Shown here: positions 1 through 64,000 of the stretch, one piece after another
Layout: each line of letters starts with the position of its first letter
Position numbering within the stretch: the first letter of the stretch is position 1
IMG/VR virus record: IMGVR_UViG_3300036399_001267
Origin: an uncultured virus (IMG/VR IMGVR_UViG_3300036399_001267)
Taxonomy: Duplodnaviria > Heunggongvirae > Uroviricota > Caudoviricetes
Strand: one strand, 5' to 3'
Length of the DNA stretch: 64,000 bases
Program-made: the position numbers and the translations under genes
Notes under the pieces: generated by a model
The model's database searches: none
The model's input: the letters and a program-made list of their open reading frames with translations, nothing else
What the model was told of the DNA's origin: nothing

Positions 1-65
1 ATTGGCTAACATCGCACACTGTCACTGTGCAGACTTGCTCGGTTCGAATCCGGCTACCCTCGCCA
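1..65 (+). tRNA. tRNA-Asp(GTC), 5' end truncated by the window
   Basis: Anticodon arm gcaca-ctGTCac-tgtgc, T loop ttcgaat, 3' CCA. Confidence 0.85.
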
Positions 66-72
66 TTTCAAT

Positions 73-146
73 TGGCTATTAGCTCAATAGTAGAGCATTC
101 GGCTGATAACCGAAAGAACACGGGGCGGTACCGTGATAGCCAACCA
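73..146 (+). tRNA. tRNA-Ile(GAT), atypical T loop GGCGGTA
   Basis: Acceptor tggctat/atagcca, anticodon arm ttcgg-ctGATaa-ccgaa, CCA. Confidence 0.9.
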
Positions 147-153
147 TTTTAAC

Positions 154-230
154 GCACTCGTAGCTCAATTGGATAGAGCAACTCGTTTCTACCGAGAAGG
201 TTGCAGGTTCAAGTCCTGCCGGGTGTGCCA
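154..230 (+). tRNA. tRNA-Arg(TCT)
   Basis: Cloverleaf with anticodon arm ctcg-ttTCTac-cgag, T loop ttcaagt, CCA. Confidence 0.9.
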
Positions 231-235
231 TTTTT

Positions 236-309
236 GCCTTCATAGTATAAAAGTATTACACATCATTGGTAATGATGAAACGCAGGGGCGGTACCTGCTG
301 GAGGCTCCA
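236..309 (+). tRNA. tRNA-Thr(GGT), atypical T loop GGCGGTA
   Basis: Anticodon arm catca-ttGGTaa-tgatg, acceptor gccttca/tggaggc, CCA. Confidence 0.88.
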
Positions 310-362
310 TATTAAAAATATATTTAGAAGTGTGGGGATTATATATATAGTAAAATAAATTT

Positions 363-1166
363 ATGGAATCTACAAACGCTCCCCAAACATTTTCGTTTAC
401 TAATAAAAAGGTATTATATGCAATAATTGCTGTAATTGTATTGGTAATTTTTGGATTATACACATTATTTAGTTCATTGAATAGAGATAATAAAGCTTTA
501 ACTAAGAAGGTTGTTAATCAGACTGAGATTGTTGTAAATCAAAGTTTATTAATTACCAATTTAAATCAAAAGAATGTGGAATTGGCGACGTTATTGAAGA
601 GTTATGACAATAAATTGAGTATATTGCATACTAATTTAACTCAGTTACAAAGTATTACCGAGAAGTTAAAAGTATCATCTGATGAAAAGGATGTGAAGAT
701 TAAAGATTTGTCTCAAGAAAAAACTGCGCTTGAATCTGATTTAAAGTCTTTGCGTAATACGCTTACAAAAATGACTAAAGAGATCGTAGATTTGAGTGAT
801 GAACTTAAAGTTGCTAAGACTGACAAAGATCAAAATGATCTTGTAGCTAAGATTGAAGAGCTTACGAAAGAAAGAGATTTTTTGAAGAACAAGATTGCTG
901 AGTATGAAAAGATCATAGAAGAATTGAAGAAAGAAAATGCACTTTTGGCTCAAAATTTGCGACAAAATCTGAAAAAAGATGGATATGAATTTCACAACAA
1001 ATTGGGAGAGTGGCCAAAAGGTGCAGAAGTGTTGATGAGGATTGCTAAGCAAAATGCACAAAAGATTTTAGATGAAGTTAACAAAACTGATGAGCCAAAA
1101 GAAGAAGAAAAACCTAAAAAAGTAGGTTTTTGGAAGCGTATTTTTGGTTCGGGTGAAACTGAATGA
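363..1166 (+). CDS. Membrane-anchored coiled-coil protein
   Basis: 267 aa ORF, one N-terminal hydrophobic helix followed by long heptad-rich sequence. Confidence 0.75.
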   Translation: MESTNAPQTFSFTNKKVLYAIIAVIVLVIFGLYTLFSSLNRDNKALTKKVVNQTEIVVNQSLLITNLNQKNVELATLLKSYDNKLSILHTNLTQLQSITEKLKVSSDEKDVKIKDLSQEKTALESDLKSLRNTLTKMTKEIVDLSDELKVAKTDKDQNDLVAKIEELTKERDFLKNKIAEYEKIIEELKKENALLAQNLRQNLKKDGYEFHNKLGEWPKGAEVLMRIAKQNAQKILDEVNKTDEPKEEEKPKKVGFWKRIFGSGETE

Positions 1167-1172
1167 TTTAAT

Positions 1173-1246
1173 GCCTGTTTAGTTTAGTGGTAAAACGGTT
1201 GTTTCGTAAACAACGATCACAGGTTCGATTCCAGTAACAGGCTCCA
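1173..1246 (+). tRNA. tRNA-Thr(CGT)
   Basis: Anticodon arm gttgt-ttCGTaa-acaac, T loop ttcgatt, CCA. Confidence 0.9.
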
Positions 1247-1253
1247 TATTAGT

Positions 1254-1328
1254 GTCTCGTTGGTCGAGTAGTTAGGCAGCTGTCTGCAAAACAGCATTAG
1301 GTTGGTGCAAATCCAACACGGGACTCCA
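1254..1328 (+). tRNA. tRNA-Cys(GCA), T loop TGCAAAT
   Basis: Anticodon arm gctgt-ctGCAaa-acagc, U73 discriminator, CCA. Confidence 0.9.
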
Positions 1329-1345
1329 TTTTTTATATATTTATT

Positions 1346-1822
1346 ATGTATATGATATTATTGAGAAATTTACTCTCTGAGGCGCCTATTGGGTTAACAG
1401 TATATAGAGGGGTTAATCCAGCTTATGGAGATGTAGGTTTGGGTATCAATAGTACCAAGATAGGTGATAAATTAGTTGCGACATTGGGGCCTAATCATAC
1501 TGATAATTTAGATGTTGCTAAGCGATTTGGCAAACAGATAATAACTACTAAATTAAATGGATCTGGATTGGAATTGGCTCATTATAATGATATAATTAAT
1601 TTATATAAGCAGTATGAAAATATGTTACCGCCTGGTCTTGCAAAACAAATCAAATATAGTAGTGGACAAGAACAATTGAATCTAATACAATTAGCTGGTA
1701 AAGAATTGCGTAATATATTGAGTAAGAAATATGGATATATCAAGAGTCCGCTAGCGGTGAGTGATGCTAATTATTTAAGTCAAAAAGGATTAACAGGAGA
1801 TTTGTATATACCGTTGAGATAA
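1346..1822 (+). CDS. Hypothetical protein, possible ADP-ribosyltransferase-like fold (start may be 1352)
   Basis: TVYRGV strand followed by HTDNLDVAKRFG, similar to the motif layout of ART toxins; N-terminal MILLRNLLSE. Confidence 0.5.
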   Translation: MYMILLRNLLSEAPIGLTVYRGVNPAYGDVGLGINSTKIGDKLVATLGPNHTDNLDVAKRFGKQIITTKLNGSGLELAHYNDIINLYKQYENMLPPGLAKQIKYSSGQEQLNLIQLAGKELRNILSKKYGYIKSPLAVSDANYLSQKGLTGDLYIPLR

Positions 1823-1841
1823 TCAAACTACTTATTTAGGT

Positions 1842-2015
1842 ATGGAAAGATCTAATCTCTATCAAAAGTTTTTGCAGTTAAAAAATGAAATAGAAAAACA
1901 CAAATGGATAGAGAGTGAGAAAAAAGGTAATGATATAGGTTTTGAGCGAGCATTAGTTGATTGGATGTCTAAACATAGAAATGGTTGGTGTGAGAATATA
2001 AAGCAGAATAAATAA
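1842..2015 (+). CDS. Small DUF4032-like protein (57 aa, below the ORF-track cutoff)
   Basis: Translated by hand: MERSNLYQKFLQLKNEIEKHKWIESEKKGNDIGFERALVDWMSKHRNGW...; the HKW-x-ESEK-x3-DIG-x7-W pattern recalls DUF4032. Confidence 0.7.
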   Translation: MERSNLYQKFLQLKNEIEKHKWIESEKKGNDIGFERALVDWMSKHRNGWCENIKQNK

Positions 2016-2035
2016 AATTAATATATTTATAATAT

Positions 2036-2464
2036 ATGACCAAATCCGATTTTAAAAAAATTATAAAAGAATTGATGCTAGAAGTACTTTCCGAAGATTA
2101 TAAAGGTGAACCAAATCACGCAGCAGAAGTAGAAAGTGATAAATTAACCGCAACTCTTTCTGAAGATGACACCATTAAAGACATTAAGGATTTAGAGAAG
2201 TTGTTGAAGAACCCGGATCCAAGTAGAGTAAAAGATTATGGTTCTATTGATAAGTATAAAAAAATGTTAATAGCTAAAATTGCTAGATTAAAGAAACAAA
2301 AAAATGAAAGTGGCGATCCTTTTAGAGACATTGTGAAAAAGTATGCTAGTCTTTATAGAGATAGTGAATTATCCCGTAGAGAGAAGGAAGATTATTTTAA
2401 ATGGTTGCAAACAAATCAGCCTGAAAAATTCAAAAAGGTTGTAGATAAGATTAAAAAGAAGTAA
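2036..2464 (+). CDS. Hypothetical protein, candidate internal head protein
   Basis: 142 aa charged ORF with N-terminal KKIIKELMLEVLSE; preceded by TATTTAT. Confidence 0.65.
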   Translation: MTKSDFKKIIKELMLEVLSEDYKGEPNHAAEVESDKLTATLSEDDTIKDIKDLEKLLKNPDPSRVKDYGSIDKYKKMLIAKIARLKKQKNESGDPFRDIVKKYASLYRDSELSRREKEDYFKWLQTNQPEKFKKVVDKIKKK

Positions 2465-2491
2465 AAATATAGGTTTAAATTTAAACAAGTG

Positions 2492-2528
2492 AAACGATTA
2501 ATGTAAAAATTAATCGTTTTATTTTTTA
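2492..2528 (+). terminator. Probable intrinsic terminator
   Basis: aaacgattaa-loop-ttaatcgttt followed by a T-rich tract. Confidence 0.55.
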
Positions 2529-2556
2529 TTGACAATCGACCGTTAACAAGTATAAT
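2529..2556 (+). promoter_or_regulatory. Sigma70-type promoter
   Basis: TTGACA-N16-TATAAT, ending 11 nt before ATG 2568. Confidence 0.75.
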
Positions 2557-2567
2557 AAAAGTATAGT

Positions 2568-2891
2568 ATGAATGAATTAAGTAAAATTGATATGGCGAAT
2601 TTAGTCTTTAGTGAAGACAAAAAGATTAAAATCAAAAATGTATTATGTGATAAGTATGGTGCGACTGACGTTCAATATAGAGACCTATCATATGGTATTT
2701 GTATTGATGTAGTTGGAACTGACAGTTTTAGATTTGTCAAGAATGCCATAATGAAAACATTGGACGTTCATGAAGAAACGTTATCTGTTTTGGGCGAAAG
2801 TAAGAGAAGCATGAAAGCTTCTTATGTTTATTTGCCTGAAAAAGATAAAGCATTGAACAAACGTCTTAAAAAGTTAAAGACTACAGTCTAA
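2568..2891 (+). CDS. Hypothetical protein
   Basis: 107 aa ORF behind a consensus promoter. Confidence 0.7.
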   Translation: MNELSKIDMANLVFSEDKKIKIKNVLCDKYGATDVQYRDLSYGICIDVVGTDSFRFVKNAIMKTLDVHEETLSVLGESKRSMKASYVYLPEKDKALNKRLKKLKTTV

Positions 2892-3038
2892 AAATAATAA
2901 GTTATAATATTATTATAATAACTATATATAAATTAAATAATCAATTTCGAAAGGTGCATTTTTGACTTTTCGGATAACGTTAAGCTGTTCTTAACGTCGT
3001 TAGTAAACATAAACAAACAAAATAAAGGATAGTTAAAT

Positions 3039-3749
3039 ATGAAGAAAGTATTAGTATTATTGTCAGTATTGGCCGCTCTAGCAGTATCAGCTGGCGACAA
3101 CTCAAACCTCTCAGTAGAAGCTGGGTACAACAACCAATACATCGTAAATGGTGTAGCTCGTTCCGAGGGATCAGCATTTGTTGGTGTAGGTGCTGTAAAG
3201 AGTTTAAAGTATGCGGATGTATACTTGGGTGGTACTCTATTGGCTAATGGTGATCAAGATCAATCACACTGGACGTTGGGTGCTGGTAAGGAAGTTAGTG
3301 TATGGAAGGATGTATTTTCTGCCCGTGCTGACGCTACTGTAACTCGCCATCAAGCTGGTAGTTTTGGTATTCCAAACAGTACTGAATTTGGTGTTAAGTT
3401 GGCTCTACCAAACAAGTTGGCAACTCCATATGTACGTGGTGCATTTGACATTGACCTAGACCAAAAGGGTGCATTCGTTGGTTTGGAACGTGCTCAAAAG
3501 TTGCCATTTGGTTTTGTAATTACTCCCGCTGTTGAATACGGTAAGGTATTTGGCGTATCGAGTGATTATACAGCTGTAAATGCTAAGGCATCATTGACTC
3601 GTCCATTCGAAACTTCATTTGGTGTATTGACTCCATTTGCTACTGTTGGATGGTATGATAATAATTTCAAGGTTGGCAATTATAATTGGGCAACCCGTGA
3701 ATTTAGTGGAGATGTAGTATATTCTGGTGGTTTGAGATTAACCTTCTAA
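3039..3749 (+). CDS. Outer-membrane beta-barrel protein (porin-like, possibly TorF-like)
   Basis: Signal peptide MKKVLVLLSVLAALAVSA, amphipathic beta strands, C-terminal beta-signal GLRLTF, SD-like aaggatag. Confidence 0.8.
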   Translation: MKKVLVLLSVLAALAVSAGDNSNLSVEAGYNNQYIVNGVARSEGSAFVGVGAVKSLKYADVYLGGTLLANGDQDQSHWTLGAGKEVSVWKDVFSARADATVTRHQAGSFGIPNSTEFGVKLALPNKLATPYVRGAFDIDLDQKGAFVGLERAQKLPFGFVITPAVEYGKVFGVSSDYTAVNAKASLTRPFETSFGVLTPFATVGWYDNNFKVGNYNWATREFSGDVVYSGGLRLTF

Positions 3750-3773
3750 TCTAAACCAGAATAGTGTATGATG

Positions 3774-3801
3774 ACCCGCTTAGAAATAAGCGGGTTTTTT
3801 T
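3774..3801 (+). terminator. Intrinsic terminator
   Basis: acccgctta-gaaa-taagcgggt followed by a T tract. Confidence 0.85.
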
Positions 3802-3840
3802 ATTTTAATAGTCTATTTATAATTAAAGAAAGGTTTATTT

Positions 3841-4794
3841 ATGTCATCAACAAGTGGATCAAGTGGTAGTAGCGGAATAGGCACTTCCTCATTAAAAACA
3901 ATAGTTCTTCAATCGAAATCTGTAGTAACTAAATTTATATCTAATATATTGGTACCAAAAGTGATACATAGTACGGCAGTTGGTAGTAGTGGAATAGGTG
4001 GCAGTAGTGGATCTTCTGATAGTGTACGTACTAATTGGATATCGAATATTAAATCCACACTGATAAAAATGATGGTAGCCAGCAAAGACCGTAGTTTATT
4101 CAGTGCATTTATCCAATCTACTTTTTCTTGGGTTCGAAATCCTGCTTCTTGGGTGACATCTTATAAATGGACAGGTACTGCTGCTGGTATAAATGGACTT
4201 GGTGGTGTTGGAGGTGGAACTCTTATTACTAGCAAGCATGTCTTATTGTCTGCACACGTTCCTTATTTGCCAAATTCAGAAATCTTTTTTGTTAACGATA
4301 ACAATGTGACTTTCAAATACAACATCATCAAGATCGACAAGATTGATGGAAGTGATATTGCAATTGGAACGCTTGATCGATCAATTGATAGTAGTCTTAA
4401 GATATATTCAGTATTACCAGACAACTGGCAACAATATATCAAAACTGAAATTAATAGTGTGATGGGGGTACAATTCATAACTTTACGGTTACCTGTGTTG
4501 TTCCTCAATCAAGACAAAAAAGTTTCAATTGGAGATATGACACGATTGATTGATGCAGTTGCTGATGTAGAATCTTCAGTATTTGGTACATCACAATCGT
4601 ATTATGAAACACAAAGAGTTGGTGATTCTGGAAATCCAATATTTGTGCAGGTAGGCAGTGAACTGGTACTGTTGGGTGCGTGGTATAAAGTTGGATCTTT
4701 TGCTTGGGTAATCAGTAGAAAAACTCAAATTGAGTCTATTATTGGTCAAAAACTGAACGTAATTAATATGACTGGATTTGAGAAGGTATCCTGA
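3841..4794 (+). CDS. Trypsin-like (S1/PA clan) serine protease with Ser/Gly-rich N-terminus
   Basis: GGTLITSKHVLLSAH (His), DIAIG (Asp) and GDSG (Ser) catalytic motifs in order. Confidence 0.85.
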   Translation: MSSTSGSSGSSGIGTSSLKTIVLQSKSVVTKFISNILVPKVIHSTAVGSSGIGGSSGSSDSVRTNWISNIKSTLIKMMVASKDRSLFSAFIQSTFSWVRNPASWVTSYKWTGTAAGINGLGGVGGGTLITSKHVLLSAHVPYLPNSEIFFVNDNNVTFKYNIIKIDKIDGSDIAIGTLDRSIDSSLKIYSVLPDNWQQYIKTEINSVMGVQFITLRLPVLFLNQDKKVSIGDMTRLIDAVADVESSVFGTSQSYYETQRVGDSGNPIFVQVGSELVLLGAWYKVGSFAWVISRKTQIESIIGQKLNVINMTGFEKVS

Positions 4795-4834
4795 AAGTTA
4801 ATGAAGTTTATTTGAAAATTATTTAATAATTTTG

Positions 4835-4863
4835 TTGATTTTGAATTTCAAACACTATATATT
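4835..4863 (+). promoter_or_regulatory. Candidate sigma70-type promoter for the leader ORF
   Basis: TTGATT-N17-TATATT, ending 9 nt before ATG 4873. Confidence 0.5.
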
Positions 4864-4872
4864 ATTACGAAT

Positions 4873-4926
4873 ATGAATTTAATTTCACAACCTAGTCAAG
4901 CCAGTCAACTCCCATCCGGAAGTTGA
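4873..4926 (+). CDS. Putative attenuator leader peptide MNLISQPSQASQLPSGS
   Basis: 17-codon ORF overlapping alternative hairpins, upstream of a terminator and the tRNA array. Confidence 0.5.
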   Translation: MNLISQPSQASQLPSGS

Positions 4927-4953
4927 GTGAGAGGTTGTTTGCTATAAAGATCC

Positions 4954-4990
4954 AACCCGTCACTCTACGAAAAAAGAATGACGGGTTTTT
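4954..4990 (+). terminator. Intrinsic terminator (candidate attenuator 3:4 hairpin)
   Basis: aacccgtca...tgacgggtt followed by a T tract. Confidence 0.8.
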
Positions 4991-5001
4991 GATTTTAGTG
5001 G

Positions 5002-5029
5002 TTGACAATTTGAGAAGGTATGGTAAATT
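5002..5029 (+). promoter_or_regulatory. Sigma70-type promoter upstream of the tRNA array
   Basis: TTGACA-N16-TAAATT with an extended -10 TG. Confidence 0.6.
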
Positions 5030-5169
5030 AGAAATATAACGAACGGGGTTGAAACTCTATCTGATGTCCCCAACGAAAGTTAAAACATTTGATCGGTCAC
5101 TGGGTGTTATGCTGAAATACAGAACCCAACTGGCGATAATTAAAATAAGTTAAATAACAATTTTTAAAT

Positions 5170-5244
5170 GGGCGGTTAGCTCAGTGGAAGAGCAGGACCT
5201 TTACACGGTCAAGGCCAGAGGTTCAAATCCTTTACCGCCTACCA
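5170..5244 (+). tRNA. tRNA-Val(TAC)
   Basis: Anticodon arm gacc-ttTACac-ggtc, T loop ttcaaat, CCA. Confidence 0.92.
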
Positions 5245-5251
5245 TTTTAAT

Positions 5252-5325
5252 CGGTCACAAGTGTTACGGTAGCATACGTGCTTTGGGAGCATGGGGAGAC
5301 AGTTCAATTCTGTCGTGGCCGACCA
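5252..5325 (+). tRNA. tRNA-Pro(TGG)
   Basis: Acceptor cggtcac/gtggccg, anticodon arm cgtgc-ttTGGga-gcatg, CCA. Confidence 0.88.
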
Positions 5326-5332
5326 TTTTATT

Positions 5333-5417
5333 GGGCATATGATGTAATTGGCAGCCATGCGAGTCTTAGAAGCTCGTGGAGAAATCCGTGGGGGTTCAAG
5401 TCCCTCTATGCCCACCA
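5333..5417 (+). tRNA. tRNA-Leu(TAG)
   Basis: Anticodon arm cgagt-ctTAGaa-gctcg, long variable arm, CCA. Confidence 0.92.
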
Positions 5418-5425
5418 ATTTAAAT

Positions 5426-5503
5426 GGTTACGTAGACCAACTGGAAGGAGTCGTCTATCTCAAAAATAGAATAGTGCTGGTTCGAATCCAGTCGTAACTA
5501 CCA
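5426..5503 (+). tRNA. tRNA-Leu(CAA) with short variable loop
   Basis: Anticodon arm tctat-ctCAAaa-ataga, 5-nt variable loop, T loop ttcgaat, CCA. Confidence 0.85.
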
Positions 5504-5511
5504 ATTTCAAT

Positions 5512-5596
5512 GGGTGTGTGGATGAGGGAAACTGGCACAACCGCAATACTTAAGATATTGTATCCTATGTAGGTTCGAATCCTACCACACCTACCA
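5512..5596 (+). tRNA. tRNA-Leu(TAA)
   Basis: Anticodon arm caata-ctTAAga-tattg, T arm gtagg-ttcgaat-cctac, enlarged D region, CCA. Confidence 0.85.
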
Positions 5597-5605
5597 ATTT
5601 TATAT

Positions 5606-5698
5606 GGATGATAGGCAGATATAAGCTGGCTGCACTAGTCTTGAAAACTAGGTCCGTCTAAAAAACGGAGGTCCGGGCAGTACGGACATCATCCGCCA
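5606..5698 (+). tRNA. tRNA-Ser(TGA), atypical T loop GGCAGTA
   Basis: Anticodon arm ctagt-ctTGAaa-actag, long variable arm, G73, CCA. Confidence 0.88.
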
Positions 5699-5782
5699 TT
5701 TTAATACAACTCCACTTGACAATGGAACCGAAGACTGATAATATCGTCTCTTGAAGAAATCGGAGTTTGTCAAAAGATTTAT

Positions 5783-5875
5783 GGAGGTGACGTAGATAGT
5801 CAGGTTTCTACAGCAGTTTGCTAAACTGCCGTGGTCTAAAAGCCACTGAGGGGGCAGCACCCTTCGCCTCCGCCA
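5783..5875 (+). tRNA. tRNA-Ser(GCT), atypical T loop GGCAGCA
   Basis: Anticodon arm gcagt-ttGCTaa-actgc, long variable arm, G73, CCA. Confidence 0.88.
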
Positions 5876-5878
5876 TTT

Positions 5879-5952
5879 GCGGGTATAGCTTAGTGGTAAA
5901 GCGCCAGTCTTCCAAACTGGCAAGGTGAGTTCGATTCTCACTACCCGCTCCA
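5879..5952 (+). tRNA. tRNA-Gly(TCC)
   Basis: Acceptor gcgggta/tacccgc, anticodon arm ccagt-ctTCCaa-actgg, CCA. Confidence 0.93.
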
Positions 5953-5959
5953 ATTTAAC

Positions 5960-6033
5960 TGGGGATTTGCATAATGGTAGTGCGGCAGACTTTGAATCTG
6001 CTTGTGGTGGTTCGATTCCATCATCCCCAACCA
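5960..6033 (+). tRNA. tRNA-Gln(TTG)
   Basis: U1-A72 acceptor tggggat/atcccca, anticodon arm gcaga-ctTTGaa-tctgc, CCA. Confidence 0.92.
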
Positions 6034-6040
6034 ATTTAAT

Positions 6041-6116
6041 CGGAATGTAATGTCAATAGTAGACGGCCTGGTTTGGAGCTAGGAGGTTGCAGGTGCGAGT
6101 CCTGTCATTCCGACCA
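6041..6116 (+). tRNA. tRNA-Pro(TGG), second copy, with A37 and T loop TGCGAGT
   Basis: Acceptor cggaatg/cattccg, anticodon arm cctgg-ttTGGag-ctagg, CCA. Confidence 0.87.
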
Positions 6117-6123
6117 TTTTATA

Positions 6124-6239
6124 TATCAGACAACGGTAGAGGTTTGAACTTGGCTAGGTCCGAAACAATAACCAACGGCTGTGTTCGGCTAATAATCTGT
6201 GGGTTAAATATGCCCATAAAACCGCCAAGGTGTCTGGTA
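6124..6239 (+). ncRNA. Unassigned structured RNA at the end of the tRNA array
   Basis: Closing stem tatcagaca/tgtctggta, inner stem cttggc/gccaag and two internal hairpins. Confidence 0.5.
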
Positions 6240-6256
6240 ATTTTTTGTTTTTTGAT

Positions 6257-6285
6257 TTGACTTATACTATATATTGGTGTAAGAT
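6257..6285 (+). promoter_or_regulatory. Sigma70-type promoter before tRNA-Ala
   Basis: TTGACT-N17-TAAGAT. Confidence 0.55.
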
Positions 6286-6293
6286 TTTTAAAT

Positions 6294-6368
6294 GGGCTGT
6301 TAGTGATAGTGGTAGCACGGGAGCTTTGCAAGCTTTAGGGAAGAGTTCGATTCTCTTACGGTCCACCA
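6294..6368 (+). tRNA. tRNA-Ala(TGC)
   Basis: G3:U70 identity pair, anticodon loop ttTGCaa, CCA. Confidence 0.92.
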
Positions 6369-6420
6369 TTTTAAATTAATGTATGTTGGTTAGTTTCAAC
6401 TATATATTAATGTTGAGATC

Positions 6421-6494
6421 GCGGGTATGATGTAGTGGTAGCCTGCAACCTTGCCAAGGTCGATGTGCCGGTTCGATTCCGGCTACCCGCTCCA
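6421..6494 (+). tRNA. tRNA-Gly(GCC)
   Basis: Acceptor gcgggta/tacccgc, anticodon loop ttGCCaa, CCA. Confidence 0.92.
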
Positions 6495-6509
6495 ATTTTA
6501 TAATGTGTT

Positions 6510-7310
6510 ATGTATAAAGGCAAAAAAGTTATATTGACTACAACTGCTTGTAAAAGAATTAATTTATTAAAAGCAGCCATTAAAAGTTTTGGAATTTTTT
6601 GTACAGATAAACACGTAATAGATGAAATTCATTATTATGATGATTCTTCAACACCAGAAGAACGTAATATTGCGATGGAATATTACAAGAAACATATTCC
6701 AGATAAATTGATTAGTTTTAGATTTTTTGAGAAAGAATCTTTTCCGGATAATTATAGACATGCTAGAGTGTTAAATTATTGGAGACAGGGAATTATTAAC
6801 TCAAACGCGGAGTATGTATTTCACTTAGAAGATGACCATCAATTCTATAATATGTTTACAATAGGCGATCCTATTGATATTATGGAAGAAAATCAAGAAT
6901 ATGGATATATTGGATATTGTCAGAGTTGGAAAAATTTTCCAAAAGATATGTATCCTAAAAAAATAATAGGAAAGTTTTGGGAAACTGTTTACTTTGATAA
7001 TAAACCTATTAATGACCTTTTATTTTTAGACGATGTTATGGCGATGCACACTGGATTAGATTGGTGGATGTATTATATTAACTGGCCATATTTTTCATTG
7101 AGACCGGGAGTACATGATGTTAAAAAGTTATTGTCAGTTGGCGAGTTTTCTACAACATATGATCGTGAAAAAATGAGTGTAGAATTAGAATTTGCAATAC
7201 GCTGGAAAAATATGGGATATAAGAGTATGATGTCAAAAATATTTACATCTTTACATACAGGCCAAAATCCAGAATTAAGTGCGTATAAAATTAATAATTC
7301 AGCTAGATGA
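6510..7310 (+). CDS. GT-A fold glycosyltransferase (GT2-like)
   Basis: N-terminal TTACKR...YDDSS and FHLEDD (DxD-like) motifs. Confidence 0.75.
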   Translation: MYKGKKVILTTTACKRINLLKAAIKSFGIFCTDKHVIDEIHYYDDSSTPEERNIAMEYYKKHIPDKLISFRFFEKESFPDNYRHARVLNYWRQGIINSNAEYVFHLEDDHQFYNMFTIGDPIDIMEENQEYGYIGYCQSWKNFPKDMYPKKIIGKFWETVYFDNKPINDLLFLDDVMAMHTGLDWWMYYINWPYFSLRPGVHDVKKLLSVGEFSTTYDREKMSVELEFAIRWKNMGYKSMMSKIFTSLHTGQNPELSAYKINNSAR

Positions 7311-7924
7311 AAGATAATATAGATCCTAAAAAATTAGTGGATTATTGTGTTAACTCTGAGTTAATGCATAAGTGCATATTTATGCAAGTGTATGAAGAGT
7401 TTTTAACCTTTTCATATTGGTTAAAAGGTTTTCAGCCAAATAATATTCTTGAAATAGGTACTATGGGTAGTACTTTTTGGATAATGAATAAACTATCTTC
7501 TGGGAAAAAAGTTTCTATAGACATAGAAAATAGAGAATCTATAATACATCATTTTATGTGGGAAGAAGATTGGATGTTTGTCGCTGGATCATCCCAAGAT
7601 CCAAACAATTTTGATAAAATAAAAAATAAATGTGACAAGTATGATCTAATTTTTATAGATGGTGATCATAGCTACGATGGAGTTAAAAATGATTTTAATT
7701 TGTACAAAAGTCTTTTATCAGACCGTGGTTATATAGCATTTCACGATATCGATCCAAATCATATATTTGCTGGATCTTATGCTGGAGAAGTTTATAAATT
7801 CTGGCAAGATTTAGACGAAGGGTCCAAAATTAATTTGACATGTACCAAGTCTTCTGGTAAAGTAAAACTAAATGGAATATATTCACATGGATTTGGTGGA
7901 ATAGGTCTTTGGACTCCAAATTGA
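7307..7924 (+). CDS. Class I SAM methyltransferase (Methyltransf_24-like)
   Basis: ILEIG, DLIFIDGDHSYDGVKND and GYIAFHD motifs. Confidence 0.85.
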   Translation: MKDNIDPKKLVDYCVNSELMHKCIFMQVYEEFLTFSYWLKGFQPNNILEIGTMGSTFWIMNKLSSGKKVSIDIENRESIIHHFMWEEDWMFVAGSSQDPNNFDKIKNKCDKYDLIFIDGDHSYDGVKNDFNLYKSLLSDRGYIAFHDIDPNHIFAGSYAGEVYKFWQDLDEGSKINLTCTKSSGKVKLNGIYSHGFGGIGLWTPN

Positions 7925-7954
7925 TATTTATAATTAGTTCTTTTAAAATTTTAT

Positions 7955-8339
7955 GGGCGCGTACTGGTATCGATTTAATAGTACACGTATGTTAGGCACG
8001 TAGAGGATGATAGTTGGCCTCTTTAATACACCTATCGAAATATTAACTGCTGAAGATAACGTAGTTAGCTATGACTTCTCTTACGATGAAGTAGTAGCCC
8101 TTGCAGCCTAAGTTGTTGCACATTCAATACAATGAAGTCTGATATTTGTGTTGAGTGTAAATTATTGGACTGGACCAAATATTTGATTTGCGTAAATGGT
8201 CGAGATATTAGTAAATCTTAAGGGTAATATTTTTAGATATTTTTCATTATTACTCCCTAACAATTTAAAATATATAAGCGTGTAGTCTGATGTAGGTTAT
8301 CTGTTAAACACGGCGGTTCAACTCCGCCCGCGTCCACCA
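7955..8339 (+). ncRNA. ssrA: tmRNA; tag reading frame 8049-8111 encodes AEDNVVSYDFSYDEVVALAA
   Basis: 5' gggcgcg pairs with 3' cgcgtcc-ACCA including G3:U, T arm ggcgg-ttcaact-ccgcc, internal tag ending LAA-stop. Confidence 0.93.
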
Positions 8340-8341
8340 TT

Positions 8342-8557
8342 TTATTCTGGTTCAAAATCAATGTAGCTATCAATAATCAACACTCCACTATCATTGATGT
8401 AACCTTCTTCAATTAAATACTTCGTGATTCGTTCTCTACAACAATCATCCTCGTATAGATCACATTTTTCTGGATGTCTTAGTACAACAAATCTGTTAGC
8501 CCAAACAGTTATATCGTGGTTGTTTATACTAACTTGGTGAAAATTAATCTCTTCCAT
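8342..8557 (-). CDS. Hypothetical protein
   Basis: 71 aa ORF preceded by TACTTAT on the minus strand. Confidence 0.6.
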   Translation of the reverse strand: MEEINFHQVSINNHDITVWANRFVVLRHPEKCDLYEDDCCRERITKYLIEEGYINDSGVLIIDSYIDFEPE

Positions 8558-8582
8558 TAAGTATAAGTATATTTATACAGTA

Positions 8583-8993
8583 ATGAAAAGATATAGTTTA
8601 TTATACGAATCTAGCATATATGATTATCTAGTGTGGGAACCAACTGGAAAATTTCAGTATATTGCTGATGAGTTAGATAAAATTCCTACAGACAGTACTA
8701 AACTTTATAGAGGAATGTCTGAGAAAGAATATAATATTTTGAAGAGTACTGGTAAAGTTACTTCAAGAGGTAAAGGAAATACCCGAAACATATCAGGTAG
8801 TTATCTAGCGAGTGATTTTAAATTGGCAGCTAGGTTTGCCTTGGTCAATTACAGAGACAAAGGAGAAGGTATTATAGTAGTAGTAGATAAAAGTAAGTTA
8901 CCCGATTTAAAAAATGTAGATCCAGGTAATTATGTTACTAGTTATATACCGATAGAAGCAGTAACCAAAATTATAGACTTAAAACAGTTATGA
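8583..8993 (+). CDS. Putative ADP-ribosyltransferase-fold protein
   Basis: LYRGMSEKEY, SYLASDFKLAARFA and terminal YIPIEAV motifs resemble ART/Tpt1-like toxins. Confidence 0.55.
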   Translation: MKRYSLLYESSIYDYLVWEPTGKFQYIADELDKIPTDSTKLYRGMSEKEYNILKSTGKVTSRGKGNTRNISGSYLASDFKLAARFALVNYRDKGEGIIVVVDKSKLPDLKNVDPGNYVTSYIPIEAVTKIIDLKQL

Positions 8994-9175
8994 GTAACAT
9001 TAAACTAACAAAGGCTGAAGCCGAAAAGAAAGTATATCAACTAACCGAAGATCTCTTACACGTTAAGAAAGACTTCAAAGATGTAGCTGCTGGCTACAAA
9101 GATCGTATGAAAGAAATTGAATCTGAAATTAAAGCTATCGTAGAAGAAGCTTCAATTGGAGATCCAACTAAGTAA
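8990..9175 (+). CDS. Small coiled-coil hypothetical protein
   Basis: 61 aa ORF overlapping the upstream stop (ATGA). Confidence 0.7.
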   Translation: MSNIKLTKAEAEKKVYQLTEDLLHVKKDFKDVAAGYKDRMKEIESEIKAIVEEASIGDPTK

Positions 9176-9178
9176 AAC

Positions 9179-9206
9179 AAAACCCGGTCTTTCGACCGGG
9201 TTTTTT
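9179..9206. terminator. Bidirectional intrinsic terminator
   Basis: aaaacccggtc-tttc-gaccgggtttttt between convergent genes. Confidence 0.85.
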
Positions 9207-9208
9207 AT

Positions 9209-9490
9209 TTATTGTTTAGATATTGGTTTAAACGTACCGTCTTTTAAATTCAGACTGCCGTCACCGTATTTTTGACTCAACGAGTTTAGTAAATTATCTT
9301 CTTCTTGTTGAGTTTTCTTCCAATTTTCAAATACTTCATTTCTACGAAGTGTCAATTCTTTAATTTGTTGTTCCAAATCTGTTTTCTCCAAATCAACTTG
9401 ACCTAAAGTAAAGATATGTTGTTGATAATCATTTTGCAATTTAGCAATTGATTGCATTTCTTGCTCTGTAAACTTAATAACGTCACTCAT
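9209..9490 (-). CDS. Coiled-coil hypothetical protein
   Basis: 93 aa ORF ending KYGDGSLNLKDGTF. Confidence 0.75.
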   Translation of the reverse strand: MSDVIKFTEQEMQSIAKLQNDYQQHIFTLGQVDLEKTDLEQQIKELTLRRNEVFENWKKTQQEEDNLLNSLSQKYGDGSLNLKDGTFKPISKQ

Positions 9491-9545
9491 AGTATTTTTA
9501 TATACATATGAACGACGTTATTTTTTTAGTTTTTATAATCGATTA

Positions 9546-12233
9546 TTATTTGTTTATATTTTTTAACAAATTACCAAGTTTTGTTATCGATTCTGCTGCG
9601 CCTTTAGTATCTCCTTTAGATTGAATACCAAAACCTTTTACTTGTGGTTCAGAAGTACTCGTTGGTTCTGGTTTGATAGATTTAGGTTTCTTGGAACCTT
9701 TTGGTTGTTCTTCTGGTTTGTTAGGAGTTATTTGACTGCCGTCTTCTTCAAGAATGAACGTTCTAGCTGTAGTTACAGCGAATATAAATTTAGGTTTATA
9801 TTTTTCGTTCATTGGATCATCGATGAATTTAGATATAAATCTAGTGTGGGTTTGTAACATACTAGAAATTTCGCCACTCAATTGATCGTCGCCTTGAATA
9901 CACTCATTAACTTTATCAAATAGTACTTGATACGAAGCTTGACTTTGGAACTTATATTTTTTAGGATTAAAAGTAGGATCTTTCATTATTCCATTTGTAA
10001 GAGCCATTACAAAGTGAGAAGTAAATTCTTTTTTCATTGACTCAACAGATAGATTAACTACAGCTTCTTTCAATTTTCCTTTGAATGAATCTACATATGT
10101 TTTTGATATGAGATTTTTATTACCGATTCTAAATGCCATCGGTTTTCCATTCATCAAAATTGTGTATCTAGCACTTACATTTGATGAATTTTTGATATAA
10201 TAAACAACACTTACTTTGTCTGGACCTGTTAATTTTGGTTTCGTATAATCTCCACCTTGAGGAATTACGAATCCTTGTAAACGTAACGCGAATACTTGTT
10301 TACGAGCAATTTTTCTAATCTTGTCACAATCTTCTGGACCAAATAGATTATCATCGCCTGGTTGTCCTGGTTTTGGAGGAGTAACTAGTCCAGGTTGTGG
10401 TGGTTGTGGAACTGGTGTTGGACCAGGTTGTGGGGTAGGAGTAACTGGTTCTGGTACAATTGGAGTTGGGCCAGGAGGAGTTGGAGTTGGTTGTGGCGCT
10501 GGTACTTTATCTGGAAGTGCTTCTTTATCTGATTTACGTGGATACAACCAATCTTTAACTTTCATCAAGTAGTCATAAACGTTTTTATCAGTTTCCAATA
10601 TTTTTTTCTCAACATCTGCTCTTGTTGGATTTTTAAGTTTGAGTAATATACCAGCATTTGTTAAGAACTTATTATAAGCACTTTCGACTGATTTATAATC
10701 CATTCTTTCAGCACCCATATTTGCGCCTCTAGTACCAAACGCATATTGAAGAGGATTTGCTTCGGCTAATAATTCAGCTTTAATCACATCTAGTTCCAAA
10801 GCTTCTTGTATACCGAATTTCTTGCTAAACATACTCAATAGTCCTTTTCGCATAAGTTGTTGTCTTATGCCAGGAGCATTTATTAATTGTTTTGCTTCAC
10901 CTACGTCTTTTATGGAATTTATCCACATTTCTAATGCTTCTTTAGGCTGTACATATTGACCATTAATAAGTTTTACAACGTCTTGGGTTAACTGCCCAGC
11001 TTTTAAAGAAGTCCAATCTGGTAAATTATTCAATGCATTTATTTTTGATTGAATTGTATCGCCTGTTATTGATGGTACAGTGGTTGTAGTAACTCCTCCA
11101 GTGCCACCACCAAATGATGCTCCAGCGGGTCCTGCTGGACCTTGTGGCCCAGCTGGGCCTTGTGGTCCCGCAGGTCCAGGTCCACTCTCTCCTGGTACTC
11201 CAGGTTCACCAGCTGCGCCTGCTGGACCCATTCCGCCTGCTGGTCCTTGTGGTCCCATTGCTCCAGCTGGTCCTTGAAATTTATGCATCAACCATTCCAT
11301 TATTTTTGGAATGTATTTTGTGAACAGATCGCTAATTCCAATTGCTGCAGCGGTAACGGTTGCGCCTTTAACACCGGCACGTACAGGTTCTTCTCCTTTT
11401 AGTATGCCCACTATGGTTCTTAATGCGGTACCCAATATAAATGTTGATATCTTTGGAATCAATGCTAATGGACCAAGTTTAACAACGAGCAAACTAACGA
11501 GTGCGCCAATAAGTATATTGGTTATATAAGGATGTTCTCTTGCAAAAATACCAATTTCATCTAAAGCATCATTGAATGATTGTGGCAATTTAGCACGTAG
11601 TTTATTCAATAACTGTTCTACTTTAGATTGTTTTGCAGCAATTTCTTCTGGAGTGCCTGCTGACCATTGTAGTTTAGGATTTGGTCTTAAATTTGCAAAT
11701 CTTTTACCAAATAGTACACCTAAACCAGGAATGCCTTGTTTAGTATTTTGTGTATTTGCGGTACCTCCGAATTTATCGGCACTTGTTTCTGGATCTGGTG
11801 CATATTGACTTGGACCAGGACCAACTCCTCGATAATTTTGAAGTGCAGCTGAAACATTAGCTGGCATACCTGAAAGCGCAGGCGGAGGAGTTGTTGTAAC
11901 GTATGGTTCGGTTTGTTGTTTAAACGTCTGAAAATAGGTATCTAGTTTAGTTTTAGCGTCTCCAGCTTTAAATATATTTTTGAAACCAGCGGTTGCTCTT
12001 TGAAATATATCTTCGCTTAATTTAGAATCTTGTTTTATTATTTCGTATAAAACCTCTGTTTGTAATTCTATACCCTGATTGATACCCTCTTGATATAATT
12101 TATAGAATTTTGATTTTTTACTAACTCCTAAATATGATTCGGTCAAAGACTTCTTAGAATTAAATTCTGTATATATAAATTCTCTTAAAATGTCTTTTAT
12201 TACAGCTTCTTTATGATTTAAATTTTGGTCCAT
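9546..12233 (-). CDS. Large protein with hydrophobic helices, a collagen-like G-X-Y repeat and a Pro-rich linker
   Basis: 895 aa ORF; GPAGPQ repeats at about 11118-11274 and a PTP repeat at about 10350-10510. Confidence 0.8.
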
Positions 12234-12274
12234 ATTAAATAAATATAGATTTGATCTAGAACTTTAAAATAATA

Positions 12275-12303
12275 TTGACATCTTCAGCTTCTGTATATAT
12301 ACT
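12275..12303 (+). promoter_or_regulatory. Sigma70-type promoter
   Basis: TTGACA-N17-TATACT. Confidence 0.7.
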
Positions 12304-12383
12304 TGATTGAGTATGAGACTGGTAATCTTGTATTTCTAATTATATATACCAACAGTTAAACACTTAAAAAGTAATAATATAGT

Positions 12384-12578
12384 ATGTCAGTAGTCAAAAA
12401 TAACATATCAATGGAGAGACAGAGTAAATACGTTGTTATTCGTAATGGTCTAAGAGTATCCGATTTAGAATATTCGAATAAAGAAGAAGCTAAAGTGGAA
12501 TATGATCATTGGAAGAATATCATTACACGTTGGCCAGATGGAAGTAAACTAGAAATTCTCGAAACGAAAGGTAGGTAA
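12384..12578 (+). CDS. Hypothetical protein
   Basis: 64 aa ORF downstream of the promoter. Confidence 0.65.
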   Translation: MSVVKNNISMERQSKYVVIRNGLRVSDLEYSNKEEAKVEYDHWKNIITRWPDGSKLEILETKGR

Positions 12579-12580
12579 TT

Positions 12581-12808
12581 ATGGGATTAAAAGAACAAAT
12601 TAAAAATGCAAGTTCCGAATCGGAGATTTCCTCTTTATTGACAAAAGGAAAATCTTTTGAATTTGCAAACGAATCCACAAAACGGTCATGGAAATCAGCA
12701 GCTAGAGTTAGGTTAACTTCATTAACTGGCAATGACGTTACTCAAACTCCTGAAAAAGAAGTTGTTGCAAAAAAGACTCCAAAAAAGAAAAAAGATAAAG
12801 TTGGTTAA
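12581..12808 (+). CDS. Small basic hypothetical protein
   Basis: 75 aa ORF with SD aggtagg and a Lys-rich C-terminus. Confidence 0.7.
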   Translation: MGLKEQIKNASSESEISSLLTKGKSFEFANESTKRSWKSAARVRLTSLTGNDVTQTPEKEVVAKKTPKKKKDKVG

Positions 12809-12830
12809 CTATAAATAAATCACTCGAAAT

Positions 12831-12867
12831 AAAGGCGTTACGTAATGGTAACGCCTTTTTTGTTTTT
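12831..12867 (+). terminator. Intrinsic terminator
   Basis: aaaggcgttac-loop-gtaacgccttt followed by a T tract. Confidence 0.8.
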
Positions 12868-12888
12868 ATTTTTCTATTTATTGAATGA

Positions 12889-13248
12889 ATGGATAAATCA
12901 TTTAGTGTAATGTCTTTACCGTTTGAGTATGATGAAATGGAATCATTTATTCAAACATACAAAGATAAGTTAATGGAACAAATTGTATCATCGGTACAAT
13001 ATGCGTTGGACAATGATTATCCTACTGTCGAGGTATTTTCTTTTAAAAATTCAGATTTTATTGTTATATTAACCCAATCGGAATTCAAGGATAATATTGA
13101 TAATGTCTTTGAATATTATGTGAATACGGAGCAATATGAATTTTGTTCCCGTTTAGTAAAATTAAAAAAACAAATAGAACAACATGAGCAAAAACAACAA
13201 GAAAGACACAAGCCCAAAAGTTCATCAAAACGCAAAGATCAGAGATGA
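12889..13248 (+). CDS. Hypothetical protein with UVR-like C-terminal helix
   Basis: 119 aa ORF containing EQYEFCSRL. Confidence 0.65.
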   Translation: MDKSFSVMSLPFEYDEMESFIQTYKDKLMEQIVSSVQYALDNDYPTVEVFSFKNSDFIVILTQSEFKDNIDNVFEYYVNTEQYEFCSRLVKLKKQIEQHEQKQQERHKPKSSSKRKDQR

Positions 13249-13900
13249 TATCAAGATCGATAAACGTGAATTAACACCAAAACAAAAAGAATTATTAGAA
13301 TTATTACAAAATAAGAATACAAAGTGTGTCTTTATTGCTGGTCCAGCCGGTACATCAAAAACTTATACATCTGTTTTAGCCGGTTTGAATTTATTGAATC
13401 AAAAAAGAGTAAGTGAAATAGTATATGTTAGAAGTATAGTTGAAAGTAGCGATAGTAAGTTAGGATTTTTGCCTGGGGAAATGGATGAAAAAATGAGTCC
13501 ATATATTCAACCACTTATTGATAAGTTAGAAGAATTGGTACCAAAACACGATATTGATAAGTTGAAAAAAGAAGAACGTATCCATGGATTTCCAATAAAC
13601 TTTTTACGTGGTTTGAGTTGGAATGCTAAATGTATTGTAGCGGATGAAGCACAAAACATGACTAAAAAAGAACTTACTACGTTAATTACGCGTGTAGGCG
13701 AATTTAGTAAATTGTTTATTTGCGGTGATCCAGATCAAAGCGATATTAATGGTAAAAGTGGATTTGTACCAATGATGAATGTATTTGACGACGAAGAAAG
13801 TAGAAATAATGGTGTATATGTATTTAGATTCGAAGAAGAAGATATTGTGAGAAGTGGATTAGTTAAATTTGTATTAAAAAAACTAAAAACTCTGCAATAA
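13184..13900 (+). CDS. phoH: PhoH-family ATPase
   Basis: GPAGTSKT, LGFLPG, FLRG, DEAQN, TRVGE and GDPDQSD motifs. Confidence 0.93.
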   Translation: MSKNNKKDTSPKVHQNAKIRDDIKIDKRELTPKQKELLELLQNKNTKCVFIAGPAGTSKTYTSVLAGLNLLNQKRVSEIVYVRSIVESSDSKLGFLPGEMDEKMSPYIQPLIDKLEELVPKHDIDKLKKEERIHGFPINFLRGLSWNAKCIVADEAQNMTKKELTTLITRVGEFSKLFICGDPDQSDINGKSGFVPMMNVFDDEESRNNGVYVFRFEEEDIVRSGLVKFVLKKLKTLQ

Positions 13901-13918
13901 TTATATTTATATAAAATT

Positions 13919-15292
13919 ATGCCAGTCTTATCTAATAACGGAAGATTAATTTCGAGTTTACCTATTGCGTCAAGTATAACTGGCGCCGATGAATTATTGA
14001 TTCAATCAAGCGGTGTCACTAAACGAATATATTACGCCACAATTTCTTCCAGCTTATTTTCTAGTTTGAGTTCTTATAACGGACTTGTTATATTAACAAA
14101 TGACAATAATCAGTTTACAGGCAGTTTTTACAACCCAGATTTTAAATCATCTAATTTTTATACAGTTGCGGTTAGAAATACACTGACGGGTAATACTATT
14201 ATTGCAACCTCTGGTTTTTCTGGAAATGTAACTGGCAACATAACATCTACTGGAACAAGTACATTTAGTAGTATTGATGTTAATGGAGGCGCTATAGATG
14301 GAACATCTATAGGAAATTCATCCGAATCAACTATAAAAGGAACGAGAATAAGCGCTAGTATAGGTTTCAGAGGTAATATAACGTCTATAGGAACAAGTAC
14401 ATTTAGTAACATTGATGTCAATGGTGGAACTATAGATGGTACGTCTATAGGAAATTCATCCGAATCAACTATAAAAGGAACGAGAATAAGCGCTAGTATA
14501 GGTTTCAGAGGTAATATAACAGGTTCGTTAAGAGGAGATATATATAGCCAAAATGGTAACAAAGTACTAGAAAATGGCACCAGTGCAAATCCAAACGGGA
14601 ATATACCTACAGCATTTTTTTACGGAACAAGTTCATATGCTATACAAGCACTAACAGCCGCCTATGCAGCTGCTGGTGGATCAGCAATAAATGGTATACC
14701 AAGCGGCGGAACTCAGTACCAAGTTTTAACTAAAAATACTGGAACTAACTATGATGTTGGATGGATAACTCCTATTACACGAAGTAGTGTACCAAATTCA
14801 AATTATTTAGCATTTTGGAATAATCCTACTACTTTATCAGATACGCAGATTTTATATACAACTTCTCCAAATGTTTTAACTTTTAATCCTGGTACACTGA
14901 GAGTTCAAAATATAGAAATAATAGGCAATGGCTCCATTACTGGTTCATATAGAGGCAATCCTACAGATACAAAAACTATTAGTTCATTAAACCAGGGTAG
15001 ATTTTTAAATGGGGTAAAATATGCAACACTTATACTTGAGTTAAGTCAGAGTGGAAACGTTACAATGTCATTATTGGATGGACAAACATCGACTGTTTTG
15101 GTAAAAAACAGTAATACATATACTATTCAACACTGGTCAGGTAGTTTAAATGGATCGACTGCTAATACTAAAATTTATTGGAAATCTGGCGTGGAACCAT
15201 CTGTAACATCAGGCAATTTAAAACAAGATGTTTTCACATTTGTTAATGTTAAAGATAGAATTTATGGTTCTGCAATTCAGAATTTTAGTTGA
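13919..15292 (+). CDS. Tail-fibre-like virion protein
   Basis: N-terminal ISSLPIASSITGADELLIQ, Ser/Gly/Thr-rich body with an internal tandem repeat. Confidence 0.7.
   Translation: MPVLSNNGRLISSLPIASSITGADELLIQSSGVTKRIYYATISSSLFSSLSSYNGLVILTNDNNQFTGSFYNPDFKSSNFYTVAVRNTLTGNTIIATSGFSGNVTGNITSTGTSTFSSIDVNGGAIDGTSIGNSSESTIKGTRISASIGFRGNITSIGTSTFSNIDVNGGTIDGTSIGNSSESTIKGTRISASIGFRGNITGSLRGDIYSQNGNKVLENGTSANPNGNIPTAFFYGTSSYAIQALTAAYAAAGGSAINGIPSGGTQYQVLTKNTGTNYDVGWITPITRSSVPNSNYLAFWNNPTTLSDTQILYTTSPNVLTFNPGTLRVQNIEIIGNGSITGSYRGNPTDTKTISSLNQGRFLNGVKYATLILELSQSGNVTMSLLDGQTSTVLVKNSNTYTIQHWSGSLNGSTANTKIYWKSGVEPSVTSGNLKQDVFTFVNVKDRIYGSAIQNFS
14234..14509 (+). repeat. Two near-identical 138-nt (46 aa) tandem repeats within the CDS
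   Basis: GNITS[T/I]GTSTFS[S/N]IDVNGG[A/T]IDGTSIGNSSESTIKGTRISASIGFR occurs twice. Confidence 0.9.
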
Positions 15293-15293
15293 T

Positions 15294-15734
15294 ATGAGAA
15301 ATTTTGCATTTTGGCAACAAGTTACATCAGGTGGAGGTACCAGTTATAATTTTAGTGATTATAGTCATCCAAGTAATTTTTCAACTTGTAAAACGACGGT
15401 TAGAAATTTAATTACGGCACAAAGTTTAAGTAATATTGGAGATGATACAAAAATAGTATTACAATTTGTTGTGAATAGGTTAACTACTGTTACAAATGTA
15501 ACTAATACAAATTCTTGGGCGCCGTATGGTACAACTACAATTAATTATAATTTAACATATCCAACAAAAGATCCTGATCCTGTAGTTCCAACTGGAAATA
15601 ACATCGTTACTTTTGAAGTAAGAAAAAATTCAGATAGCTCATTAGTTGCTAATGGAACTCTTACGTTTTTAAGCAATGATGGTGCATCTGAATCTTATAT
15701 AGAAATTGACTTTATTATATCACAAGTTATATAA
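15294..15734 (+). CDS. Hypothetical virion-associated protein
   Basis: ORF 15228-15734; the likely start is ATG 15294 just after the upstream stop. Confidence 0.65.
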   Translation: MRNFAFWQQVTSGGGTSYNFSDYSHPSNFSTCKTTVRNLITAQSLSNIGDDTKIVLQFVVNRLTTVTNVTNTNSWAPYGTTTINYNLTYPTKDPDPVVPTGNNIVTFEVRKNSDSSLVANGTLTFLSNDGASESYIEIDFIISQVI

Positions 15735-15766
15735 CTAAATTTCTTATTTAATTATACTTATAATAT

Positions 15767-16111
15767 ATGGCAATAAGTCCCTGTAACACTTTAAATGTAA
15801 AAACGCTTAGAATAAGTCAATTAGCTTCTTCTGCTATTAGTTCCAATGATGTACTGATGATTTCTCAGTATGATAGTATCAATAACGTATATTATTCTAA
15901 AAAAGCTACATTTGGAAATTTAATAACATATTTTGGTACCGTTAACGCTTCTTACAAAGGTTCGTTTACAGGTAGTTTAGACATAACATCTGGTTTGACA
16001 GGATCTAGTGTGGTTATATCACCAAGTGCTGGTACATTTTTTAATGACAATTTCTTATCTATATATTTGAATGGAAATCCATACAAAATTCCATTGTATC
16101 CAAACGTTTAA
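15767..16111 (+). CDS. Short tail-fibre-like protein
   Basis: N-terminus PCNTLNVKTLRISQL is paralogous to the next gene; GSFTGS motif. Confidence 0.65.
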   Translation: MAISPCNTLNVKTLRISQLASSAISSNDVLMISQYDSINNVYYSKKATFGNLITYFGTVNASYKGSFTGSLDITSGLTGSSVVISPSAGTFFNDNFLSIYLNGNPYKIPLYPNV

Positions 16112-16123
16112 TATTTATTATAT

Positions 16124-17275
16124 ATGCCTTTACCATGTAATAATGTCAGTGTAACTCCAATTAAAGTAAGTCAACTAGTTAGATATTCAAATTTAGACGG
16201 TGGCGATATATTGTTGACAGTAGAATCAGGTTCTTTACTTTGGTCAAGACGTAGTACTGTTAATGATTTAAAAGTTTCTATGGGAAAACTTACAGGATCG
16301 TACTCTGGTAGTTTTACCGGAAGTTTTGTAGGAGTATCATCTGGTAGTTTTAGCGGTAGCTACTGGGGAAAAATAACTAGTAAAAATGTTAAAGCCACGG
16401 GTAGTTTTAGTGGAAGTCATTGGGGAAGTTTAATTAGCAAAAACACTAAAGCCACAGGCAGTTTTAGCGGTAGTTATTGGGGAAGTTTAATTAGCAAAAA
16501 TACTAAAGCCACAGGCAGTTTTAGCGGTAGTTATTGGGGGGCTATAGTAAGTAAAAACATTAAAGCCACAGGTAGTTTTAATGGTACTAATAATAAATTA
16601 AGTGGCAGTTTTAGTGGCAGTTATTGGGGATCCATAAATAGTAAAAATGCTAAAGCCACCGGCAGTTTTAGTGGCACAAACAACAAACTGAGTGGCAGTT
16701 TTAGTGGCAGTTATTTTGGAAAAGTAGTTAGTAAAAATTCACTTTTAACCGGTAGTTTTAGAGGCATAGATAATATCACAAATTTTAAAAATACAGGCAA
16801 AAAAGTATCTTTTAATGGCACATCAAGTTATGCTGTAAGTAGCAGTTATGCACAAACCGCAAGTTTAATTACATCAGGTATTGGTGGATTTCCAGTTTCA
16901 TTATACAAAGAACAATTAAGTACAAACACAGTTGCTTTTTTCATAGGCGGCGGCAATGAAGGAGTCGGGACTTTTAATTTCGCAATAACACATGGTTTTG
17001 GTACTAGTCCATCTTTGGTTAGAGCTACGTTATATTGTAATAGTAATGATTTAGGATACGTAACAGGTGATGAAGTAGGAGTTGAAGTAGCTGAAGATGA
17101 CACTGGAGGCGCCGATGATGAAAGAAACATCTTTGCGGTTTGGACAAATTCCACATATGCAGGTGTATCAATAGGAGAGTATTCAGCTGGAGTTTATATA
17201 TCACAGAAAACAGGCGGTACAAGATCTCCAATCAATCAAAATAGTTGGAAATTAAAAATTAGAGTTTGGAAATAA
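16124..17275 (+). CDS. Tail-fibre-like protein with GSFSGS repeats
   Basis: Repeat units of about 19 aa (KATGSFSGSYWGSLISKNT) and a C-terminal ITHGFGTSP-type domain. Confidence 0.7.
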   Translation: MPLPCNNVSVTPIKVSQLVRYSNLDGGDILLTVESGSLLWSRRSTVNDLKVSMGKLTGSYSGSFTGSFVGVSSGSFSGSYWGKITSKNVKATGSFSGSHWGSLISKNTKATGSFSGSYWGSLISKNTKATGSFSGSYWGAIVSKNIKATGSFNGTNNKLSGSFSGSYWGSINSKNAKATGSFSGTNNKLSGSFSGSYFGKVVSKNSLLTGSFRGIDNITNFKNTGKKVSFNGTSSYAVSSSYAQTASLITSGIGGFPVSLYKEQLSTNTVAFFIGGGNEGVGTFNFAITHGFGTSPSLVRATLYCNSNDLGYVTGDEVGVEVAEDDTGGADDERNIFAVWTNSTYAGVSIGEYSAGVYISQKTGGTRSPINQNSWKLKIRVWK

Positions 17276-17277
17276 AC

Positions 17278-17306
17278 TTGACATTTTTCAAAAACTAGTT
17301 TATATA
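17278..17306 (+). promoter_or_regulatory. Sigma70-type promoter for hsp20
   Basis: TTGACA-N17-TATATA. Confidence 0.6.
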
Positions 17307-17403
17307 TATTCTTGAATGACACAGATGTGTTATTCACTATAGTGCTCGAGTGAGGCTATTAGGTTAATAAGTTCAACAGAATTATTAAAAGAAAGGTAAA
17401 TAT

Positions 17404-17886
17404 ATGTCAGTAATTAGATACAATCCGGCGTTTCGCCATTTAAATCGTGATGAGTTTTTAACTCCATTCGATAAGTTGTTTGATGAAGTATTCACTTCAC
17501 AATTCCCAGAAATCACAAAAGAACTAGGTATAGGATTCTTTGAAAAACAAAGTTATCCCCGTGTAGATGTGATTGATTACAATGATCGTGTAGAAATTTT
17601 AGCAGAAATTCCAGGTCTGTCTAAAGAAGAAGTATCAGTTGATGTACAAGAAAACGTACTTACTATTAGCGGTCAAAAGATTCGAAAACTTGAAGATACA
17701 GATCTACAAGATCGCAGATACATTCGTAGAGAATTAAAACATAGTAGTTTCAAACGTAGTTTTACGTTAGGCGATATCATTGATAAAGACGAACCATTGG
17801 CTAAATTTGAAAATGGTTTGTTGACAGTCACTCTTAATAAGTTGAAACCAACTGTACCGACAAGTAAGAAAGTAAAGATTGATTAA
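17404..17886 (+). CDS. Hsp20/alpha-crystallin small heat shock protein
   Basis: YPRVDV, AEIPGL, LTISG, FKRSFTL and AKFENGLLTVTL motifs. Confidence 0.95.
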   Translation: MSVIRYNPAFRHLNRDEFLTPFDKLFDEVFTSQFPEITKELGIGFFEKQSYPRVDVIDYNDRVEILAEIPGLSKEEVSVDVQENVLTISGQKIRKLEDTDLQDRRYIRRELKHSSFKRSFTLGDIIDKDEPLAKFENGLLTVTLNKLKPTVPTSKKVKID

Positions 17887-17910
17887 GTAATATTCAATCA
17901 AGGTTATATT

Positions 17911-17939
17911 AACCCCGTTATTAAATTAACGGGGTTTTT
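17911..17939 (+). terminator. Intrinsic terminator
   Basis: aaccccgtta-loop-taacggggtt followed by a T tract. Confidence 0.8.
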
Positions 17940-17961
17940 AATTTTACAGATATTTATATAT

Positions 17962-18975
17962 ATGATAAAATTTCAACATTTGGTACTATTTACTTCACTT
18001 TTGATAGCTGGATGTGCAGCTTACTTTAGTGTATATGGTATAGGACTATTATTCTCTGGCGCAACTATTGCTGCTATGGTAATGGCATCTTCTTTGGAAC
18101 TCGGTAAACTTGTAACAACTTCTTGGTTATTTAGATATTGGAATAAATCCAATGTTTTGATGAAGACTTATATGATCGTAGCTATATTTGCTTTGATGGG
18201 TATAACTTCATTGGGTATATTTGGATTTTTAACAGCGGCTTTTCAAAAGTCATCGTTAGAAACAGAATTGTCCGTAAATAAAATCTCTACATTAGAAACT
18301 CAAAAAATTGAAGAAAAGTTAAAAATGGACTCTGTAAAAAAGTCCATTGAAAAAATTTATGCATTGAGAAGTTCTCAAGAATCTAGATTAACCGAAGTGT
18401 TAACTAATACATTGATAGCTAGAAATCCTATTCAATTACAGAATATACAAAATCAAATTAATGATCAAATTGGCGACTTAAACAAACAATTGGAATCTGA
18501 AAACGAAAAGTCTAAAATATATGGAGACAAAGTTTCAAAAATCGATGAAGAAATTTTCAAGTTAAAAGTTGATAATAGTCAGAAAAAAGATATTACCACT
18601 TTTAAATTCGTAGCGGATCAATTTAGTACAACGATTCAAAATGTTGTTAAGTGGTTTATTGCTGTATTAATTGCTGTATTTGATCCATTGGCAGTTATAC
18701 TACTATTAGCATATAACATTTCTTCAAATAGAGTTTATGACGAAGAAAAATTAGAAAGTGTTCAAGAAAACAAAGATATTTCCCAAAATAAACCCGAACA
18801 AATCATCATAGAAAAAATAGTGGAGAAGCCTGTTGAGGTTGAAAAGATTATTGAAAAACCAGTAGAAATTGAAAAAATAGTGGAGAAGCCTGTTGAGGTT
18901 GAAAAGATAGTGGAGAAAATAATAGAGAAACCTGCTAAAAAATCTACGGGTGTAAGAGGAATGTTCAGTTTTTAA
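17962..18975 (+). CDS. Multi-pass membrane protein with coiled coil and VEKP repeats
   Basis: Three N-terminal hydrophobic segments, FDPLAV helix and C-terminal EKIVEKPV repeats. Confidence 0.8.
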   Translation: MIKFQHLVLFTSLLIAGCAAYFSVYGIGLLFSGATIAAMVMASSLELGKLVTTSWLFRYWNKSNVLMKTYMIVAIFALMGITSLGIFGFLTAAFQKSSLETELSVNKISTLETQKIEEKLKMDSVKKSIEKIYALRSSQESRLTEVLTNTLIARNPIQLQNIQNQINDQIGDLNKQLESENEKSKIYGDKVSKIDEEIFKLKVDNSQKKDITTFKFVADQFSTTIQNVVKWFIAVLIAVFDPLAVILLLAYNISSNRVYDEEKLESVQENKDISQNKPEQIIIEKIVEKPVEVEKIIEKPVEIEKIVEKPVEVEKIVEKIIEKPAKKSTGVRGMFSF

Positions 18976-19024
18976 ATAAAAAAATAATTTTTCTTTATTC
19001 TACTATATATGTAAATACACGTAT

Positions 19025-19174
19025 ATGGACGAAGAAGAAATTTTTAAATTATATAAGAATCTAAAAAGAGGATTCGATTTATCTGATTGGGACTTAGTAG
19101 AAGAATCAATTGAGTATTTAGCTGAATACATTGACTTAGGCGACGAAGACGAAACTTTTGACGAATTAAACTAA
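19025..19174 (+). CDS. Small acidic protein (49 aa, below the ORF-track cutoff)
   Basis: MDEEEIFKLYKNLKRGFDLSDWDLVEESIEYLAEYIDLGDEDETFDELN; its stop overlaps the next ATG (TAATG). Confidence 0.65.
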   Translation: MDEEEIFKLYKNLKRGFDLSDWDLVEESIEYLAEYIDLGDEDETFDELN

Positions 19175-19488
19175 TGATATATGTTATATTGATAGCATTA
19201 TTGGCATCACTAATAGTGAATATTTTTTTATTAGTGGCCCTTAAAAAGTCTTTTGAACAAATAGACCAATTGGAGTCTTGGTTATTAGAATTCAAATTGC
19301 TTGTAAAAAATACATATAATAAGTTGAAATTTGTTGATGATCGGGGTATCTTTGTTAAAGATGATGATGTTGGCTTTTTATTTACAGATCTGCTTAATAT
19401 CATCGAACTAACGAATAAAAGAATTCAAACTGATGATAATGATAAACCCACCGCTATTAATGAAAAAAACAAAATCGAAACCTTCTAA
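19174..19488 (+). CDS. Small membrane-anchored hypothetical protein
   Basis: N-terminal hydrophobic helix and DDRGIFVKDDDVG motif. Confidence 0.7.
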   Translation: MIYVILIALLASLIVNIFLLVALKKSFEQIDQLESWLLEFKLLVKNTYNKLKFVDDRGIFVKDDDVGFLFTDLLNIIELTNKRIQTDDNDKPTAINEKNKIETF

Positions 19489-20422
19489 AAAAATAAAGAA
19501 GATCGCTGTTACTAAAGACAGTGTTAAAAAAATTAAGAAAGTAGTAAAGAAGGTTAAATCGGTAAAAAAACCTAAAATTACCATCGATATTGTTATTACA
19601 AAAAAAGAAAAAACTCCCAAGACTATTTCTAATATAGAAGTTCCAAGAACAATTCAAATAGAACATATAGCAGATAATGCCTCTGACTCACACGAAGAAT
19701 CTGCTTTTGACATTAACGGAGAACGTAAAAAACGTCGTGGTAGAAATAAGAAAGAAAAGATATATTTTTCCAAGAAAACTGAAGATGCTATTATTGAATA
19801 CAACAATGAAGAAGATGAAGTAAGACGAAATGAAATTTATGAAACAAAGATAAAGTTTAGTTTTGATAAATTAGTAGAAAATATATTTAATACATTTAAA
19901 TTCACGTATTTTGACAATAGTCCATTGGAAATTCAGAAAGAAACTGTTTCACATTTAGTAACAAATATTCATAAATTTCAAGCTGGAAAAGGAAAAGCAT
20001 TTAGTTATTTCAGTATTGTAGCTAAAAATTATTTGATATTTCACAACAATAACAATTATAAGAAATTCAACCAACACGTAGATATTAGTGAAACACCAAG
20101 CGAATCATCGGTTTGTTTACAAACAGAAGATGCACATCATAAAGATATTCAGACTCAAGAATTTATGAAGTTGATTGTAAATTATTGGGAAGCAAATATA
20201 ACTAAGATTTTCAATAAACAAAAAGATTTAAATATTGCATACGCCGTTATAGAACTATTCAGAAACTGTGAAAGAATAGAAAATTTCAACAAAAAAACTT
20301 TGTACCTGTATATCAGAGAATTGAGTAATTGTAAAACCCAACAAATTACAAAAGTTATCAACAAAATGAAAACATATCAAAACCTCGTAATGAGAAATTA
20401 TAGTAATAGAGGAACATTATAA
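19433..20422 (+). CDS. Phage sigma factor (T4 gp55-like, late transcription) with Lys-rich N-terminal extension; start may be 19460
   Basis: IHKFQAGKGKAFSYFSIVAKN resembles sigma region 2 of gp55-like proteins. Confidence 0.7.
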   Translation: MIMINPPLLMKKTKSKPSKKIKKIAVTKDSVKKIKKVVKKVKSVKKPKITIDIVITKKEKTPKTISNIEVPRTIQIEHIADNASDSHEESAFDINGERKKRRGRNKKEKIYFSKKTEDAIIEYNNEEDEVRRNEIYETKIKFSFDKLVENIFNTFKFTYFDNSPLEIQKETVSHLVTNIHKFQAGKGKAFSYFSIVAKNYLIFHNNNNYKKFNQHVDISETPSESSVCLQTEDAHHKDIQTQEFMKLIVNYWEANITKIFNKQKDLNIAYAVIELFRNCERIENFNKKTLYLYIRELSNCKTQQITKVINKMKTYQNLVMRNYSNRGTL

Positions 20423-20440
20423 TATCTAAATTGTTAATAA

Positions 20441-20465
20441 AACCACTCCGATTGGAGTGGTTTTT
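20441..20465 (+). terminator. Intrinsic terminator
   Basis: aaccactcc-gatt-ggagtggtt followed by a T tract. Confidence 0.75.
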
Positions 20466-20479
20466 CTATTTATAGGTAT

Positions 20480-20821
20480 ATGGACTTAAATTTTGAAATT
20501 TACAAAGGGAAGAATTTTTCTGGTCTTTGTAAAGACATAGTAAAAAATTCAGAGAATAAGAAAGATCAAATTGATATTTTGATCTCAGAATTACGCACTT
20601 TAATTAAAACTGTAAATGATGCTGTAATCATCGTACCTCTTATCAAAGATTATTACGATGTGGGAATTAAAAACGACGAACAGTTAGTTAAATTAGCCGC
20701 AGTAGTACAAAGATTGGTCGCAAAAGGAGAATCTACTGGAGAAGGCAATGCTATGGTTCTCAGTGAAGATGAAAGAAAACAGTTAATGGAAGAAGTTATA
20801 ACAATTAGCAAAGGAGAATAA
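20480..20821 (+). CDS. Hypothetical protein
   Basis: 113 aa ORF translationally coupled to the next gene. Confidence 0.75.
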   Translation: MDLNFEIYKGKNFSGLCKDIVKNSENKKDQIDILISELRTLIKTVNDAVIIVPLIKDYYDVGIKNDEQLVKLAAVVQRLVAKGESTGEGNAMVLSEDERKQLMEEVITISKGE

Positions 20822-22527
20822 TGAGTACGAATGTATCAAGTATAGTTAGATCGTTAAATCCTTCTACTTCAACTGTTATGAATACATCTATCAGTAATAT
20901 AGATGCTAATTTTTTGAAATTGGCGGTTGTAGTTGATATTATTTTAGATGACAAACATCCATTCTTTGGAAAAACTACAACAGATAAAAATTCACAACCT
21001 CCTCCGACCGTAAGATACCAACAGATACCGGTAAATTACGATAATAAAATACCAGTGGCAACAGATACCGATTTTAGTTATATTGGAAGAGCTAAAATTC
21101 GTGTTTTAAGTGAGGAAAAACAAACTGCTTATGATAAGCTACCATGGGCTATTCCGTTGGAGAACACTATTACTCAGTTTCCATTATTAAACGAAACAGT
21201 TTTAGTTATAAAAATAGGAGATAACTATTACTACACGAAACCATTTAATCGTTTAAACTTTTTGGGTACAAATGGAGAGTTTATAACTGAAAAATCAAGT
21301 AGTGACGATGGTAAAAGTGCAATTGCATACTTACAACCCAAGAGCCGAAAAAGCTATGTAAGTCATCCAGCATTTATAAATCAAAATCAAACGGGATATT
21401 TTGGTAATTATTTTATATGTAATCCATTCATACGTAGTGTACGTCAATTTGAAGGAGATACCATAGTAGAAAGTAGGTTCGGACAATCTATAAGATTTAG
21501 TGCGTATGATGATAATCGTTCGAATGATAAAGGTGCTTATCCATCTTATGCTTTAAACGGAAATCTATTTAAAGATTCAGTTGATGGTGGATATGGAAAT
21601 CCTAAACTAACTATACGCAATAGACAACGTAATATTGCTCAAAAAACCGCACAACAGTTACATCCTAAACTTCCTCCTATACCAGCTATAACTGAAAAGG
21701 AGAAGAATTATGGTGGTCAGATTGATGAAGATATAAATAATGATGGTAGTACTATTCAGTTTACCAGTGGAAATACTTTAAGTACTTGGCAAACAACTGT
21801 ATATAAAAGTATATTTGGTGTTAATAGTGAAAATAAGCCTACAGAAGAACAACCACGATTTAATCCTAAAGGATCAACATCTTTTAAATTTCCTACTTTA
21901 GATCGTGATCAAATTGTAATAAATTCTGATAGATTAATATTAAGTAGTAGATTTGCAGAGACCCTACACTTTAGTAAAAAACGATATGCTGTAACTACCG
22001 ATAGTGAATATACAGTTGATGCTAATGATCAAGTTGTTATAACCACTAACAATGTAACTACTATAAATTCTCCACAGATATTTTTGGGTCAATATGGAGA
22101 AACTAATGAACCTGCTTTATTGGGCCAAACAACTGTAGATTGGATGTATGATCTTTGTAATTGGTTGTTGGATCACGTACACTGGTATCATCACGTTCAT
22201 CCACATCCACATGGTCACGTAGATGCTGGTAAAATTGATGCAGAAAATACGAATGATGCAAATCCAGATCAAACACAAATACCAGTACAACAAATTAAGC
22301 TTAAATTACTAAGAGATAATTTGCATAAAACGTTAAGTAGACGAGTATTCGTTACTGGAGGTGGTTATGCGCCTGGTAGTAATGGAGTTAAACCAACTGG
22401 AAGTGGTGGAGAGTGTAAAGATCCAGTAGAAATTAATACTGTTACAGGAGCTGGAGTTGTGGGTGATTTCAAAGGTAGAAATCGTCGTGAAGGTCCAGTA
22501 CAAGTTGAATTTGAATTTGAGGATTAA
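20821..22527 (+). CDS. Baseplate hub/central spike protein (gp5-like)
   Basis: OB-fold-like N-terminus (FPLLNETV), EGDTIVESRFGQSIRF, beta-helix-like C-terminus with an HxH cluster; lies upstream of gp25/gp6. Confidence 0.7.
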   Translation: MSTNVSSIVRSLNPSTSTVMNTSISNIDANFLKLAVVVDIILDDKHPFFGKTTTDKNSQPPPTVRYQQIPVNYDNKIPVATDTDFSYIGRAKIRVLSEEKQTAYDKLPWAIPLENTITQFPLLNETVLVIKIGDNYYYTKPFNRLNFLGTNGEFITEKSSSDDGKSAIAYLQPKSRKSYVSHPAFINQNQTGYFGNYFICNPFIRSVRQFEGDTIVESRFGQSIRFSAYDDNRSNDKGAYPSYALNGNLFKDSVDGGYGNPKLTIRNRQRNIAQKTAQQLHPKLPPIPAITEKEKNYGGQIDEDINNDGSTIQFTSGNTLSTWQTTVYKSIFGVNSENKPTEEQPRFNPKGSTSFKFPTLDRDQIVINSDRLILSSRFAETLHFSKKRYAVTTDSEYTVDANDQVVITTNNVTTINSPQIFLGQYGETNEPALLGQTTVDWMYDLCNWLLDHVHWYHHVHPHPHGHVDAGKIDAENTNDANPDQTQIPVQQIKLKLLRDNLHKTLSRRVFVTGGGYAPGSNGVKPTGSGGECKDPVEINTVTGAGVVGDFKGRNRREGPVQVEFEFED

Positions 22528-22530
22528 TAT

Positions 22531-24171
22531 ATGGCATTACAAGTAGTAGACATATTTGGCAATTTACAACCAGCAACTGGAAGAACTTTTCCAAAAAACT
22601 CTTTGGAAATAATTCCATATTTTAACAAATATAAAACCGGTGTTGGAGCTGTATTTAAAATAAATCCACAGGGCACATCTGTTAGTGATGATAATAAAAT
22701 AAAGCCAGAGTCCTATCAATCGTTATATGAATTTTATAGTCCTACTGAATTATTGAATAATGGATATGCACAAATTGGAGATAATAAGTATATTAAAATT
22801 TATAAAAAATACGATAGAACTTTTCAATTTTTTCAAAATTATTTTACAGAAACTTATACGCCAAAATCAGGAGGAACTCCTAAAATAAACGTATTCGTCG
22901 ATTTGGAGAAATATCCAATATTTAATGAAAGCATAGGCGATAGACTTTCTTGTTTAGCACAATATGATTCTATCAAATCTTCGACACTATCCAATACACA
23001 ACTTGGTTTTAGACGATTTTTTAACGTTCAAGCATTCAACTGGCCAACTGTTACAGACGCATTCAATTACGAATTTTCGTATAATCGATCATTAAATAGT
23101 GTTAAAGCTGACGTAAATTATATATTTGAAGAAATTAAAAATAAAGTTTCTTCGGGTCAACTTGATAAGAAACTAGTACCAGATTGCTTTTTACCTGATC
23201 CTGATCCAGCATTACCAGGACCTCCTACACAAGCAATTAATGGTGTAGCAAATAAAGCTCCTGTAGTAGATAATCCTAATTTAAAACTACCGTCCCAAGA
23301 AGTAAAGGGGTTAGACGCAAATGCAGCACAACAAGCAGCATCACAAGCGCAAGGCGCAGCAAGTAATGCTGCATCTCAAGTACAAAGTGCGGCCGGTGGA
23401 TTGACTAGCCAAGTACAAGGCGTCGCTGGTCAAGCTCAAGGTGCAATTGGTGGTGCTCAAGAATCAGCAGGAGGCGTGCTTAGTAATTTATCATCCGGAG
23501 TTAAAGGTGCAATTGGAGGAGGAGCTTTAGGAGCTGGTATTGGAGCATTAGCCGGTGGCGGTAAAGGAGCATTAATAGGAGCCGGTGCTGGATTGGTTGC
23601 GGGTGGTGTAGCTGGTAAAGTATTTGATAAACTAAATCCTAAAGGTATTAAACCAGATGGGTTGGGTAAGGATTGGTCTCCAGATAAGTTTAGTCCTGAA
23701 TCTATAGCTGGAAATGATAAATTTGTAAATGCTAAAACAGGTATGGTTGAATCTACGTCTGAATTAGCTAAAGGATTAAAAGGTGGATTGTTAGGTGGTG
23801 CTCTTGGAGCCGGTATTGGAGCATTAGCCGGTGGTGGTAAGGGAGCATTAATAGGTGGATTAAGTGGTACTGCACTTGGTACCGGATTATCTGTTGGAGG
23901 TGTAACAGGAGGAGCTTTAGCAGGTGGTGGGTTAGGGGCCGGAATCGGAGGAATAGTGGGAGGTGGAAAAGGAGCTGTAATTGGTGCCGTTTCAGGAGGA
24001 GCAGTTGGGGCGGCTGCAGCTAAATTAGCGAGTGTACAAAAAGGAATGCCTAAACCAAATATACCAAAACCACCTAGTACACCACGCATCAAGACAGTCA
24101 AAATACCAAGACCATCAAATCCAAAAGGTGCAACAGATTTATTAAATTTACCTAAATCTCCGTTGGGTTAA
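22531..24171 (+). CDS. Hypothetical protein with glycine-zipper repeats
   Basis: GGALGAGIGALAGGGKGALIG repeats, Ala/Gln-rich linker and Pro-rich tail. Confidence 0.75.
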   Translation: MALQVVDIFGNLQPATGRTFPKNSLEIIPYFNKYKTGVGAVFKINPQGTSVSDDNKIKPESYQSLYEFYSPTELLNNGYAQIGDNKYIKIYKKYDRTFQFFQNYFTETYTPKSGGTPKINVFVDLEKYPIFNESIGDRLSCLAQYDSIKSSTLSNTQLGFRRFFNVQAFNWPTVTDAFNYEFSYNRSLNSVKADVNYIFEEIKNKVSSGQLDKKLVPDCFLPDPDPALPGPPTQAINGVANKAPVVDNPNLKLPSQEVKGLDANAAQQAASQAQGAASNAASQVQSAAGGLTSQVQGVAGQAQGAIGGAQESAGGVLSNLSSGVKGAIGGGALGAGIGALAGGGKGALIGAGAGLVAGGVAGKVFDKLNPKGIKPDGLGKDWSPDKFSPESIAGNDKFVNAKTGMVESTSELAKGLKGGLLGGALGAGIGALAGGGKGALIGGLSGTALGTGLSVGGVTGGALAGGGLGAGIGGIVGGGKGAVIGAVSGGAVGAAAAKLASVQKGMPKPNIPKPPSTPRIKTVKIPRPSNPKGATDLLNLPKSPLG

Positions 24172-24188
24172 TAATTATATATAATAGT

Positions 24189-24659
24189 ATGAAAATAGAA
24201 GTATTAAAAGAATTCATCAAGAAAACGGTACAACAAGAAGTACGTAATGTAATACACTCTGAAATTAAACTTCAATTGGCAGAAATATTTTCCAAAGAAG
24301 TTGGTCAGAATAAGAAAAAGTCATCTGAATCTGACTTGGAACAACAAATTCTCAAAGAGTTGGAAACTATGGATGATGTTCAAGTTATCGAAGAGGAAGT
24401 TAAACCGGTCAAAAAGTTTGTAAAATATACAAACAATCCAATGTTGAATGATATTTTGAATCAAACTACAGGCGGAGTACCACAAGAAGGTGGTTTGGTT
24501 AGTATGATGGGAGGACTTGGCGGTGGATCAACACAAGTAATTGCGGAAGCAAAAGCTCCAGAGAATGCTCCTGAACCAGTAAAAAGTGTTTATAGTGCTA
24601 TGAATAGAGATTATAGATCACTAATGAAAGCGGTAAACAAAAAACGTGGCGACAAGTAA
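24189..24659 (+). CDS. Hypothetical protein
   Basis: 156 aa ORF with NPMLNDILNQT and RDYRSLMKA motifs. Confidence 0.75.
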   Translation: MKIEVLKEFIKKTVQQEVRNVIHSEIKLQLAEIFSKEVGQNKKKSSESDLEQQILKELETMDDVQVIEEEVKPVKKFVKYTNNPMLNDILNQTTGGVPQEGGLVSMMGGLGGGSTQVIAEAKAPENAPEPVKSVYSAMNRDYRSLMKAVNKKRGDK

Positions 24660-24664
24660 AATAA

Positions 24665-25066
24665 ATGGCAACTCCAACCAAATCTATAGGTTTATCATTA
24701 CCAATACAACTTGGTAATCAAGGTTATTTTAACACAAATAAAGATACGATCTCACAGATTGGTACAAATATTCAAAATTTATTGTTAACTATTCCTGGAG
24801 AAAGAAGATTTAATAATACATTTGGATCTGGATTATACAATTTATTATTTAATAATATAGGAGATGATATATCAAATGATATCATTATTGATGTAATTCA
24901 ACGTGACGTTGACAAATTTATGCCTGGCACAACAATATTGAAAGTGGAACTATCTCCAATTCAACCAGATAATAATAGTAAAAATTCGATATTTATAAGT
25001 ATTACCTTTAGATATAACAATACTGTGGGTGAAACCGAGTTTAACTTGGAAACTAATAAAATCTAA
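24665..25066 (+). CDS. Baseplate wedge subunit (gp25-like)
   Basis: NIQNLLLTIPGERRFNNTFGSGL is the GPW/gp25 signature. Confidence 0.9.
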   Translation: MATPTKSIGLSLPIQLGNQGYFNTNKDTISQIGTNIQNLLLTIPGERRFNNTFGSGLYNLLFNNIGDDISNDIIIDVIQRDVDKFMPGTTILKVELSPIQPDNNSKNSIFISITFRYNNTVGETEFNLETNKI

Positions 25067-27045
25067 TGTCAACGCTAATTAACAAAACATTTGACGCGAA
25101 TACAAAAGATGTAAATTATCTTAATAGAGATTTTACGTCTTTACGTCAACAACTAATTGATTTCACAAAACAATACTATCCACAAAGTTATAAAGATTTT
25201 AGTGAAAGTTCTCCAGGTCAAATTTTTATAGACCAAGCGGCGTATGTTGGAGATGTATTATCTTACTATACAGATCAGCAATTTTTCGAAAGTTATATTC
25301 AATTTGCTCAAGATCGTAGAAATATTATAAATTCGGCTAAATATTTGGGTTATAAACCAAAAGTGTCTTCAGCATCTTCATCTGATGTTGATGTATTCCA
25401 ATTATTACCATCTATTCGTACCAAGGATAATGAATATATTCCAGATGAACGTTATTGTTTGATACTACAACCATTTTCACAACTATCTAGTACGCCAGGA
25501 GTCAATTTCGTAATAGAAGAAAGTATAGATTTTAGTCAAGATACTAAATTTTCCCCTAGAGAAATAACTGTGTATAGCCGTGATAACACAGGTGCTCCTC
25601 AATTCTATCTAATCAAGAAAGCAGCTAAAGCTTATTCTGGAACAGTAATTACTAAACAAGTTAGTGTGGCGGATCAAGTGCCTTTTTATAGTCTAATATT
25701 AGATGAAACGAATGTTCTTAAAATTATAAGTGTAATTGATAGTAATAACAACAATTACTACGAAGTAAATTATTTAGCTCAAGACACAATTCCAATTGAA
25801 GTTGATAACGTACCACTAAACAATCAAACTCTATCTCCATACAGAAGTGAAACTCCTAAAATTCTAAAGTATTTGAGAACAGAAAAACGTTTTGTTACCG
25901 TTGTCGATGAAAATAATAAAACTACTTTACAATTTGGTGCAAATACTGAAAATTTTGAGAATACTATTGTTATACCAAATCCTACTAATGTTGGCGTAGC
26001 ACTATCTAATTTAAAAAATCTAAACATTTCATTGGATAATACTAATGCGTTAAAAGAAAAGTCGTATGGTATGTCTCCATCTAATACGACATTGACTATA
26101 ACGTATGTTATAGGCGGAGGTTTAAATTCAAACGTAAACTCTGGGGAAATCAACAAGATTTTAGGAATTTCTTATTTAAATGATACTACATCATTAACTG
26201 ACAGCGAAGTTATATTATTGAATACTATAAAAAATTCTTTAAGAGTAAACAATATAGAGGCTGCTACAGGCGGTGACGATGCTGAATCTGACGAAGAAAT
26301 TAGACAAAATGCAATGTTGAATTTTTCCACACAAAATCGTATGGTTACAGAAGACGATTTCTTGTTGAGAATTTATGCATTGCCACCGCAATTAGGCAAT
26401 ATAGCTAAAGCGTTTGTACAAAGTAATTTAACTAGAGAAGTTCAATATAATGGATTGATTAGTGGTATTTTAAATACAGAAAACAATTCAACTGTAAATT
26501 TAGCTCCATTAAATCCTCTTGACAGAAAGAAATTCTTACAGTCAAATAGCCCATTTACTAATAATTTATATTTGCTTGGATATGATGCAAATAAAAATTT
26601 AACACAAGTAAATCCAGCAACTCTTCAAAATCTAACCACATATATTCAGAACTATAAGATTCTGACAGATAAGATTAATATCATCGATGGTTACATAATC
26701 AACATTGGAGTTGAATTTAAAATAACTGTATTTAAAGGATTTAATAAATCTGAAGTGTTAAATAACTGTATACAATCTGTAAAATCATTTTTTGATATAG
26801 ATAAATGGAGTTTTAACCAACCAATAAATTTAAGTCAAATAAATTTCGAGATAATGCAAAATGAAGGCGTTCAATCCGTGAGCGACATTGTTATAAAAAA
26901 CTTAACTATTGATGACGGTAATTATTCTTCCGTTGCATACAATATTAGTATCGCGACACAAAATAATATAGTGTATCCACCAAAGGATCCTGCTGTATTT
27001 GAAGTTAAGTTTCCAGATTCTGACATAAAAGGACTTGTAGTATAA
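25066..27045 (+). CDS. Baseplate wedge subunit (gp6/baseplate J-like)
   Basis: DFTSLRQQL, AYVGDVLSYYTD, AKYLGY, ATGGDDAES and QNRMVTEDD motifs. Confidence 0.9.
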   Translation: MSTLINKTFDANTKDVNYLNRDFTSLRQQLIDFTKQYYPQSYKDFSESSPGQIFIDQAAYVGDVLSYYTDQQFFESYIQFAQDRRNIINSAKYLGYKPKVSSASSSDVDVFQLLPSIRTKDNEYIPDERYCLILQPFSQLSSTPGVNFVIEESIDFSQDTKFSPREITVYSRDNTGAPQFYLIKKAAKAYSGTVITKQVSVADQVPFYSLILDETNVLKIISVIDSNNNNYYEVNYLAQDTIPIEVDNVPLNNQTLSPYRSETPKILKYLRTEKRFVTVVDENNKTTLQFGANTENFENTIVIPNPTNVGVALSNLKNLNISLDNTNALKEKSYGMSPSNTTLTITYVIGGGLNSNVNSGEINKILGISYLNDTTSLTDSEVILLNTIKNSLRVNNIEAATGGDDAESDEEIRQNAMLNFSTQNRMVTEDDFLLRIYALPPQLGNIAKAFVQSNLTREVQYNGLISGILNTENNSTVNLAPLNPLDRKKFLQSNSPFTNNLYLLGYDANKNLTQVNPATLQNLTTYIQNYKILTDKINIIDGYIINIGVEFKITVFKGFNKSEVLNNCIQSVKSFFDIDKWSFNQPINLSQINFEIMQNEGVQSVSDIVIKNLTIDDGNYSSVAYNISIATQNNIVYPPKDPAVFEVKFPDSDIKGLVV

Positions 27046-27046
27046 T

Positions 27047-28714
27047 ATGCACACATTTATTTATCCATCTCAAGATACCTACATAAACAATTCGCCTGAA
27101 TTTGTCAATAAAAATTTTGGCATTGATGAAATTTTAGAAATCTACGCTTCCAATATTGGTAATTCCGTAGTTTACACAGATCCAGTTTGGCACGATGCGC
27201 CACAGACTGCTTCCTCTTATGGAAACAATGGATGGTTAGCCTATACAACATCCTCATTATTTATTTATTCAGGAAGTGCTTGGTATGCATATTCTTTAAC
27301 TTCGTCTGTAATACCAAATACATCTTTTATATCAAATTTTACCGGAAGATTATCTAATAAAACAAATCCTCCACGAAAACCACTTTACATTTCAGGATCA
27401 GCTACTTTTGCATCTGGATCTTTTGTTGGACAGTTTACCTCAGCTCAATGTGTAACTTCTTCATTTAGTGGAAGTTTTAGTAGTTCTAGCTTTAAAGGAA
27501 TCATCAGTACCAATACGTCTAGTAATTTATACTATGTCGATGTAGTAAATTTCGCTGGATATTTTAAAGGGATTTATAGTGGATCATTTGAAAGACCATC
27601 TACAGCTACATATCTGAATAGACCTGAATTTTCAAGAACATTGATAAAGTTTGATTTAACTGAGTTAAGTAAATCTGTATCAGATAATAATATAAGCGGT
27701 TCTAATATTAAATTTACTTTGAATTTGAAAGCATGTGGATCTAGAAATTTACCACTAAATTATAGTATATATGCTTATCCAGTCAGTCAAAGTTGGAATA
27801 ATGGAAATGGAAGATATGCAGATCACGGATCTCAATTGGGATCTAGTTGGTTATATAGAAACTACGATGGAAATGGTTTATGGTATGGGAATTCGATATC
27901 AAATAGTTATCAACAAGTAGATTATTTGACGAATCCATCTTATGCTAGTGCTAGTTTTCAAAATCAAGGAGGTACGTGGTATTATAAAGTACCAGCTTCT
28001 TATACAAACAAGCCAAAATGGATTTGCAATTCAACGAAGTATCCATCTTTGGTAAATGCAAGTTTAATTTGTAGTCAGTCATTTAGTTACGGACAACAAA
28101 GTGACGTTACTATGGATATAACTAAAATCGTTAGAGGATGGTTATGTGGATGCGTTCCAAATCAAGGACTTATGTTATTGAGTTCTTTGGAAATTTCAAC
28201 TCCTCCATTACAACCAACCAATGGACTACTACAGTTTTTTAGTAAAGAAACAAATACTATTTATAGTCCATATATTGATGTAGCCTGGGATGACAGTATA
28301 TTTAATACCGGAAGTTTGAAACCTGTTTCAGGATCAATTCAAAATTTAATTACATTGAATTACTTGAAAGAAGCCTATAAAGCTGGAAGTTTACCAAAAA
28401 TATTTGTATTTGCTAGAGATAGATATCCGTTGAAAAACTTCCAAAAAGCTTATCAACAACCAGCTATGGTTACGCCGCAGTATCTTCCAACTAGCTCATA
28501 TTATATGATTAAGGACGCTGAATCAGAAGAAGTTTTAGTGGGATTTGATCAATATACAAAGTTGAGTTGTGATCCAAATCAAGGTAATTATTTTAAATTA
28601 CAAACAACTGGATTGCCACAAGAAAGATATTTGAAAATATTTATAAAATCGGAATATAAAGATGGAACTATAGATATTACAGATACCCAAAAAATATTTA
28701 AGATAACAAGATAA
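27047..28714 (+). CDS. Virion structural protein (DNRLRE-like domain)
   Basis: DTYI...NFG, RTLIKFDL, YPVSQSW, NQGLML and FFSKE motifs; baseplate context. Confidence 0.65.
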   Translation: MHTFIYPSQDTYINNSPEFVNKNFGIDEILEIYASNIGNSVVYTDPVWHDAPQTASSYGNNGWLAYTTSSLFIYSGSAWYAYSLTSSVIPNTSFISNFTGRLSNKTNPPRKPLYISGSATFASGSFVGQFTSAQCVTSSFSGSFSSSSFKGIISTNTSSNLYYVDVVNFAGYFKGIYSGSFERPSTATYLNRPEFSRTLIKFDLTELSKSVSDNNISGSNIKFTLNLKACGSRNLPLNYSIYAYPVSQSWNNGNGRYADHGSQLGSSWLYRNYDGNGLWYGNSISNSYQQVDYLTNPSYASASFQNQGGTWYYKVPASYTNKPKWICNSTKYPSLVNASLICSQSFSYGQQSDVTMDITKIVRGWLCGCVPNQGLMLLSSLEISTPPLQPTNGLLQFFSKETNTIYSPYIDVAWDDSIFNTGSLKPVSGSIQNLITLNYLKEAYKAGSLPKIFVFARDRYPLKNFQKAYQQPAMVTPQYLPTSSYYMIKDAESEEVLVGFDQYTKLSCDPNQGNYFKLQTTGLPQERYLKIFIKSEYKDGTIDITDTQKIFKITR

Positions 28715-28715
28715 T

Positions 28716-29189
28716 ATGGCGGATATACAATTAAATTATGATGTAGCTACAGATGAAGTTTCAAGCTTTAAAAATTTTGGAACATTCACTAACAATTTGG
28801 ATTCTTTTGGCAATTTCCAATTGGTATTTTCTGCGGCTCAGTCTGTTAATGGAAACGTTAATTATGTTAAAGTTCCATTAAAAACATTCTTATACAACGA
28901 GAATAAAATTCTTGATGCAAATACTGCAGATTTTACTGAACTTCAAACTGTTCAACAAGAAGAAAAACGTAATGTGGATGAAGTTTTGAATCAATATAAT
29001 AATCTACTTGAAGAAAATAGAATTCTCAATCAGACGGTTAATGAATTGGTTGAGAAGTATGAGAACAATGATGATAAACAAGTAATCGCAGAGCAAAAGA
29101 GAACAATAATCGGCCTTAGAATTCAATTGGGACAGGGATCTGTTCCATCAGACTTTTCAGATGACTTTCCGTTTTTACCACTAGTATAA
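28716..29189 (+). CDS. Hypothetical virion protein (coiled coil)
   Basis: 157 aa ORF in the baseplate operon. Confidence 0.7.
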   Translation: MADIQLNYDVATDEVSSFKNFGTFTNNLDSFGNFQLVFSAAQSVNGNVNYVKVPLKTFLYNENKILDANTADFTELQTVQQEEKRNVDEVLNQYNNLLEENRILNQTVNELVEKYENNDDKQVIAEQKRTIIGLRIQLGQGSVPSDFSDDFPFLPLV

Positions 29190-29190
29190 T

Positions 29191-32100
29191 ATGCCTTACG
29201 ACTATTTAACAATTAATGAACTTGATCTCGCTAATGGTATAGCAAGTGCTTCGTATTTTCAACAAGACTTACAATCTTTATACGAACAACAAGTTTTAAA
29301 CTCTGAAAACTTTTTCGGGGACACGAATGATGATATATTAGAATTAAGCGTTTATAATAGTAACCAAGAGCCAATTCTTTTTAATAGGGTAATACCGAAA
29401 ACAACTTATAGCATCGTACAATCGTCGTATAAAGATATAAACAACGTTCAACGATCATATAAAGTTGCAAATCCATTTACAAATTATGCTTTATATGGCA
29501 ATGAATTGTTGTTACACAGTCAATTCGATCTTAAGTTTGATGAATTAAGCCCTGGTTTGTATTATGTTCTATATAATCCAATTAGAAACATTGCTGGGAA
29601 TACGTCTAATAGATTATTTATAAAAGAAATATCTCCAAGTCGAACCGAATTAAGATTGTCTTACGCATTTGATCCAACTCTTAATGAAGCCAATAGAGTA
29701 GATTCAGTAAAAATATCAGCATTTGCGGATAAAAAATTTGTTTTCTTACAAGTAATAGACCAAATTATTCCTATCGTAGATAGAAACCCTATAGACGAAT
29801 CATTTAACGCAAATTCTCCTAATTTTAATTATTTGAAATATGCACAACTACTTGGGTTTAAATCTTCGGCTGAATTGCAAGAATTTATAAATTCAGTTTA
29901 CGTTGGCTATAATAAAGTTGTAAATCTATCTAATGATGCTGATTCTGTAATTAGTCAGAATATAAAATTTGCAGGAATTGCCGAACAAATAAAAAACTTT
30001 GTTTACACTTATAATGAAACTGAATTTTCCCAGGACGAAATACTGACGGCTATTTCATTGATTGTAGCAAAAGTAAGTCAAGACGCAATATTACAAAGAA
30101 CAACTTTAACAGACACAGATCTCGCCGAAACAGTAAATGTATTTGTAGAAATCGCATACAGATATTGGTTGCAACCAAAGATTACAGAATTATTAAATGA
30201 CTATAGTCTAAAGTTTTATGGATTTTATAAAAATGCATTAAATTTTGATAATGGAAATTTAGTAAAAATATTAACTCACACAAGTTATTTAAATGTAGTA
30301 GATAATCGTATTAACGTTCAAATTAAATTAGATAGTCCACTTCCATCTGAGTATTCTATAAGAGACACTTGTTGGATTTCTAACATCTCATTGGCTCCTT
30401 TATATTTTAAAATTAACTTATATACTGCTCCGATTTCACGAAAAGTTTATTTGAATGGAGTTAATTTTACAGTTGCAGTACCATCTGTTAATCCAACGAA
30501 TGACAAGTTTAACGCTACAAATGATAATACATTATTTGCAGCTAAAGCTAGAACTCAACAAAAAATAAATGATTTGTTGATTAACTATAATGATTTTAGC
30601 AATTTTATTAATTTTTCTTCCGCTGAATTAAGAACTAAGATAGCTAAAAGTAAAATTTCTAAATATGACTCATATGAAACATCCAAGAGTCAAATAAAGA
30701 ACCAAGCATCCGCAACATCTAACATTTCTATATCTGCTTCGTATTCAAATGATTTTACTAAGATTATAAACGAACAAATTTCATTACTAGATAGCTTCGA
30801 TGAATATGAATCTTATCTATTTTATTCTACATCTAGTATAGATCAAAAAATAGAAGATGGCATAAGTTTTGATAAAAGCAATTACAATTCTTTATTTTAT
30901 CAATTGCCAGAGTATATTAAGACCGAAGAATCCAATGCTGATTATATAAAGTTTACAGCAATGGTTGGACATTTCTTCGACAACATTTTGGTTTTTGTTA
31001 AGAAGTTTCCGAAATCTTATCCAATTAATTGGGACGATAACAATAGTTATCCTAAAAATTATATAGAAGAATTATTAAATAATTTTAACTGGGATGTTAC
31101 TAATTTTAAGTTTAACAAAAGCGATGTAAATCAATTGTTGTTTAACAATACGCAAATGTCTGGAAGTTTATCATCCTCATATTTTGATTATGCTAAATCT
31201 ATATTTAATAGAATAACAAATAATTTAAGTTACATATATAAAACTAAAGGAACATCTACATCGTTTAATCTGATCCGTTCAATTTTTGGAATATCTTCAG
31301 ATTTGATTAATGTAGTTGAATATAGCAGTCCAAATGTTTTAATAAATAGAAATGTTTACTATGATTTTGATGATATAGTGTATGCTACTAAGTATCAAGA
31401 TAATCAATTCATTAACTTCAATTTTACGAGTAGTGAATTTAAATATTTAGTTACTCAAGATAGTTTGAGTGGAAGCTATACAGGAAGTTATAACGGAGAC
31501 ACAATATATTTAACAAGATCTTATATAGAAAATTTTACAGGAGTTTCTACTGTAGAATGTACATTTAGATCAAATGAATGGAATAAATATAATTATAAAG
31601 ATAAAATTCCACTTATTAAGAAACTAAGAAATGATAATTTAGACTGGCAAGTTTATTTGTATAAAACAAAACAAAGAGAATCTGCAAAATTAATTTTTGA
31701 ATTAAGTCCTATAGGATCCACAATAGCTACATCCAGTATAGAAAGTATTGAAATGCCTTATTTAAATGGCGATTTTTATACTTTCATGGTTAGAAAAGAA
31801 CCAAATGATTCAATAAGATTTGATGCGTTGTCACCGTCATCCTCAATGACATCAAGCATTGGATATTATGGAAATTATAATGTAACTCAATCTATCTGTG
31901 AAACTTTTTATCCAAATGCGTACAAGTATATACCTCAGACATATACATTATATGTAAATCAATATTATGGAAGTTTATTAAATTTCACAGATAAAAAAAC
32001 CAAGACGATATTGTATGATCAAAATCAATATTTCTCTTCTGGAAGTTACTATGTTGGAAACTTTTCATCTTCTATTCAATTTAATGGAAATATAGATAAA

Positions 32101-33690
32101 ATTAAAGTTCAAAAATATGCATTGAGCGATGCTGATTTCCAAGAACACTCTTATAATTTGAGTTCGATTTCAATACCCGAAAAGTCTTTGGTGTATGAAA
32201 ATATGTATTATTTATGGAGTTTTGATACTCCTGTAAATTTGTATGGAAGTCCATCTGTTATTCCTAATCAAAATAATAGATACAACACAGAATTCTATGC
32301 GTATAATTTTCAAAGAACACCAGTGGTATGTGGAGCTCCTATTTGTGATACCATATTATCTGATATTTTCCCATATCAATTTGATAAATTTAATGTTAAA
32401 CAAGCTATTAACTCAAATCGATTTGGGCCAAATTATAAAGACAATGCTAATATCAATAAAATAATACAGGACGTAAGTTCTAATTTGTTACCATACGAAT
32501 ATTCCACATATACAAGAGATATAATCGGAAGCGATTCTAATTTGGTAGGATATTATATTTCCCCATATAGATATTTAAACGAAAATATAGAAGACTTTTT
32601 AGGAAAAGAAGGAATATCTGATATCATTGGAGATCCTAAATATCTCACATCAAGAAACTATCCGGAATTAAAACTAAGACAAAGAGAATTTGAAGATTCA
32701 AATAAAAAATATATTTATCCACAAGAATATTATAGTACCTATAAGTTTTATATCGATTTTTCAATATTTGATTTTATTAAAAAATTGACTCCGACCCGTG
32801 GTACTTTAAAGAGAGGACTTTTATTGGAACCTTCTATATTTGAACGAGTAAAGTTTAATTATAAAGATGCCGTATTTTCCCCTCTTGATCCAAATACAAC
32901 ATCTAGCTTAATGTTATATGAAATCAGACCGTCATTCTTATCTTCGTTAATAGATACAGTCAATTCATCAAGTAATACGGTTATAAACATTGAATCTGTT
33001 AATGGAATTGATACTGATCGTGATACTTATAATTTTTCAAGATTTGAAATCAAAGATAAAGTGGATGATAGAGATTTTATATTTGCTAAATATGGTAAAT
33101 ACGTAAATGTTAATAAAAACGGATACATTGTACGAAATACTATAAATTATTCTGAAAATGATTATTATCAATCCCATAATAATACAGGTTCTATTGTAAC
33201 ATTCACATCAAGTTATAAATCCGTACAAACTATTGGTTCCGGATCGGGAGATTTAAATAATCAAATTACAGGTAGTCGTTCATTAACAGACATTTATTAC
33301 GGAAACATGAGTAGTGGTTATTCCCAAAGACATTTAAGTAAATTTGTACGAGTTGGTAGTAGACTAAAAAGACAAGCCGTTTCTGGATCTTATTACGTTA
33401 TTAACAATGGTATAAAAACATTGGCTAATGGTAAATTATCATACTACACTTATACAAAAGGTCAAAACGATTATACAACCACAGTGAACAGACAAGGTTT
33501 ACCAAATGGATCATCTCCTATTATATCAATACCAGGATATTTGTCAGTTGACATTGAAAGCGATAATTTCCCTAAATATGGTATTCTAACTGGATCGGTT
33601 GGATCGCCAAATAGTTTATTTATACAACAACCACTTACATGTTCTACGTGTACCAGTGCTAGTATGAATATGTATATTATGAATTTATAA
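29191..33690 (+). CDS. Large baseplate wedge protein (gp7-like)
   Basis: 1499 aa; LPEYI...MVGHFFDNI and IYKTKGT motifs typical of gp7/tail protein I-like subunits. Confidence 0.65.
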   Translation: MPYDYLTINELDLANGIASASYFQQDLQSLYEQQVLNSENFFGDTNDDILELSVYNSNQEPILFNRVIPKTTYSIVQSSYKDINNVQRSYKVANPFTNYALYGNELLLHSQFDLKFDELSPGLYYVLYNPIRNIAGNTSNRLFIKEISPSRTELRLSYAFDPTLNEANRVDSVKISAFADKKFVFLQVIDQIIPIVDRNPIDESFNANSPNFNYLKYAQLLGFKSSAELQEFINSVYVGYNKVVNLSNDADSVISQNIKFAGIAEQIKNFVYTYNETEFSQDEILTAISLIVAKVSQDAILQRTTLTDTDLAETVNVFVEIAYRYWLQPKITELLNDYSLKFYGFYKNALNFDNGNLVKILTHTSYLNVVDNRINVQIKLDSPLPSEYSIRDTCWISNISLAPLYFKINLYTAPISRKVYLNGVNFTVAVPSVNPTNDKFNATNDNTLFAAKARTQQKINDLLINYNDFSNFINFSSAELRTKIAKSKISKYDSYETSKSQIKNQASATSNISISASYSNDFTKIINEQISLLDSFDEYESYLFYSTSSIDQKIEDGISFDKSNYNSLFYQLPEYIKTEESNADYIKFTAMVGHFFDNILVFVKKFPKSYPINWDDNNSYPKNYIEELLNNFNWDVTNFKFNKSDVNQLLFNNTQMSGSLSSSYFDYAKSIFNRITNNLSYIYKTKGTSTSFNLIRSIFGISSDLINVVEYSSPNVLINRNVYYDFDDIVYATKYQDNQFINFNFTSSEFKYLVTQDSLSGSYTGSYNGDTIYLTRSYIENFTGVSTVECTFRSNEWNKYNYKDKIPLIKKLRNDNLDWQVYLYKTKQRESAKLIFELSPIGSTIATSSIESIEMPYLNGDFYTFMVRKEPNDSIRFDALSPSSSMTSSIGYYGNYNVTQSICETFYPNAYKYIPQTYTLYVNQYYGSLLNFTDKKTKTILYDQNQYFSSGSYYVGNFSSSIQFNGNIDKIKVQKYALSDADFQEHSYNLSSISIPEKSLVYENMYYLWSFDTPVNLYGSPSVIPNQNNRYNTEFYAYNFQRTPVVCGAPICDTILSDIFPYQFDKFNVKQAINSNRFGPNYKDNANINKIIQDVSSNLLPYEYSTYTRDIIGSDSNLVGYYISPYRYLNENIEDFLGKEGISDIIGDPKYLTSRNYPELKLRQREFEDSNKKYIYPQEYYSTYKFYIDFSIFDFIKKLTPTRGTLKRGLLLEPSIFERVKFNYKDAVFSPLDPNTTSSLMLYEIRPSFLSSLIDTVNSSSNTVINIESVNGIDTDRDTYNFSRFEIKDKVDDRDFIFAKYGKYVNVNKNGYIVRNTINYSENDYYQSHNNTGSIVTFTSSYKSVQTIGSGSGDLNNQITGSRSLTDIYYGNMSSGYSQRHLSKFVRVGSRLKRQAVSGSYYVINNGIKTLANGKLSYYTYTKGQNDYTTTVNRQGLPNGSSPIISIPGYLSVDIESDNFPKYGILTGSVGSPNSLFIQQPLTCSTCTSASMNMYIMNL

Positions 33691-33737
33691 TATAATTTTT
33701 GATTAAAAACCGAAAAGATTTGATAATTATTTAATAT

Positions 33738-34379
33738 ATGGCATATCTTAATAATAACGTTCTCACTGTTAACGCGATATTGACGAAAAAAGGTCGTGAA
33801 GTATTAGCAAAAACAGGCGGATTGAACATTACAGCATTCGCTTTAGCTGATGACGAAATCGATTACACACAGTTTAACCCAAATCACCCATTGGGCAGTG
33901 CATATTACGATATCGCTATTCGTAATACTCCAATCATGGAACCTATTACAGATGAATCACAGACGATGAAATATAAGTTGGTCACTCTAAATGATGGAGT
34001 CACATCTGTACCAACCATAAGCATCGCCCCTCCATTAATTTCTGTACCACGTACTTATTCAGCGGCAATTGATATTATTCCTAGTACAACTCCTGTTTAT
34101 AACGTAACATTGGGATATACAGCAATATTATCTAATAAAAACGTAGGTACTTTAGTAGTTACTGAAACAAATAGTTTGAACTCTACCTCAGCAACCATTC
34201 CAGCATTTACCGGAGATTTAGCGTCACAAGCTTCACAGGTTGTCATAGGTAATAAGTTTAGATTTATCCCAAATAGTTCTTTGTCTAAGACAACTACTAC
34301 TAATATTACTATTATCGGTAATGAAAGTGGCGGAAGTTCTTCCATCAACGTAACTGTCAGTGTTCCTACCACAACTTAA
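33738..34379 (+). CDS. Baseplate/tail structural protein
   Basis: ILTKKGREVLA...ITAFALADDEIDY motif. Confidence 0.7.
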   Translation: MAYLNNNVLTVNAILTKKGREVLAKTGGLNITAFALADDEIDYTQFNPNHPLGSAYYDIAIRNTPIMEPITDESQTMKYKLVTLNDGVTSVPTISIAPPLISVPRTYSAAIDIIPSTTPVYNVTLGYTAILSNKNVGTLVVTETNSLNSTSATIPAFTGDLASQASQVVIGNKFRFIPNSSLSKTTTTNITIIGNESGGSSSINVTVSVPTTT

Positions 34380-34385
34380 TAATAT

Positions 34386-35495
34386 ATGATATTCACCCCA
34401 TTTACTCCAGACGATATAGTAGCAGGCAGAATTAACCAAGTATCATCGGGTATGTTTGGTACTGGTAGTTTAACAGTAGCACAATCGTCCTTCGTAACAT
34501 CATCTGCTCAAGCAAATGTCATGACAGGATCAAGTCCATATGATGTTAAAAATGGACAGTACTATGTAGATGTTTATAGCGGAGCCGATCAATATTTTGC
34601 TATTGCTTATGGAGATTATTATAATTCAGGAAGTAGCTATTTTGATTGGCCGGGTCAGTCCGTAGCGAGTGTATATACCAATGAAACCAAAATTATATAC
34701 AGTCAATATAAAAATACACTTCTTCAACCAGGCGACACATTTTTTAGTTTTGCCTCAGGCAGCGTAGATTCTCCAACCGATAGTTCGGCTATATTCGTAC
34801 TAAACTACGTAACAGATAAATTCCAAGATCAAATTGATCCTGGTCAAATTCAATTAAATTTTACAGGCGCTTTAGGTCAATTCTCATATATTGACGATTC
34901 ACAAGTAGTTAATACACAACAAAACGTTTATAATTTGATCTCGGGATCAGTTATTAATGGCGTCCCTACTCCATATACCAAAGGAGGAACAGTTTCGGCT
35001 GTTTACGAAGGAATTGGTTTATTTTATCCAACAAACGGAGTTGTTATATTGAATGCACTAAAGTTAGATGCAAAAGTTGGTATTACCGGAAATCCTCCGG
35101 AAATTACTAGTGCTAGAACCACAAATCAGTATTCAGTTAACTGGAAAAGTTATTGGAGAAATTGGTTGCGTAAATTTTATTTAAGTCTTAGAAGATCAAA
35201 TAAATACATGGCAATTCGTAAATCCGAATTTGTACCATCTACGAATTACTTCATAAGAGTTAAAAATAAAGAGTTCAACTATAGTAACAATCCAACATTT
35301 GTATCAGATGGTACGGATGGTCAAACAAAGGGGACTATTATCTATCCAGAATTGATTAGTAATCCTCGTACTTATATTACTACAATTGGATTGTATGATT
35401 CTAATAATGAATTACTTGCAGTTGGTAAATTAAGTAGACCTACGCAAAAATCATTTGATAATGAATTGTTAATTAAGTGTCGTATTGATTTTTAA
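34386..35495 (+). CDS. Baseplate/tail structural protein
   Basis: C-terminal YITTIGLYDSNNELLAVGKLSRP. Confidence 0.7.
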   Translation: MIFTPFTPDDIVAGRINQVSSGMFGTGSLTVAQSSFVTSSAQANVMTGSSPYDVKNGQYYVDVYSGADQYFAIAYGDYYNSGSSYFDWPGQSVASVYTNETKIIYSQYKNTLLQPGDTFFSFASGSVDSPTDSSAIFVLNYVTDKFQDQIDPGQIQLNFTGALGQFSYIDDSQVVNTQQNVYNLISGSVINGVPTPYTKGGTVSAVYEGIGLFYPTNGVVILNALKLDAKVGITGNPPEITSARTTNQYSVNWKSYWRNWLRKFYLSLRRSNKYMAIRKSEFVPSTNYFIRVKNKEFNYSNNPTFVSDGTDGQTKGTIIYPELISNPRTYITTIGLYDSNNELLAVGKLSRPTQKSFDNELLIKCRIDF

Positions 35496-35530
35496 TCTAA
35501 ATACGTTGAAATCTTCCTATTTATATTGGG

Positions 35531-36274
35531 ATGATTAAATTTCTTAAAAATCAAGACATACAAATCACTACATTTTCAGTAGCAAAAGAAAAGATTGCTA
35601 ATAACATCTTTTCCGATTTGATTTTTGCTAGCGATGGAACTTATAACTTTCCATTGATTATTCCTGTACAAGAATGTGATTACAATTTTAATTCATTGTC
35701 TACAGGATCTTTTGCCACAGTTAATACACAAACGTGTTATGCGTCAATTGTTAATCAAAATGGATTTTTAGCTTGTTCGCCGATAAACGATCCAAATAAT
35801 CCACAGTTTCAACTTGGTTTAAAATTACCAACTGGATCAGTATTTTATCCAGTCGATAATATTCATTATAATGCTGAAACTAATCCTACTAATTTAGACG
35901 GCACTTATCAGGGACAGGTTTATAATACAATTAAGAAAATGTATTATAATAATTATAACAATGCCTACAATATTTTTGGATTTGATAGTTATGATATATC
36001 TGAAGCTAGTTTGAGTCTGGATGATAAATTTGTAAGTTATACATTAAATGTCACTCAGAGTGGCGATAGAATTAGTCCTTTTAGTGTATTAATTAACAAT
36101 CAGACAGGCGATATAGTTGGCAGTATTTTAGATGATGGAAATAATAATTTGTATTTATCTGGATCATATTTCATCAATGATTTTGAAGTTTATTCGACCA
36201 ACACGGAAAGTGTGGTTAATTATGGCATAACAGGACTAGGACAATATTTGTATTATGGATCAATGTCCACATAA
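35531..36274 (+). CDS. Hypothetical virion protein
   Basis: 247 aa ORF with a DDGNNNL motif, in the structural operon. Confidence 0.7.
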   Translation: MIKFLKNQDIQITTFSVAKEKIANNIFSDLIFASDGTYNFPLIIPVQECDYNFNSLSTGSFATVNTQTCYASIVNQNGFLACSPINDPNNPQFQLGLKLPTGSVFYPVDNIHYNAETNPTNLDGTYQGQVYNTIKKMYYNNYNNAYNIFGFDSYDISEASLSLDDKFVSYTLNVTQSGDRISPFSVLINNQTGDIVGSILDDGNNNLYLSGSYFINDFEVYSTNTESVVNYGITGLGQYLYYGSMST

Positions 36275-36285
36275 GTATATAAAGT

Positions 36286-38940
36286 ATGAATTTGGAAAAT
36301 ATATATAATCAAAATTATGGTAGTGTAGTAACTACTAATGGCGATCTTGTTGCTATTGGAAATCCGCCATCAGATGTATTTACTACATGTGAGGGGTTTA
36401 GTAAAGTAGGTCAGGTTTATTTGATAAAAAAGGATAGTTTTAAAACAAACTATTCTGTATCTAAAATATTAAAGAAAACGATTTTTCCACAAAACGGCGC
36501 ATTGGTTCCATATTACACGGAACAAAGTTCTAGTGCTGCATTAACAGCTTCTCTGATAATTGAAAGTGGTTCTAAAAATGATTCTTTATCAAATTGTGAT
36601 TTTATCGTTGTAGAAACTGATAACTTAAAAGTAAACCAATCCAATTATGGATCGGCTATCGATTTATCCACATATTTCTTGGCAGTAGGAGATACAGGAG
36701 TATCATCTAGTTATTATCTTGGACACACAAATAACTTTGCATGTGTAGATATATTTAAGATTAATCCAAACTATACTTTTGATAATACAGATGGAATTAC
36801 TCCTTCTTCCCCGGAAAATTCTATACCAGTTGATCAATATAATATAAGTGATATTCCATTTTGTACTATTACAGGATCTATGTCCGATAAATTCGGAGGA
36901 TCTGTATCCATTACCAACAACTATTTAGTGGTTGGATCGCCAGAATACAATAATGGTCGGGGAGCTGTTTATATATACAAATATACAGATGCTGATTGTA
37001 CTTATTCTCTTCAACAAATATTAAGTTGTAGTGTTACTAACTATCCACATCAATATGGTTTTGGTTATTCTATCTCTATAGATAAAAAAACTGAGAGTAT
37101 ATTAGTGGTTGGAAGTAATCAATTATCACAATCTAATGTTTATTTATTTTCTGGATCCGCAAATAATTGGAGATTAAGTCAAGTATTATCTCAAAATACA
37201 AGTTCACAATATTACACGATTCAAAATACGAACTTTGAATTAATTCCTAGTGGAAGTCAAATTAATAGTAGATATGGATATTCTGTATCATTATATGATA
37301 CAGTTCTAGCTGTAGGTGCTCCCAACGATTTAGTTTATTGGGAATACTCTGGTTCAAATGTTTTGAGACAGCGTGGATCTGTTTACGTATATAATAATCA
37401 ACAATGTCCAGCTGACATTAATTGTGGATTCCAACTTATAACAAAATTATATGGCGATGATGTAACGTTTAAAGATAATTTGTTTGGATATTCAGTGTCT
37501 GTTTTTAATAAAAAAATATTGATAGGTTCACCAAAACCATATTTTCCATTTAGTTCATTATTTATTTCAAATTCTATAAACTATTACGATAAAACGTTTA
37601 ATCAATATGACTTTGGAGAATCTACATATTGCGGACAAACGCTTCTTTATCAAGTTACAGAGTCACTTGTAAATGGAAAAATATTTAGTTCATCGTTGAT
37701 TTATCAGATGACAACCGATCCTATATCAAAACGAAAAGAAATAGGAAAGCCATTTACAGCTTACGGTTATTCAGTATCACTATCAGATACAAATTTAGTA
37801 GTAGGTGCTCCTATTCCACTAAATAACGACTTTTATTTATCTGCTCCATTAATAACTGAGTCCGGTAGCATTAATGATTTAAATTATATTTATACATCTT
37901 CATATCAAAGTGAAGATTGTTTTATTACTTCTAGTTTTGTTTATTTACAGATGGAAGATTGTCTAAGTTGTAACGGATCGGTACCTATTTCAGGCGCATT
38001 TTTAGGCGCATGTGATAATCTGATAATATTTGTAGACGAACAAGGGGAATATTCCTATGCATCTAGTAAGATATTCGGAAAATCATACATTTATGATATA
38101 TCCGATTTACAAACCAATTTTAACGTTGGAAATGTATTTTATAACAATAATAAGTTGATAATAAATAATACAGGAAGTGTATTAAAAAACTTAACGCTTG
38201 ATCCTACCGATCCAAATAATACATATTTGTATATGAAATACAATAGTCAGATAACATTGCATGAAAAGCAATATATCTGCACTGTGGAACCAGGCGAGTT
38301 TAATGTTTCAACCAATCCAACTGCAATAACATCTTCTTTATTTGACTATGGAGTGATTAATACTGAGACATTTAATTTTGATAACTTGGATATAATTTTG
38401 AGATATATCAATACCAGAATTACTGTTAATAACTCGGAAAAATGGTGGAATAATTTTGTGTCAGGAGACATTGAAGAATCTATTTTCAATTTTTACTCAT
38501 CTTCTTACACGAATTATCAAGCAAATAGATTAACAAACGAATTGAAATCAAAGTGTAGTACTTTAAACTTCGATGTCAACGGAGATGGTACAGCTAATTA
38601 CCAAGATGCAACAACTATTTGGAAGTATTTTATTCAAGATTTTACAATAAACAATTATCAGAATTATTTGAACCCACGTTCTAGACGCAATAATTACGAT
38701 GATATGGTTTCTTTTTTAAATGATAAAACAGGAAAATCAAACGAAAAATTAGTAAAACAAGAGTTCTTTGGATACAACTATAGTAGTTCATTGGATCCAA
38801 CTGGATCTTATTTGGCGCCATATATAACAACTGTTGGATTATATAGTGGCGCAGAATTGGTTGCTATAGCTAAATTAGCTCAACCAATTAAAAATACGGG
38901 AGAAATTCCTATTAATATTGTTGTTAAATGGGACACTTAA
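36286..38940 (+). CDS. FG-GAP repeat (beta-propeller) virion protein with EF-hand/dockerin-like loop
   Basis: Repeated FGYSVS...VGAP...GxVY motifs, DVNGDGTANYQD, and a C-terminus paralogous to the 34386 gene. Confidence 0.8.
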   Translation: MNLENIYNQNYGSVVTTNGDLVAIGNPPSDVFTTCEGFSKVGQVYLIKKDSFKTNYSVSKILKKTIFPQNGALVPYYTEQSSSAALTASLIIESGSKNDSLSNCDFIVVETDNLKVNQSNYGSAIDLSTYFLAVGDTGVSSSYYLGHTNNFACVDIFKINPNYTFDNTDGITPSSPENSIPVDQYNISDIPFCTITGSMSDKFGGSVSITNNYLVVGSPEYNNGRGAVYIYKYTDADCTYSLQQILSCSVTNYPHQYGFGYSISIDKKTESILVVGSNQLSQSNVYLFSGSANNWRLSQVLSQNTSSQYYTIQNTNFELIPSGSQINSRYGYSVSLYDTVLAVGAPNDLVYWEYSGSNVLRQRGSVYVYNNQQCPADINCGFQLITKLYGDDVTFKDNLFGYSVSVFNKKILIGSPKPYFPFSSLFISNSINYYDKTFNQYDFGESTYCGQTLLYQVTESLVNGKIFSSSLIYQMTTDPISKRKEIGKPFTAYGYSVSLSDTNLVVGAPIPLNNDFYLSAPLITESGSINDLNYIYTSSYQSEDCFITSSFVYLQMEDCLSCNGSVPISGAFLGACDNLIIFVDEQGEYSYASSKIFGKSYIYDISDLQTNFNVGNVFYNNNKLIINNTGSVLKNLTLDPTDPNNTYLYMKYNSQITLHEKQYICTVEPGEFNVSTNPTAITSSLFDYGVINTETFNFDNLDIILRYINTRITVNNSEKWWNNFVSGDIEESIFNFYSSSYTNYQANRLTNELKSKCSTLNFDVNGDGTANYQDATTIWKYFIQDFTINNYQNYLNPRSRRNNYDDMVSFLNDKTGKSNEKLVKQEFFGYNYSSSLDPTGSYLAPYITTVGLYSGAELVAIAKLAQPIKNTGEIPINIVVKWDT

Positions 38941-38966
38941 TTATATTTATTATAAAATAGACATTT

Positions 38967-39461
38967 ATGGCAACCATTAATTCCGATACTTCTAAGATAA
39001 ATCGAACATCCGTATTCAAAGGAATTTTAGATCTTTATTATTCCAAAGCTCCAGCAGGAGGAGCATTTTCCGCATATGATTCTGGAAAGAATACTATGAT
39101 CAAAGGTGTAACCGCTCCATATGGATTTACACAAAAATCAGTGGAATATACAGTTGAACCAGGATTTACGGTAGGTGCAAATAATGGTAAAGAAAATTTC
39201 AATGGTAAGGCTCTAAATTATAGTGATAAAACTGCCAATGGTCCTGTTCTAAAAACCGGAGTAAATAAAATTTCTACAAATTGGAATGGAAATGCTTCAT
39301 TGCAAGATGCTCTATATACTAAGGATCCTGGTTTTAGACTACAAACTTCACTTGGAGCTAGTCAGTTTAAAGACGTAGCTGGACAAAGAAGTTTAGAATT
39401 ATCCAGATACGTTAAAGGATTTAATGACAAAAAATATACCAACGGATCATTTACCCGTTGA
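38967..39461 (+). CDS. Hypothetical protein
   Basis: 164 aa ORF preceded by TATTTAT. Confidence 0.7.
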   Translation: MATINSDTSKINRTSVFKGILDLYYSKAPAGGAFSAYDSGKNTMIKGVTAPYGFTQKSVEYTVEPGFTVGANNGKENFNGKALNYSDKTANGPVLKTGVNKISTNWNGNASLQDALYTKDPGFRLQTSLGASQFKDVAGQRSLELSRYVKGFNDKKYTNGSFTR

Positions 39462-39473
39462 TATATATTTTAA

Positions 39474-39983
39474 ATGGTTATATTAGGATTAGATTCATCA
39501 ACATCTACAACTGGTTGGTCTTTCTGTGAAAATGGAAAGATTCTTTCTGCTGGTTTCGTAGATACAAAAAAATTAGAAACTACAAAAGAAAAAACTTTTC
39601 ATGTTATTTCGTATCTCGAAAAGACAAAAGAGATTGAAAGATTTGATGAAATTAATCTTGAAGCTGCATTGAGTGGATTTGCGGGAGGATTTACTAGTCA
39701 ACAAGTTATTATTACATTAGCCAGACATAATGCTGTTTTTGCATATATTATAGAAGAACATTTTAAAAAGAAAGTTAATTTGTTATCGGTTAATACGATG
39801 AGAAAACAACTGTTTGGTAAATGTAGAATCAAAGGAATCAAGTCAAAAGATTTTGTCAAACAAGAACTTGAATCGTTAATCCCAGATGTATTGAATTTTA
39901 CTGCTAAAAATAAAAAAGGTAATTGGGATGAACGTAATGGCGATATGTATGACGCTATAGTTGCAGGTTTGTATAAGAATTAA
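39474..39983 (+). CDS. RuvC-like Holliday junction resolvase
   Basis: ILGLDSSTSTTGW, NLEA and DMYDAI acidic RNase H-fold motifs. Confidence 0.8.
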   Translation: MVILGLDSSTSTTGWSFCENGKILSAGFVDTKKLETTKEKTFHVISYLEKTKEIERFDEINLEAALSGFAGGFTSQQVIITLARHNAVFAYIIEEHFKKKVNLLSVNTMRKQLFGKCRIKGIKSKDFVKQELESLIPDVLNFTAKNKKGNWDERNGDMYDAIVAGLYKN

Positions 39984-40025
39984 AAGACTTGATTTTATTT
40001 AAATCATCTGTTATTCTAAGATGAA

Positions 40026-40940
40026 ATGATTAATAGTTCGGTTATAGAAACACTATCAAAGTTGTTTAAGCAAAAACCACATATTCAAAAAGGTGGAGCT
40101 GAAATACTTGTGTTTTGTACAAACTGCAATCATCACAAACGTAAACTGAACATTAATACTACAACTGGATATTACCAGTGTTGGGTATGTGGATTTAGCG
40201 GCAAGAGTTTTACATCTCTTCTTAAGAAACTAAAAGCGTCTTCTGAATATTATCAGATTTTATGTAAGAATAAAATCAGAGTAAGTTATGTACCCGAAGA
40301 GAAAAAGACACTAACTTTACCAATTGAATTTAAACCATTATACAAATCAAATGGTGATTTGATATATAAACACGCACTTAATTATTGTTTTAAACGAAAT
40401 TTAAGTATACACGAAATTGTACGTTACAATATAGGATATTGTGCGTCCGGTCAATTTGCTAATAGAGTAATAGTGCCGTCATATGATAAAGATGGAAATT
40501 TAAATTTTTATTGTGGTAGAGATTTTTATAACAGTAAACTCAAATACAGATTATGTGATGGTAGTAAAGACATTATCGGATTTGAACTGTTTACCGATTT
40601 TACTAAACCCATTACAATCGTTGAAGGACCATTTGATGCACTTTCTGTAAAGTATAATGTTGTGCCTTTATTTGGGAAAACTATGTCTCGGAAGTTAAAA
40701 ATGAAACTAATGGAATATAGACCGCCATATGTAAATGTTTTGTTGGATAATGATGCTTTGGGATCTAGTTTGAAAATATGTGAATTTTTAATTTCTAATG
40801 ATATTGAAGCTCGTCTAATTTTACTGGACGGAAAAGATCCGAATGAAATAGGACATATAAAAACTTGGCAAACCATCAGCAGCAGTGTTATAATGGATGA
40901 AAGTCTACTATACAGATATAAATTAACAAATAAACTATGA
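40026..40940 (+). CDS. DnaG-type DNA primase
   Basis: Zn finger CTNC...CWVC and TOPRIM motifs VEGPFDA and LDND. Confidence 0.9.
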   Translation: MINSSVIETLSKLFKQKPHIQKGGAEILVFCTNCNHHKRKLNINTTTGYYQCWVCGFSGKSFTSLLKKLKASSEYYQILCKNKIRVSYVPEEKKTLTLPIEFKPLYKSNGDLIYKHALNYCFKRNLSIHEIVRYNIGYCASGQFANRVIVPSYDKDGNLNFYCGRDFYNSKLKYRLCDGSKDIIGFELFTDFTKPITIVEGPFDALSVKYNVVPLFGKTMSRKLKMKLMEYRPPYVNVLLDNDALGSSLKICEFLISNDIEARLILLDGKDPNEIGHIKTWQTISSSVIMDESLLYRYKLTNKL

Positions 40941-43900
40941 TCGTATTAAAAAATACCGACGACAAAATCAATTGTGTGATGCATATTGCAGATATTCACA
41001 TTCGTTTGACAAAACGACACGATGAGTATACATCTGTATTTGAAAGATTTTATAACGCATTAGACAAAGCTAAGACTTTAAATGCAATCTTAGTTATTGC
41101 TGGCGATGTTTTTCATAATAAATCGGATTTGAGTCCTGAATGCGTTAAGATCGGAAGCGATTTTCTAAAAAGTTGTGCGGATCGTGTACCCGTAATTTTA
41201 ACAGCCGGCAATCATGACGCTACACTGGCTAACAAGTCAAGATTGGATTGTTTAACTCCAATTGTACAGGCAGTAAACCATCCAAATCTTTATTATCTAA
41301 AAGATACCGAAGTATATCGTTATCAAAACATCTTGTTTAATAATTTCAGTGTATTTGATGATCCCGATAAGTATATTAGATATACAGATATTCCATCTAA
41401 ACATCGTGTAGAAACAGATCATCACATTGCATTATTTCATGGTCCGGTAAACAATGCAATTACTGATGTTGGATATACTGTTAGTAATCGTGCTATTACA
41501 AATGAACTATTTGATGGACATCATATCGCAATGTTAGGAGATATTCACAAACATCAAATTCTACAAGAATACGATGAAAATGAAAGTAAGCCTATAATTG
41601 TATATGCTGGTTCTATGATCCAACAAAATCACGGAGAAGAACTAAAAGGACACGGATTTTTGATGTGGGATCTAAAAAGAAAAGTCTATAAACACTATGA
41701 GCTAAAGAACGATTATGGCTTTTATACAATTGAAATCAATAAAGGTATTTTGTTCACTGATATTAGCGACATTCCAAAGAAAGCTCGCATCCGTACAAAA
41801 TGTTTTGAGTCTATACCATCGCACGTTAAGGAGGTAATGAATTCTATCAGGGACAAATGTGAAATCCTTGAGTCTACCTTCATTAGAGTAGATGATGCAA
41901 CGACTGATTTAACTTTAAAATCTGGCCAGATATTTGATATTCATAATATTTTTGATGTAGACTATCAAAATAAATTAATTGAAGAAAATCTTCTCTCTAA
42001 GAGTATTTCCACTGATTTGATTTACAAAGTTAAAGAGTTGAATAAAACTATTAATTTAGAAATACCAAAAGATAAAGCTCCAAAGAATATTCGTTGGAAG
42101 CCAAAGACTTTTGAGTTTGATAATATGTTTAGTTATGGTGAAGGAAACGTAATTGACTTTACCAAATTAAAAGGTACAATTGGATTATTTGCACCTAATG
42201 CTAGCGGTAAGTCTAGTATTATGGACGCATTGGCATTTTGTGTATTTGATAAGTTTAGCAAAGGATATAAAGCCGTTCACGTATTAAATACTCAGAAAAT
42301 GAGTTTTCGTTGTAAGTTCAACTTTGAAGTAAACGGCGTAGATTATTTCATTGAACGAGATGGTAAGGCTGATAAAAAAGGAAACGTTAAAGTTGAGGTT
42401 AAGTTTTACAAGATTGAAAATGGAAATGAGGTTCCATTAAATGGAGAAGCTCGTCGTAGTACCAATGACATTATCAGAGATTATGTAGGTACTTATGAAG
42501 ATTTTATTCTTACGGTATTAAGTATTCAAAATAGTAAGGCTGGATCATTTATTGATTTGGGTCAAACAGAACGTAAAGACTTATTGTGTCAATTCATGGG
42601 TTTAACTGTATTTGATCAGTTATATACTATTGCGAATGATAAGTTTAAGGAAACAAATATTTTACTTAAAAATCTTAGCAAAGATAACTTGATTGAAGAT
42701 TTGCAAAATGTATCGGGTAGCATTGATCTAAATAATAAAAATATATCGCAGTATAATTGTGATATCAAAGATCTAGAGATCAAGAAAGAAGATCAAAACA
42801 ATAAGCTTTTGGAGTTGTCTAACAATATAATTAAAACAGCTAATTTTGATTTTGATATTACCGAATTAGAATCCGAAAAGACACAATTAGAATCAAAGAT
42901 CGGTACGTTTGAAACTGATATAAATGAAAAGAAAACTAAGTTTCTATTAATCGAAACCCAACTTTCAAATTTATCCTCTTCATTAAAGAGTTGTGAAAAT
43001 ATAGAAAATGATTATGATCATTATAAAATCTGCAAAGAAGACGAATCTAAAAAGTCTTCTGAAATAGAGAAATTGAAAGTTGTAGTCAAGAACAAGATTG
43101 ATAAGTTGAAAAAGTTAGAGGAACATAAGTATGATCCTAATTGCACGTACTGCGTAAATAACGTATTCGTAAAAGATGCTATTAAAACTAAGGAAGAACT
43201 TGAGCTTGATAAAAACAAAGGCAAAATCTTAGTAGAAGAATTTAATGTCATCAAATCTAAGTTGGATTCATTTGGAGATATTGAATCTCGTTATAAGGAA
43301 TGTCAACGTATAGATGCTGAAAAAGTTAAATTAGAAAAGACCAAAGAAGTTTTATCTACGTCAATATTGCGTGATGAAAACTTCAAGATCCGATTGCAAA
43401 ATGATTTGAACGGGGTAATTCAAAATATTGATACTTTTTATAAGAACAAAGATATTATTGAAAACAATTCTAAACTACTTGTTAGTGTTAATGAAGTAAA
43501 AACTATTGTTAAAAATATTGAATCGGAGATTAAATCAGTAAATAATAGATTGTTTACCTCTTCTACTGAAAAAGGCAAGTTAGAATTACAATATAAAAAT
43601 ACTACGGAACAACTAAATAAAGTTAAGGAACTTGAATCATCATATGAGGCTTATAAGCTTTATACTAATATTATTAGTCGAGATGGAATTCCATATGAAA
43701 TCATCACTAAAACATTGCCTGAAATAGAAAAAGAAGTTAATAACATTCTACAACAAATTGTTGAATTCTCTATCACTCTTCAGACAGACGGAAAGAATAT
43801 TATGACCAATATAGTTTATGATGATAAACGTTGGCCACTAGAAATGGCTAGTGGCATGGAGAAGTTTGTCAGTGGTTTGGCTATTAGAGTAGCTTTAATC

Positions 43901-44122
43901 AATATTAGCAATCTACCAAGACCAAATATTATTTGTATTGATGAAGGATTTGGCTGTGCTGATAGTGATCATTTGGGTCAGATGGGAGCTTTGTTTAGTT
44001 ATTTGAAACATCAATTTGATTTTATTTGGATAATTAGTCACTTGGATCAGATGCGTGACATGGTAGATGAACAAATTGAAATAAAAAAAGAGAATGGGTT
44101 TAGCAAAGTGTTATATAAATAA
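40937..44122 (+). CDS. Fused SbcD/Mre11 nuclease and SbcC/Rad50 ATPase (T4 gp47-gp46-like)
   Basis: Phosphoesterase motifs DIH, GDVFH, GNHD, GDIH; Walker A PNASGKS; hook CTYC; Walker B IDEG; H-loop IISH. Confidence 0.92.
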   Translation: MIVLKNTDDKINCVMHIADIHIRLTKRHDEYTSVFERFYNALDKAKTLNAILVIAGDVFHNKSDLSPECVKIGSDFLKSCADRVPVILTAGNHDATLANKSRLDCLTPIVQAVNHPNLYYLKDTEVYRYQNILFNNFSVFDDPDKYIRYTDIPSKHRVETDHHIALFHGPVNNAITDVGYTVSNRAITNELFDGHHIAMLGDIHKHQILQEYDENESKPIIVYAGSMIQQNHGEELKGHGFLMWDLKRKVYKHYELKNDYGFYTIEINKGILFTDISDIPKKARIRTKCFESIPSHVKEVMNSIRDKCEILESTFIRVDDATTDLTLKSGQIFDIHNIFDVDYQNKLIEENLLSKSISTDLIYKVKELNKTINLEIPKDKAPKNIRWKPKTFEFDNMFSYGEGNVIDFTKLKGTIGLFAPNASGKSSIMDALAFCVFDKFSKGYKAVHVLNTQKMSFRCKFNFEVNGVDYFIERDGKADKKGNVKVEVKFYKIENGNEVPLNGEARRSTNDIIRDYVGTYEDFILTVLSIQNSKAGSFIDLGQTERKDLLCQFMGLTVFDQLYTIANDKFKETNILLKNLSKDNLIEDLQNVSGSIDLNNKNISQYNCDIKDLEIKKEDQNNKLLELSNNIIKTANFDFDITELESEKTQLESKIGTFETDINEKKTKFLLIETQLSNLSSSLKSCENIENDYDHYKICKEDESKKSSEIEKLKVVVKNKIDKLKKLEEHKYDPNCTYCVNNVFVKDAIKTKEELELDKNKGKILVEEFNVIKSKLDSFGDIESRYKECQRIDAEKVKLEKTKEVLSTSILRDENFKIRLQNDLNGVIQNIDTFYKNKDIIENNSKLLVSVNEVKTIVKNIESEIKSVNNRLFTSSTEKGKLELQYKNTTEQLNKVKELESSYEAYKLYTNIISRDGIPYEIITKTLPEIEKEVNNILQQIVEFSITLQTDGKNIMTNIVYDDKRWPLEMASGMEKFVSGLAIRVALINISNLPRPNIICIDEGFGCADSDHLGQMGALFSYLKHQFDFIWIISHLDQMRDMVDEQIEIKKENGFSKVLYK

Positions 44123-44124
44123 AA

Positions 44125-45048
44125 ATGATAGATTTAGATATTACATATAATTGTACAGAAAATGTTATTACTGTAAAAAATAACGCAACCAGTTTTACAG
44201 GAGTATTATGGTTTTCAATTACAGACTGTGAAACAAATCTTAATGTAACATGTTGGTGGATGAATACTGCTCCATATGAATTCCAAACTTGGAATTTGCC
44301 TTTAAATTATTATGAAGTTGTAAAAGAATTTGATATTAATGTGATGGATGAACAGTTTAATTTACTTTTTAAAAAAAACATACAATTAAAAAAATTCACT
44401 TCCAAAATAGATTTCAAACCAAAAAATAAAATGGAAGTTACATATGGATCTTGGGAGTCGCTTGTTTATAGAAATGAGTATGACATAAAAATTAGATCAG
44501 ATGATGTTGTTTATGACTTAGGCGGAAACGTTGGCGTATTTAGTAAATGGTGTTTGAATAAAAATGTAAATTACATTTATCTTTTTGAACCTGACACTAG
44601 ATGTGTGGAAAACATGAAAGATTTGTTTGACATTGATAAAAATAGAATTGAGTTGATAAATAAAGTCATTCTTGATAAAGATGGAAAAACGAATTTTTAT
44701 TTGCATCAACATTCAATTGCAAATAGTCTATTTTTAGAATCAAATGAATTTCTAGAAATAGATTCTATTAATTTAGAAAAATATATTATTGAGAATAATT
44801 TGAAAAAACCTACATTGATTAAATGTGATATAGAAGGAGCTGAATATAAATTTATAAATAGTGTTAGCGATTCTTTTTTTAATACAGTAAGAATTTTTAT
44901 TCTGGAGTTTCATTTCTTAGACGCAAATCATAAATACGAGATGTATAAAATCTTAGAAAGATTTTTATCAATTGGGTATACTATCAGATTGAGCAATATT
45001 TCTAAATTTGAAAATAATGTTGGAACATTAATTTTTGAAAAAATGTAA
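44125..45048 (+). CDS. FkbM-family methyltransferase
   Basis: YDLGGNVGVF, FEP, IKCDIEGAE and LEFH motifs. Confidence 0.9.
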   Translation: MIDLDITYNCTENVITVKNNATSFTGVLWFSITDCETNLNVTCWWMNTAPYEFQTWNLPLNYYEVVKEFDINVMDEQFNLLFKKNIQLKKFTSKIDFKPKNKMEVTYGSWESLVYRNEYDIKIRSDDVVYDLGGNVGVFSKWCLNKNVNYIYLFEPDTRCVENMKDLFDIDKNRIELINKVILDKDGKTNFYLHQHSIANSLFLESNEFLEIDSINLEKYIIENNLKKPTLIKCDIEGAEYKFINSVSDSFFNTVRIFILEFHFLDANHKYEMYKILERFLSIGYTIRLSNISKFENNVGTLIFEKM

Positions 45049-45095
45049 TTATATAAAAAAATTACTTAATTAGCTGTGATGTACTTATAAGGTGT

Positions 45096-47555
45096 ATGAA
45101 AATATTATTTATAGCCCCACATTTGTCTACGGGCGGATGTCCCCAGTATCTTCTTAAAAAAATAATTGAACTAAATGATTCTAATGATGTCTATTGTATA
45201 GAATACAGTGACGTTACAGGAGGCGTATTAGTTGTACAACGCAATCAAATTAAAGAAATACTTGGTCAAAAATTAATCACGTTGCATAATGATAAAAAAG
45301 AATTACTAACTTATATCAATAATATAAATCCAGATGTCATTCACTTTGAAGAACTTCCGGAATATTTTTGTGATGTGGAAGTGGCTAAACTTATATATAA
45401 CGATAGTAGAAAATATAAGATAATAGAAACCTCACATGATAGTAGTTTTGATCCAAATAATAAGATGTTTATTCCTGATAGATTCGCATTTGTCAGTGAA
45501 TATCAAAAACAACTGATGTCCCCACTAGGTATTAAAGCCGATGTAGTAGAATACCCAATAGAATATAAAATTAAAACGGATAGAATTAAATCTTTAACAG
45601 AATTGGGATTAGATCCTAATAAAATACATTTTTTAAATGTTGGGTTGTTTACCTCAAGAAAAAATCAAGCAGAAATAATTCGTTACGCAAAACAATTGTT
45701 GGGTTATTCAGTTCAGTTTCATTTTGTTGGAAATCAAGCCGATAATTTTAAATATTATTGGGAGCCATTAATGAAAGATTTTCCATCTAACTGTAAGTGG
45801 TGGGGCGAACGTAGAGATGTTGATACATTCTACAATGCAATGGATGTTTTCTTATTTGCATCTAGAGGTACTGCCAATGATAAAGAAACAAGTCCATTAG
45901 TGATACGAGAGGCTATTGGATGGAATTTGCCCTTATTATTATACAATTTACCTGTATATTGTGGCATGTATGATAAATATAAGAATATAACTTGGTTAAA
46001 ACAATCCGAAGAAGATAATTTACAAATAATTAAATCGTTTTTACCATATTCGTCTTCATCTTCTTTATTTAAAATTACTACAACTGATGAAGAAAATAAA
46101 TTAACAATTAATTACGATGGAGACAAAATTTTAGAAAATGTATTAATATCCATTAAAGACATGGATTCTAAAGCGTGTATTTTCTCATCAAAATTCCAAA
46201 ATGCATATCCAAATACTAGTTGTTGGATGATGCCTTTGCCATTACATATAACCCATTTCGCAAGTGATCCTACATTTGGAGGATATTTAATTCAAATTTT
46301 TTCAAACGGTAATATTATATTTGAACAAACTATAAAGTACAGAGATATAACGATTAATAAACCAATTGTTGATTTTACAAATGAAGAACCTATTTACATG
46401 AATTATAAAGAATTCTTTGTAGAGGGAATCTATAGTGGTCTTAATATTGATAATTTAAACGTTGTTATTGATATAGGCGCTAATGTAGGTTTGTTCACTA
46501 AATACATGTTATATAAAAACGTAAAAAAGGTTTTTTGTTATGAACCAAACAAATCAGCATTTAATTGTTTATTTAAGAACTATCAAAATAATAATTCTGT
46601 ATTTTTAAATAATTTAGCGGTATCAACAAATAACGATAAACTAAGATTATATTTAGATGTTAATAACACATTAGTCAGTTCGGCCAAGAGAAATACTTCT
46701 GATTTTTATGATGTTGATTCGATTACGTTAAAACAAATTTTAACGCAAAATAATCTAGAAAAAGTAGATTTGGTTAAGATTGACATTGAAGGAATGGAAT
46801 ACGAATTGATAGAAAATTTAGAAAACGAAGTCTTTAGTAAGATATATAGTTTTATAATTGAATATCACGATGTAGAATCCATGGACAAATCTTCGGGAGT
46901 AAAAAAATTAACTAAAAAATTAAATGAAAATGGATACTCTGTTAAGTTTGGAGACAATCTTTTTAAGAATTGCAGTTATCTATACGCATATAAATGTGAT
47001 GTCACTAATTTATCAACTATCGCAGATATTTTGAAATTTAATAATTTAAATACTGATAAGTTCTGGCTTCATTCGTACTTAGACTCATACGAAAATCTAT
47101 TTTCTAAATTTAGAAATAGAGATGTTAATTTGTTGGAAATTGGAGTTCATAACGGCGACAGTATTAAGTTATGGCAAAAATATTTCAACGATAAATCAAA
47201 TATATACGGAATAGATATAACATTAAATAATCTATTGCACGATCTTGTTTCAGAAGATAATGTAACGTTAATATGTAAAAATATTAAAAACTTTAATAAA
47301 TCAATATTAAATCCAATAATGTTTGATATTATCATAGAAGATTCTACACATAATATGGAAGATCAGATCAAAGTGTTTGAAATATTTAAAGATAGACTTA
47401 AACCTGATGGCATTTTAGTAATTGAAGACATCGCACCTAATGCTTATGATTATTTTTTAAAACTTTCAGAAAAAATTCCAAATTCTAAATTAATTGATCT
47501 AAGGCACATTAAAAACAGATTCGATGACGTTTTATTTATATATGAAAACAAATAA
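45096..47555 (+). CDS. Fusion of a GT4-like glycosyltransferase, an FkbM methyltransferase and a second SAM methyltransferase
   Basis: STGGCP...RKNQ...ETSPLVIREA; IDIGANVG...KIDIEG; LLEIGV...DIIIED. Confidence 0.88.
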   Translation: MKILFIAPHLSTGGCPQYLLKKIIELNDSNDVYCIEYSDVTGGVLVVQRNQIKEILGQKLITLHNDKKELLTYINNINPDVIHFEELPEYFCDVEVAKLIYNDSRKYKIIETSHDSSFDPNNKMFIPDRFAFVSEYQKQLMSPLGIKADVVEYPIEYKIKTDRIKSLTELGLDPNKIHFLNVGLFTSRKNQAEIIRYAKQLLGYSVQFHFVGNQADNFKYYWEPLMKDFPSNCKWWGERRDVDTFYNAMDVFLFASRGTANDKETSPLVIREAIGWNLPLLLYNLPVYCGMYDKYKNITWLKQSEEDNLQIIKSFLPYSSSSSLFKITTTDEENKLTINYDGDKILENVLISIKDMDSKACIFSSKFQNAYPNTSCWMMPLPLHITHFASDPTFGGYLIQIFSNGNIIFEQTIKYRDITINKPIVDFTNEEPIYMNYKEFFVEGIYSGLNIDNLNVVIDIGANVGLFTKYMLYKNVKKVFCYEPNKSAFNCLFKNYQNNNSVFLNNLAVSTNNDKLRLYLDVNNTLVSSAKRNTSDFYDVDSITLKQILTQNNLEKVDLVKIDIEGMEYELIENLENEVFSKIYSFIIEYHDVESMDKSSGVKKLTKKLNENGYSVKFGDNLFKNCSYLYAYKCDVTNLSTIADILKFNNLNTDKFWLHSYLDSYENLFSKFRNRDVNLLEIGVHNGDSIKLWQKYFNDKSNIYGIDITLNNLLHDLVSEDNVTLICKNIKNFNKSILNPIMFDIIIEDSTHNMEDQIKVFEIFKDRLKPDGILVIEDIAPNAYDYFLKLSEKIPNSKLIDLRHIKNRFDDVLFIYENK

Positions 47556-47943
47556 TTTAAAACTTATTGACTGTACAGATGAATATTGGCAATTCGTGCG
47601 TTTATTAAGAACTGATGATAGGAATATATCGGGATTTATAAAAACAAATAATATAACTGAAGATCAACAGATAGAGTATATGAAAAAGTACAGTCATAAT
47701 TATAAAATTTGTTTATTAGATAATAATCCTGTTGGATTTATTGGAGAAATAGAAGGAGATGTAAGAGTTTGTACAGATCATAATCATAAAAATAAAGGAA
47801 TAGCGAAATTTATGGTTACTGAGTTTTTGAAATCTAACTCAAATATATTTGCTAAAATAAAGTCTAATAATCTATCTAGTTTAAAACTTTTTGAATCTTG
47901 TGGATTTAAAATTAAATATTTCATCCTTGAACCCAGTATATAA
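47542..47943 (+). CDS. GNAT acetyltransferase (PseH-like)
   Basis: HKNKGIA acetyl-CoA loop and NLSSLKLFESCGF. Confidence 0.8.
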   Translation: MKTNNLKLIDCTDEYWQFVRLLRTDDRNISGFIKTNNITEDQQIEYMKKYSHNYKICLLDNNPVGFIGEIEGDVRVCTDHNHKNKGIAKFMVTEFLKSNSNIFAKIKSNNLSSLKLFESCGFKIKYFILEPSI

Positions 47944-47948
47944 GTTAT

Positions 47949-48590
47949 ATGTCTACAAAGAAAACAATTAATAATCCATATAAAGTCGTACAAATGTTTG
48001 AAGAAGAAATAGCCTATTATACAGGCGCTCCTTACGCTGTATCTGTAGATAGTTGTACAAATGCGTTATTTTTGTGTTGTAAGTATTTAAATGTAAAAGA
48101 TGTTATTATACCCTCCAAAACTTATTTATCTGTTCCAATGTCAATTATACATTCAGGTGGAGATGTTATTTTTGACACTACGGAAGATACTAATCATTGG
48201 AGCGGACTTTATCAATTAAAGCCATATCCAATATGGGATAGTGCTAAGAGACTAACTAGTTCTATGTATATACCTGGACAATTTATGTGTTTATCATTCC
48301 ATATTAAAAAACCACTCGCAATTGGAAAGGGGGGTATGATATTAACCGATAATTTAGATGCAGTAAATTGGTTTAAAAAAGCTAGATATGAAGGACGATC
48401 CGAAAAATTTTATAAACAAGACGATATAGAATTTTGTGGTTGGAATATGTATATGTTCCCACTTTTAGCTGCAAGAGGACTAGAATTAATGCAAAATTAT
48501 CCCGAACACGTTACTGATATACAGGAAATAAATGGTTATAGAGATTTAACAGAATTTACAGTTTTTAAGAATAAAAAGATTATTAAATAA
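47949..48590 (+). CDS. DegT/DnrJ/EryC1/StrS-family PLP aminotransferase, short form
   Basis: SCTNAL, DSA and SFHIKK...GGMILTD motifs. Confidence 0.85.
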   Translation: MSTKKTINNPYKVVQMFEEEIAYYTGAPYAVSVDSCTNALFLCCKYLNVKDVIIPSKTYLSVPMSIIHSGGDVIFDTTEDTNHWSGLYQLKPYPIWDSAKRLTSSMYIPGQFMCLSFHIKKPLAIGKGGMILTDNLDAVNWFKKARYEGRSEKFYKQDDIEFCGWNMYMFPLLAARGLELMQNYPEHVTDIQEINGYRDLTEFTVFKNKKIIK

Positions 48591-48592
48591 CA

Positions 48593-50407
48593 ATGAAATT
48601 AAGTGTTCTATTATTGAGTTACAATTATAAACATTATATACAACAATGTATAGATTCTATATTGTCGCAAAGGACAAATTTTGATTTTGAAATATTAGTT
48701 AGAGATGATGGATCTAACGATGGGACAGAATCTTTTGTAAAAGAAAAATACGTTAATGAGAGTAGAGTTAAAGTTCTGGATTGTTCTAAAAATTTAGGCG
48801 CATTAGATAATATTCTGACATTGATGGACGAATCTACCGGAGAGTATGTATGTCACATCGACGCTGATGATTATTTAATTGACTACGACTATTTTCAACG
48901 CGCAGTTAACTTCTTGGATAGTAACAAAGATTTCAATATATTTTGCGGTGGATATAAGTATTTGGAAAATAACAACATATATCCTGAAAACTGTTGGATG
49001 GTAAGTCCTAAAAAGATTATAACGTTGGAAGACCTTTTATCAGAAAATTACGTTTCTTTTTGTAGAGTTTTTAGAAAACTAAAAGTAGATAGAAACATAT
49101 TTGGTACAATATATCCAGATTGGATGCTTAACTTTGAGTGTCTTAAAAATGATAAAAAAGCAATTTGTGATGTAGATCACTGTGCTGGTATTTACAGAAT
49201 ACATAACAATAGTATGTTTTCTAAAAAGACAACAGAAGAAAAAAATAAAATAAATGATAACATAAGAGTTGAATTGCGTAATAAATATAATTTATATAAA
49301 TCAGGCTTAAATAGTTTAAATGATATAATAGTTCATATACATTTATATCTAAACAAACCAAATTTAGAACAAATCGCATATGATAATATAAAATTTATAA
49401 AAGAGTGTGGATTTAAAATATTAATAACCTCCCCTAAAATTTTGCCAGAAAGGTTTTATGATATAATTGATATTTTTTATCATGACAAAGAAAATCAACT
49501 ATTGATTGAAAAATATACAGATATAGAAGTAATGTATCATTACACAAAACTGCCTGATCTTTCTTTGTTTTTAGGCGTTAAAGAGTTACAAAAACACGGA
49601 TTAGCGGTATTAAGATCAATGATAAAAGGATGTGATGTAGCATCGATTAATAATATAAAATACATAATGCGGATTGAATTTGATGATATATTTGGTCCTA
49701 AATCAATCGAGAATATAAAACGTGTAATTAACGAATTAAAAGAGAATAATTATGATTTCGATTTAATAAGAAACATTTATTCATATTACACGGATATATC
49801 AGTACATTTGATGTTTTATGATTGTAAGAAATTTTTAGATGTGTTTGGCCAAATTAAGAATGAAGACGATTATAGAAAAGAATTGTGTAATTTGGGAATT
49901 TGTAATAAAAGTACAATGTTAGAAACTTTTATGTATCTAATGGTTGAGTATTACAAAAATGAAAAAAATTTAAATATTAAATATCATGTTACATCGGATA
50001 TACAGTCATTATATTACGATACTAATTTCAATGTACATCAAAATTGTTTTAGTTTAGAAGATGGAATTTTAACAGATATTGCTTATGTATATGTAAATGG
50101 AAATTTGCAAAATAAACTATGTTTAACTTCTAGAAATTTTGCAAAAGAAAAAGCTCCGCTGGTACAATTTTATATAGTTTATAAAAACGGAAACAATTTT
50201 ACATTATATATGAATGTAGAAACAATAAATAGTTGGAGTATACATTCTATAGATGATCCGAATACAATCGATCACATTTATATAAAACACGGTGATAAAG
50301 ATTTTCACAAAAAATATTTAATTAAAATTGACGAGAAAAATAATAATTCATTGACAATATTAAATTTAGATACAAATGAATCGAGTTGGTCGAAAATAGA
50401 ATATTAA
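48593..50407 (+). CDS. GT2 glycosyltransferase with additional C-terminal domain
   Basis: SYNYKHYIQQCIDSILSQ, DDGSNDGT and IDADDY motifs. Confidence 0.9.
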   Translation: MKLSVLLLSYNYKHYIQQCIDSILSQRTNFDFEILVRDDGSNDGTESFVKEKYVNESRVKVLDCSKNLGALDNILTLMDESTGEYVCHIDADDYLIDYDYFQRAVNFLDSNKDFNIFCGGYKYLENNNIYPENCWMVSPKKIITLEDLLSENYVSFCRVFRKLKVDRNIFGTIYPDWMLNFECLKNDKKAICDVDHCAGIYRIHNNSMFSKKTTEEKNKINDNIRVELRNKYNLYKSGLNSLNDIIVHIHLYLNKPNLEQIAYDNIKFIKECGFKILITSPKILPERFYDIIDIFYHDKENQLLIEKYTDIEVMYHYTKLPDLSLFLGVKELQKHGLAVLRSMIKGCDVASINNIKYIMRIEFDDIFGPKSIENIKRVINELKENNYDFDLIRNIYSYYTDISVHLMFYDCKKFLDVFGQIKNEDDYRKELCNLGICNKSTMLETFMYLMVEYYKNEKNLNIKYHVTSDIQSLYYDTNFNVHQNCFSLEDGILTDIAYVYVNGNLQNKLCLTSRNFAKEKAPLVQFYIVYKNGNNFTLYMNVETINSWSIHSIDDPNTIDHIYIKHGDKDFHKKYLIKIDEKNNNSLTILNLDTNESSWSKIEY

Positions 50408-50454
50408 AAAATATATAAAGTTGATATTTCTAATAAAGATGTTATCATATTAAA

Positions 50455-52587
50455 ATGAAAATTGTACAAGTGCATACAGGAATTCATCCGATACCACCAA
50501 ATGGATGGGGAGCAGTTGAAAAAATTATTTGGGAATATAAATGCAATCTCGACAGACTGGGACATAAATGTGATGTCTTATTTTTAAATGACATCGATCC
50601 AAATAAGTATGATATAGTACACGTTCATCTTGCAAATCTAGCATTAGAATTGCACAGTAGAAATATTCCGTACTATTTTTCTTTTCACGACCACCATGCT
50701 TATATCTATGGTAAAAATTCACCCGTTTATATAAACAATCGTAATGCAATGAAACATTCAATTAAATCATTTGTTCCGGCTAAATATTTAGTTGATTATT
50801 TTGATTTGCCAAATGTTGAATATTTAAGCCACGGAGTTAACAATTCTACTTTTAAACATTTAGATTATGTTAGTCATAACCATAAATTGTTATGCGTAGC
50901 TAATAACGGATTTATTCACGATCAATCGGAGGATAGAAAGGGATTTTCTTATGCAATTGAAGCCGCTAAAAGATTAAATCTTCCAATTACAATAGCAGGG
51001 CCAGTTAATAATAAACATTTTTTCGATACTTACAATGTAGATTATGATAAACTGACTATATTATATAATCTTACAGAACAGGAACTTGTTGATGTATACA
51101 GAAATCATACTATATTTTTACATCCATCTATATCTGAGGCCGGGCATCCTAATTTAACACTATTGGAAGCGATGTCATCTGGATTACCTGTAGTGGGTAC
51201 ATTGGAAGATAATAATGAGTTAGATGGTTTATTTAGAATAACAAGAAATGTAGATGATATAGTAGAAGGAATTAACCATGTAATTAAAAATTATACAGAT
51301 TACCGAAATAGATCTTTAAAAACCGCAAAACAAAAAAACTGGGGTAATATTGTAGAAAATAATTTATTATCTGGTTACAACATAGAAATGACTATGAGAG
51401 ATCAACTTTTAAAAATTTATAACGAAACTCCAATTAAACATCAACCACCTAGACAAACCACCAATAAAGTAGTTTTGGACTATAACCAAGGGTGTAAAGT
51501 AGAAATAGTTGGTTCCGAGTCAAAAAAATACAACGTGAAAATGATCGACAATAAAAATAATAATGTCGTTTATGAATCTACTTTATCCAATAATATGTGG
51601 GCTAAGTCGTCATTTAAATATTTTATTGATTGGAGGGTAGAGGTATTTGATTTGGAAACTAAAGGATCTATGATTTACAATTTAAATCTAAATGGTAAAC
51701 GAGTAAAAATCGTAAATGAATCTGGAGCACTCGGAGATGGAATAGCTTGGATTTCGTCCATAGATTCATTTCAAAAGAAACACAAATGCATTGTAGATTA
51801 CTACTCCCCGATTAAAGAATTATTTCAATCTGAATATCCAAATATAAACTTTTTTAATTACAATCATGTTTCGGATGAAACTTATTTTGCCACTTATAAA
51901 ATTGGATGTTTTGATGCGGATGATCGATCATCATCTCCTACCGATTGGCGCACTCAAAGTTTACAACACATGTCGTCGGAAATACTAGGAGTCGATTATG
52001 TAGAAACGAAACCTAAATTTGTAAAGCCTACTAATTTAAAGAATAATTTTAATAAAAAATACGTTTGTATTGGATCACTGTCAACTGCTCAGGCTAAATT
52101 CTGGAACAATCCAGATGGATGGGATAAGGTTATTGACTATTTGAATTCACTTGGATATGATGTAGTATCTATAGATAAATCAAAAAACATAGGGGGTCAT
52201 AATTATTCGAATACAATACCAATAAAATCTATAGATAAAACCGGCGACTTGCCTATAAGCGAACGTATAAATGATTTATATTTTTGTGAATTTTTTATTG
52301 GATTAGGATCCGGATTGTCTTGGTTAACGTGGATGGTTGGAAAGCCGGTAATTTTGATTTCTGGTTTTTCCGATCCAAAATCTGAATTTTCTACACCGTA
52401 TAGGGTACATAATAAATCAGTCTGCAACAGTTGTTGGAATGATACTAGTTTTAAGTTTGATTCTGGTAAATGGGACTGGTGCCCTAGAAATAAAGACTTT
52501 GAATGTAGTAAAATGATAACATTTGAAATGGTAAAAGAACAAATCGATAAATGTATATCAGATATTAAAAATGAATACAGTAATTAA
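50455..52587 (+). CDS. GT4 glycosyltransferase fused to a TibC/Aah-like protein O-heptosyltransferase domain
   Basis: GWGAVEK...EAGHPNLTLLEAM; then SGALGDGIAW, FIGLGSGLSWL and CNSCWND...WCP...C. Confidence 0.85.
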   Translation: MKIVQVHTGIHPIPPNGWGAVEKIIWEYKCNLDRLGHKCDVLFLNDIDPNKYDIVHVHLANLALELHSRNIPYYFSFHDHHAYIYGKNSPVYINNRNAMKHSIKSFVPAKYLVDYFDLPNVEYLSHGVNNSTFKHLDYVSHNHKLLCVANNGFIHDQSEDRKGFSYAIEAAKRLNLPITIAGPVNNKHFFDTYNVDYDKLTILYNLTEQELVDVYRNHTIFLHPSISEAGHPNLTLLEAMSSGLPVVGTLEDNNELDGLFRITRNVDDIVEGINHVIKNYTDYRNRSLKTAKQKNWGNIVENNLLSGYNIEMTMRDQLLKIYNETPIKHQPPRQTTNKVVLDYNQGCKVEIVGSESKKYNVKMIDNKNNNVVYESTLSNNMWAKSSFKYFIDWRVEVFDLETKGSMIYNLNLNGKRVKIVNESGALGDGIAWISSIDSFQKKHKCIVDYYSPIKELFQSEYPNINFFNYNHVSDETYFATYKIGCFDADDRSSSPTDWRTQSLQHMSSEILGVDYVETKPKFVKPTNLKNNFNKKYVCIGSLSTAQAKFWNNPDGWDKVIDYLNSLGYDVVSIDKSKNIGGHNYSNTIPIKSIDKTGDLPISERINDLYFCEFFIGLGSGLSWLTWMVGKPVILISGFSDPKSEFSTPYRVHNKSVCNSCWNDTSFKFDSGKWDWCPRNKDFECSKMITFEMVKEQIDKCISDIKNEYSN

Positions 52588-53416
52588 TTTTTGTACCCAA
52601 GCATTAGGAGACAGTATTGCATTTTCTCCATATGCAGATGAGTATCAACGTATATACGGCGGTCACGTGTATGTAAAAACAAAATGGTATACTGTTTTAA
52701 AATCTAATAATTCAAATGTATATTTTGTAGAGCCAGATATGACCATAAAGTATGATAAATATTTTGAGATTCATTTTCATTTTACAAATGTACCCATGCA
52801 AAAGTTGGCATGTGATCAATTAGGAATTGAATATAAAGAAATAATACCAAATATTAAAGAATTTAATAAATATAAATTTAACAAAAAGAAAAAATATGTT
52901 TGTATAAGCGTTCATTCAACTGCACAACTTAAATATTGGAATAATTCATCTGGTTGGGATTCAGTAGTAAAATATATAAGAGGATTGGGTTATGATGTTT
53001 ACGTCATAGACAAAGATGAGGTTTTCGGATCTAAAGAAAAATGGAATAATATTCCCAAAAAAGCATTTAATGAAACAGGAAATTATCCAATCGAATATAG
53101 AATAGACCAAATCAAAAACTGTTCGTTTTTTATCGGTTTAAGTAGCGGTCTTAGTTGGTTAGCGTGGGCATTGAATAAAAAAGTAGTGTTAATATCAGGC
53201 TGTACGGACACTTATAATGAGTTTAATTCGAATTGTTATAGGGTTATTAATAAGAATGTTTGCAACGGATGCTTAAATGATCCATCCATAAATAATAAAG
53301 ATGGTATATTAGGGGGGTGGATGTACTGCCCGAGACAAAAAGACTTTGAATGTAGTAAAAAGATATCATTTGATATGGTAAAAGAACAAATTGACCGAGT
53401 TATACAAGAATTATAA
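52571..53416 (+). CDS. TibC/Aah-like (GT9-related) heptosyltransferase
   Basis: ALGDSIA, STAQLKYWNN, FIGLSSGLSWLAWA and CNGC...CP...C motifs. Confidence 0.82.
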   Translation: MNTVINFCTQALGDSIAFSPYADEYQRIYGGHVYVKTKWYTVLKSNNSNVYFVEPDMTIKYDKYFEIHFHFTNVPMQKLACDQLGIEYKEIIPNIKEFNKYKFNKKKKYVCISVHSTAQLKYWNNSSGWDSVVKYIRGLGYDVYVIDKDEVFGSKEKWNNIPKKAFNETGNYPIEYRIDQIKNCSFFIGLSSGLSWLAWALNKKVVLISGCTDTYNEFNSNCYRVINKNVCNGCLNDPSINNKDGILGGWMYCPRQKDFECSKKISFDMVKEQIDRVIQEL

Positions 53417-53508
53417 TAAAATAATAAAAGATATAATAAATAGTTTCATCTTCGATTTTTTTGTTTATATTTATAGATTAAATATAACTTTGAAAGGATA
53501 TTAAAATT

Positions 53509-56500
53509 ATGCCAATACAAGAAGGTGGAACATTCGCACCAACACAAAATATAGTAAGTCCAGGGGTTTTTACCCGTGAAAACGATCTTTCGGCACTAGC
53601 CCAAGGTGTCGCAAATATAGGTGGAGCTATAGTAGCTCCATTTGCTGACGGACCAGCATTCTTCCCAGCAACAATCTCCGAAGTATCTACTTTAGAAAGT
53701 ACTTTCGGTTTAGCTGACGGAGTATATTATGGTCCATATACCGCAAAAGAATATCTACAACAACAAGGTATCGTTACAGTTGTTCGCGTAGGTGGTCTAA
53801 CTGGTTACTGGCAAAAGAGTCCATTGATCGTTTATGCTCAACCAGGATCATGGGATCGTGGAGCAGACGCAGGTGCTATTACAACAGCATCATTCATGTA
53901 TTTAGATGATACTAGTTATACTACCAATATTAATTATCAACAAAGTAGTTCCGTGTTGTATTCATCTGGTAGTAATAACACAGCTGTTGGAAAAAATAAT
54001 TTTATTGGATTAAATGGTAAAATTACAGTAACCAAAGCATCTACCAGTGAAATTTCATCGTTTTTGTTGAATAATATTAGTAGTTTGCCATATTATTTAT
54101 CACTATCAAGTTCATTGGCTTCTTCTGGAAGTAAAGGTAAAGTATTAAAAATAACCACTACCGATTATTACAATCAATTTACCGCATCTGTACAAAGACG
54201 TAATTTTACAGTAGGCAAAACAACTAACTATAGTTTGGCAAATTTTGATTTCCAAAAATCACGTTTTTCAGGATCTTTATCTCAGAGTGCAACTACAGAT
54301 TCATTGGTATTTGATACAAATACATTTGGAAATGTTGCTGGTACTCAAAATAACGCTCCATATTCTACAACCTATCCGTATTATAGTTATTTGACCGCTT
54401 CATATACATTAAGCGGAAATGTTATTACATACGGATTAGTATTTGCTAAACTGCCAAGTAATCAAACAACTAATTTCTCTTCGGTTACTTACAATTTAGC
54501 TAAATCTACAGGAAGTTATGAGTTCCGTGTAGACAATTCGAGATTGTCATTGAGCGGTGCAATTAATGTAAAATTCGGATCTGTAGCTGCTACAAGTTTA
54601 GTAAACGCGGCATCAACAGATGGCACAGGAACATTAAGTGGTAGCGTATTATACGCCGGTCAACAACTCAATTTGGGTAGTATTGGTCCTATTTTATTCA
54701 CTAAGAAAGGCGCACCAGGTAATTCAAGTTATCCATATTACTATCTAAGTTCTAGTGTACAAGCACAAGATGTAAGTGCTGAAACTGTAATTTCTACAGC
54801 ATTCGCTGAAAGCACAACCACAGTAGCTCTATTTTCTAGTTCTTACTTCGGAAATACAGCTGGAAATGTAATAGTTGACTATGACTCAGATGTATTGAAT
54901 GTTTCTAGTGGTACTGTGAGACTCATAAGTGGTAGTGTTGAGTCTCTACGTGGTTCAGGAACATGTGTTGCTGGTCTACAACTTAAAGGTGTAATCAGTG
55001 GTAATTTTGCTAAATACACAGGAACATTTAGTCCAAATGGTACGAATAGCAACGACCCATGTAATCCAAATACATCAGGTCGTCAAAATATGATATTGGC
55101 AGTGTTAGCAAATACCCAAAATGCTTCTACACAATTTAGTAACGACTATGAAGTGTATGGATTTAATGGTACAACATTAAGTCAATTAACAAGTAGCGCA
55201 TTCCCATATAAGAACTTGATTAATCCAAACGAAAACGTTTATAATTTGGCTTTGAGATATAGTTTCTCAAATCCAAATGGCAGTGTTTCTTCCGGTACAT
55301 ATGGATATTATGATTTCAGTCTAAATGAAAATGATAATAACTATATTAAAGATGTATTTGGAATCGATCCAACTGTTGGAAATCCAGACAAACAAATTGC
55401 CGGTCAAAAAGTTGAAGCTGCTTACAACTATGTTCTATTTGAAGACAGTATCAAGAAGTTCGTAGCTGAAAAGACCAGTACTTTGGGTTGGAGATTGCAA
55501 GTTGGTACTAATAGTCTATCTGGAAGTACAATCGTAGGCGAACCTTTAAAGTTTGTCGATCAATATAGTACCAATTTAAATGCTGGAGACAGTCAATTTG
55601 GTATTACAAACGCTTATACTCCATGGGTATATTCACAAAAGATTTCTCCATTCAAAGGTAGTGCAAACGAAGCTGCTGTTCCAACTAAGTTCCAATTGTT
55701 CAAAGCTCACACTTTGAGTGATGGTACATTGAGCAACAATAAATACAAGATTGAAATTAGCAACGTTAAGTTGGCTGGTACAGTTCCAGGAAGCGATTGG
55801 GGTTCATTTACTCTAGGCGTTCGTGCTTATAGTGATACAGATAAGAAGCCTAAGTATTTGGAAATCTTCCAAAACTTGAATCTAGATCCAGACAGTGCAA
55901 ACTTTATTGCACGTAGAATTGGTGATAGATATGCTTATATTACTTATGCTGGTAAGATCATTCAATATGGTACTTATGCTAACTTGAGTAGATATATCAG
56001 AATCGAAATGTCTGATGTAGCATATCCAGTTGTTTGTATACCATATGGATTTGAATCTTATAGTACTCCGATCAATAGTACTGCAAACATCTATGTACCA
56101 TACGTACAATATAGTAAAGCAAGTATTTATGGTCTAGCTCCTGGTAAGTATCCATCTGGCACTGTGTTCGGTGCAGTTCCAGGAACTGATTCCGAGATTC
56201 AATCTCTATATCCAACTTCTTCTTTTGGAGTTGGTGTAGATAACAACACTAAACAATATTTCAATCCATTGCCATATTATGGTAGCACCGATAGTAATGG
56301 TTTGAATATCGACTTCGATCTTGAAGATAAAGTTTACGGTACATCTACCGCTAAATATTATGCTCAAGGTACATCAGCGAGTACTGGTTCATTACTAAAC
56401 CCAAGCTTGAGCGGTAGTATTCCAAGTATATATGATGCTGTGAATGAATCTACATATGTAAAACTACGTAAGTTCGTACTTGGATTCCAAGGTGGATTTG

Positions 56501-57462
56501 AAGGTCAATGGCCAGCAATTCCAATCAATGTTGGTAGTAACATTACTCCAGGCAACACTCAAGGTCTAGATTGTACAAACATTAATAGTCCAGGTAGTAT
56601 TGCTTACAAACAATGTATTGCTGCTCTAGGTAACGCAGATGAATTTGATATTAATTTGATCGTGTTGCCTGGTATCTTCCGTTCTCTACACAGTTATGTT
56701 ACTGAATTGGTAATCGATATGTGTGGAACTCGTCAAGATTGTTTCTACATCATGGATAACGTAGTATTCCCAGCAAGTAATCAAACTGTAGGATTGATCG
56801 ATGCTGCTATAAACAGTGTCGCTGACATTGACAGTAACTATGTAGGTACTTATTATCCTTGGGTTAAGATCCTAGATACTAATACCAACAAGATTATTAG
56901 TGTTCCTCCTTCAGTAGTATTGCCAGCAGTTTACGCTGCTAACGATAACTCCGCTGCTGAATGGTACGCTCCAGCCGGTCTAAACCGTGGTGGTATTCCA
57001 ACCGCAGTACAAGTACTTGATCGTGTAACCCACGCTGAACGTGATACATTGTACGAAGGCCGTGTAAATCCAATCGCAGCATTCCCTGGCCAAGGTATTT
57101 GTGTATGGGGTCAAAAGACTCTACAAATTGCCCCAAGCGCTTTGGATCGTATCAATGTACGTCGTTTGTTGATCAACTTGAAGAAGTTTATCGCAAGTTC
57201 AAGCAACTACTTGGTATTCGAACAAAACGTTGCTTCTACAAGAAATCGTTTCTTGAGTATTGTAACTCCATATTTGGAATCAGTACAACAACGTAACGGT
57301 ATCTACGCATTCCAAGTCAAGATGGATGCTGAAAACAATACTCCTGACTTGATTGATCGTAACATCCTCTACGGACAAATCTATATCCAACCAACTAGAA
57401 CCGCTGAGTTTATTATACTCGATTTTAATATACTCCCAACGGGCGCTCAATTTTCTGCCTAA
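53509..57462 (+). CDS. Contractile tail sheath protein with large insertion
   Basis: SPGVFTREND N-terminus; YYPWVK, WYAPAGLNRG, VWGQKTL, RINVRRL and FEQN motifs. Confidence 0.95.
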   Translation: MPIQEGGTFAPTQNIVSPGVFTRENDLSALAQGVANIGGAIVAPFADGPAFFPATISEVSTLESTFGLADGVYYGPYTAKEYLQQQGIVTVVRVGGLTGYWQKSPLIVYAQPGSWDRGADAGAITTASFMYLDDTSYTTNINYQQSSSVLYSSGSNNTAVGKNNFIGLNGKITVTKASTSEISSFLLNNISSLPYYLSLSSSLASSGSKGKVLKITTTDYYNQFTASVQRRNFTVGKTTNYSLANFDFQKSRFSGSLSQSATTDSLVFDTNTFGNVAGTQNNAPYSTTYPYYSYLTASYTLSGNVITYGLVFAKLPSNQTTNFSSVTYNLAKSTGSYEFRVDNSRLSLSGAINVKFGSVAATSLVNAASTDGTGTLSGSVLYAGQQLNLGSIGPILFTKKGAPGNSSYPYYYLSSSVQAQDVSAETVISTAFAESTTTVALFSSSYFGNTAGNVIVDYDSDVLNVSSGTVRLISGSVESLRGSGTCVAGLQLKGVISGNFAKYTGTFSPNGTNSNDPCNPNTSGRQNMILAVLANTQNASTQFSNDYEVYGFNGTTLSQLTSSAFPYKNLINPNENVYNLALRYSFSNPNGSVSSGTYGYYDFSLNENDNNYIKDVFGIDPTVGNPDKQIAGQKVEAAYNYVLFEDSIKKFVAEKTSTLGWRLQVGTNSLSGSTIVGEPLKFVDQYSTNLNAGDSQFGITNAYTPWVYSQKISPFKGSANEAAVPTKFQLFKAHTLSDGTLSNNKYKIEISNVKLAGTVPGSDWGSFTLGVRAYSDTDKKPKYLEIFQNLNLDPDSANFIARRIGDRYAYITYAGKIIQYGTYANLSRYIRIEMSDVAYPVVCIPYGFESYSTPINSTANIYVPYVQYSKASIYGLAPGKYPSGTVFGAVPGTDSEIQSLYPTSSFGVGVDNNTKQYFNPLPYYGSTDSNGLNIDFDLEDKVYGTSTAKYYAQGTSASTGSLLNPSLSGSIPSIYDAVNESTYVKLRKFVLGFQGGFEGQWPAIPINVGSNITPGNTQGLDCTNINSPGSIAYKQCIAALGNADEFDINLIVLPGIFRSLHSYVTELVIDMCGTRQDCFYIMDNVVFPASNQTVGLIDAAINSVADIDSNYVGTYYPWVKILDTNTNKIISVPPSVVLPAVYAANDNSAAEWYAPAGLNRGGIPTAVQVLDRVTHAERDTLYEGRVNPIAAFPGQGICVWGQKTLQIAPSALDRINVRRLLINLKKFIASSSNYLVFEQNVASTRNRFLSIVTPYLESVQQRNGIYAFQVKMDAENNTPDLIDRNILYGQIYIQPTRTAEFIILDFNILPTGAQFSA

Positions 57463-57487
57463 TCTAGGATAAAGAAAATTAAACAGA

Positions 57488-57520
57488 ACCCCGCTTAGAA
57501 ATAAGCGGGGTTTTTTGTTT
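57488..57520 (+). terminator. Intrinsic terminator
   Basis: accccgctta-gaaa-taagcggggt followed by a T tract. Confidence 0.85.
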
Positions 57521-57539
57521 GATCGGTATATTTATATTT

Positions 57540-57830
57540 ATGATACTATTAACACGAATCGTTGAGGATTTAACTAACCCACAAGTTAAAAACGCCGTAG
57601 ATCCATCTCTTTTAAAGTTAATTGACAAGGTAATCGATGACACAAATGTTTTGGTAGTTAATAACTTAAAAATGGTAAAGGATATTTTATCAAAAGAACC
57701 AATTGATAAAGCTAGATTAGACGTTGCACTAAGCAATTATAAACGTTATTTTAATAGAGACAACGGCGGCACACCTGAAGTGATTCGTGGTATGACAATG
57801 CAAAATAAACTAGACGAGTTATCAAAATGA
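57540..57830 (+). CDS. Hypothetical protein
   Basis: ORF 57519-57830; the likely start is ATG 57540 after TATTTAT. Confidence 0.65.
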   Translation: MILLTRIVEDLTNPQVKNAVDPSLLKLIDKVIDDTNVLVVNNLKMVKDILSKEPIDKARLDVALSNYKRYFNRDNGGTPEVIRGMTMQNKLDELSK

Positions 57831-58600
57831 TTAGTTTAAACGATTTATTATTAGAAGCCAAACTTCCTCAAAGCGAGCAAGATATGGATCTTTATGCTCG
57901 TAAATACAAAAAAACAATAGATTATTTACGTACCAAGAACAAAGTACTATTGCTTACAACCAGTAATAGATGGAGTGGTCACAAAGACGATATTGCTAAA
58001 AGTACACAACTTGCATTTAAAATACAAGAATTATTAGGCAAAGAAAAAGTAACTTTGATTGATACAACCAAATTAAATATAGTTCCGTGTGAGGGCAATG
58101 TATCGTCAAAATGGGGAAATCATTGTGGTACAAAAGATTCATCTTTAAAAGATAAAGAAAAAAACCCAACAGGAGAACATCGTTGTTGGGCTAGTATAAA
58201 TAATAAAAGCGATGAATTGTGGAAAATAAGTAAAGAATTATTTGAAAGCGATGTTGTTTTATTTTTTGCTAGTGTAAGATGGGGACAAGCTAATGGTTTT
58301 TATCAGAAATTAATTGAAAGATTGACTTGGATTGAGAACCGACATTCTACTTTGGGTGAAAGCAATATAGTAAAAGATATAGATTCAGGATTCATTGCAA
58401 CTGGACAAAATTGGAATGGCAAAGATGTTACACAAACACAAAAAGAAGTACTTCAGTTTTTTGGATTCAAAACACCAGACCAATTATTTTGGAATTGGCA
58501 ATTTACTGATAATAGTTTAGACGAAACTAAGAGTTCTTACAAAAAAGCAATTACTGTATTTGATAAAACATTTTTAAAACCATATGATAAGACTAAATAA
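57827..58600 (+). CDS. Flavodoxin-fold protein (NADPH-dependent FMN reductase/iron-sulfur flavoprotein-like)
   Basis: LLTTSNR...KST, PCEG...C...C and SDVVLFFASVRWG...KLIERL motifs. Confidence 0.75.
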   Translation: MISLNDLLLEAKLPQSEQDMDLYARKYKKTIDYLRTKNKVLLLTTSNRWSGHKDDIAKSTQLAFKIQELLGKEKVTLIDTTKLNIVPCEGNVSSKWGNHCGTKDSSLKDKEKNPTGEHRCWASINNKSDELWKISKELFESDVVLFFASVRWGQANGFYQKLIERLTWIENRHSTLGESNIVKDIDSGFIATGQNWNGKDVTQTQKEVLQFFGFKTPDQLFWNWQFTDNSLDETKSSYKKAITVFDKTFLKPYDKTK

Positions 58601-59618
58601 CATTTTAAGTGAGGTAATACAAGAAGGCGGCGCAGGTGGACATATGGCACATCCATTTGATTTTGTAAATACTGGCGCTAAATTGGTAGATGTATTTGCG
58701 AAAGCAGTAAAGTCTCTGAAGCAAGGCGCCGGTAGTGTAAAGATTGACGGTGTTAATGCAAGTATCCGTATGGTAAACGGTCAATTTGTAATGGATCGTG
58801 GATCAGCAAAACCACTTGATATCAAAGGAATGAGACCTGAAGATTTGGAGACAAGATTTGGAACCGGTCACGGATTTGTTAATATAGGTACTAAAGTTAT
58901 CAATATTTTTGATGCTGCAATTCCATCCACAAGATCCGAATTGAAAACGCTTGGGTTACTAGATAATCCTAATATACTATTCAACATTGAATATGTAGAG
59001 GGACAAACAAATGTGTTGGGATATGGTGAAATTGGAAACTTTTTAGCTATCCACGGATTAAAAGAAATTAAACCAAAAACATTTGGTAAAGACGGAAGTG
59101 TTAAATCAAGAGAAGCTGTTGAAATACCATATGATAAAACCGCAATGCAGTCTTATATAAACAAATTAAATAAGGTTGCTATGAAAAGTGGTTTTAAGGT
59201 ATTGGGTAGCATTGACACTACTTTCAAATCAGAACCAAAACTAGCAAGCGTTTTGACGCAACAAGTTACATTGTATCCCACTGGCGAAGCTGTAACTAAG
59301 TCTTTGAAAGATTGGTTAAAAGGATTAAAGTTTAAAACTCCTCTTATTACCCGTGAACAATTTTTAAAAGCGGTAGATAGTAAGAATATCAGTCAAGATT
59401 TTCCAGGTCAAGATGTAAATAAAATAGTTAATGATACTATTGTTTATTTAACCACAATTAAATTGGGAGATGAAATATTAAAAAATGCTACCAGTGAAAT
59501 TGGAGACTTGGAAAAACACGAAGGTATAGTTGTGAGAGACTCAAGTATTTATGGCAATCCATTTAAAATTACAGGAAGTTTTATTATAAAAGGTCTCGGC
59601 AGTAAGTTTAAGAAATAA
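58584..59618 (+). CDS. Hypothetical protein with nucleotidyltransferase (ligase-like) motifs
   Basis: GHMAHPFD, VKIDG (KxDG), NIEY, EGIVVR and FKITG motifs. Confidence 0.6.
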   Translation: MIRLNNILSEVIQEGGAGGHMAHPFDFVNTGAKLVDVFAKAVKSLKQGAGSVKIDGVNASIRMVNGQFVMDRGSAKPLDIKGMRPEDLETRFGTGHGFVNIGTKVINIFDAAIPSTRSELKTLGLLDNPNILFNIEYVEGQTNVLGYGEIGNFLAIHGLKEIKPKTFGKDGSVKSREAVEIPYDKTAMQSYINKLNKVAMKSGFKVLGSIDTTFKSEPKLASVLTQQVTLYPTGEAVTKSLKDWLKGLKFKTPLITREQFLKAVDSKNISQDFPGQDVNKIVNDTIVYLTTIKLGDEILKNATSEIGDLEKHEGIVVRDSSIYGNPFKITGSFIIKGLGSKFKK

Positions 59619-59636
59619 ATTAAATACGTATTTGTT

Positions 59637-60278
59637 ATGAAGAAAGCATCAGGTAAAAGTAATCTAGGCATTGTTAAAGATTACCTAGAAGGTAATCGTC
59701 CATTCGTACAAGTTGGCTATGATGCCAATTTGGAGAACAATAAACGCAAAGAAGGTGAAGAATGGGAGGACGGTCAAGGCAGAAAATGGGTTTGGAAAAA
59801 TGGAAGCAAACGTAGAATTTCAAAACGTGCTACCATTATCAATGAACAACGTTGTAAATGTTGTAATATGGATGTTCGTTGGGGTAATTATTTGGATGAT
59901 CGTGTGTGGCCAAAAACAGGATATTGTTATGATTGTTTTATCAATTTTCAAACTGAACTAAAAATGATGGGAATGTTTGAAGTATATAACGAACTACAGG
60001 ATCTTAAAAACGAACGTAGTATTTTAGAAGACTATAAAAGAAAGTTTGAAGAAAGTCAAACGTTCTGTCAAAAAAATCAAGGCAAACCAGTTGAATTCTT
60101 AGAAGAAGATGGTTCATTTGAACGATGGGAAGGTGTTCAAGATTATACTAAAATTCTTGAAGATGTAACCAATGATTTAGTTAAAATCAACGTAGGTTTG
60201 GCAGAGATTAATGTTAAAATAAAAGAGTACGAAGAAAAGTATGAGTCAGCCAAATCTCAGAGAAATAATAAAAAGTGA
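59637..60278 (+). CDS. Zn-finger-containing hypothetical protein upstream of the terminase
   Basis: CKCC...CYDC motif and coiled-coil C-terminus. Confidence 0.7.
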   Translation: MKKASGKSNLGIVKDYLEGNRPFVQVGYDANLENNKRKEGEEWEDGQGRKWVWKNGSKRRISKRATIINEQRCKCCNMDVRWGNYLDDRVWPKTGYCYDCFINFQTELKMMGMFEVYNELQDLKNERSILEDYKRKFEESQTFCQKNQGKPVEFLEEDGSFERWEGVQDYTKILEDVTNDLVKINVGLAEINVKIKEYEEKYESAKSQRNNKK

Positions 60279-61830
60279 GTATAAGAAGTGTATAGAAGAT
60301 CCTATATACTTCATGAAAAAATACGTCAAGATTCAACATCCTATTAGAGGTACTGTTGGATTTGAATTGTATCCATTTCAAGAAGACGCTTTACAAGACT
60401 TCGTTGATAATCAATTAAACATTGTTCTTAAGAGTCGTCAGATGGGTATTAGTACTCTTACTGCGGCTTATAGTTTGTGGTTAATGACGTTTCATAACGA
60501 TAAGAATATTCTTTGTATTAGTATTACCCAAGAAACTGCAAAAGAAATTGTTACTAAAGTTAGATTTGCTAATGACAATTTACCAAGTTGGTTGAAAGTT
60601 CCTTGTGTAGAAGATAATAGATTATCATTGCGTTTAAAGAATGGTTCTCAAATCAAAGCAGTATCATCTGCCGGCACAGCAGGTCGTTCATCTGCACTAT
60701 CATTACTAATCATTGATGAAGCTGCATTTATCGATGGCATTGAAGAAATTTGGCTATCCGCTCAATATACATTGAGTACTGGTGGTAGAGCTATTATATT
60801 GAGTACTCCAAATGGCGTTGGCAATTTCTTCCACAAAACTTGGGTCGAAGCTGAAGAAGGAAAGAATAACTTCAAGACTATAAGATTACCATGGCATTTG
60901 CATCCAGAAAGAGATCAAGCTTGGAGAGATAAACAGACAGAATTATCCGGTGTAAAAGGTGCAGCGCAAGAATGTGATTGTGACTTTAGTACATCTGGTA
61001 ATCAAGTTGTTAGTGTAGAGGTTCTTGAGTTTTATAAACAAACGTATCTAAAAGATCCTGTAGAAAAACGTGGTAATAATCAAGATTTATGGATTTGGGA
61101 TTATCCTAATTATACCAAAAACTACATATTGACGGCGGACTGTGCTAGAGGAGACGGAGGAGATTTTAGTGCATTTCATGTTATTGATATTGAAACCATG
61201 GAACAAGTGGCTGAATATAAAGGTCAGTTAACTACAAAAGATTATGGCAATTTATTGGTTAGTGTAGCTACCGAATATAACAATGCTTTGTTAGTGGTAG
61301 AAAATAATAACGTAGGTTGGGGAACTCTTCAACAGATTATAGATAGAGACTATCAAAATACATTTTACAGTGCAACAGATCTTACTATTGTAGACGTAGA
61401 GAAATCTTATAGCAATAAGTTACATGCACAAGATAAAAAATTGGTAGCTGGATTTACAACGACCAGTAAAAATAGACCATTAATAGTAAGTAATTTGGAG
61501 TTATTTTTTAGACAAAAACAAGTGATTATGAAGTCTAAAAGATTGTATGAAGAATTGAACGTGTTTATTTGGAATGGTCCAAAAGCAGAAGCGATGCGGG
61601 GTTATAATGACGATTTGGTTATGTCTATAGGCATTGGATTGTGGGTACGAGAAACTGCATTGAGGCTTAGAAATGATCAAATCGCTTATAACAAAGCTAT
61701 GATTTCTAAGATATCGAAAGTAACTAGTCCGGTTACTGTTCAGAAAGATGTAAGTCCTATTGCGGACCATCACAAAACCATGGAATTTACGGTAAACGAT
61801 AAAAAAGAAAGTTTAACTTGGTTATTGTAA
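60241..61830 (+). CDS. Terminase large subunit (T4 gp17-like)
   Basis: KSRQMGIST, IIDEAAF, STPNG and nuclease motifs ADCARG...NDDLVM. Confidence 0.95.
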   Translation: MSQPNLREIIKSEYKKCIEDPIYFMKKYVKIQHPIRGTVGFELYPFQEDALQDFVDNQLNIVLKSRQMGISTLTAAYSLWLMTFHNDKNILCISITQETAKEIVTKVRFANDNLPSWLKVPCVEDNRLSLRLKNGSQIKAVSSAGTAGRSSALSLLIIDEAAFIDGIEEIWLSAQYTLSTGGRAIILSTPNGVGNFFHKTWVEAEEGKNNFKTIRLPWHLHPERDQAWRDKQTELSGVKGAAQECDCDFSTSGNQVVSVEVLEFYKQTYLKDPVEKRGNNQDLWIWDYPNYTKNYILTADCARGDGGDFSAFHVIDIETMEQVAEYKGQLTTKDYGNLLVSVATEYNNALLVVENNNVGWGTLQQIIDRDYQNTFYSATDLTIVDVEKSYSNKLHAQDKKLVAGFTTTSKNRPLIVSNLELFFRQKQVIMKSKRLYEELNVFIWNGPKAEAMRGYNDDLVMSIGIGLWVRETALRLRNDQIAYNKAMISKISKVTSPVTVQKDVSPIADHHKTMEFTVNDKKESLTWLL

Positions 61831-61853
61831 ATACTTATATAATAGAATAATAT

Positions 61854-63752
61854 ATGGCAGATCAATCATTTCAGGAATTAAGAAATCGTTCATTATTTGC
61901 ACGTTTGAAACGTTTGTTTTCAAACGATGTAATTGTTCGTAATATCGGCGGTAAAAAATTAAAGGTAATTGATACCGATGAAATTCAGTATGCTACAGAT
62001 CGTAATAGTTTAAGAGATCGTTTTAATAGATTACGTACTACATCATATAATCAATATACAAGAGATTTCAACCTATCATATCAAAGTAGTCGTGTAGAAC
62101 TATTTCGTGATTATGATACCATGGATATGGATCCAATTCTTGCATCCGCACTTGACATTTATGCAGATGAATGTACAACCAGAAATGAAATGGGTGATAT
62201 TTTACAGATTAAATCTACCAATGACGAAATCAAGAATATTCTTCATAATTTATTCTATGATATTCTAAACATTGAATTCAACTTGTGGAGTTGGACACGT
62301 TGTATGGTTAAGTACGGAGATTTTTATCTTCGTTTACACATTAGTCCAGAATACGGCGTATATATGGTTGAACCATTGAGTACCTATTATGTTACCCGTG
62401 TTGAAAATGCACATATAACTAATAAAAATTTTGTTAAATTCCAAGTTAATCTTCCATATGGAAATAAGTTAGAAGATTTAGAAAACTACCAAATTGCACA
62501 TTTTAGATTATTGAGTGATAGCAATTTCTTGCCATATGGTAAGAGTATGTTGGAAGGCGCTCGTCGTGTTTGGAAACAATTAAGTTTGATGGAAGACGCA
62601 ATGTTAATTCATCGTATCATGCGCGCTCCAGAAAAGAGAATTTTCAAAGTTGATATTGGTAATATTCCTCCAAATGAAGTTGATAATCATATGGAACGAA
62701 TAATGACCCAAATGAAAAAGACTCCATATTTGGATCAACAAACAGGCGATTACAATTTACGTTTCAACCTACAAAACATGGTTGAAGACTTCTTCTTGCC
62801 AGTTCGTGGAAGTGATAGTGGTACTAGTATTGATAATTTACCAGGTCTTGAATGGACCGGTACAGACGATATTGAATATCTTCGTAATAAGATGATGGCT
62901 GCACTCAAGATTCCAAAAGCATTCTTGGGTTATGATGAATCTTTGAGCGGTAAAGCTACTCTTGCGGCTGAAGATATTCGTTTTGCACGTACAATTCAAC
63001 GTATTCAAAGAATTATTGTTAGTGAACTGAATAAGATCGCTGTCATTCATTTATATTCACAAGGATACCGTGATGAATCTTTAGTAGACTTTACACTAGA
63101 ATTGACAAATCCATCTACAATCTTTGAAAAAGAAAAGATCGATGTTTGGAAGAGCAAAGTTGAAGTCTCCAAAGACATGCAAGAAAATAAATTTTTTAGT
63201 AAAAAGTGGATTTATGAAAATGTATTTGGTTTAAGTGACCAAGACATGATTGATTTGCAAAAGCAATTGGTTGATGATGCTAAGGGCACATATAGATTTA
63301 AACAGATCGAAGAAGAAGGTAACGATCCAGCAATTAAATTCTTACAATCTAAAGACGAAGGTGATGGAGACGCTGGGGCCAGTCCAACAGATGGAGCCGC
63401 TGACACAGAAGCAGCCGATACAACGCCTCCAACAGAAAAACCACCCGGTGAGAGCAAGCCAGCTGATAAACAAAGCAAACCTAGTGAGTCGCCAGCAAAA
63501 TTAGCGGAAAGAGATCAAACTGGAAGAAAAGATGCTAGTAAATATCCATTCGGAGAAGACCCATTAGGCGGTTTGGAAAATAATAGAAAGTCTGATTTAT
63601 CCGTAACACATAAATACAAAAACAAATCTCCATTATCATTGGAGTCGCTAAAAGGTTTGAGTGATTTGTTAAATACAGTTGAGGATGAAAAGAAAATTTT
63701 GAGAGAAGGTGAGGAAAAATCTTATATGGACGAAATAAATATAAAAGAATAA
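61854..63752 (+). CDS. Portal protein (T4 gp20-like)
   Basis: MEDAMLIHRIMRAPEKRIFKVDIGN, EDFFLPVRG and ALKIPK motifs. Confidence 0.95.
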   Translation: MADQSFQELRNRSLFARLKRLFSNDVIVRNIGGKKLKVIDTDEIQYATDRNSLRDRFNRLRTTSYNQYTRDFNLSYQSSRVELFRDYDTMDMDPILASALDIYADECTTRNEMGDILQIKSTNDEIKNILHNLFYDILNIEFNLWSWTRCMVKYGDFYLRLHISPEYGVYMVEPLSTYYVTRVENAHITNKNFVKFQVNLPYGNKLEDLENYQIAHFRLLSDSNFLPYGKSMLEGARRVWKQLSLMEDAMLIHRIMRAPEKRIFKVDIGNIPPNEVDNHMERIMTQMKKTPYLDQQTGDYNLRFNLQNMVEDFFLPVRGSDSGTSIDNLPGLEWTGTDDIEYLRNKMMAALKIPKAFLGYDESLSGKATLAAEDIRFARTIQRIQRIIVSELNKIAVIHLYSQGYRDESLVDFTLELTNPSTIFEKEKIDVWKSKVEVSKDMQENKFFSKKWIYENVFGLSDQDMIDLQKQLVDDAKGTYRFKQIEEEGNDPAIKFLQSKDEGDGDAGASPTDGAADTEAADTTPPTEKPPGESKPADKQSKPSESPAKLAERDQTGRKDASKYPFGEDPLGGLENNRKSDLSVTHKYKNKSPLSLESLKGLSDLLNTVEDEKKILREGEEKSYMDEINIKE

Positions 63753-63804
63753 CACAATTCCTATATATTTACATAGTTGATCTATATTTATAAATAATAA
63801 TAAT

Positions 63805-64000
63805 ATGCACAAGAAAGCAAAACATTCAAAATTCAAGAATGCTGGAATATTGTTTGAGCTTCTTACACGCCAAATAACTGCGGACATTTTGGCGGGTAGA
63901 GACGAATCGTTTACTAAAAATTTAATGTTTAAATACTTCCACGAAAGTAAAGAACTTGGTAAAGAAGCACAACTATACAATTTCATACTTCAACAATCCA
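63805..64000 (+). CDS. Hypothetical protein, truncated by the window end
   Basis: MHKKAKHSKFKNAGILFELLTRQITAD... open to the end; preceded by TATTTAT. Confidence 0.75.
   Translation, partial: MHKKAKHSKFKNAGILFELLTRQITADILAGRDESFTKNLMFKYFHESKELGKEAQLYNFILQQS

What the first reader, a model, noticed from the sequence alone, without database searches (positions are those of the whole stretch)
4835..4990. Candidate translation-coupled attenuator controlling the phage tRNA array, with leader codons matching the downstream tRNAs
Seen: a promoter-like element, then a 17-codon ORF (ATG AAT TTA ATT TCA CAA CCT AGT CAA GCC AGT CAA CTC CCA TCC GGA AGT TGA) and three alternative pairings. 1:2 is acaacct 4887-4893/aggttgt 4932-4938 plus tcaact 4905-4910/agttga 4921-4926. 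2:3 (antiterminator) is gagtga 4925-4930/tcactc 4960-4965 plus ggttg 4933-4937/caacc 4953-4957. 3:4 (terminator) is aacccgtca 4954-4962/tgacgggtt 4979-4987 with a U tract. Ten of 16 non-Met codons (TTA, TCA, 3x CAA, 3x AGT, CCA, GGA) are read by tRNAs of the array that follows (Leu-TAA, Ser-TGA, Gln-TTG, Ser-GCT, Pro-TGG, Gly-TCC). Established: this is the architecture of trp/his-type attenuators. Inference: ribosome stalling from tRNA shortage, for example after host anticodon-nuclease attack, would free segment 2, block termination and switch on replacement tRNAs. I know of no description of such a sensor for a phage tRNA operon. Caveat: a second promoter-like site at 5002-5029 lies downstream of the terminator and could supply basal expression.
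Basis: partly seen in the sequence, partly recalled or inferred. Interest (0 to 1): 0.85.

Follow-up and report, generated by a model that had tools for sequence, protein, structure and literature searches.

The report
Leader-peptide switch before phage tRNA genes
An uncultured giant phage puts a tiny 17-codon gene in front of a tRNA gene cluster; it is wired to a stop/go RNA hairpin switch and spelled in the amino acids of the tRNAs behind it, so it probably lets the phage transcribe more tRNA when ribosomes run short of it.

Summary
Window 4835-4998 holds a conserved promoter-like site, a 17-codon ORF (4873-4926), the three listed pairings and a terminator.

Points in favour of the attenuator reading:
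- The module recurs in 20 distinct relatives behind different upstream genes, and 19 of 20 keep the ORF.
- A diverged 24-codon version, and a paralogous 27-codon module 3.2 kb upstream of the window before the phage's other tRNA array, have the same 1:2 / 2:3 / 3:4 layout built from different sequences.
- Each leader is spelled in the amino acids of its own array. sORF1 matches 14 of 16 against {V,P,L,S,G,Q,A}. sORF2 contains all 10 amino-acid types of its array.
- The codon-level cross table is [[10,2],[4,17]], Fisher p = 6e-4.

Points against or untested:
- A near-consensus promoter (5002-5029) sits after the terminator in every copy.
- Translation and read-through are untested.
- At equilibrium the terminator still wins, so any switch must be kinetic.
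- The window's two Ser "tRNAs" are non-canonical.

Best reading, at about 0.55: a ribosome-mediated attenuator that senses decoding of the codons its array serves.

Five literature searches found no published description. Earlier notes of this scan reached the same reading on relatives and on other phages.

The parts
4835..4863 (+). P1, a sigma-70-like promoter site: TTGATT, 17 nt, TATATT (core TATATATT). It would start the RNA 2-3 nt before the ATG, giving a near-leaderless mRNA.
   Evidence: 9 of 12 matches; conserved; TATATATT followed by ATG after 5-9 nt in all listed variants of both modules.
4873..4926 (+). sORF1, the leader ORF: MNLISQPSQASQLPSGS*, 17 codons plus TGA. It has no Shine-Dalgarno motif.
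   Evidence: 19 of 20 distinct relatives keep a 17-codon ATG...TGA frame; 5 distinct peptides. 51 of 57 long ORFs of this phage also lack an SD-like motif.
4887..4938 (+). Hairpin 1:2. Lower helix 4887-4893/4932-4938; upper helix 4905-4910/4921-4926 plus 4912-4913/4918-4919.
   Evidence: 96-99% of cells are paired over 20 sequences, with one compensatory C-G to U-A change.
4925..4965 (+). Alternative 2:3 pairing (antiterminator): 4925-4930 with 4960-4965 and 4933-4937 with 4953-4957. It overlaps the stop codon and the 5' arm of the terminator.
   Evidence: When segments 2-3 are folded alone, all 20 relatives give -11.1 to -15.8 kcal/mol, with register shifts. The observed hexamers rank in the top 2-19% of all 4096 for 2:3 stability but are unremarkable for 1:2. 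The fixed-register count is not supportive.
4954..4998 (+). Intrinsic terminator 3:4: stem 4954-4962/4979-4987, inner pairs 4964-4966/4975-4977, then the U tract UUUUUGAUUUU.
   Evidence: 97% paired; -15.9 kcal/mol.
5002..5029 (+). P2, a near-consensus sigma-70-like promoter with an extended -10 (TTGACA, 16 nt, TG-n-TAAATT), lying downstream of the terminator.
   Evidence: 10 of 12 matches. It is kept in every relative that reaches it and in both other module versions.
5045..5137 (+). Conserved leader element between P2 and the first tRNA. It has a GGGG/CCCC hairpin with an invariant loop UUGAAACUCUAUCUG (5045-5071) and a second block (5091-5137). Function unknown.
   Evidence: Nearly invariant; second copy before the other array; no Rfam match; the single-sequence fold is not significant.
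5170..6494 (+). tRNA array 2: Val-TAC, Pro-TGG, Leu-TAG, Leu-CAA, Leu-TAA, a Ser-TGA-like RNA, an internal promoter at 5716-5744, a Ser-GCT-like RNA, Gly-TCC, Gln-TTG, a Pro-TGG-like RNA (6041-6113), Ala-TGC, Gly-GCC.

Best explanation
The element is a ribosome-mediated (leader-peptide) transcription attenuator placed in front of a phage tRNA array.

Proposed mechanism:
1. RNA starting at P1, or arriving from the gene upstream, begins almost directly with the AUG of a 17-codon leader.
2. If no ribosome is present, or the ribosome runs to the UGA and covers segment 2, then hairpin 1:2 or the ribosome leaves segment 3 free. Terminator 3:4 forms and the RNA ends at about 4990-4996.
3. If the ribosome is slow on the middle codons (AGU CAA GCC AGU CAA), segment 1 is covered and segment 2 is free. 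Segment 2 then pairs with the 5' arm of the terminator before segment 4 is made, and the polymerase runs on into the array.
4. The leader is spelled in the amino acids whose tRNAs lie downstream, so read-through would rise when exactly those decoders are short. That makes a feedback loop on top of the basal promoter P2.

Shown here: the anatomy, its conservation, the three competing pairings in three sequence-diverged versions, and the match between each leader and its array.

Inferred: that the leader is translated, that stalling occurs, that read-through follows, and that the extra transcription matters beside P2.
For: 1. Own unit. The module stands behind at least three unrelated upstream genes in relatives, so it is not the upstream gene's 3' end.

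2. ORF kept. 19 of 20 distinct leaders keep a 17-codon ATG...TGA frame. A diverged group (3 distinct sequences) has a 24-codon frame, MN(I/L)..S.Q..A..QPSPS.LPSA(S/C)*. The other five reading frames of the window stretch hold stops.

3. Paralogous module at genome C1:16261-16456, 3.2 kb before the window. It has TATATATT, an ATG 6 nt later, the 27-codon sORF2 MRVHYTNIKRWNTFTNCEDRGMAADIV*, a terminator, then a TTGACG...TGTGGTAAAGT promoter and the other tRNA array. It is kept in 4 further genomes at 71-97% identity with a 25-27-codon frame.

4. Same switch from different sequences.
- 2:3 folds at -11.1 to -15.8 kcal/mol in 20 of 20 module-1 leaders.
- In the diverged group it folds at -13.1 to -16.5 kcal/mol.
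- In 5 of 5 module-2 leaders it folds at -18.8 to -23.0 kcal/mol, z = -3.6 to -5.6.
- Module 2's 1:2 plus 3:4 structure has 5 pairs with compensatory changes, reached by 5 of 500 shuffles.

5. Geometry. In all three versions the stop codon lies in, or within about 7 nt before, segment 2, or segment 2 lies inside the last codons.

6. Leader matches its own array.
- sORF1 has 14 of 16 residues in {V,P,L,S,G,Q,A}. Random windows of phage proteins reach this in 975 of 400000 draws; stop-free nucleotide shuffles reach it in 1 of 30000.
- The diverged leaders score 20-21 of 23 with all 7 amino-acid types: 4 and 0 of 400000. Their arrays hold Val, Pro, Leu, Ser, Ala, Gly and Gln.
- sORF2 holds all 10 amino-acid types of its array: 2321 of 400000. 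It uses 11 of that array's 14 tRNAs: 97 of 21072 windows.
- Codon cross table [[10,2],[4,17]], Fisher p = 6.4e-4.

7. Specificity. In the complete 295,831-bp relative, the combination of sORF, terminator and TTGAC occurs at 3 places among 78 terminators. Two of the three are the tRNA-array modules.

8. Sensing window. The codons where a masked ribosome lowers terminator probability are 8-12 in module 1, 6-13 in module 2 and mainly 3-13 in the diverged leader, which also dips at codons 16, 21 and 22. Within those three main ranges every codon is in-set (read against the sets above).
Against: 1. P2, a better promoter match than P1, lies after the terminator in every version. Further promoter-like sites lie inside the array at 5716-5744 and 6257-6285. 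The array does not depend on read-through.

2. No expression data exist.

3. Module 1 varies little. There is only 1 compensatory pair, and the shuffles do as well.

4. In an equilibrium model with a masked ribosome footprint, terminator probability falls only to 0.77 (module 1), 0.59 (module 2) and 0.36 (diverged leader). The switch would have to be kinetic.

5. One lineage (L007/L008) has a 67-codon ORF of ordinary composition ending in the same tail.

6. Codon-level enrichment is modest taken singly: 596 of 21642 and 602 of 21072 windows. sORF1 is low-complexity, so its codons are not independent. The amino-acid sets were defined after seeing the data.

7. The window's Ser-TGA and Ser-GCT genes are non-canonical and may not decode.

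8. The N-terminal 18 residues of sORF2 are well conserved, which would also fit a working peptide.

9. The third tRNA cluster of the complete relative has no such module.
Confidence: 0.55

Rival explanations
1. The module is a self-contained tiny gene or small RNA. P1 makes an RNA of about 120 nt that ends at its own terminator. The RNA encodes a 17-aa (or, in module 2, 25-27-aa) peptide, or acts as an sRNA, whose job is unrelated to read-through. The competing pairing would be a by-product of two similar hairpins.
For: The module has its own promoter-like site and its own strong terminator, and the MFE is two hairpins. The sORF2 peptide is well conserved, with several synonymous changes. Attenuator-derived RNAs and leader peptides with trans functions are known (rnTrpL and peTrpL; abstracts of PMC6614838 and PMC7968998 seen). 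At equilibrium the terminator wins.
Against: This reading does not explain several findings:
- Two compositionally opposite peptides each match the tRNA set behind them.
- Replacements between diverged leaders stay inside the set.
- Segment 2 keeps complementarity to the terminator arm through register shifts in three unrelated sequence versions.
- Both modules sit exactly before tRNA arrays.
Confidence: 0.2
2. The module is an insulator. The terminator shields the array's own promoter P2 from transcription coming from the structural gene upstream, and the short ORF is a tolerated or remnant frame, as the 67-codon version in L007/L008 might suggest.
For: P2 follows the terminator within 15 nt in every version. 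No terminator lies between the upstream gene's stop (4794) and the leader. One lineage has a longer ORF with the same tail.
Against: A conserved promoter-like site (P1) directly in front of an insulator is hard to explain. The frame, start and stop are kept in 19 of 20 leaders and again in diverged and paralogous versions. The N-terminal part of the long ORF has a weak homologue elsewhere in a relative's genome, which points to a secondary fusion. The composition match is left unexplained.
Confidence: 0.15
3. The finding is chance: an AT-rich intergenic stretch that happens to hold an ORF, plus an ordinary terminator.
For: Promoter-like sites are common here (60 found against 44.7 expected). 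Short ORFs are frequent.
Against: The fold has z = -4.9. The module is conserved behind different genes. A paralogous module and a diverged version share the layout. Composition tests give 1 of 30000 and 193 of 400000.
Confidence: 0.05

Closest known systems
Leader-peptide transcription attenuators of enterobacterial amino-acid operons (trpL, hisL, leuL, pheL; the multivalent thr and ilvGMEDA leaders). Named from my own knowledge; general description in the abstract of PMC1183508.
   Same: A short ORF in the leader; mutually exclusive 1:2, 2:3 and 3:4 pairings; an intrinsic terminator; a stop codon placed so that a terminating ribosome covers segment 2; and leader codons that correspond to what the downstream genes supply.
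   Different: The downstream genes are tRNAs, not biosynthetic enzymes. The leader samples 6-12 different amino acids once or a few times each, rather than runs of one. The mRNA is near-leaderless with no Shine-Dalgarno motif. A strong promoter sits between the terminator and the regulated genes. The element is viral.
T-box riboswitches (tRNA-sensing leaders of aminoacyl-tRNA synthetase and amino-acid genes in Gram-positive bacteria)
   Same: They report on the tRNA pool through a terminator/antiterminator choice.
   Different: T-boxes bind an uncharged tRNA directly and need no translation. No T-box or other Rfam family matches 4800-5170 at E <= 1, and here an ORF spans the sensing part.
Tandem P1-P2 promoters of E. 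coli rRNA-tRNA operons (abstract of PMC5179076)
   Same: Two promoters in a row feed stable-RNA genes, one of which can be regulated while the other is basal.
   Different: Here a translated leader and a terminator lie between the two promoters.
Attenuator-derived sRNA rnTrpL and leader peptide peTrpL of Sinorhizobium meliloti (abstracts of PMC6614838 and PMC7968998)
   Same: A terminated leader transcript and its peptide can be products in their own right.
   Different: No target or trans function is known or predicted here.

Membership tests
Leader-peptide (ribosome-mediated) transcription attenuator | A short ORF within the leader, upstream of and overlapping the switch | tested here: met
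   The 17-codon ORF at 4873-4926 overlaps segments 1 and 2. It is kept in 19 of 20 relatives.
Leader-peptide (ribosome-mediated) transcription attenuator | Mutually exclusive pairings 1:2, 2:3 and 3:4, with 3:4 an intrinsic terminator | tested here: met
   The fixed-register covariation test for 2:3 was not supportive. Module 2 shows compensatory changes for 1:2 and 3:4.
Leader-peptide (ribosome-mediated) transcription attenuator | Regulatory codons cognate to what the controlled genes supply | tested here: met
   Each leader matches its own array at the amino-acid and codon level. The caveat is the two non-canonical Ser genes.
Leader-peptide (ribosome-mediated) transcription attenuator | The stop codon is placed so that a terminating ribosome masks segment 2 | tested here: met
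   The UGA at 4924-4926 overlaps segment 2 (4925-4938). The same logic holds in module 2 and in the diverged leader.
Leader-peptide (ribosome-mediated) transcription attenuator | The leader is translated, and stalling changes read-through | not testable with these tools
The equilibrium model gives only a partial shift.
Leader-peptide (ribosome-mediated) transcription attenuator | The terminator lies between the only promoter and the controlled genes | tested here: not met
   P2 at 5002-5029 lies after the terminator in all versions.
T-box riboswitch | Specifier loop, T-box sequence and stem I architecture (Rfam model) | tested here: not met
   No Rfam match in 4800-5170 at E <= 1.

The most novel reading that the evidence does not exclude
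Giant phages carry 'codon-sampling' leader peptides that test whether the cell can still decode a given set of codons. Each leader is wired by a terminator/antiterminator switch to the tRNA array that supplies exactly that set.

In this phage two such sensors split the amino acids between them. One covers {V,P,L,S,G,Q,A}. The other covers {T,R,E,W,N,Y,K,D,I,C}, plus H and F in relatives.

The phage would thus detect loss of tRNAs, whether from host anticodon nucleases, host shut-off or starvation, and answer with the matching replacement tRNAs.
Probability: 0.4. Interest if true: 0.9.

Novelty: new variant of a known kind. Interest (0 to 1): 0.75.

Why it matters
Phage tRNA genes are usually discussed as a fixed supplement to codon usage, or as spare parts against host tRNA nucleases. 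How their expression is controlled is essentially unknown.

A translated sensor that reads out decoding capacity and gates the matching tRNA genes would be a new use of the classic attenuation mechanism. It would be the first regulatory logic tied to tRNA supply in a virus.

It would also be a compact natural part for reporting the state of a defined set of tRNAs. The idea is directly testable in a cell-free coupled system with defined tRNA pools.

Tried and rejected
1. 'It is only the terminator of the 317-aa gene upstream.' Rejected: the module follows at least three unrelated genes in relatives.

2. 'No Shine-Dalgarno motif, so it is not translated.' Rejected as an argument:
- 51 of 57 long ORFs of this phage lack an SD-like motif.
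- 27-29% of long ORFs have a TATAWW motif 3-16 nt before the ATG, against 6-7% of random windows.

3. Not supportive. It was replaced by free folding of segments 2-3 and a test over all 4096 hexamers.

4. 'GC content explains the amino-acid match.' Rejected for sORF1: stop-free shuffles of the same nucleotides reach 14 of 16 in 1 of 30000 draws. It is only weakened for sORF2, at 305 of 30000.

5. 'The 17 codons are the stump of the 67-codon gene seen in L007/L008.' Judged less likely. This form occurs in 1 of 20 leaders, and its N-terminal part has a weak homologue elsewhere in a relative, E = 1e-4. It is not excluded.

6. Rfam: no family for the leader or for the conserved element after P2.

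7. Cultured relatives: no match in the phage collection, neither near nor distant apart from tRNA-Val.

8. One unrelated jumbo phage, Xanthomonas phage Xoo-sp13. In the 24 kb around its tRNAs, two terminators lie within 400 nt upstream of a tRNA and one of them has a 16-codon ORF next to it, but I saw no module of this kind. This is one case and I did not examine that site further, so it says nothing general.

10. The equilibrium ribosome-mask model gives only a partial switch.

They were rerun in faster form.

Full report
**What the window is.** The window is bases 19500-83499 of a 91,193-base IMG/VR virus record that CheckV rates 31% complete. The record has 34% G+C. It encodes a tail sheath, a baseplate wedge, a portal and a large terminase. 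A relative with the same modules is a complete record of 295,831 bases. The element therefore belongs to an uncultured jumbo myovirus. No cultured relative was found in the phage collection, neither by megablast nor by blastn apart from tRNA-Val.

**The observation.**
- The ORF runs from 4873 to 4926 with 17 sense codons.
- TTGATT-17-TATATT lies at 4835-4863.
- All listed base pairs are Watson-Crick.
- The minimum-energy fold of 4865-4998 is hairpin 1:2 plus the terminator, at -38.8 kcal/mol, z = -4.9, with 0 of 200 shuffles as stable.
- The second promoter-like site at 5002-5029 is the better match: TTGACA, 16 nt, TG-n-TAAATT.

It is partly beyond what the programs see.
- ARAGORN finds eight tRNAs in the array, and Rfam finds two more.
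- Leu-TAA appears only with relaxed settings.
- Ser-TGA (5606-5698) and Ser-GCT (5783-5875) are tRNA-shaped RNAs with the right anticodon loops but rebuilt T arms. I could only read them by eye.
- Relatives carry canonical Ser-TGA and Ser-GCT in their arrays.

**Relatives.**
- A protein-anchored scan gave 9 loci.
- A 16-mer of the leader matched 54 stretches. Of these, 24 resemble the leader region and 30 do not, so the 30 are chance matches.
- A 21-mer of the element after P2 gave 29 stretches.
- After removing duplicates I aligned 20 distinct leaders. Left out were three truncated contigs (L067, L079, L094), one duplicate (L046) and five loci of a diverged type that I analysed separately.
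- The module stands behind at least three unrelated upstream genes, so it is a unit of its own.
- 19 of 20 leaders keep a 17-codon ATG...TGA frame, with five distinct peptides.
- One lineage (L007/L008) instead has a 67-codon ORF with the same tail. Its N-terminal part has a weak homologue elsewhere in a relative's genome.

**The pairings in module 1.**
- Hairpin 1:2 and the terminator are 96-99% paired over the 20 sequences. They hardly vary, though: there is one compensatory pair, and shuffled controls do as well.
- When segments 2 and 3 are folded alone, every one of the 20 sequences still pairs segment 2 with the 5' arm of the terminator, at -11.1 to -15.8 kcal/mol and in shifted registers.
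- I replaced the variable hexamer after the stop codon by each of the 4096 possible hexamers. The ten observed hexamers rank in the top 2-19% for 2:3 stability but are unremarkable for 1:2. They are related by descent, so this is suggestive rather than a probability.

**Two further versions of the module.**

The first is a diverged group (five loci, three distinct sequences). It has TATATATT (or TATGTATT in L080 and L093), an ATG 6 nt later, and a 24-codon ORF such as MNLLSVQSVVASGQPSPSALPSAC*. A different terminator follows (ACCGUUGGUC/GAUCAACGGU), then a TTGACA promoter and a Val-Val-Pro-Leu-Ser-Ser-Ala-Gly-Gln-Ala-Gly array. There the segment GACUAACGGU, just after the stop codon, can pair with the terminator's 5' arm at -13.1 to -16.5 kcal/mol.

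The second lies 3.2 kb before the window, at C1:16261-16456 of the same genome. The other tRNA array is preceded there by a paralogous module:
- TATATATT with an ATG 6 nt later;
- the 27-codon sORF2, MRVHYTNIKRWNTFTNCEDRGMAADIV*;
- a long hairpin within the ORF;
- a terminator (AACCGUCAC/GUGACGGUU plus seven U);
- a TTGACG...TGTGGTAAAGT promoter.

Four other genomes keep this module at 71-97% identity with 25-27-codon frames. Its 1:2 plus 3:4 structure has five pairs with compensatory changes, reached by 5 of 500 shuffles. The end of the ORF (GGCGGCUGAUAUUG) pairs with the terminator arm (CAAUAUCAACCGUC) at -18.8 to -23.0 kcal/mol in 5 of 5 variants, z = -3.6 to -5.6. The fixed-register count for this 2:3 is again indistinct from shuffles.

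In all three versions a ribosome standing at the stop codon would cover segment 2.

**Leader composition against array content.** Array 2, behind the window's leader, carries tRNAs for V, P, L, S, G, Q and A. Array 1, behind sORF2, carries tRNAs for T, R, E, W, N, Y, K, D, I and C. Relatives add His, Phe and Lys-TTT to array 1.

| Test | Result | Call |
|---|---|---|
| sORF1 residues in the array-2 set | 14 of 16 | 51 |
| sORF1 residues in the array-1 set | 2 of 16 | read from the sets above |
| Random 16-residue windows from 270 phage ORFs reaching 14 | 975 of 400000 | 51 |
| The same windows reaching both the count and 6 of 7 types | 193 of 400000 | 51 |
| Stop-free shuffles of sORF1's own nucleotides reaching 14 | 1 of 30000 | 66 |
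| Diverged leaders: 20 and 21 of 23 with all seven types | 4 and 0 of 400000 | 51 |
| sORF2 containing all ten amino-acid types of its array | 2321 of 400000 | 51 |
| sORF2 using 11 of that array's 14 tRNAs | 97 of 21072 windows | 53 |
| sORF2 total in-set count, 18 of 26 (not unusual alone) | 34678 of 400000 | 51 |
| sORF2 under nucleotide shuffles (count and types together) | 305 of 30000 | 66 |
| sORF1 codons read by array 2 / by array 1 (ordinary wobble) | 10 / 2 | 53 |
| sORF2 codons read by array 2 / by array 1 (ordinary wobble) | 4 / 17 | 53 |
| Fisher test on that cross table | p = 6.4e-4 | 53 |
| Windows reaching 10 of 16 (array 2) | 596 of 21642 | 53 |
| Windows reaching 17 of 26 (array 1) | 602 of 21072 | 53 |

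Three cautions apply. The sets were defined after I had seen the data. sORF1 is repetitive. The two Ser genes of the window are non-canonical.

**Specificity.** In the complete relative I scanned both strands for a short ORF behind a TATA-like motif, followed by a terminator and then TTGAC within 45 nt. This combination occurs at 3 places among 78 terminators. Two of the three are the tRNA-array modules. The third tRNA cluster of that genome has no such module.

**Translation.** The leader has no Shine-Dalgarno motif, and the predicted start of the RNA is 0-3 nt before the AUG. This is not unusual for this phage. 51 of 57 long ORFs lack an SD-like motif. 27-29% of long ORFs have a TATAWW motif 3-16 nt before the ATG, against 6-7% of random windows.

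**Mechanism and its limits.** The anatomy fits the classical model:
- no ribosome, or a ribosome at the stop codon, gives termination;
- a ribosome held on the middle codons gives 2:3 pairing and read-through.

I masked a ribosome footprint at each codon and computed pair probabilities. The terminator weakens only for codons 8-12 in module 1, 6-13 in module 2 and mainly 3-13 in the diverged leader, which also dips at codons 16, 21 and 22. All codons in those three main ranges are in-set. The minimum terminator probabilities are only 0.77, 0.59 and 0.36. Any switch must therefore rest on the order of folding during transcription, as in the classical cases (that comparison is from my own knowledge). 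The conserved promoter P2 after the terminator, and further promoter-like sites inside the array, mean the element could at most add regulated transcription to a basal level. None of the steps beyond anatomy has been observed.

**Comparison with what is known.** It works like the leader-peptide attenuators of amino-acid operons. It meets their structural criteria and fails one: the terminator does not stand between the only promoter and the genes. It is not a T-box and matches no Rfam family.

Five full-text searches turned up no description of a leader-peptide attenuator for tRNA genes, in phages or in cells. A term search inside a jumbo-phage review (PMC7824862, passages only) found 0 occurrences of 'attenuat' or 'leader'. 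Subscription journals are not covered by these searches.

Earlier notes of this scan describe the same reading on close relatives of this phage and on other phages. I reached my reading before seeing them, and I count them as leads, not as evidence.

**Verdict.** It is a new variant of a known mechanism, with confidence of about 0.55 that it acts as a translation-coupled attenuator tied to tRNA supply.

Noticed in passing
window 7955-8339 (+): A phage-encoded tmRNA gene, scoring 113 bits in Rfam, with the ARAGORN tag peptide AEDNVVSYDFSYDEVVALAA*. Relatives carry it with different tags.
   Followed up: no
window 5045-5137; second copy at genome C1:16564-16688: A nearly invariant element of about 95 nt between P2 and the first tRNA of both arrays. 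It has a hairpin with the invariant loop UUGAAACUCYAUCUG; the stem changes from GGGG/CCCC to GGGC/GCCC in a diverged group. A second block follows, GAUYGGUC..GGGUGUUAUG..CAGAACCC..GGCGAU. It matches no Rfam family, and the single-sequence fold is not significant (z = 0.7). In L022, L056 and L065 a different leader of about 170 nt takes its place.
   Followed up: partly
window 5606-5698, 5783-5875, 6041-6113: tRNA-shaped genes with normal acceptor stems, a CCA end and anticodon loops (Ser-TGA, Ser-GCT, Pro-TGG), but with rebuilt T arms (GGGCAGTAC, GGGGGCAGCACCC). ARAGORN misses all three and Rfam misses the first two.
   Followed up: partly
genome C1:16919-16994 and C1:17730-17852 (before the window): ARAGORN calls a tRNA with an 8-nt anticodon loop (anticodon 'ctct'). 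Rfam and ARAGORN also call a tRNA-Asn(GTT) interrupted by a 51-nt insert in the anticodon loop.
   Followed up: no
window 5716-5744 and 6257-6285: Further sigma-70-like promoter sites lie inside the tRNA array: TTGACA-17-TAATAT with TG, and TTGACT-17-TAAGAT. The stretch 6114-6250 between tRNAs ends in a T run and may be another structured RNA.
   Followed up: no
L007:4019-4222 (also L008): In one lineage the leader frame is extended to 67 codons: MVIEKTYKLVIQGRSF...VSEPSQASQLPSES*. The first 27 residues resemble an ORF elsewhere in a complete relative at 56% identity, E = 1e-4.
   Followed up: partly
whole genome record: 51 of 57 ORFs of 150 aa or more lack a Shine-Dalgarno-like motif. A TATAWW motif ending 3-16 nt before the ATG is about four times enriched, which hints that short or absent 5' leaders are common in this phage.
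   Followed up: partly
window 3719-3803 and 9179-9204: A weak Rfam Trp_leader match (23.9 bits, below the gathering score of 41) overlaps the terminator after ORF 3039-3749 and is probably only terminator likeness. A perfect two-way terminator lies at 9179-9204.
   Followed up: no
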